40,098 bases of DNA from Octopus bimaculoides. Lineage: Eukaryota. The notes beneath the pieces are model-generated. The model was not told where the DNA came from. It searched no databases and worked only from the letters and a program-made list of their open reading frames with translations. Shown in pieces: positions 1 to 40,098 of the stretch. Every line of letters begins with the position of its first letter. Position 1 is the stretch's first letter. Both the position numbers and the translations under genes were made by a program. Location: contig NC_068988.1 of the NCBI RefSeq assembly GCF_001194135.2, forward strand, positions 45,287,550 through 45,327,647, given 5' to 3'.

Positions 1-4
1 AAAC

Positions 5-21
5 GATGATGATGATGATGA

Positions 22-63
<42 letters not shown>
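5..63. repeat. Compound microsatellite (GAT)7 followed by (TA)n
   Basis: Directly visible. Confidence 0.95.
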
Positions 64-71
<8 letters not shown>

Positions 72-75
72 ATAT

Positions 76-265
76 ATATATGCATATGTGGGTACAGGAC
101 ATCATCGGCTGTGTAAACAACATGAAATACGAATACAAACAAGTTCAATACACAAACAACGAGACCAAAAAATGGAAAGCAGGACAGGTAAGCACAGAGA
201 ATAACCCTTTATCAGTTACCGGCTGTCTATCTACTCTCCATTTCGAGCATTCAACTACAAATATA
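76..265 (-). mobile_element. Dispersed repeat, Penelope pseudo-LTR-like family member
   Basis: GGGTACAGGACATC at 90-103 is the reverse complement of ATGTCCTGTACCC at 10999-11012, 24916-24928 and 25655-25667. The minus-strand CTGATAAAGGGTTATTCTCTGTG resembles CTGATGAAGTAGAATGTTCTCTATG at 24855. The Penelope assignment is inference; no ORF is present. Confidence 0.35.
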
Positions 266-322
266 AGAGATGGATGATGTCCATGAATGTGTAGTTGTCA
301 CATACATAGACTCACTCATACA

Positions 323-342
323 TACACACACACACAGACATA

Positions 343-415
<73 letters not shown>

Positions 416-465
416 TTGTGCATGTATGTTTGTATATATGCTTATATGTGTGTGTGTGTGTGTAT
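323..465. repeat. Compound (CA)n/(TA)n/(TG)n microsatellite
   Basis: Directly visible; source of the spurious YI/CV ORFs. Confidence 0.95.
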
Positions 466-489
466 GTGTATGAATGAGTCTATGTATGT

Positions 490-1190
490 GGCAACTGCAC
501 ACACATGGCCTTCTCCCATCTCTTATATTAGAAGTTTCCTCTCAGGTGACACTATTGAGGCTTGTACAGATAGTACCTTCTTTGACATACATTTTGTCAA
601 CTACTGTGTGACACAATGTTCAGTTTTGCACACCCCCGCCACCACCGTTTTCCTGTATATTAACGACATGCTGTCATTTCCAACAATACCCAGTTGTAAT
701 GCAAATGATAATGCTTTTTATTCCTTCATCATCTCCTGCACCCATATTGTATCTACTCAGCCCTTAATTGGTGATTTTGAAAACATTGTCCTATGGTAGT
801 CGTTCCAATATTATTTTTTCACCAGAAAATTCATTCCCATCTCTATTTTATGAGGTTGGTCTGGGAAATGGCTGTGCAAATGTTATTCATAGACTTTGAA
901 ACTCTTTTCTTATCTAAACTTCTCCAAAACCCACACTAGACATTGTAGGTGGTTAATATGGGTCCTGAAAGTCGATGATTTTGAATTCTCTCTTTGCACA
1001 TGTCTTTCTGCAGCTGTTGAATTCCAGTGGCATAATTCCAGTATGCCAAATTCCTGTACTCTTTAAAATGGCTGAAAATGAACTTCCTAATCTTAAGGTA
1101 ATGGGAATTTTAACTCTATGTCCATGTAAAAATATTGACAATATATTACCAATTGTCTGGGTGCAAAAGAAAAATGGCTAATTAAGAATA
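490..1190 (+). mobile_element. Decayed LINE reverse-transcriptase fragment (Jockey/CR1 group)
   Basis: ORF 287..799 ends ISYIRSFLSG...VNYCVTQCSVL...VFLYINDML...CNANDNAFY...DFENIVLW, a degenerate match to SFLSGRSI...GVPQGSVL.PTLFLLYINDLL...YADD...DL..I..W. Confidence 0.75.
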
Positions 1191-1199
1191 TGGGATAAT

Positions 1200-2240
1200 T
1201 ACAAAGTACATTTAGATGATATGATTCAAACCTTTTCTTATTTATCTGTCCGCCTCATCATCATCATCACAAATCTACTGATGTGTAAGGAGCAAATATT
1301 CAATTGATTTAAAGATAGCATACCGGCAGATTGCTTAGAATGAGGGTTCTATAAGATTATTTTTAATAAATGCAAGCAGTGGTTTTTTTTTCCTTAGTTA
1401 ATGGGTCACAAGAATAACAGCTCCATTTTCCAACATTTTATGGAGTCTACATTGAAAGGAATTGTATAAATTATCTGTCAGGATAACATTCTCGTCATGG
1501 CAGCAACCCAGAATAAATTGAAGAATCAAGAAAAATTGCTAGATTGAAAGGTGCCAATGTATCGATTAACCCAAATAAATGCATTTATTCTGTATTTTGC
1601 ATAGATTTCTAAGGAATGAATATTTCAAAGGATGGGATCAAACTATCATATATTATAACAGACAAATTCCTACACATTATTATTTTTAAATCAAAAGAAG
1701 AAATTGAAAAATATTTGGGGTTGATAAACCATTATCTCAGATTCATCCATAAATTTGCAGACATATTTCAGTGACTTCTTGCATGCATTAAAAACAGGAC
1801 TTTAAGAACACAGAAGAACTTACACAATACTCTGTCTTGGCAACATTCTCTACTGCATATGAAATGAATTTTTACTGTTAGTACTTCTGGATTTGTAGTA
1901 TCAGAAATAATGTCTCAAAATGAAAAGCCTATAGCATAGCTCGTCATTCAATGAACAGAACTCAAAAACTGAAATAAGAACAGAAAGCGAAAAGTATGGA
2001 GTAGTATGATGTATTGAAAGTTTGGAGAAATTATTAAGGAAATCTTTCACTATTGAGGCTGAATAAAGGCTATTGGAATTCGTTTTTCCAAAGAATATTG
2101 ATGTTTCCAAGCAAACCTCTTATTGGATTGTTAAGTGGGCCGTCATATTATCTGAATAAGACTTCAAAATCATACACATGCCTGATAAAACTATAAGATA
2201 TGTTCATGCGCTTAGAAGACTAAAGTATGGTTCATATCAG
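1200..2240 (+). mobile_element. Decayed Ty3/Gypsy pol (RT plus RNase H)
   Basis: Collinear motifs with stops and frameshifts: SIDLKIAYRQI (1300), MGHKNNSSIFQHFME...CQDNILV (YxDD relic at 1476), INPNKC...ISKDGIK, KYLGLINHYLRF, and KWAVILSE*DFKIIHMPDKTIRYVHALRRL (RNase H end, RWA..L..YDF.I.Y.PG..ADALSRL). Confidence 0.8.
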
Positions 2241-2756
2241 TTTAATTTAGTTTTTTTTTTTTACATTCTAACACAGATAATGACGAATAGATTTTTTGTT
2301 AATGCTCAGCGAGTTGACGTCATAAAAAATATCAATTTATATATGTATCCATTATCTTTGCTTAATGAAATCACCTTTCAGAAAACGATTGGTGTCAATC
2401 AACTCATTGTTGTACAACAAACACTGGAAAAAAGTAAGGGAGTTTTAATGCCTCTCAGTTAAGGAGGTCTTCTCTGAATGCAGTGTAGAATGTCTGTGTA
2501 TATATCTTACTGCACTGTCCCAGATGTCGTGCAATATTCCATCGTTGGCTACACTTGAGATTTATAAAATGTCAACAGTTGTTACTGACTGAAGTACTTT
2601 CTGGCTCCGAAAAGAAGCGTCATTCTTTATTATGTACTTTTAGATATGTCAAGCATCCGCTCTCACCAAGAAGGATTCCCAGTAATAGTGAAGCCTTATA
2701 TTTAAAGTGACTGTGATGGCTCTGGTTGAGTGTTGCTCATATTTAAGGAGTTGCTG

Positions 2757-3234
2757 TATATTTGTAGTACTTGAGTTTTTGCTGTTCATGGAGATAAGAT
2801 CTGCATCGATCCACAGGAACATGCATTCGAGGTCTCTGCTCATGAAGTCAGTACAAATTCCGTGTGATAGTGTCATGGTGTGTGTATAGATGATGCGTGG
2901 TGGAGGCGCAATGGCCCAGTGGTTAGGGCAGCGGACTCGCGGTCATAGGATCGCGGTTTCGATTCCCAAACTACGTTAAGGGTACACGTGTCTGTGGAGT
3001 GCTCAGCCACTTGCACGTTAATTTTACGAGCAGGCTGTTCCGTTGATCGGATCAACTGGAACCCTCTACGTCGTAAGCGACGGAGTACCAACAATATATT
3101 TGTAGTACTTGAGTTTTTGCTGTTCAAGGAGATAGGATCGGCATCGATCCACAGGAACATGCATTCGAGGTCTCTGCTAATAAAGTCAGTACAAATTCCG
3201 TGTGATAGTGTCATAGTGTGTGTGTAGATGATGC
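2757..3234 (+). repeat. 140-bp direct repeats (2757-2896 and 3095-3234) flanking the SINE; probable long TSD
   Basis: Manual alignment gives 7 mismatches in 140 bp with no indels; the repeats abut both SINE ends. Confidence 0.85.
2897..3094 (+). mobile_element. tRNA-derived SINE, internally deleted variant
   Basis: A box TGGCCCAGTGG and B-box-like GGTTTCGATTCC. Head and tail match the full-length copy at 35604-35991 with about 9 mismatches in 193 bp, but about 190 bp of core is missing. Confidence 0.9.
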
Positions 3235-4045
3235 ATAGTTGATGAAGTTTGGAGAAGAATGGAATGTCATATTATCTGCATAAGAGTTGGTGTTGTAAGC
3301 GGTGATGGCAAGTAGGTTATTGACGAATAAAAAGAAGAGTGTGACGGCAAAAGTGAAGCTTGAAGCACACCAGATTTGATTAAAAGTGATTCAAAAAGAG
3401 ATTCCCGAGCACACGCTGCGATGGTGCGATCTGAGAGATAGACGGAGATCGTAGGTTGGAATTATCGGTTCCAGAATCGTATGCTAAACACGGTCGGAAT
3501 CTTTGCTGATGTTCAAAGCAAGAGTATTGCTTTCACCAAATTTCCATATGGCAAAAGAGCCTGTAGCAGATCTGAAACCAAATTGCTGAAATAGCCGAAT
3601 AAAAGTCACAGCTTAGCCATAATCATTTCATATGATCGGCTGATTAACTGACCAATCAGTATCAAGCCATCATGTGATGCAACATTCTAGAATCTTCTAG
3701 AACCCTTCTAACAAGGCTTATGAATAGACGATTTTTTGGCGCTAAATTTCTGAATGTTGGCGACCATCGCTGTGATAACCACCTTTATATTCAGCCGAGC
3801 AGAAATCGCATGCCAACAGTTGTTTTAAAAACTTTTTCAACCGAGTAGTCAGCAGTCACAGATTGGCCGTCATGAATTTAGTATGATATTTCTCCAATTG
3901 TGACAGCGTAGTCATGAGTCTTTACTAACCAGCCATTTTGTCGTAGCTGTAGAGTTTTCCTTTTTCAATGTGCATAAATCGTTGTTTGTATTCTGATTCA
4001 AAGACCAACATGAAAAATTCTTCGGTTGATAAATCTTCTGTATAA

Positions 4046-4206
4046 GCGCAGGCGTAGCAGTGTGGTGAAAAGCTTGCTTCCCAACCACATGGTTCCGGGT
4101 TCAGTCCCACTTCGTGGCACCTTGAGCAAGTATCTTCTACTATAGTTTCGGGTTGACTAAAGCCTTGTGAGTAGATTTGGTAGTCGGAAACTGAAAGAAG
4201 CCCTTC

Positions 4207-4250
<44 letters not shown>

Positions 4251-4453
4251 ATAGATATGTATATATTTGTCCCCCGACCATCGCTTGATAACCGATGGTG
4301 GTGTGTTTACGTCCCCATAAATAAGCGATTCGGCTAAAAGGACCGATAGAATAAGTACAAAGAATAAGTCTTGGGATTGATCTGTTCGACTAAAAGGCGG
4401 TGCTCCAGCATGGCCACAATCAAATGACTGAAACAAATAAGGGGATAAAAGAA
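4046..4453 (+). mobile_element. Full-length tRNA-derived SINE (family A) with internal (TA)n
   Basis: Head GGCGTAGCAGTGTGG...GGTTCAGTCCC (A/B-box-like), central TGGCACCTTGAGCAAG, internal (TA)n at 4208-4240, and tail CCAGCATGGCCACAATCAAATGACTGAAAC shared with copies at 11098, 15780, 28508 and 30975. Confidence 0.85.
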
Positions 4454-4688
4454 TGATTGTTCACGAGTGTTGTTCATCATTTACATGCAGCCAGTAAACC
4501 AACATTACCAGTTTTCGTGACAAGTCCAATGGTGGCTTAATCTAGGTAGTCTTAGTAGCTTAATCTTAATAGAATTTGTCCAGTTAAATGAAAAGTAAGC
4601 TAAAACAATATGCAAAGGCACTCTTTGTACTGATAAATGATTTAAAAATAAAACTTTTGAAAGTCTATATGTAGACAAGAAGTATATT

Positions 4689-5178
4689 TGTAGTGAGAGC
4701 AAGAATGAAACCTAACATATTTTAGATACATACCAAGTCGATGACAGTTGGTCACACGCATATCACACACTTTTCGACCAATCAGTTGGCAGCCATATCC
4801 TGAACGTCATCTCAAGTGCCCTTGAGATTCATTTGCTTTGCTCTAATTATAAATAGTTTCATGCCAATAACAAACGGAAGAGATTTGGGAGAACTCCAGA
4901 GAACAAATTCTTCGCCTCTTGCCTTGAAAGCCAGAACAATCGTTGAGATATGACAGACTCAGCAGAAAACAAACACCTCACTTTTCGCCCAGTAACTCCA
5001 AGTTTTCTTTAGCGGAATCCAGCTAGAGATGAAAAGGAATTCTTCATATTTGCAAACTAGCCCTTCCGGTATTACGAGCCTAATTAGCCATTACATGTTC
5101 CATTCCAACCTCTAAATTCTCTACTGGCAGTTATTAGTAGTTTATATTCAATTGATATCGTGTTCAATAAATCGTACA
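4689..5178 (+). mobile_element. LTR-like relic (tentative)
   Basis: TG start, CCAAT at 4778, TATAAAT at 4848, AATAAA at 5166, ends CGTACA. No matching TSD found. Confidence 0.3.
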
Positions 5179-5819
5179 GTAAAAAATAGCAATGTTTGTG
5201 TCTGTTCATTATGATTTTACATGCAGCTCAGCTTACACCAAATAAGTACCAACATATACCATTGTGAAACATTTATAATGATGAAAATGTATTGGTTATA
5301 GCAAACTCACACTAGATGAAATAAAATATTTTTATGTTTCAGTACGAGCCAAGAAAACAAAGAAATGTCTTGTTTTCATCTCTTCATTTGGCGTTCCAGT
5401 GACAGTGGTATGAGCATTGTACCAAACTTCATTTAACAAAAATAACTGGTTAAAACGCCTTTGGTTGCTAAAATATTTAAGTCCTGCCTACAGTACCAGT
5501 TTAAATCTGATAGCGTTAAAGAAAAACACTATTAAAACCAATTCTGCATTAAAATGTTTTACTCTATCATTTGGAAGATTTCAATATTTCCTAAAAGGCC
5601 CTTTAAATTCATCAAAATATATTTCGTGCATATAAGTTATCACTAGTGAAGGAATTTAGCAGACAATGAGTAGCAGCAAGCGCATTTTACAGGGTTGGAG
5701 AGATAATTCATGCGGAAAGGAACCCAGCTTAGATTCAACCTGTGTTTAAAAAACGAGTTATCTTTTGTTGAACAAATAACTTAAAAAATTTTTCCATGCA
5801 CAATTGTTAATCATATTAA

Positions 5820-6427
5820 TGTTGTCGAGGAATTGCTTGGTCGCTCGTGTTAAGCTGGCTGATAATGATATATTTTAAACGTCCGAGTCACCATGGACGA
5901 CGGAATGTCGTTGGCTGTGTGAATAATAGCTGAAGTGAAGCAACCTCACAAACCTTTAACAATAATATTTATTGACGAATATGATATTTGGTGTCGGGTA
6001 TATACAATGAAAAATATCAATAATTGCCGGCTGGGAGGAGAAGAAAAACCATGCCGTGTCCGTAGAAGCTACTTATAGTGAATGCTCAGAATCGGACAGT
6101 CCGAGAACCCGAAATCGTCTGCGCAAAATCTGAAGCTGTCTGCTCGAATGTCAGAGATCGTCTGCCTAGAGAATTAAGCGCCAATCGGTTTATATGGGCG
6201 ACAAGAAGGTAAATTCTAAAACATCAGAGAAACCATATCACGCTACAGCTTCATACTGATTGGTCAATTATAGATCAATCACGTGAAACTGTGGCGGTTC
6301 ACTCCTGATGCCTGACCGAGCAGTTAGGATTGGAATTACTACACTGTCATGAATGTTCCAGCTTTTTTTTCAATTCTTGTACAAGTACCAGTTGATCATA
6401 CGATCTTCTGTAGTAATGTTACTAACA
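5820..6427 (-). mobile_element. LTR-like relic (tentative)
   Basis: Minus-strand order CCAAT (6259-6263), ATATAAA (6189-6195), AATAAA (5968-5973); TGTT...AACA ends possible; CpG-richer than flanks. No TSD. Confidence 0.25.
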
Positions 6428-7902
6428 CGTCGATATCAACGATTTCTGCAAAAAGCTATTTCTTCTATTCAATCGCCAACATCTCTTAGGCTGCCAGCAC
6501 TACTAAATCATGCTAATCCTCACAGCAATTAAATGAATAGTACGATACTATCACGCAGAAGTTGCAGAATCGCGAAGGCAATTCGAAACCGCGAGCAACA
6601 CTATCTTTTATGGTTGGAGCAAAGTAGATGTCAACATCAGCTCACTGTATTTATCATTTTCATTAATGATTAACCATAATTATCCAAATGTTACTAGCAC
6701 GTGACCGGACTATTTAAAATTCTATATCGAATCTTGTGTCATAATGTCCCGTTTGGATAACATTTATGAACTTACGTAAGACAGTTGTAACAACTGTCTA
6801 AAGCTTGAAATGGTTTGCATACTTACTATAGTGGACTTATATAATTGTTGTGATCACAAGATGTAGACAAGTTAGGTTAAGTTTCCTTTAGGTGATATAA
6901 AGGGGAATTAATTTGCCTAAAATATAATGTATTTTCTAAGATTTAAACAGCAGAGTTTTCATAATTCGTTACAATTCTTTCAGGTACAATAATATATTAA
7001 GCTGTAATATAGCGTATCATAAAATTATTGAGAATGAATACTAAACTAGACAAATTCTGAATTTACGCTCGTGGGATATGAATAACATATAAATTTAAGT
7101 TTCTGCTATTAACCGTGAAGAACATTTCTCGATATATTGTTGTATAAGGGGCAGTCACTTAATGTTCTGATCAACGGAATTAATACAATATTTATATTTT
7201 AAAATGATATTATATTATTATATTTTATTTTAAAATATAATATATTATATGAGGACAAGATACCAAATAAACTAAACTAAGGAGATCGAAAATGAACAGT
7301 AGCTGTTACTCAGATATATTTCTCAGGGGATCTAAATAAATAATTAGAAAAATGAAATGGAACTATTAAAGTGTAATTGCTTCAAATGATGTTCTTGGTA
7401 TAAAGCATATAAGAAAAGGACACATCTATAATAAAGTACGAATAAATAAAATTGTAGAAATTTTGTTTAGAGAGAAACACTTCTCTCAAAACAAAATCAT
7501 TTCTAAACGTTAACATTGTAAATTATCAATCTAAGGGAGCGTATATTACAAAATATTTTATTACCTATTATGTCATGAGAGTGTAACCATACGGTACAAA
7601 GTGTGTACAAAATCGTGTGTACATAGTTTCAGTTTTTCTTTTTGGATTTATTTGATTACAAGAGTTTCATTTATCGTATTATCTGATATACAAGACACAT
7701 TTTTCAAACCATAATTTACAACCAAAAATAATAGGTTGACCTATGCACCGCGACGACACGGAAGGACCAAACAGTTCATTTGAAATGCAACAGGATTTGA
7801 AAAGCTTGTGACGGTGTGCAAAAGATTACATTACATGTTTACGCTATATATTGCATTGACTTGTCTGACTCAAAATTCAATATTAAATGTAGTTTATAAT
7901 AG

Positions 7903-8436
7903 ACTAGCAATGCACCCAGGCGTTGCCCGGGTGTTATGACCTACAGCTACATTGTATCTTCCCAACCACACAGTCATCCTTGCACCTAATGTATGTGTGT
8001 GTTTTCATTTGTTGTCAAATTGAGTATTCTGTCCCACTATGTCTGAAAGCTAGCAGTTCATGAAGCAGAAATCTATAAAATAAATGCCAGATTGAAATAC
8101 GTACTGAGGTCAGTATGATCAATTAAATTCTTGAAGGTGATACCCCATCATGTCGACAGTCGAAAAACTAAATCCTGTAAAATAGTGTTTAATGACTTAA
8201 TGGCTCTAAATTTAAGGTAACGGGTTACTAACCACAAGATAATGTGTTCAAAACTTCGTATTGAACTTTCACTCGATACAATAACAGTATATGTACATCT
8301 CAGTCTGCTTGACTTCCAGCAATTAAAAATTGTAATTTGAAGATGAATGGTTAACAGTAAGAGAGATGTCCAGATTTCTTAAAAAATTATTGTGCAAAAT
8401 ATTCTGAGAAAAAAGCACACACACACACACTCACAC

Positions 8437-8503
<67 letters not shown>

Positions 8504-9066
8504 ACACACACACACACACATACACACAGGTGTGTCTGTGGTAACTTGAGCTACTACAAATAGCAGTCAAATCTCTTAAAACACACTCTTTCATAAAAAG
8601 AAAGACAGATTTACAGTATTTCAAGGAGAACAAACTCCCAAAACAATGCAATGGGTCTGCTATCTAAGAGATAATTCTGGGCTACATAAAATACAGACAA
8701 ACGTACTTCACATTAAAATATTATTTACTAAATAATACAAATAAAGTTGACGGTATATCTTCGAAGTTTCATTCACTGGTAAAACTCCATGTATTTTAAA
8801 CATTTTCTCATTATGCTCTATGTAAGGCATATTGTTCAGGTAGATTTGCCTCCCTTAGCTGTAAACCTCAAAATTGTGCAACCCAACCTTGTTTGTGAGG
8901 TTATTTTTGTTGTAAAAAAGAGTTGTGCAAAAAACACTTTATTTGGTAGCCGAAAGATTACTGAATCTTTTGATACCTCCTACGTCAAAATCGGCAAGTC
9001 AGTTTTCAAATCCATAATGAACATACGCGCACACGTAAACGCAAACTCTGTTTTATATATGAAGAT
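7903..9066 (+). mobile_element. Candidate non-autonomous Helitron/Helentron-like element
   Basis: 5' ACTAGC followed by hairpin CACCCAGG-CGTTG-CCCGGGTG (7913-7933); 3' region CAAAATCGG...CA-rich...TTTTATATATGAAGAT. Pairing of these two ends is inference. Confidence 0.4.
8417..8527. repeat. Compound (CA)n/(CT)n/(CA)n microsatellite
   Basis: Directly visible. Confidence 0.95.
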
Positions 9067-9939
9067 AAAATAATCTAATGATTTAGAGAAAATATTCAGA
9101 ATTTATAGGGGCGTAGTATTACTTATCATTCGTAAGCTGAAAATTAAAATTAGGAAATAACAAAACTCTTTTGATTATCAAGATTCTAGGTACACACGCG
9201 TGCACACACACACACTTACACACACACACACACATACATTTACACAGACATACACGCACATTCATTTATCTAGTACTGGAAAAAAGAACCTTGAAAGCCA
9301 TATTTTTTTTATTTAAATAAATATAATTAAAGGAAATACATATTTTTTCTCTATATTTAATTATCGTTATCTGCAGATTGCTTCAGCATAACGTGTCTCA
9401 CCAATGCAAAGTAGTAGATAATTAATTATATCACAATTAATTTGTTTCAGATTAGATTAGATGCTTTCATTAAAATTGTGTTACATCGTTTTCCAGAAGT
9501 AGGATAGAGTAAACTATAGTTGAAGCGTTTTGTTTAAAATGAAAATAAGAATGATTGATAGTTAATTCTCATAACTACAGAAAATAATAGAGTAACTGCG
9601 GTAAATTCTTCCTTTCAGGCATTATTTAGTTTGGTTTCAAACGCCCAGGCATTCTGCATATGTATGCTAAAAATGAGATTAGGATAACTTCTCACGAAAT
9701 GTTTCCATCGTTTCACGATTTTTATCTGTGCTTTGAACATGTCACTTATAGTAGTCGTACAATGACTGGTTATTTGTCTGAACTTTGTTCTCAAATACTG
9801 GTTGTTTTATTCAACTGGATTAGTGGGAGAAGCGCATGCGATTTTTTTCTCAGGCAGGCAAATATATAATAATTCAAGGAAATATATATTTACTCACTTA
9901 GTAGTCTTGTTAAATGCGCAACAGTTTTTTTGTAATATC

Positions 9940-9942
<3 letters not shown>

Positions 9943-10000
<58 letters not shown>
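9943..10000. repeat. (TA)n followed by (GATA)n
   Basis: Directly visible. Confidence 0.95.
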
Positions 10001-10001
<1 letters not shown>

Positions 10002-10269
10002 TCAGGTGAACGTGGTACTTAAGTTGAGGCACCAGAATTTAGCACGGTATTATCAATACAATTTCAAAGTAAAGATATCCAGAGGTAATGCAGTACGATC
10101 GTTTCATGCAACTCCATTTAATTGAACAATCCAGTCATTACATCAATTTAAAATGCAGAGCAATCCTCAGCTGCACAAAGACATAGAATTTAATTAAATT
10201 AGAACAGGTGGACACATTAGTATAATTATACCGAAAATCTCCAAGAAGTTAAGGAGATAGACAAATAAA

Positions 10270-11085
10270 TGTCAGCGGCGAGAAAAAGGCCTATAATCAC
10301 GTGTGATCAACAGGCATAATGGAAGGGGGGAAAGAAAGAAAGAGAGGATGAGAGAAAGAAACAAAGGGAGTGAGGAGAAGAAAGAAGAAAAAAAAACAGT
10401 AGGGAGTGAAAGAAAGACAAAGAGGGGGGAGGATTAAAGGAAAATATAGAGGCTTATAGAGGGATAGAGAAAAAGAAAGAAAACGGGGTGTGAAGTCGCA
10501 GAAATTGTATATAAATGTAAGAACTTACTGTGGACAAGATTGCGTGGCGTTCGATTATAAATGAATAAAAAATGCACATTAAGTATAGGACATCACCAAC
10601 GAGTGGACAGTAAGTTCTTATATTTATATACAATTTCTGTGACTCTACACTATGTTTTCTTTCTGTCTCTCTATCTCCGTATAATCCTCTATATTTTATT
10701 TTTCTCCCTCTCCCCCTTTGATTTTCTTTCATTCCCTAATATCTTTCGTTCCTTCTCCGATCGCCTCAGCCTCTTTGTTTCTTGCCCTCATCCACTCTCT
10801 TGTCCCACTTCCATTCTGTCGATTGATCACATGTGATTATAGGCCTTTTTCTCGAATCTGACTTTTTTGGATGCGACGTTCAACTAGCTGGACGTCATTT
10901 CCATATTCTTTCAACTCTCGACACGTTTTTCTCTGTTACTATTTTCTTCTCTTTAACTTATTCTATAACCTTTCAAAATTTCTCACCTACTCGTAGGTGA
11001 TGTCCTGTACCCAATGTGTATTTTAAAACTTATTTATAATTGAACGCCACGCAGCCTTGTCCACAGTAAGTTCTTACATTTATAC
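10270..11085. repeat. Composite inverted/tandem repeat, Penelope pseudo-LTR-like
   Basis: 10270-10533 is the diverged reverse complement of 10605-10862, and 10508-10603 is the reverse complement of 10990-11085. Confidence 0.75.
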
Positions 11086-11097
11086 ATACATACATAC

Positions 11098-11232
11098 AAC
11101 TTAGCGGTTCGGCAAAAAGAGACCGATAGAATAAGTACTAGGCTTACAAAGAATAAGTCCTGGGGCGATTTGCTCGACTAAAGGCGGTGCTCCAGCATGG
11201 CCATAGTCAAATGACTGAAACAAGTAAAAGAG
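11098..11232 (+). mobile_element. 5'-truncated SINE family A (3' part)
   Basis: TTAGCGGTTCGGCAAAA...GAATAAGTAC...GGCGGTGCTCCAGCATGGCC...AATGACTGAAAC matches the 3' half of 4046-4453. Confidence 0.85.
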
Positions 11233-11337
<105 letters not shown>

Positions 11338-11339
11338 AG

Positions 11340-12480
11340 AACGGTGGAACTCTGTTGTATTCGCCTAATTTCGGACACAGGTTCATAGTTCTTCAATATA
11401 TTGCATATCATCGTGCCAGCTAAAATACATATAGGAAAATCATAGACAGTAACACAATGGATCGAGATGGCAAGATAAATACAAGGTCCTTGAATGTATT
11501 ATTTCTGGAGGAGTAGCATTTTCACTTATAAACGCAGAGGCAATCTCATCGCTTGTTGGAAAATTGTGCCGCCTTATATTAAGGTTTCCACTGAAGCGTA
11601 GTTCATATTTTCGGGAGGCAATATTTTCCTGTTCTTCAAGATCTGCTCACCCATTGTATAAGTTCTAAAACATCATAATTTATTTTATTATAGTCACCAC
11701 ACCGGGCAAACATTCTGAATTGTGAGGTGCTTCTATCTGTTATAGTAAATCTTCATTAGATTCAATAATGTAAAGCTTGCAATCATTTTCAGGTGCAGAA
11801 TAGAGGTAGTTTGTTTTCCCTTGAATTGTAAAATTATAAAGCCTTTTTCTTCAGATCTAGTAAATTATGCACTAAATAAAGAAACTTAACAGCTATAATT
11901 ATTTCAGATATTTTCTTGAATTTATTAGCTCCTTCATTATTCCCATCAAATATTAACTGGAGTTCATCAGGATAAGGCTGCTGAAGAGAAAATCGCAATT
12001 TATCACTATTTCTGAATCCTAGTGTTATAATGAGGACATGTTTTGCCCATTTCTCTGATGTTGTGTGTTTCAATTACCACTTCTTCATTTTAAGGTCATA
12101 TCATAAATACACAATACCATCTCTGACGCTATCTTTTTGCTTGATAAATTTCTTAAACATTCTTTGTTTGTGTTTTCCTGTTGTGCTCGATTCCTTTCTC
12201 AAAGTTTTCTTGATATTCTGCCCACTGTTCTTCATTCATATCATTTCATTGCTTTCCACTCTCTCAGCTTTTCATCGTCCATCTTTTCTCATCATATCTG
12301 TTGACTTTTTCTTTGACACCTTAGGTATCTTGCCCATTTCAGCTCAGTCATGTTGGCTTTTCTTATCCGTTGGTTTAGTCTTATAACATTTATTTCCTGT
12401 CTTTGTTTCTTTTTCTCATCCTTAGCCTGTATCATCTCATTTTTCTTCTCTTATCGTTTCAAGTATTCAAGTCTTTAATT
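11340..12480 (-). mobile_element. Decayed Helitron RepHel N-terminal fragment
   Basis: One minus frame over 11640-11401 reads NIRRHNFPTSDEIASAFISENATPPE...[21 protein letters not shown], matching the Helitron motif RRYN.PT.DE.A...DP..YPL.FP.G..GWH. Upstream, PYPDELQLIFDGNNEGANKF (ORF 11834..12073) fits the preceding motif. 12100-12480 is charged, low-complexity and less certain. Confidence 0.72.
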
Positions 12481-13452
12481 TCGTTTCAAACTGAAATTTA
12501 TTTAAATGTGAAGTGAGAATAAAATTTATCGTGCAAACTTTGAAAAAAATGTAAGAAAATAATGTAAAATGAGAATAAAACTTGGAGTGCCGAAAATTTT
12601 CAAAAGTTTACAAAGATAAAAGATAACAAGCAAAAAGAAAAAAAAAGAAAAAAACTGGAATGCCTTCCTTTCTGATTATTATCTGCTGCCTCATGAAAAT
12701 AAAGTGTTTACTTTGCAAAAAGTGAAGGTGAAAGCATTTTTCTTTTGCAAAAGAGTGAAAATGTTTTCCCAGAAAATAAACAATAAACAAAAAATAAGAA
12801 GCAATGAAAGTATTCAACAATAATAGTTAAATAAATCTTGGACAGCAGAATGCTGTCTAGATAATGTATGCATCCAGTGTAAATAGTATGTTGATTTGCT
12901 GTAGAATTGAGGGGAAAAAGAGAGAGAAATGAAATGAAGAAACCAAAGGAAACTGATGCGCATCGTACACAATTAGATTTCTATTTAATCGAGTTTACGT
13001 GGTGTTGTGCATTTCTTAATCTAGGACTTAAATACTCATTGAAATATATTAAATCTGTTTCTTATTTGTAATAAAGGATTTGAACAATTATTTAAAGGTA
13101 TTAGATGCTAGCGTCCTTTATATTAGAAAATGAATAAAACTGTCATATCACCCAGGCATATACATTTTATGCGAAGGAAAATATTTTCAATTTTGATTTC
13201 CTTTGAAGTATAATATGCGTCCACAAATTGTAAGCAGAATAACATTATACTTTTTTGATAATTACTGCATGTTTCAATATCTCTTTTGGTCCAGCAGTCA
13301 TATCCTTTTCTATTGGATCGAATATATTATAGTGTATGGAAGTAAAGATTATTATTATCCGTTTTGATTAGTTTGATCTCGAGTCGTTATCCGGTATATT
13401 ATTCCTGGAAGTATCGTTTTGCGAGACTGTGTTTTTCTCATGTGTGCTAACT

Positions 13453-13526
13453 ATTGCATTCTTCTAACCATGTTTTACATACACACAAGTTTGTGTGTAT
13501 AAAAAGCATGGTTAGAAGCATGCAAT
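13453..13526. repeat. 74-nt near-perfect palindrome/hairpin
   Basis: Arms of about 36 nt (ATTGCATTCTTCTAACCATGTTTTACATACACACAA versus the reverse complement of TTGTGTGTATAAAAAGCATGGTTAGAAGCATGCAAT), 4 mismatches, 2-nt centre. Confidence 0.85.
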
Positions 13527-15779
13527 GTATGTGTGTGTGTGGTATGTTTGTGTTTGTGTGTATGTTAATTATTAACTAATGATTACACTATAACATTATA
13601 ACTTGGAGTTTTGCCATTCTGTGACAAACCAGGTAATGCAGAAAAAAAATTTATGAGCATTCATCGGTTTAGTGAGACATTATGATTTACTGTTACAAAT
13701 TACGGTTTAAATTGCTGCACGATATTGTAAATTTGTGATCGTTCAGAATTATTAATTAGTAGAAGAATAATGTCAAGTTATAAAATATGCATGTAGGGGT
13801 ATTTGTCGGTTCAGTGTATGTGTAAATTTGTTAATATATCGATATATGTTTCTTAAAAATGAGAGAGATATGATAAAAGGGGAAAAGATCTCATTATTTT
13901 TGAAAATGATAATAATGTCGTATGAGACATGTCGCCGTGGTATTTAGAAGATAACAGCATCCCTGCAAGCAATGAGATAATAATTCTCTGTTTCTTCAAT
14001 GTGTTAGTGCAGTGTATTAGCAGAAAACGTTTCTCAAGTACGCATAAACGACAAAATAATTTATTGGCACAAGAAATATTTTGGCTGAGTTCTTAGTTTT
14101 TAGATAAGCAGATATAAGTGACCAGCATGGTGTCCAATTTCTTCCAATTTCTGAAAGTATAATTATGATGATAATATTTAATTTTGAATAGAGTTGCAGT
14201 TAAAAATGTATAATCGGTACCATTAGGACGAAAATTAGATTTGACTGCGATGGAGAAAATAAATTATCAGACTCTTCAAGACATTTATTATTAACAGCAT
14301 AGGTATTTAGAAATTAGTAGCCAGAGGTTGTGTTCTTATTGTTTTTACCGAATTGCAAATTTAATGTATTTCTTTTTAGTGGGGCGGATTGTTAAGCAAT
14401 TGTGGTTATTGCATAACATGCCACAAATGTCTTCAATATTCAGGATTGTATTTCTGTTGCCATGTGTCGGTATCTGTTTATTCATCTGAAAGAAATTATT
14501 ATCTTTCCCCACTCTTGGAAATCCTTGCATAGCTCCCGTGGCGATAATTTATCACTATCACTATCACTTTCTGTGAGTTCTTTCTCTCGGGAGAAGCAAA
14601 GAGCGTTGATAACTATCAGTGCCACACTGCTGTTTCTGCTACAGGGCTATTTTGTAACTCTTGCAGCCACCACTCTGTTCATAGTAGTATATATACGTAT
14701 ATATAATGGATATAAAGATCTTTGAAGACCAGGTTTTCTACATTTTGCATTGCATGTATTGTCTAACAGTTTCCATTAACTGAACTATTTTCTTCATTTT
14801 GGGATTTTCAGCATTCTTAGAGAGAAAATTGTCAACTATTTGCTTGATTAATCTCAGATGATCGCATTGTTAAAACTTATCATATTCCATGTGTGAGACT
14901 CTATTGTGCTTGTATCTAGTATTCAGAACACTTCTCCGGAGTATTTTCCTCCTCTGCCATGTTGTGGGTTTTCTTAATCAGCATCAACATATTCCCTCTA
15001 TTTCTACATACATTGATCGCCATCAATTTTTCCAGGTTAGTTGATATCTCATGAGAACACATAAGTTCGTTGTTTACATCATCTGATTTTAAAGATGATT
15101 TTTCACTTTAATAAGCATTGTCTGTGGTGTCAAAACCTTTTAATCAACAGATTCGGTTTGAGTTATTTCCCTTGTTTGATGTTACATATTCAATATCCCG
15201 AGAAGAATTTTCCTAATAATTGCTTGAATAATTTCATTTGACTGAAAATTTACAACTCATCATATCACACATATGAGACACTGCTATACTAACTGTGCAT
15301 GTATTTAGTATATGAAATGCTCAATATATATCAAAATATATCTAGGCAAATATCTGTTTATCTGTATGTTAGTATTCATAAGTAAACTACTATATTACTG
15401 TGATAATTTGATCTAAGTACAAGATATTTAATATATCGACACTCTAAACCAGATAGTATATTTTTTCCTTGTTCATAGACGTTTTTTTTTTCTAAATTCT
15501 TCATACAGGAAATATTTCTGTTATCCACACACACACACGTGCATTTATTTATATTTATATATATANNNNNNNNNNNNNNNNNNNNNNNNNNNNNNNNNNN
15601 NNNNNNNNNNNNNNNNNNNNNNNNNNNNNNNNNNNNNNNNNNNNNNNNNNNNNNNNNNNNNNNNNNNNNNNNNNNNNNNNNNNNNNNNNNNNNNNNNNNN
15701 NNNNNNNNNNNNNNNNNNNNNNNNNNNNNTATATATTATGTGCGTGCATGCATGTGTGTGTATATATACATATATTCTT

Positions 15780-15827
15780 TTATACATTTCAGCCCTAAGG
15801 TTGTGACCATGCTGGGGCACCGCCACC
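15780..15827 (-). mobile_element. SINE family A 3' tail fragment
   Basis: Reverse complement GGTGGCGGTGCCCCAGCATGGTCAC matches the family A tail. Confidence 0.6.
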
Positions 15828-16210
15828 ATATATATATATATATATATATATTTGTATGTATGTATGTATGTATGTATACACATGCACATATTTTTGTATG
15901 TGAGCATTCATGTGTGCACGCCGATGTGTTCATAGGCGTGTGAGTATGATACGTAAAGAGATTACAAAAATCTAAGTATGATATTATTGATCTATCATTG
16001 CCCTCTATTACTGAAAGTATAAAAAAAAGCAATGTGCAAAGGCTTTACTAGAGCTGAATGTCAAAGAATTTCTTGAGACATGCCAATAAATGGCGTTCTT
16101 CGGATAAATATGGAGAGGTTTCCAGATTGTCTTTGTATTTGTGGGGATATATTTCTTTATTTTCCTTTCCCATATATAAACTTGAATGGTTTTATATAAA
16201 TATATTATAA

Positions 16211-16620
16211 CGATGATGATGATGATGATGATGGTGGTGGTGATGATGGTGATGGTGATGGTGGTGGTGATGGTTGTGGTGATGGTGGCGGTGGCGGTAT
16301 ATGATGAGACTTTTGGCTATGATGGTGTTGGTGGTGTTAATGTGAACCATGTTAGAAATGAGATAATGTTGATATCATTGGTGTTGATACGAAAGATGGT
16401 ATTGGTTGTGGTGGTGATGGTGCTAGTTGTGGTAGTGGTGGTGATAGCGGTAGAGGTAGTGGTACACATCGTAATTTTCAGTATATTGGTGTCGGTATGA
16501 CTAGAGTTTGTATTTGAGGAAATTATGTTGATGATGTCTATATAGTTGTTGTTGATAATATCTGTGCTGATGGTCGTCACGACGATAACGTTGACGATGA
16601 CGACGGCGGTGGAGGTGGTA
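16211..16620. repeat. Degenerate (GAT)/(GGT)/(GTT) trinucleotide low-complexity tract
   Basis: Directly visible; yields M/V-rich and T/I-rich spurious ORFs. Confidence 0.85.
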
Positions 16621-17444
16621 ATAAATAGATGGCTTTATAAAATTTAAGTGTGTGTATATTTGTGTGTGTGTGAGTGTGTGTGTGTGTGCTTATATGTATA
16701 GTTTCATATAAGATATTCACTAACAACAACATAATTCATATAAGAATAGGTTTGTATTAAACAATATGAATATGTATGCACGTACGTATGTTTGTATTTA
16801 TGGATGGTTGTTTATATGTATGTTTGTGGTGTATACATATATTTATATACGTTATACTTGTATTAAGAAAAATAAGTATGATATATGAGTGCATGTGTAT
16901 ATACATACATATAGGTTATGCGTGAGTATNNNNNNNNNNNNNNNNNNNNNNNNNNNNNNNNNNNNNNNNNNNNNNNNNNNNNNNNNNNNNNNNNNNNNNN
17001 NNNNNNNNNNNNNNNNNNNNNNNNNNNNNNNNNNNNNNNNNNNNNNNNNNNNNNNNNNNNNNNNNNNNNNNNNNNNNNNNNNNNNNNNNNNNNNNNNNNN
17101 NNNNNNNNNNNNNNNNNNNNNNNNNNNNNNNNNNNNNNNNNNNNNNNNNNNNNNNNNNNNNNNNNNNNNNNNNNNNNNNNNNNNNNNNNNNNNNNNNNNN
17201 NNNNNNNNNNNNNNNNNNNNNNNNNNNNNNNNNNNNNNNNNNNNNNNNNNNNNNNNNNNNNNNNNNNNNNNNNNNNNNNNNNNNNNNNNNNNNNNNNNNN
17301 NNNNNNNNNNNNNNNNNNNNNNNNNNNNNNNNNNNNNNNNNNNNNNNNNNNNNNNNNNNNNNNNNNNNNNNNNNNNNNNNNNNNNNNNNNNNNNNNNNNN
17401 NNNNNNNNNNNNNNNNNNNNNNNNNNNNNNNNNNNNNNNNNNNN

Positions 17445-17507
<63 letters not shown>
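17445..17507. repeat. (GT)n microsatellite
   Basis: Directly visible, adjacent to a gap. Confidence 0.95.
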
Positions 17508-17508
<1 letters not shown>

Positions 17509-17704
17509 ACATATATATCTATATATATTTGCATAGAGGTGAGAATATATATAATTTAAGTGTATTTTCTATATGCATATCTTATGTGTATATACACATA
17601 TAGACAATATATCAATATGTTTATGTTTGGATATTTATATACATTTGCCTATGTATACACATATGCATATGCATTCATAGATCAGATATATGTGTACGTA
17701 CATT

Positions 17705-17735
<31 letters not shown>

Positions 17736-18670
17736 NNNNNNNNNNNNNNNNNNNNNNNNNNNNNNNNNNNNNNNNNNNNNNNNNNNNNNNNNNNNNNNNN
17801 NNNNNNNNNNNNNNNNNNNNNNNNNNNNNNNNNNNNNNNNNNNNNNNNNNNNNNNNNNNNNNNNNNNNNNNNNNNNNNNNNTATAAAGATGGATAGATAT
17901 ACACGTACATATATGTATATATATACATATATTTTATATACATACATATACACACACACATATATACATATATATATATATACACACACATATATATATA
18001 TGCATATATACATGTGTGTGTAAACATATGTATATATTTATATACGTATGCATGTTTGTATATATATGAACAGTCGTCTATTTATTCCAATAGTGTTTTA
18101 CATAAGATTCTGGACAGTTACAGAGTGGCAACATTTTTGTTGTTTTGTTCTGTTATTGTAGTCTGGTACAAATTTGACAGCAATGAAATAGTTAAGTAAT
18201 ACACATTATCGTCATTATTTATATCTGATATTTCTCCATTCACTATTGTAAATGCTGGTCTCCAACAAATCGACAAGCTTCTATTGTTATGATATAGACT
18301 CTATCAAGAACTTATAATCGGTGTATTTCGGACATGTGGTAACTGCCAAAACCTATAGAGATGGGCGTCAATTGACCCGAGTCTGCGACCCAGACATGAT
18401 TTTTGTACGCAGCTATTTTAGTTTCTTTCTATTACATACATCTACTATGCCGCTATACCATTAGTTGTTTTTGTATTGTTATCATTGTTGTCAATGTCCC
18501 TACCGTCACCATTACCCACATGATCGTCGTCGTTGTCATGATGATGATCATCAATCATTGCATTATTATTGTTGTTTGTCGGGAAGATAAAAAAGAAGAA
18601 AAATGAAAGGCTTTCTTGTGATGATTGTACCAAGCACTACTTTATTATATGTGGCCTTCATTTTATTAAG

Positions 18671-19037
18671 ATTGTGATATTGGAGAGATTTAGTTGTTAT
18701 TTCTAGCAAGTCAGTCGTCTATGTTGTGGTTCCATTCTAACGGGACCATTCGTTGTCCATGCTATTCTCACTGTCACCATAACCCTCATTCTTGTCATCG
18801 ATGTATTCCTTATCATCATCATTGCATTATAGCGCTTAGATTCCGTTCAGCCCTCATCGGCAGGGAAAATAATCGAAAGCCTTCTCCTGATCCTTATCTT
18901 TTCTTTTAAAGCCAGTCTATATACCGAGCACTGCTTTATCAAATGTGTCCATCATTTTATTTAGCTATTACATTGTGATTTCAGAAAGATTTAGTTACTA
19001 TTTCTAGCAAATCAGTCGTCTGTATTGTGGCTCCATT
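18671..19037 (+). repeat. Imperfect 66-bp direct repeat (18671-18736 and 18972-19037)
   Basis: Both read ATTGTGAT...AGATTTAGTT..TATTTCTAGCAA.TCAGTCGTCT..TTGTGG.TCCATT, roughly 80% identical by eye. Confidence 0.7.
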
Positions 19038-19265
19038 GCAGCGTCTCCATGTTTGTGAATTGAAGAGAGACTTATTGTAAACGTTACATTTCACTAAGAT
19101 TGTCAATATCTGGTGACGAACACTAACCAGATGTAAAAACAATTAACTTAAAGACCAAACGTATCTCTGTGGTTAACAAGATTTCTTTATATGGAATATG
19201 TTGTCTATTGACTTTTTTACATGCTAGGCCACTGGTAGTATAACTCTGTATAGTTTTGGTACCCC

Positions 19266-19300
19266 CTCTCTCTCTCGCTCTCTCTCTCTCTCTCGCTCTC

Positions 19301-19336
<36 letters not shown>

Positions 19337-19348
19337 GCTCTCTCTCTC
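19266..19348. repeat. (CT)n with periodic G interruptions (19277, 19295, 19313, 19337)
   Basis: Directly visible; spacings are 18, 18 and 24 bp. Confidence 0.9.
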
Positions 19349-19608
19349 NNNNNNNNNNNNNNNNNNNNNNNNNNNNNNNNNNNNNNNNNNNNNNNNNNNN
19401 NNNNNNNNNNNNNNNNNNNNNNNNNNNNNNNNNNNNNNNNNNNNNNNNNNNNNNNNNNNNNNNNNNNNNNNNNNNNNNNNNNNNNNNNNNNNNNNNNNNN
19501 NNNNNNNNNNNNNNNNNNNNNNNNNNNNNNNNNNNNNNNNNNNNNNNNNNNNNNNNNNNNNNNNNNNNNNNNNNNNNNNNNNNNNNNNNNNNNNNTATAA
19601 GAAAAAAA

Positions 19609-20430
19609 AGTTAAGGTAGAAAACGTTAAAATAATTTTATCATAAAAAACATTTTAGTACCGGTTTCAGTCATTGAGACTTTTTCAACTCGAAGTATAGA
19701 AAACAATGAAACTTTAGAAAAGTTAAATGAAAACTGTTTTTAAAAGAATATTTGCATAGTGTTCAAATACAAGGAGCATTTTCGTTGTTACTGCTTGTTT
19801 CTGTCTCTCTTGTTTACTCTTGTTAGTTCGAGGTCGTTGTGAATTCTTGGCAGGGAAGAAGAAGAAGAAGAAGAAGAAGAAGAAGAAGAAGAAGAAGAAG
19901 AAGAAGAAGAAGAATGCGGGAGTGGTATGATAGCAGTAGGATGTTAGATGGTCAAGTGCCCTGAAAGTGACTTGTTATGGATGGTAGTAGTGATTGAATT
20001 CTTGAGATATCTCTTTTGAATGTATTGTTTTTTTTAATATTTGCGTGGGTGTTATTGTAAGCAGCAGTGGTAGTAAAGCAAAAAAGGAGGTAGCGGAGAG
20101 GAAGAAGAAGACGAAGAAGAAGGAGCAGAAGAAGACAAAGAACAATAATAAAAGTGGGAGTGGTATGATAGTAGTTAGATGTTAAATGGTCTCTGCCAAG
20201 AATTCACAATGACCTCGAACCAACAAGAGTAAAGAAGAAAGACAGGCAGAAACAAGGAAAATGCCCCCTGTATTTGACTACTATGCGAATATTCTTTTAA
20301 AAAACTTTTCATTTAATTTTTCCAAAATTTAATTGTTTGTCATACTTCGAGTTGAAAAAGTCTCAATGACTGAAACCAGTACTAAAATGATTTTTATGAT
20401 AAAATTACTTTAGCATTTTCTACCTTGACT
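19609..20430. mobile_element. Foldback/MITE-like element with about 240-bp terminal inverted repeats
   Basis: 19609-19853 (AGTTAAGGTAGAAAACG...GAATTCTTGGCAG) is the diverged reverse complement of 20193-20430. The spacer holds (GAA)n at 19856-19913 and a 36-bp direct repeat (19918-19953 and 20156-20191). No TSD seen. Confidence 0.8.
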
Positions 20431-20450
20431 TCTATCTATCTACCTATCTA

Positions 20451-20483
<33 letters not shown>

Positions 20484-20544
20484 NNNNNNNNNNNNNNNNN
20501 NNNNNNNNNNNNNNNNNNNNNNNNNNNNNNNNNNNNNNNNNNNN

Positions 20545-20586
<42 letters not shown>

Positions 20587-21838
20587 GCCAGTCTCCTCAA
20601 ACACATCCATATATGTTAGATCTCTTTTAGTGCTACTCTTAGTATGACAACTTGTGGCATGAGCGAGCTGTTGATGGCTAAATCGGCAACCGTACGAAAC
20701 CTATTCGGTAAGGATGGTGATTTCCGTTGGGTTCCCTACAGGACAAAGAACATAAATCTGTCAAAAGGCGGATGAATTCAGTACAGCGTCAATGATTGAA
20801 AATCTGCCCTTCGTTTGGTTCCTGAACATCCAGCACTGGGATCTGATTTAAAAGCATTTGGGTTGCTACTTCTAGCAGGTGAAGCATGGCTTATTCACGC
20901 CATCTTGGTTGGCTTTTATCAGATGACGTCAAAGATCATCGGGGAGATAAATGACATTTGCTTCGTTAATTTTACATAGAGATAAAACCTTTGAGACAAA
21001 CTGGCCAACAGTTGGAATTAGAGTTGGGACTGGAACAATAGAATGATTGCCTTACAGAATTAATTCCCATCTGTCCTTAACCTCTGATCAAGCACCACCG
21101 GAGAATATAGTAATTATATACGTATTATAGTCATGCTATTTAGCTCTCTTTAGTTTTGGGCCGCAGGCTTAATTAGCTCTCTTCAGGAGCCAGCATAAAA
21201 GTCTGCACGGAGTGCAGCTTTGAAGCTAGTGAAATATAAAAGTGCTCAATATAACTTTGTGTTGGTAGTGTACAGAAACTTGTATGTGTTTATTTGTGTG
21301 TGTGATAACTAAGGAAAACAAATCCAAAACCACATTCTCATTCTATTTAACCGCTCGATCATCCATACACATTAGCAAGCTAGAAACAAAACGACATTGT
21401 TTCCAATTCATTGATGTGTACAACTGTACAACACAACAAACAGTCCTGGAGTGAAATACCTTTTCATACACAAACACCATACACCCATTAAATTATAATC
21501 AAACTCTTATCGTTAATAACTTAGGTTTCTTGCCAGTAGAGTTGGTCTCTTGACATTCATACAGTCATTCAGCAGTTTGTCTGTAGGCCAGGATGGAGAA
21601 AGATAAAAAAGATGGCTAACTAAATCACAAGACCCCTGCAAAAGAAGTTAAAATAATGGTCTTGTTTCAAGACACAATTTTATCATCATCATATCATTCT
21701 TCTTCTTCTTCTTCTTCTTCTTCTTCTTCTTCTTCTTCNNNNNNNNNNNNNNNNNNNNNNNNNNNNNNNNNNNNNNNNNNNNNNNNNNNNNNNNNNNNNN
21801 NNNNNNNNNNNNNNNNNNNNNNNNNNNNNNNNNNNNNN

Positions 21839-21920
21839 CATCCTTTCGGGGTCGATAAATTAAGTACCAGTTGCGTACTGGGTCGATAATTTCGGGCCTT
21901 GTACCTAGAGTAGAAATAAA

Positions 21921-21976
<56 letters not shown>
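21839..21976 (+). mobile_element. SINE family B 3' part with (ATT)n tail
   Basis: CATCCTTTCGGGGTCGATAAATTAAGTACC...GGGCCTTG then (ATT)n at about 21924-21976; the 5' part lies in a gap. Confidence 0.8.
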
Positions 21977-21978
<2 letters not shown>

Positions 21979-22168
21979 GGCGGCGATCTGGCAAAATCAT
22001 TAGCACGCTGGGCGAAATGCTTAGCGGTATTTCGCTCGTCGCTACGTTCTGAGTTCAAATTACACCGAGATCGACGTTGCTTTTCATCCTTTCGGGGTCG
22101 ATAAATTAAGTCCCGTCCCCACAAATTTTAGACCTTGTGTCTCCAGTTGAAAGGATTATTATTATTAT
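21977..22168 (+). mobile_element. SINE family B with short (ATT)n tail
   Basis: Head AAGGCGGCGATCTGGCAAAATC...GAGTTCAAATT (A/B-box-like), body as at 21839 and 37990, tail (ATT)n at 22155-22168. Confidence 0.85.
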
Positions 22169-24219
22169 ATGAAAACTCAGAGCTATTTTGCTGGCTATGA
22201 TAGAAAGTGTCAGCTGTCCACAGCCAGCAGACTAAAGTGACACTTGCTAACTGATCATGCTTCAAGAACCCTGCGAAGAATTCTTGCTTTTCTAAGTAAT
22301 GTTGATTTTTGTGGGTGTTCTACCTTCACACTTGCACCAATCTCTTTTAGTCATGTTGGTAGTTGAGTGCTGATACTTCTAAGTGCGTTAATTACTGTTG
22401 GTATCACGTCAACTCTCTTCATTGACTACAACCTTCGTATTTCCCATTGCAAATCGTCATAGTTGTTTATTTTTCCTTCTATCACATTGATCCTGTTGTC
22501 ACCAGGGCATGCTATGTCGATTATCATACATGTTCTTTCCTTTTTATTCACCACAACAATGTCCGGTTTCCGATGTCTGGTCAGGCGATCGCACTGGATC
22601 ATTGCATCCCATAAAATTTTGCAGTTCTCATTTTCGGTGACTCCTGGAGTTTGCTCATACCACGTCTTTGCTCTTTGTAGGTCGTGATTTCCACAGAGCT
22701 CCCAATGGATCGTTCTTGCCACATTGTCATGGCATCTTTTGTATTTGCGTTGTGCCAATTTCGGGCATTTGTTAACGATGTGCCATACCGTTCCACCCCT
22801 CTCACCACACATTCTGCACTTGTCGCTATCAGTAGTGTTGCCTGGTCTTGGTATCCATTTTCTGCACTTCTGTTTTTTTTTTTTTGCCATTTTATAATTC
22901 CCGATCCATACCGAAATGATGCTCTCGCCCACGTATTAACTGCTTGGATTTTATTTCATCCAGTCAATTTTGAGTGCAACACCAACCTCAGTCTTCGGAA
23001 ATACTCCATCCTTAGTTGTTCTTTCATTTCCTTTTCCATTATCTCATTGAACTCTAGTACACCAAGCTATTAGTATCCTTCCGTTTCAATGTGTTTAAAT
23101 CATATTTTCGGTAATTTTATTACCGCTAGGGACTGTACCTTGCCTCTTTTTAGGTAAATTATTTTGCACTTCTTGAGTCCAAATTCCATTCTAATGTCAG
23201 TATTAAAACAGTGGACCGTGTTCAGCAAGAAACTCACTCGTGTCTCATCTTTGCCATACAGTTTCAGATCATCCAAGAGTAGGCGGTTGATTGTTTGGGA
23301 TTTTTCTTATAGTTGGTATCTCAGGTTCGTTTACCTAAGTACCAAGGACAGGGGTATCATGCAGAGAGCAAAAAGCAACGGAAATATGCTATCACCCTGG
23401 AAAATTTCTCTACTGATACCCAGAGTGCTCAAGCTTTTTCCGTAAGATGTCAGTTCAGTTTTCCATCCCACCATTCTTCTCTTCATTAAAAAACGTTACA
23501 TTCCTCGCAATTCCAAACAGATCTAAGCACTCATTATCCACGAAAGTGGAATCATATCATAAGCTTTGCAATAGTCAATTCAGGCCATTCCTAGTTTTGT
23601 TCTTCTTCGTTTACAATCTTGCATTACCATTGTATCTATCAATAGTTGGTCTTTGGTACCTCTGTATTTCCTTTTACAGTCGTTTTGTTCCGTCGGTAAT
23701 ATATAGTTCTCATCAAAAATTTATACAGTTCTTTTGCAATTCCCCCTGACAATAACTTACACATTAATGGTGGGGGGGCAGGAAATTGGTCTGTAATTAT
23801 CAGTAGCATTTCAGGCACAACACCATTAGTCCTTTTGTCAACCAGCCCTGGATTTCTTCTTCTCCATTTATCAATGTATTGAATTTTTCTGCAGTCAGTT
23901 TATGGTAACTAGTGGACTTTTTTTTATCCCAACAGGTCCTGCTGCTTTCCAATTGCTTATCATTTTACACATATTTCTGATACTGTCTTCTGTAAAGGAG
24001 AACCCTCTTACTGGGGATAAGAAGTTGTTTGCTTCAGGCTGCAGAGCCATTCAGCTGTAGTATTATGTTGTTCTTGCTTACTCCACATCTTACACCAGAC
24101 ACGTCGACTTTCATCAGCATCACGGACTAATTTTCACGTTTTTTAATTTCATTAATCTCTTGGTAAAATCTTTTTTGATCGGTTCTAAACAATTTGTTTT
24201 ACCGGTATTGCTTAATCCA

Positions 24220-24220
<1 letters not shown>
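22169..24220 (-). mobile_element. 5'-truncated R4/Dong-type non-LTR retrotransposon (RT, CCHC finger, REL endonuclease)
   Basis: Minus strand: KQYRQNKLFRTDQKRFYQEIN...HNTTAEWL; SNWKAAGP; ISPLLFALCMIPLSL...LLLDDLKLYGK...MEFGLKKC; then CRMC...HIVNKC...CHDNV and KPDIVVVNKKERTCMIIDIACP; C-terminus ...ARILRRVLEA*, short 3' UTR, (TAA)n at both ends. Confidence 0.9.
22426..22932 (-). pseudogene. Open fragment encoding the CCHC finger and PD-(D/E)xK restriction-like endonuclease of the R4/Dong-type element
   Basis: From the ORF track: CRMCGERGGTVWHIVNKC, WDAMIQCDRLTRHRKPDIVVVNKKERTCMIIDIACPGD. Confidence 0.85.
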
Positions 24221-24385
<165 letters not shown>

Positions 24386-24769
24386 ACGAAGCTTAGCTTC
24401 CTCTGAAATTTGTTAATTAAATTGTCATGGAACGAGATCACAATTTTAGCATCCCATCGTACACAGACCTTGGCTTTAGTCAGCTATTTTGCTTATCTTT
24501 GTTTTGGCTTTCAGCCAATCAGCTGGCGGGCTGAAAGGGTATCAGTTATCCAACTCCACTAACAGGAAACCAAAAGAATGAATGATAAGAGTTGGACTGT
24601 AATTTATGCAATATTTACTCTAGAATTTCCAGATTGGTACTGGCTACATACATACATACATATGTATATATGCGTGTGTGTGTATATAAAACACACACAT
24701 ATATACATACGTACATATATATGTAAATACATACATACATATATATATATATATAATTTGGGTATACAA

Positions 24770-25678
24770 ATTTAATTTGCGGTCCATGTGAAGAGCCGTT
24801 TTAACGATGCGTCCTGCCCAGCTCTTCGAAACGCCGGTGTTAAAACGGGGGTAGCTGATGAAGTAGAATGTTCTCTATGTGGCTTGTGTGTTTTCTCGTC
24901 TACGTTTTGTTTGCAATGTCCTGTACCCAGATATGCACCTATACATACAGGTGGATGTCGGTATGCACATACCTGTACGTATATATGCATATACTCATTT
25001 ACTATTTGTTTTTACATGACTGAACGCAGCGTCTCCAATTTGTAAGTTGTTTTCGTAACTTCATATTTTCCGACGCTACTCTATCTCTTTCTGTTTCTCT
25101 TCCTCTATCATTTTTCCCCTCTCGTTCTTCCTCTTTACTACTACGTATCTCGCTTTACCCCTCTCGTTCTTCCTCTGTTACTACTACGTATCTCTTTTTC
25201 CCCCTCGTACTTCCTCTCTTTCTCTTTTCCTCTCGTTGCTCACCTATTCTTCTACTTCCTTCCTTTGTTTGTCCCTCTACCACTCTCTCTCTCTTCCCCT
25301 TATACTGGCATGGTCACATGCTTCCGGTCAATAATCCTTTTCTTCCTTGGCTATCGCCGAGCAAACACGCGAACTACTTCGTCCCTACTTTCAAGTTCGT
25401 GCCTCACAGCGTTCATACACACATAATTTTTCTCGTCTGGCCGTAAAGCCTTTTATGTTTGTTTTCCTGTCTTGTTTTTTGTCCGCCACTACATTCCTCC
25501 ATGGCAAGATTTAATTTGCGGTCCATGGGAAGAGCTGTTTTAACGATGCGTCCTGCCCAGCTCTTCGAAACGCCGGTGTTAAAACGGGGGTAGCTGATGA
25601 AGTAGAATGTTCTCTGTGTGGCTTGTGTGTTTTCTCGTCTCTGTTTTCTTTGCAATGTCCTGTACCCAGATATGCACC
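24770..25678 (+). mobile_element. 170-bp direct repeats (24770-24939 and 25509-25678) around a pyrimidine-rich segment; Penelope pseudo-LTR-like
   Basis: About 6 mismatches in 170 bp; each copy ends ATGTCCTGTACCCAGATATGCACC. The interior has GGTCACATGCTTCCGGTCA and a 42-bp tandem unit (25116, 25158, 25200). Confidence 0.6.
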
Positions 25679-26563
25679 NNNNNNNNNNNNNNNNNNNNNN
25701 NNNNNNNNNNNNNNNNNNNNNNNNNNNNNNNNNNNNNNNNNNNNNNNNNNNNNNNNNNNNNNNNNNNNNNNNNNNNNNNNNNNNNNNNNNNNNNNNNNNN
25801 NNNNNNNNNNNNNNNNNNNNNNNNNNNNNNNNNNNNNNNNNNNNNNNNNNNNNNNNNNNNNNNNNNNNNNNNNNNNNNNNNNNNNNNNNNNNNNNNNNNN
25901 NNNNNNNNNNNNNNNNNNNNNNNNNNNNNNNNNNNNNNNNNNNNNNNNNNNNNNNNNNNNNNNNNNNNNNNNNNNNNNNNNNNNNNNNNNNNNNNNNNNN
26001 NNNNNNNNNNNNNNNNNNNNNNNNNNNNNNNNNNNNNNNNNNNNNNNNNNNNNNNNNNNNNNNNNNNNNNNNNNNNNNNNNNNNNNNNNNNNNNNNNNNN
26101 NNNNNNNNNNNNNNNNNNNNNNNNNNNNNNNNNNNNNNNNNNNNNNNNNNNNNNNNNNNNNNNNNNNNNNNNNNNNNNNNNNNNNNNNNNNNNNNNNNNN
26201 NNNNNNNNNNNNNNNNNNNNNNNNNNNNNNNNNNNNNNNNNNNNNNNNNNNNNNNNNNNNNNNNNNNNNNNNNNNNNNNNNNNNNNNNNNNNNNNNNNNN
26301 NNNNNNNNNNNNNNNNNNNNNNNNNNNNNNNNNNNNNNNNNNNNNNNNNNNNNNNNNNNNNNNNNNNNNNNNNNNNNNNNNNNNNNNNNNNNNNNNNNNN
26401 NNNNNNNNNNNNNNNNNNNNNNNNNNNNNNNNNNNNNNNNNNNNNNNNNNNNNNNNNNNNNNNNNNNNNNNNNNNNNNNNNNNNNNNNNNNNNNNNNNNN
26501 NNNNNNNNNNNNNNNNNNNNNNNNNNNNNNNNNNNNNNNNNNNNNNNNNNNNNNNNNNNNNNN
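25679..26563. other. Assembly gap (largest of nine)
   Basis: N-runs at 15566-15729, 16930-17444, 17736-17881, 19349-19595, 20484-20544, 21739-21838, 25679-26563, 38298-38887 and 39724-39751. Confidence 0.99.
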
Positions 26564-26601
26564 TATATATATATATATATATATGTATATACATATATAT
26601 A

Positions 26602-27430
26602 CAGGGGTTGGACAAAATAATGGAAACACCTTAAAATTTCAAACACATTTATTTTTGTACGGGGTAGGACCGCCTTTAGAAGTAATTACGGCTTAAATTC
26701 TACGAGGTGTGGACTCATACAAAGTTTGAATTGTTTCCAAAGAAATTTTTTCCATTCTTCAGTCAAAACAGGCTCCAGTTCTTGATGGTGTAGAATATCG
26801 ACTCCTTACTTGTTTTTCTAAAATGCTCCATAAATGTTCAATAATATTGATATCTGGGGACTATGGTGGTCAGATATGATGTTCAACTTCACTAGAACGT
26901 TCCTCGTGTCATTCAGTAACAACTTTAGCTGTGTAAATTGGTGCATTATCATCCTGAAAGACTGCGTCCCCCCCCCCCGGAAACAGTTCCGCAACCATAG
27001 GAGGAATTTGATCAGATAAAACGCTTAAATAGTCTTGACTATTAATTCTGCCACGAAGGGAAACCATTGGGCCGGTGGATTTCCAGGATATAGCCTCCGT
27101 GATCATCACAAACCCTCCTCCATGTTTAACAGTTGGCAGAAGACAGTCTGGGTCAAATGCTTCTTTTGGCTGTCTCTACACGTATACTGGGCAGGTTGTC
27201 AGTCGGAAATAAGGTAAAGGATGACTCGTCCGAGAAAATTACATTCTTCCATTGCTCTGGGGACCAATTCTGTAGGTTTTTATTCCACTCTAAACGCTGT
27301 GCAACGTTTGTCTTTTGTAAGTAGTGATTTTCTGTGAATTCTCTGTCGAGAACTTTCATAGATAATCACCTTGTCTCTGATGACGGAGTACCCAGTGTAT
27401 GGAGATGCTAACCTATCACTTTGGATAGCT
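26602..27430 (-). mobile_element. Decayed Tc1-family transposon (catalytic domain, DD36E spacing), one TIR retained
   Basis: TA|CAGGGGTTGGACAAAATAATGGAAACAC terminus. Minus strand WKNVIFSDES...VFQDDNAPIYTAKVVTE*HEERSSEVEHHI*PP*SPDINIIEHLWSILE. The second TIR was not found. Confidence 0.88.
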
Positions 27431-27839
27431 CAGGAACGGCTGTAAGACTTCCAATAATTAATAAATTAATTTACTAATTAATTAATTATTTCAAATTCAA
27501 CTTACTCAAATCAAATATTCTAAATGACCTAAGACTAAGATACTCATCCTGCCTTGGTTTTTGTTGTCATTTTCCTCATATATATATATATATATTTGTA
27601 TCTATGTATACAAAATTAGCGGAGGCTATAATCGAATAAAATGTGAAAACATGGTGTGATTCTTAGTTTGACACTCAGTAAGAAATTAAGGAAGCATATC
27701 TATAATTGACTTTTGAAGTTAATGCTTTTTGGAAGGTTCGTATTTGAACTTAGAATGTAAAGTAACGGAACAAATTCCACTAAGCACTTTTTCCAATGTA
27801 TAAAGAATTTGCCAGTCCATCGCCCTAAATCATTGATTC

Positions 27840-27990
27840 TGATTTCTGCACAAGGCCAGCAGTTTTGAAAGGTAAAATTAAATGATACCATCGATCGCAG
27901 TACAGGATTGTTACCTTATTTTATCGATCCAAAAAGGATGAAAGTCAAAGTTGAACTCGATGGGATTTGAACTCAGAGAGTAAAACAGCA
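27840..27990 (-). mobile_element. Diverged SINE family B-like fragment
   Basis: GGATGAAAGTCAAAGTTGAACTCG..GGATTTGAACTCAG matches the reverse complement of the family B body. Confidence 0.65.
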
Positions 27991-28507
27991 GAGCAAAGTG
28001 AAACATAAAGAAAGTGATGAATGCTACTACCTCAACTTTCTTCTACCTTCAAAGTTAACTTGGTAATCTCCCATTGATGAATGCCTCTAATTTTGAAAGG
28101 TCTAAATAATTTAGTCTTCAAACATCTGAATAGGATAAAATACATATTGATCTCAGTGTATGTGTAAGTGTTATATAAACGTATGTATATGTATGTGGAC
28201 GTATGTATGTATACATGTTTATATGTGTAAGTTTTCTTTGCTTGTTGTTCTAAGTTTCTCCAACAGAGAGCAACAGCTGGTCACTGACAAAAGAATAAAA
28301 TTCTTTGACAGCAATCAGTTGGTTGGGTCACACGATTTATTTATTGGCAGTTTCTTCCTGTCTTAACTGTTAAACTAATGAGCTGGAATTTTTAAAAGAA
28401 TTTCCACACATAATATTTCTGTCGTGTTCTATTCACATTATTAATCTACTCTCCCACCTTCCATCCGGCCAACTTCTTCATTTTCTTGCGAGAAACTTAT
28501 GTTTATA

Positions 28508-28557
28508 TTATTTTACTTGTTTCAGTCATTGGACTACAGCCATGTTGGGACACCATC
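28508..28557 (-). mobile_element. SINE family A 3' tail fragment
   Basis: TTTTACTTGTTTCAGTCATT...CCATGTTGGGACACC is the reverse complement of the tail. Confidence 0.65.
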
Positions 28558-28989
28558 GTAAAGAGTTTTAGCTTTTCAAGTCGACACTGGTATTTACTTT
28601 TCAAAATATAAACAGTGCCAAATTCATATATAAGTTAGACAAGCTATAATTTAGGATCTCAAAATCTACTGACGTTACAAAATAGTTAAAAGGAATAAAT
28701 ATGTTCTATTTTTGTGAGAACAACTTTTGTAACACTTTAACAAGAGCATTCCATCATACTCATAATATATCATGATACCTAAGTTACTGATCCTGGAAAT
28801 GTTAAAAAGCAAATCATTACTGGTGAGGATGTGAAGTTTACAAGAATTACTAGACCAGTGACTGTCACCTTCGGCAAGAATTATGTGTAAAATGATATAG
28901 AGAATGTGCATTAAGTATATGCAGATGTCTCTCTTGTGCTGTATATATGTATGTGTGTGTGTGTGAGCGTGTGCTTGTGTGTGTGTATA

Positions 28990-29551
28990 CAGCGTTATTC
29001 AAAAAGAAAGAGTAGATTTCAAATTTATTTCTAAAACAAATGGTAAGAGACACAACACATTCTACATAATTTTTGATAGGGGAAGGTGTAAAGTTTATAG
29101 CTGAACATGATCAATTGAATTAGGCCTTAAATAAAATAATATTTTAATTTTGTTTTAATGTTTCATTTTGTTCATTTTATTTAAAGTTGTTTAATTTTCA
29201 TTTTTGTGTAATCCCTTGGAAAATGGTGACGTCACAAGAAAAGTCTTTTTGTGTGCTGCAGTTTGAGAAATGCGAATCGATTGTGCAAGTGCAACCTGAA
29301 TTTCGCTGCCAATTCAATAAAAATCCACCTCGTCAAAAGCAAATTTACGAACGGCCTAAAAATTTCACAGAAAAAGGTTTCGATGTTTCGATGTTTGTCG
29401 AGCAACACATGGTGCTCATATTGAGTGCATACTACCTTAAAATAAACTTTAAACCTTCCCGTATCAAGAAATATGTAGAATGTGTTTGTGTCTCTTACCG
29501 TTTGTTTTAAAAATAAATTTAAAATCTTCTCTTTCTTTTTGAATAACCCTG
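28990..29551 (+). mobile_element. Non-autonomous Tc1/mariner deletion derivative (562 bp) with about 110-bp TIRs and TA TSD
   Basis: TA|CAGCGTTATTCAAAAAGAAAGAG ... CTCTTTCTTTTTGAATAACCCTG|TA, TIRs 28990-29098 and 29442-29551. The interior encodes MVTSQEKSFCVLQFEKCESIVQVQPEFRCQFNKNPP from ATG 29223, resembling DUF4817-type transposase N-terminal HTH regions. Confidence 0.88.
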
Positions 29552-30974
29552 TATAAGGCAAATGAAAGACAGAAGATAGAATATACGAGAATTTATTATT
29601 AATCCCGACTATTGTTCCAATAAATCTAGCTTCGATCCGTCATGGGTGGGACACTCAACAATTGGTTCAGGAGCATCAAGCAGTGCAAATATGTCTCATC
29701 GGATGATATGTAGACAAAACTCATTAAAATAACAGTTCCGCGATGTATCATCTCATTTCGTAAAAAGGAAAGCTGCAAAACGAAGGAAATGTCTTCATTT
29801 ACATAGAAGATCAAAAGTATAATCACAGATGGAAAAAAGAAACGAACACGCAATACAGCGAGGAAAGTATTAAAAATAACCGTTAACAAATATGGGCGCA
29901 TAAACGCCCCGCGCAAGCTGCATGGTGTGTGTGCACTCGCTCATACAAGCATCCACGAAAGCGTAAGCATACGCACACACATATATACCCACACACATAT
30001 ATGCCTACTCACTAAGAATTGATGTTTCAATTTCTTTCTGTTCATTTTGCTGCCTTTTTTCTTGCATTTTTTAATACTTTAATGTGTGTCCATTCTGTAA
30101 CATGCCTTTTAAAGTCTCACTGCTATTTTTAAAGTTCATTTCTTATATATCCACGAGTGAACGCGTAACATTTATTATTGAATGGTATGCAAGATTCCTC
30201 AGTAAAACCAAGAGAGACTTTAGACCATCCGTTAAAGATGTATGAAAGCCAAAATTGTCCTTGGCGAATTTGAACGCAGAATACAAAAGACAGCACCTAA
30301 CTATTGTAAGAGATTTTGGATGACACTGTACCGATTCTAGAAATCCAAGAGAGTGTTAAAACAAAAAACAACAACAATAACTATTGCATCCCAACAAGCT
30401 ATACATTTTCACCAATAACATCAATATTTATCTTTGAAATTCCCAAAGAATTTTTTGTTATCAAAATATCTTGAAATAGGTATTAATGATTTGGAAGTTT
30501 TACTTTAAATTTATCCATGTATTGGAAGTACTTTCGAAAAGAAAATAAGTGAAATGGGATAACATATAACCGAAAGATATATAACACGGAATCTTTATCA
30601 AACTGGAATATTATCAAATAAAACACTATAAATTAATGTATACACAGAAACTATGAATTGATGTATATGCACACAAACACGCATATAGAATAAATGTATG
30701 ATACGATGTTTTATCTATGTCTGTCTGTCTGTCCGTTAATCTGTCTGTCTATTTGTCTGTCTTTCTGTTTTATATAGTCATTGATTGACCAATGTTTTGT
30801 GAGTAAAATTTGATAAGCTGTATGTATGTGTATGCATGCTTACATGTGTGCCATTTTTTTAATATTAGTATTCTTTCTAGAAGTAGGGAGCTTGTTTCTA
30901 ACAATGAAACCAAAGCTCCGTCACTGAAATTTAGATACGCAGCACCATCAATAATTGTTGCACATTGAATTTTA

Positions 30975-31032
30975 TGGTGGTGCCCCAGCATGGCCGCAGT
31001 CTAATGACCGAAACAAATAATAGGATAAAGAT
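30975..31032 (+). mobile_element. SINE family A 3' tail fragment
   Basis: GGTGGTGCCCCAGCATGGCCGCAGTCTAATGACCGAAAC. Confidence 0.75.
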
Positions 31033-31039
31033 GCAATGC

Positions 31040-33750
31040 ATATTTTTCCTGCTCCAGACTTTTAGGGATGGTTTCGGTAAAGTATGTGTTTGCTGTTCTC
31101 TTTCTTTGCTTGAAAATCTTAGTCTTTTTTCAGATTTATTTAGACACTCACTAACACAGATAAGTGTATCAATGAATATTGGGATCAATGTACATTTATA
31201 ACCAAGAAAGAAGAGCTGCTGGTTTCAAAACAACTGTTTATAGATCTCGATGATTTTGGAAGAGATGTTCACGTCTGCAGAGCGGTTAACATCGATGAAT
31301 GTCCGCGATTTTTCTTTTCTCTCCCATATAACTGCTTGGTCTGTTATATTTGCACTTGATAAAAATTTTGATGGAATGTTCCGCTAATATTCCTTGAGCT
31401 AAAATTTATGAGTGCATTCCATAGCAGAGTAGTTGTTTATATTTATTTCAGAACAGTCTTTTTTCCCCTCTGGATGACATTGTATATTGATTTGCCAACA
31501 TCACGTCGCACAGGGAATTAGTACCTCAATGACATCTTTAATCATTTGCTGATTAAGAATTATGTCCTCCACACAATAATGACATAATCGACTTTCACTG
31601 TTGCATCTTGTGATTTTAAGGGCTTCGCTGTCCCGTTTGTTCATGATATATTTTCTAGCTATCTTCTAATCTTAGCTTGCAAAAACGTAGTTTTCGGATG
31701 TGATATGATGTAGTAGCCGTGTGTCCAAGAAAGGTTACACTTCATAGTAATATTATGACCCTCGTCAAGTTTATGGGAAACCTACGCATTCATAACCCAC
31801 ATTTTGGATATGTAGAGTGTTTCCCCTTCTAGTTCTTTGTCGAGGTATGTGAGCCATGCACTTCTGGTCTGGGTTCACACGTGGTCATCAGGAAATGGAT
31901 ATCTTGTGGAACTCATCTGCCTGCATACTTCACTTAATTTTTGAATCCTTGCATGATCTATTTATTTTCGCTGCTGTTGTTAAACAGATGATATCTGAGT
32001 GATATTAAGCCTGTCTACTGATCTTAAGCCTCTTTCTCTCTCTTTTCCTTTGAGAAATTGATACTGGTTTGAAACCAATATCGCTGTTCCTACGAAAATT
32101 TGCGGCTGATGTCAGAATCTTGAAGGTCTTAATGTGTATGGAGCGGACTTCTTGTATACACCAGTCAAGTTTTCCAAATGTTGGTATCAGTATAGATACT
32201 GAAAATGCATTATTGGACATTGTCATATTATAAGAGGAAAGCTCTGAATATCATATCGTTTTTAAGTCTGATGCAATATTCCTTGGTTATTCTTTGTTTA
32301 TAATAACTCTATATGATACATGGGTAGCACTCGTTTTGGAGAACAGGGAAGACATAGAGACCAGTGATGCAAAATGTTGGATATGGAGAACAGTTTTCTG
32401 GCGTTTTTTTTATTAACAACAAACATTTCTTTCAGTCAAACTCTATTCCAGTATCAGCGGGAAAAGTTGTGTTCAATTCTACTGTTTTTCGGTTTTGTAA
32501 ACATTTCAGGTATAAATTGACCGTTAGATCAAGCACGAAGAAATTATGAATAATATTAATGTTTCAGAGCCAGTTAATTTTCGTAGAAGCAATTACAGTG
32601 GATTTTGATCCATAATAAACAGAAGTATAGTTAGACTGTTACTTGGGAATATTTCTTTTGAACCATTTATATCATCAGAGACAGTTGTTCAATTTGGAAT
32701 TACAAGTGTAAGGTCTGTGAGCAGATCTTCATGAGTCTTTCGATATCAACAACTAAGAAAGCAGGTACTTTGGCAGCACTGGTGTCTTCAGTTGCTATGT
32801 GAGAGGAAATTGAGTTGAATGCCTTTCTTTAATGAAACCATTCTATCACTAACATTCTGTGATGTTTTCTTACATTAGACACTACAGCTTTAGATACCAT
32901 AAGTTGATCAATGCACTCTTATATTCCATTCTTTCAGCTTTAGTTGCCATAAGTTGAGCAATGCACTCTCATATTCCATTCTTCCCATTTAGCTGAACGC
33001 CCGTAATTGTATCTTTAAACCATCCAATGATTTTGGAGGAATTATTACAGGCAGCTCGCGTATAATTCGTACATTTTACTTCTTTGGAACCAAGGTTTGC
33101 TCGTGCTATGGGAAGCCAGTTCAGTACAAAAAGTCAATGTCTTGTACCAGTAGCCAAATACGAAGTTTCTTCTAGGTGCTTGGCCTTTATGTAGCTTTCC
33201 CACAACATTAGTGAAAGCTTTAATTTCGATAGTTGGTGCAGTATTCTTGATTTATCGTGTTTAGTCATATTGCATTACGAATAAAATCCTTGTTTTCCTT
33301 TCAGATCTTATACACCAAAATGATTTTAGATCTTTCTGGAAAGAGATCCTTTTTACCACAATATCTCTCTCCTCTTCTCTCTGTATACAGGTGAAGAGAT
33401 TCTTAGTAAAGAGTTCCTTTCGGTAATGTAGTTTTCCACTCTGAATCATGAGTTTGTGGTTGAAAGTTATTAATTTTTCCTCAAGATTTTCAGTAGCGTC
33501 CTATGACATTTTATTAGTTTTCTCAGAAGTTATGGTCACTCTGTTGTAAATTTCTCGTTCGCTTTACATTTTATAATGGCATTTAACTACAGTATTCTGC
33601 AGTATAAATTCTTCGTAATTGTTTTGCGATATCTTACTCACGGATTGGTTAACACATATCTCTCAGACATTTCTTCAGAGTAACAGTAACAGGATACTGA
33701 CAGGTATTGATATTCCAGCACATGTTTTCGCGTTTTTTGTAAAAAAAAAA
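31040..33750 (-). mobile_element. Heavily decayed R4/Dong-type non-LTR retrotransposon (second, more diverged copy)
   Basis: Collinear minus-strand motifs: QAPRRNFVFGYWYKTL (about 33150), CIDQLMVSKAVV...EWFH*RKAFNSI, IFPSNSLTILLFIMDQNPL, GIEFD*KKC, NAFSVSILIPTFGKLDW...IKTFKIL (ORF 32005..32226), SRLCHYC, VIWERKEKSRTFIDVNRSADVNI, IPIFIDTL. Confidence 0.78.
32885..32984. repeat. 50-bp tandem duplication inside the decayed RT
   Basis: Units 32885-32934 and 32935-32984 differ at about 5 positions. Confidence 0.85.
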
Positions 33751-35207
33751 AAAAAAAAAAAATGTCTCCAGTGATACGAGCAATAAAATTTATCTTGAGA
33801 GGGGCTGATTATCTCCCCATTCTCGCCAAAAATGACCTGTTACATAATGATAGATTGAGGAAGCTGATAAATTCTTTTCACACTGTGGTTGTAAAATGTT
33901 TTTCAGTTACATATGTTCTTCAGTTGTTATGTCAGCTGAGTATATGAAAATACTGATCCGACAGAGTGAGGGTGGAGCTGGTGGTGTCAGTTTGTTTACA
34001 TTCTTATCGGTCTCAACGTCAGTTTTTGACTAGCATCAGGGGAACCACAATATTGATTGTTATCTACGACAACCATTTTCCGAGCAAAGAAAGGTGTGTG
34101 TATGTTTTGCTATGAAATATATTTAAGTTCTACTTAATGGTGTCGAAACTGATCGAGAACAAAGCGACAAAACTTTTTGAGTTAAAAGAGTTCCAGGGGT
34201 TTGTAAAGATGTGGTTGAGTTGACCTGTGCATATCCGTAGATGTATGTGCCAGCATTAATGCTCTGTGTAAACATTTTCCTTTAGTGCTTAGGTGTTTGT
34301 GCATATGTGTGCGTGTTTTATTACTTTTTTACATGTATTTCCTTGAAGATTAATCAACAGCTAAATGTGTTGCATATATTCCTTTAAAGAATCTCAAATG
34401 GAGAGTCTTTGGAATGTCATACTAATTGTTACTGTGTTGCTAATAGACTGGATTTCGAGGAAGTGCGCCAGTTTCTTTAGCTCTTTCTCAGAGAGTTCTA
34501 GTGTTACTTTTTTTTTTTTTTTTGCAAATTTATAGTTACATAAGCTAATGCATCTATGATGATAGGTACAGATGAAAATTTATAGCCTGGGAACAAGAGC
34601 TGTAATTTCCGCATTAGTTCAACATTTACGATCTCTTTTACGTGAATTTATGATGGTAAAGGTAGTGGGTAGCTGAACCATACAAGCGTGCATGATCTTG
34701 TTCTCTGTCCCACAAATCAATGTTAAGCCTGTTTTTTCTATTGGAATTTTTCACGAATATGCCTTGTTTTTTAAAAGTGGAAAGACTTTCCGGTTCTAAA
34801 ATGTCTTTGATGTATCCGCCAGGGAAATTCTTCCTCCGGATACCATTGTCAATAGTTATTGCTGATACATAATATCTCAAGGATAGGAAGCATTTTCGTA
34901 GACATTTTAGAACTGCCACTGATGATGTGGGCGATACTCTCTGTACTTGTATAGCATACCCAACATTTTCTGTCACAATGGTGGCATCTTTGTTCTTCTG
35001 TTTATCTGGTAGCTATTCTTTATAGCGGAATATGTACCAATGCATTGCTTTTTGCTGGTATGACGAGTGCTTCTTCTCCAGACTTTTATTTAGACGAGTT
35101 GATTCAGTTTCCTTTGGAACAAGTGAGACAGCTATACACACAGAGTACTTGCCCTGGAATTCTTCCTCTACTCTAAAGTGTTTGTTGCTCTCGCTTTTAA
35201 GTAGGCA

Positions 35208-36055
35208 TGTAATATACTCATGTAGTGACCCCTGGTGATCAAGCAGGAAAGCAAAACGAAAAAGGGATCTAACGAGATTAATCTCCCTCGAGCTTCTCGA
35301 AAATTCGCGAACATTCTAGAAGCTTCTAATTAATTTCCGGAAGACGTGAAAGTCAGGGACTTCTAATTCATCCCTTATATAAAGGAACACATTCTAATTT
35401 CGCGCCATTCTTGCCTGTCGGTTGCTAGACATGCATTGAGTCACGCCACTCGCATACACACCCGCACGTGCGGATGTTCACCTTATTTGCTTTGAAACAT
35501 GTGATTGCAAAATATGTTCATGTGATGTTACAAGCTTTTCCTTCAATTAACCTCATATGTTAACGCAATACATCCAGTAATAAATATGTTATGACTTATT
35601 ACATATGGTTGGCACTCCGTAGGTTACGACGACGAGGGTTCCAGTTGATTCGATCAACGGAACAGCCTGCTCGTGAAATTAACGTGCAAGTGGCTGAGCA
35701 CTCCACAGACACGTGTACCCTTGACGTAGTTTTCGGGGGAGATTCAGCGTGACACAGAGTGTGACAAGGCTGGCCCTTTGAAATACAGGTACAACAGAAA
35801 CAGGAAGTAAGAGTGAAAGAAAGTTGTGGTGGAAGAGTACAGCAGGGTTCGCCACCATCCCCTGCCAGAGCCTCGTGGAGCTTTCGGTATTTTCGCTCAA
35901 TAAACACTCACAACGCCCGGTCTGGGAATCGAAACCGCGATCCTACGACCGCGAGTCCGCTGCCCTAACCACTGGGCCATTGCGCCTCCACGACTTATTA
36001 CAAACGTCTCGCAAATTCTCATTTTCTTGCTGTTTACGAACAAGATGGTGACCCC
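35208..36055 (+). mobile_element. LTR-like relic with candidate tRNA-Trp primer-binding site, interrupted by a SINE
   Basis: TGTAATA start, TATATAAA at 35376, AATAAA at 35579. Possible ends TATTACA (35603/36002) or GAACA (36042), followed by TGGTGACCCC (36046-36055), complementary to the tRNA-Trp 3' end GGGGUCACCA. Confidence 0.5.
35604..35991 (-). mobile_element. Full-length tRNA-derived SINE (388 bp) with 11-bp TSD GACTTATTACA
   Basis: TSD copies at 35593-35603 and 35992-36002; A box TGGCCCAGTGG and B-box-like GGTTTCGATTCC on the minus strand. Confidence 0.92.
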
Positions 36056-36149
36056 TCTTTCTCGCATGAAATTATAAAAATTATAAGATATCACTTACTG
36101 ACATCACCATACACGTTTCTTTGCTATTTCGCTGGTATTGTTTGAATGA

Positions 36150-36680
36150 TACAATGCACCATTGAATGCATAAGGTCAGTTGGGATTGCCCTTATGCTTC
36201 TTCCACAATATCATCTTTTTTCATAAACTCTTTTAGTGTTGCTGATGATATGAAAGTTAAGTATCTGTTTAGTATTTGTCCAGGCTGAGGATCTCACCAA
36301 ACGTCCAGTCTGATATCCTGAATGTACTAACACTGGTGCCATAAAATATGGCCTTATTAAATGTAAAAAGATATGAGTTCCATATTTTTGGAAGTTTGCT
36401 GAAATATTCTTTTGTTAGTCTGGCTTTACTCACGGCATCAACGTAAACATTTTCATCACTTCCGTGATACAGTATTCATCGTTGGATACCTTCAGTATTC
36501 ATCGTCCTCTGTCTGGTCGACAATCTTTCCTCGATTGTCCATCATGTATGAGCATTCATCTTGTCCAATTTACATTCTTATGTCCTCTGAAAATCTTATA
36601 AGTTCTTATTGTTTTTTTATGTTCTTCATGCAACCAAACTACAACTTGAGGTCACAACACAGATTGTGAGGGTGATGCGT
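36150..36680 (+). mobile_element. Decayed CR1/L2-group LINE RT fragment
   Basis: VADDMK (about 36238-36255) followed, across frameshifts, by QSDILNV..WC..NM.LLN.K. Confidence 0.55.
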
Positions 36681-36849
36681 ATGCTTGTATATATGTATAA
36701 TGCATATGTGTGTGTATGTATGTGTGCATGCGTGTGTGTGTATATGTATATATTATGCGTGTATGTGCGTGTGTGCATGAGTGCATGTGTATGTGTTTGT
36801 GCACTCTATTTGTTTTGACACGTGCGCGCTAATTTTAAACAGGTCGCCA

Positions 36850-37050
36850 TCATTTAAACGGTGTCATTTGCTAACAATTTTTTGCGAAGTTATATCTAGT
36901 CACTGAAAGGAAGGGTAATGATCTTACTTGGAAACAGGTGAGAGTTGGCCACAGGAAAGGTATCCGGTCGTAGTAAAAACGAATTTTGTCTCACCTATGC
37001 AAGTTCGGAAAAGTGGGCGTTAAAACGATGATGATAAAGATGATAATGGT
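36850..37050 (+). mobile_element. SINE 3' fragment with V-domain-like motif and (GAT)n tail
   Basis: CAGGAAAGGTATCCGGTCGTAG resembles the V-SINE motif AGGAAGGGCATCCGG; ends GTTAAAACGATGATGAT. Confidence 0.5.
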
Positions 37051-37844
37051 GACACACACGGGCATGCGGACATATATGCATCCATATATAGAACAACTGT
37101 GGATGTTACTTTATGATAAAAATCAAACACTCATACACAAACATACATCCAATCATACGAATATTAAGTTTGTATGATTAGATGTAAATGTGTTTCTTTT
37201 ACACTCCCGTTAAACCATTATATCACACAGGCATAAAAGCACGCATATACAGACACAAGCATACACACACACACACACAAATTCTAGTGAAGCAAAATTT
37301 GGAAACAAACAAATTTCTAGAAATTCTAAATTATTTCTTAACATAATTTGGTACAATATGTGAGAATATTTCACCATTATATTTAGATGTGTATTTTTTC
37401 GTAGCTTAATTTACATTGCGAAAATATATAAGAAAATTAAAAATAATAAAACAATTTGTTGGTAAAATGTTGCGAAGCAAATATTGTGTATACTTTGCAT
37501 AATTACTTGTTCATATAAAGACATCTAATTGTTCGTGTAAACACAACTGATTTAAAATATTTAATTAGGAATGCTTAAAAACATTCTCTTCATGAATGAC
37601 TAAGTCAGTATGAGCACACACCACATCTACATAGATTACGTTACGTTACGAATTGTTTTGTCAACCAATGTCATAACCTCTACACAAGTCACTCAACTTG
37701 CTAGAAATAGTAGACAAATCTTTAAATAATATTTTTTAAGGAACTCAGCCTTAAACATACAGGCTGCTAGAAGTTACTCAAATTTTCAAGTGTCTAAAAT
37801 TCCCAACTAAACAGGACGTCAATCTGTTTGATTAACTTCCGGCT

Positions 37845-37950
37845 TGTACTGATACTCCTTTTCAGCTGGGTGTACAACAGCAACATGAAATGAAGTGGCT
37901 TGCTCAAGGACACAATGCGCCATCTGGTCTGAGAATCGATACTGAGCCAA
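37845..37950 (-). mobile_element. SINE fragment
   Basis: Minus strand: B-box-like TCGATTC followed by TGTGTCCTTGAGCAAGCCACTTC, a typical post-tRNA SINE core start. Confidence 0.55.
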
Positions 37951-37989
37951 TAGGCCTCGTACCTTTACGAATCATAACTTACCGTTTTA

Positions 37990-38207
37990 ATGTTCTTTTC
38001 TGTTCTAGGAACAAGGCCAGAAATTTTGAGGGAGGGGCCAGTCGATTAGATCGACCCCAGTATGCAACTGGTACTTATTTTATCAACCTCGAATGGATGA
38101 AAGGCAAAGTCGACTTCGGCGGAATTTGAACTCAGAACGTAAAGACAGACGAAATACTGCTAAGCATTTCGCCTGGCGTGCTAACGTTTCCACTAGCTCG
38201 CCGCCTT
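37990..38207 (-). mobile_element. Full-length SINE family B
   Basis: Reverse complement reads AAGGCGGCGAGCTAGTGG...GAGTTCAAATTCCGCCGAAGTCGACTTTGCC...GGCCTTG; matches 21977-22154. Confidence 0.88.
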
Positions 38208-38237
38208 CTTGGCGTTTTAATATTATTCACTGAATAA

Positions 38238-38297
38238 AGGCGGCGAGCTGGCAGAATTGTTACCACACCTGGCAAAATGCTTAGCGGCATGTCATCC
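38238..38297 (+). mobile_element. SINE family B 5' head (runs into a gap)
   Basis: AGGCGGCGAGCTGGCAGAATTG...AAATGCTTAGCGG. Confidence 0.8.
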
Positions 38298-39149
38298 NNN
38301 NNNNNNNNNNNNNNNNNNNNNNNNNNNNNNNNNNNNNNNNNNNNNNNNNNNNNNNNNNNNNNNNNNNNNNNNNNNNNNNNNNNNNNNNNNNNNNNNNNNN
38401 NNNNNNNNNNNNNNNNNNNNNNNNNNNNNNNNNNNNNNNNNNNNNNNNNNNNNNNNNNNNNNNNNNNNNNNNNNNNNNNNNNNNNNNNNNNNNNNNNNNN
38501 NNNNNNNNNNNNNNNNNNNNNNNNNNNNNNNNNNNNNNNNNNNNNNNNNNNNNNNNNNNNNNNNNNNNNNNNNNNNNNNNNNNNNNNNNNNNNNNNNNNN
38601 NNNNNNNNNNNNNNNNNNNNNNNNNNNNNNNNNNNNNNNNNNNNNNNNNNNNNNNNNNNNNNNNNNNNNNNNNNNNNNNNNNNNNNNNNNNNNNNNNNNN
38701 NNNNNNNNNNNNNNNNNNNNNNNNNNNNNNNNNNNNNNNNNNNNNNNNNNNNNNNNNNNNNNNNNNNNNNNNNNNNNNNNNNNNNNNNNNNNNNNNNNNN
38801 NNNNNNNNNNNNNNNNNNNNNNNNNNNNNNNNNNNNNNNNNNNNNNNNNNNNNNNNNNNNNNNNNNNNNNNNNNNNNNNNNNNNNNNTATATATCCTTCA
38901 TGAACAGAGAGACACGAGCGACATGACAAAAATATTACCAAGTAAAACATCAAAACGCATAAAAGAGATTTTATTTATTGTGTAGGCAGAGGGACGAGCA
39001 GCCCATAAGTCTTCATATTTCTCTAGAGCATCATCAGATTGGTGGGAAGAAGAGAAGTTATCATCAAAGCAGAGACCTATAACTCAGATACTTGCTCAAT
39101 GCATTCAAGGATTGTGTGGGAGTCTTAAATCGGGCTAAAGATTAATTGA

Positions 39150-39677
39150 ACCTCATAAGGACACAGGTAGATATAAATATAAATTCGCAGACATGTCCAC
39201 ACGTACGTACACACAAATACATGTGAAAGCACATCTGTATGCGCCTACATACACACACACATACACATATATATGTGCGTATATATAAAGACATACATAT
39301 ATACATTCATACGCACGCACACATATGTATGTATGCATCTATCTATTTTTACATGCACATGAGCTTAATCACAAATACGTAAATATATAACCAAATATGT
39401 TTTCATATGCATACTTGTGCATATACGTGCATATAAACACACCTGTATAACATACATATAACCATACACATTGCTATAAATGGACATACAAGTATGCATG
39501 TACATACGCATTCGAGATTAATTGCAAAGCCAGTCAAAATTTAAACAAACGAAGGCTACGTAGATCATATAATGCGCATTCACATACATAAGCAGATATT
39601 TATCTAAGCACAGACGTAAATATATACGCACACGTCTATACAAATAAATGTGCGTATGCCTATACAGACACGCGTGC

Positions 39678-39723
<46 letters not shown>
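39150..39723. repeat. Degenerate CA/TA/CG dinucleotide low-complexity tract ending in (TA)n
   Basis: Directly visible. Confidence 0.8.
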
Positions 39724-39751
39724 NNNNNNNNNNNNNNNNNNNNNNNNNNNN

Positions 39752-40098
39752 ATAACAACAGACGAGGACAGGTGGTGTAAATAACAAAAGTATATATTAG
39801 TATGACGCTCGGGAATACGGAAAGTCTTTGACGTTTCGAGCTACGCTCTTCAACAGAAAGAATACGGAGACAAGGAGAAAAACACGGAGAAAAACATTGA
39901 ATAGTGTTCAGTCAACGGTCAAATCATGATAATGGCTAATAATGGCTGACCGGAAGTTAGAAATTCTTTTTTCAGGAGAGCTAAGAAAAGGGGAGATAAC
40001 AAATGGTGATCGAAGAACGAGGGGCTGTGTGTGGGAGATAGAATGCTGGTGATCTTGACGTATGTAGTGTGAAAATGGGGAGGGGAGAAAGGAGTTGG
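39752..40098 (-). mobile_element. Dispersed repeat, Penelope pseudo-LTR-like
   Basis: Minus-strand TTGAAGAGCGTAGCTCGAAACGTC motif; TGACCGGAAG is the reverse complement of CTTCCGGTCA at 25321; purine-rich tract mirrors the pyrimidine tract at 25080-25310. Confidence 0.4.

Follow-up and report, generated by a model that had tools for sequence, protein, structure and literature searches.

In the genome of Octopus bimaculoides, a 198-nt SINE lies between two direct repeats of 140 nt, which duplicate part of what is likely a decayed LINE. We propose that this arrangement is probably the product of one genuine target-primed insertion of the SINE into the old, dead LINE, in which the second-strand break fell about 140 bp away from the first nick. 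The resulting target-site duplication (TSD), of 138-140 bp, is better regarded as an outlier than as a property of the SINE family. The window analyzed here is the whole 40,098-nt stretch of O. bimaculoides contig NC_068988.1 (45,287,550-45,327,647 of the forward strand), and all positions given below are those of the window. Counting against this reading are that only one such long-TSD event was seen and that the scaffold of the window is a draft with gaps.

A repeat scan of the window returned one direct-repeat pair at this site, 2757-2904 and 3095-3242 (148 nt, 93%), with an E value of about 1e-58 in self-BLAST. Base-by-base comparison delimits a clean repeat, 2757-2896 versus 3095-3234, with 7 mismatches and no indels over 140 nt, exactly as the original prediction had described it around the 198-bp SINE. 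The left (5') copy, 2757-2896, ends in ...GATGATGC and adjoins the SINE head, and the right (3') copy, 3095-3234, adjoins the SINE tail. At the 5' junction, the left repeat runs to 2896 and is followed by GTG and then by GTGGAGGCG..., the corresponding sequence of the sibling SINE described below being GTC-GTGGAGGCG. Both SINE copies open with GT(G/C)GTGGAGG and, if they truly begin there, the element at 2897 may start without any filler; accordingly, the homology to the sibling head sets in at either 2897 or 2900. At the 3' junction, the homology to the sibling tail extends up to 3094-3096, and the SINE end ...CAATA passes into the start of the right repeat, TATATTTG, at 3095 with a 2-nt ambiguity. 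Depending on how the 2-3 nt of junction microhomology are assigned, the TSD measures 138-140 bp. The inner ends of the repeats coincide with the 5' and 3' termini of the SINE within 0-3 nt, and these termini are set independently by the sibling's own TSD. Because both inner ends adjoin the SINE termini exactly, as target-primed insertion predicts, we concur with the earlier identification of the 140-nt repeats as a TSD. A base-level reading of the locus uncovered no extra short TSD nested in the 140-nt repeats, and no N gaps occur within 12 kb of the SINE site at 2897. The open reading frame at 2873-3214 on the minus strand was looked up for independent confirmation of the junctions, and no record of it was found.

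The sibling is a full-length, 388-nt SINE at 35604-35991 on the minus strand, and a perfect 11-bp repeat, TGTAATAAGTC, stands on either side of it and fixes the termini of the SINE family independently of the long repeats. The 3'-side copy of its TSD occupies 35593-35603 (reading TGTAATAAGTC on the minus strand), and the 5'-side copy occupies 35992-36002 on the same strand, where the last 3 nt (GTC) are possibly the first 3 nt of the SINE. In the latter case the TSD would comprise 8 bp plus 3 nt of microhomology; hence, the ordinary 11-bp TSD earlier ascribed to the sibling at 35604 is correct as to the perfect repeat, but its length is better given as 8-11 bp by junction assignment. The inferred top-strand (second) break falls at C|ATA in both insertions, GATGC|ATAG and AAGTC|ATAA (2896/2897 and 3234/3235 compared with 35603/35604 and 36002/36003), which, with n=2, is maybe due to chance.

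The SINE at 2897-3094 (plus strand) starts with GTGGTGGAGGCG, ends with ...ACCAACAA(TA), and matches the sibling at 96% in its head and 93% in its tail. The sibling is its sole other match in the window, where sensitive blastn and nhmmer searches recovered no further, more diverged copies; the flanks of the two copies are unrelated, and each copy has direct repeats of its own. This bears out the kinship of the two elements that had been noted before, but the sibling is on the opposite strand and is 388 nt long rather than about 198 nt, so that the copy at 2897 is an internally deleted derivative of a family of about 388 nt. It is without approximately 190 central nt relative to the sibling, with the junction near 2968/2969 (...GATTCCCA|AACTACG..., 2967-2970, plus strand), and in the sibling a short CCC(N)GA-like microhomology is present on either side of the missing portion. 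The long, 388-nt form is apparently the normal form of the family because segments of O. bimaculoides proteins that are derived from it include residues of the central region. The internal deletion means that either the event itself or the later history of this copy was not entirely canonical.

The element shows the layout of a tRNA-type (type 2) Pol III promoter near its 5' end, with A and B-like boxes at a tRNA-like spacing. The A box, TGGCCCAGTGG (2912-2922, plus strand), fits the Pol III A-box consensus TRGCNNAGTGG perfectly, and the B-box-like motif, GGTTTCGATTCC (2955-2966, plus strand), is one position off GGTTCGANNCC; the two are 43 nt apart, start to start, and the same motifs recur at the same positions in the sibling. 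ARAGORN detected no tRNA in the window, and Rfam returned no match at the gathering score and none at an E value of 10 or less on the sibling; therefore, the label “tRNA-derived” is taken here from the promoter boxes by themselves. Toward the other end, a stem-loop is predicted at 3037-3062 (plus strand; GTTCCGTTGATCGGATCAACTGGAAC), at z-scores of only -1.5 to -1.9. This predicted hairpin, GTTCCGTTGATCGRATCAACTGGAAC, is common to both SINE copies with a single difference, which lies in the loop, making it a candidate for the hairpin recognized by the reverse transcriptase of a partner LINE. The two copies end in ...GCCAACCATA and ...ACCAACAATA (both ...CCAACMATA) and have no poly(A), no microsatellite, and no repeated unit. 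An affinity to the CORE-SINEs was also considered and dropped; against a MIR consensus, the score was 20 versus a shuffle maximum of 25, and the CORE domain showed no likeness beyond the A-box region.

Five SINE frames, concatenated and used in a protein match search, showed that three predicted O. bimaculoides proteins contain antisense segments of the SINE, at 85-94% amino acid identity. Because two copies are present in the window and segments are found in these three proteins, the SINE is a real dispersed family. The proteins (UniRef entries P0002, P0003, and P0004; an MFS transporter, an LDL-receptor-class-A protein, and a PiggyBac-derived protein) each contain 40-80 residues from the antisense SINE strand (...ALRRLRRRGFQLIRSTEQPAREINVQVAEHSTDTCTLNVV...), which are either exonised SINEs or artefacts of the gene models. 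When one open SINE frame was searched against a protein database, no match was found, and the SINE tail translated in all frames matched SINE-containing octopus proteins only and no LINE open reading frame. Exact SINE patterns had no match in metagenome and viral contigs, and a literature search for SINE strings in published text was likewise negative.

The sequence into which the SINE inserted is likely a decayed, 5'-truncated non-LTR retrotransposon with a reverse transcriptase (RT) region, spanning from about 3739 to about 2448 on the minus strand in three shifting frames, so that the SINE is antisense to it. The characteristic motifs follow in order, namely ...NRLFISL..., FGFRSATGS (3582-3556), ALNISKDSDRV (3519-3487), ...LFFLFVNNL..., and YADNMTF (3282-3262), and the DLECMFLWIDADPISLNSKNS that comes after YADNMTF is encoded in the duplicated 140 nt, just C-terminal of the YADD box. 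In BLASTP, the translation has 36/104 identities to P0001, an RVT_1 protein, across the SKxFDxVxH and YADD boxes (E of 4e-11 in the pairwise comparison, only 6.6e-3 database-wide). Pfam and PDB sequence searches of the host translation gave no match, and since Pfam does not detect the host, its assignment as an RT draws on the motif order and the single match to P0001. The earlier statement that the repeats duplicate a LINE RT frame is thus likely correct, with the qualification that this frame is on the minus strand, heavily decayed, and negative in Pfam. Self-comparison of the window revealed no other copies of the host LINE, and the database search yielded the one weak RT match only. A second, different decayed LINE is present at about 22426-24200 on the minus strand, where Pfam detects RVT_1 (E of 2.8e-8). 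Its RT region reads ...IDYCKAYDMIPLSWI..., ...IFQGDSIFPLLF..., and ...LLLDDLKLY..., and is followed by an intact 168-aa open reading frame (22426-22932, minus strand) with a Cys/His-rich stretch, CRMCGERGGTVWHIVNKCPKL; no record of this reading frame was found.

Two features of the repeats bear on the origin of the duplication. Relative to the frame of YADD upstream, both 140-nt copies are disrupted in the same way, which indicates that the LINE had already decayed when the duplication arose. Further, a length of 140 nt is not divisible by 3, so that the duplication would have broken the reading frame of an active LINE master, and it accordingly arose in this copy. The repeats have diverged from each other at 7/140 positions (5.0%) and the two SINEs at 11/199 aligned positions (5.5%), a comparison of low power that is compatible with the duplication having arisen at insertion. 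The flank divergence of about 5% is thus indeed near to the SINE-to-SINE value, as anticipated, with the SINE count amended from 9/193 to 11/199.

Following the general model of target-primed reverse transcription, we infer an order of nicks in which the endonuclease of a partner LINE would first have cut the bottom strand at about 2756/2757 in a target that is presumed to have held the 140 nt in single copy (un-duplicated top strand ...GCTG|TATATTTG). The freed 3'-OH would then have primed reverse transcription from the ...CAAUA 3' end of the SINE RNA, possibly helped by 2-3 nt of microhomology (TA/TAT). Subsequently, the top strand would have been broken about 140 bp downstream, after ...GATGATGC, as against the usual distance of about 10 bp, and its 3' end could have primed second-strand synthesis at the SINE 5' end (GTGGTGGAGG). 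Fill-in of the two 140-nt single-stranded stretches would finally have duplicated the target. The distal break could stem from a second endonuclease cut or, equally, from an unrelated nick, for instance one left during replication or repair, which is what has been suggested for L1.

An alternative, favored by the original prediction, is that the long TSD is the characteristic product of an RTE-clade partner LINE making widely staggered second-strand nicks, in which case many copies with very long TSDs are expected. Several observations are congenial to it: recently active RTE-clade LINEs are known from octopus genomes (PMC9115989), and a SINE without poly(A) and with a conserved predicted 3' hairpin fits a LINE that recognizes a specific 3' tail. 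Both TSDs also start with T and have TTT 11-16 nt upstream (at -11 to -13 for the 8-11-bp TSD of the sibling and at -14 to -16 for the 138-140-bp TSD of the copy at 2897; n=2), which loosely resembles the signature of RTE-related SINEs, in which the TSD opens with a T and a T stretch precedes it by about 10 nt (PMC6007223). However, the only other copy has a TSD of 8-11 bp, and this short value is the one that agrees with the clade. In the RTE clade, most TSDs measure 7-15 bp, the mode being 10-12 bp, according to PMC6007223, which cites Ichiyanagi and Okada 2008 and adds data of its own; most animal RTEs and their SINEs have TSDs of not more than 13 bp (PMC6007223), and individual examples include schistosome SR3 with 10-12 bp (PMC1291365) and HzRTE-1 with 10 bp (PMC1852546). 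Moreover, RTE-related SINEs typically terminate in microsatellite-like or T-rich repeats (PMC6007223), and the 3' UTR of the octopus RTE-2_OV is dominated by a microsatellite (PMC9115989), but a repeat of either kind is absent from the extreme 3' end of both SINE copies. The search of the window for a LINE sharing the SINE 3' tail, the partner that this alternative calls for, came back empty; the second LINE, at about 22.4-24.2 kb, does not resemble the tail. Finally, TSDs of more than 100 bp are also produced with L1 (PMC5223499) and with R9 and Dualen (PMC9977147), so their length does not identify a clade. We accordingly consider an RTE-specific mode of cleavage unlikely as the source of this TSD.

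It is also conceivable, though here the chances appear slim, that the SINE family or its partner LINE yields nucleosome-sized TSDs of about 140 bp at appreciable frequency. Such a tendency could arise if the break were set by chromatin or by lagging-strand nicks and not by the endonuclease. With one long and one ordinary TSD at hand (n=2), no family-wide property can be inferred. Were TSDs of about 140 bp indeed frequent, the SINE family would constitute a natural system for studying the choice of second-strand cleavage in target-primed reverse transcription.

The remaining alternatives dispense with a long TSD altogether, and both are less parsimonious than a TSD. The first is that the locus is a recombinant, or an assembly chimaera, of two LINE copies of the same family joined through a shared SINE. 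In one of these copies the SINE would directly follow the 140-nt segment and in the other directly precede it, and the join would stem from an unequal or ectopic crossover in vivo or from a misjoin that the repeat induced in a short-read assembly. This would give an identical [A]-SINE-[A] anatomy, and the draft state of the scaffold and the presence of another long direct repeat (24770-24939 and 25509-25678) adjoining an N gap lend it some plausibility. Against it, it needs two independent insertions, in the same orientation and 140 bp apart, of the same deleted 198-nt variant into two LINE copies, and the join must in addition keep the LINE colinear; further, no second copy of the host LINE is present in the window, and the SINE locus is far from any gap. 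We therefore judge a chimaera to be very unlikely.

As for the state of the assembly in general, the window is a gapped draft of the short-read type, with N runs (scaffold gaps) at about 15.6k, 16.9-17.5k, 17.8k, 19.3k, 25.68-26.6k, and 38.3-38.9k, usually beside (TA)n/(CA)n microsatellites. The two copies of the 170-nt direct repeat at 24770-24939 and 25509-25678 are 96.5% identical and 739 nt apart, and the second meets an N gap at 25679; they are either copies of a repeat family with a contig break in the second or an artefact of the scaffold and its gap. The window also contains two inverted-repeat pairs, 19608-19856 with 20190-20431 (249 nt, 87%) and 28986-29098 with 29442-29555 (114 nt, 91%), and a 600-nt self-complementary stretch (10267-10866, 74.5%). 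Other short repeats in opposite orientations, or foldback/MITE-like elements, may account for them.

The other alternative, which strikes us as the most improbable, is that the duplication is not of retropositional origin, with the SINE having landed at the junction of a pre-existing 140-nt tandem duplication or having been copied into a duplication junction by template-switching repair. A tandem-like duplication does occur elsewhere in the window (18628-18736 and 18922-19037, 79% identity), and template switching could produce the internal deletion of the SINE with its short junction microhomology. However, a chance landing within 0-3 nt of the junction has a probability of only about 1 in 100 within the 140-nt segment alone, and such an insertion is expected to have a short TSD of its own, which is not present. 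A DNA-templated insertion, for its part, should not be bounded so exactly by the two ends of the SINE transcript. The tandem-like duplication at 18628 is older, with a period of about 294 nt and no recognizable retroposon between its copies. An artefact of allelic or haplotype duplication was rejected as the main reading since actual reads are required to account for either of the novel junctions and the nearest gap is a long way off.

Returning to the target-primed insertion that we favor, its significance lies in the fact that TSD length is the only fossil record of second-strand cleavage, the least understood step of LINE and SINE integration. A lone long-TSD event beside an ordinary sibling tells little about the enzyme, and the long TSD would be informative in this regard only if a second mode of long TSDs exists genome-wide in the SINE family. 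There is also a practical side, in that 140-nt duplications of host sequence can mislead repeat annotators and TSD-finding scripts. The non-LTR element RTE-1 of C. elegans, that of Youngman et al. 1996, was named in the original prediction as the classic case of very long TSDs. In PMC6007223 it was analyzed only within a TSD search range of 10-49 bp, and 49 bp is the maximum TSD length in the scripts of both PMC6007223 and PMC13295347.

Among the known systems, the SINEs mobilized by RTE elements (Bov-tA, Sauria SINE, AfroSINE, and the plant Au-like SINEs; PMC6007223 and PMC13295347) resemble the octopus SINE in that they lack poly(A) and combine a Pol III promoter head with a 3' hairpin like the one predicted here. 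At 8-11 bp, the TSD of the sibling is within the range of RTE LINEs and SINEs, and its T start and upstream T run loosely resemble theirs. The octopus SINE differs from them in being without a microsatellite-like 3' terminus, in having no LINE with its tail in the window, and in the 140-bp TSD, which is far beyond the reported 7-15 bp. Closer to hand taxonomically are the octopus tRNA-derived SINE families OK, OR1, and OR2 (Ohshima and Okada 1994, as cited in PMC4824008 and PMC4758252), which are likened to the present element by description only: they too are SINEs of octopuses and have internal Pol III promoters of the tRNA type. The R9 LINEs of rotifers, with a 126-bp TSD, and Dualen-4b_cRei of Chlamydomonas, with longer ones (both as cited in PMC9977147), provide a parallel in that they are non-LTR insertions flanked by TSDs of about 100 bp or more. 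By that account, however, their long TSDs are regular, family-wide, and tied to a site-specific or dual endonuclease, whereas the octopus element is a non-autonomous SINE whose only sibling has a TSD of 8-11 bp.

A likeness in kind is offered by human L1, in which an otherwise ordinary target-primed insertion has its second break at least 100 bp from the first nick in a minority of events beside short TSDs. TSDs of more than 100 bp are given for up to 10% of events in HeLa cells and for 57-91% of events in NER-deficient cells (PMC5223499, citing Gilbert 2002/2005 and Symer 2002), and an unrelated distal nick, or an end from replication or repair, has been proposed as the second break (PMC5223499). 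The two systems differ in that L1 has poly(A) and TTTT/AA targets, whereas the octopus SINE is without an A tail and its TSDs start with TAT... or TGT...; likewise, the L1 events arose de novo in culture, whereas the octopus insertion is germline-fixed and about 5% diverged. On this reading, the octopus insertion adds a clean case to an outcome of target-primed insertion that is rare but already known, and a germline-fixed 140-bp TSD at a non-poly(A) cephalopod SINE indicates that second breaks at so great a distance are not confined to mammalian L1 in cultured cells.
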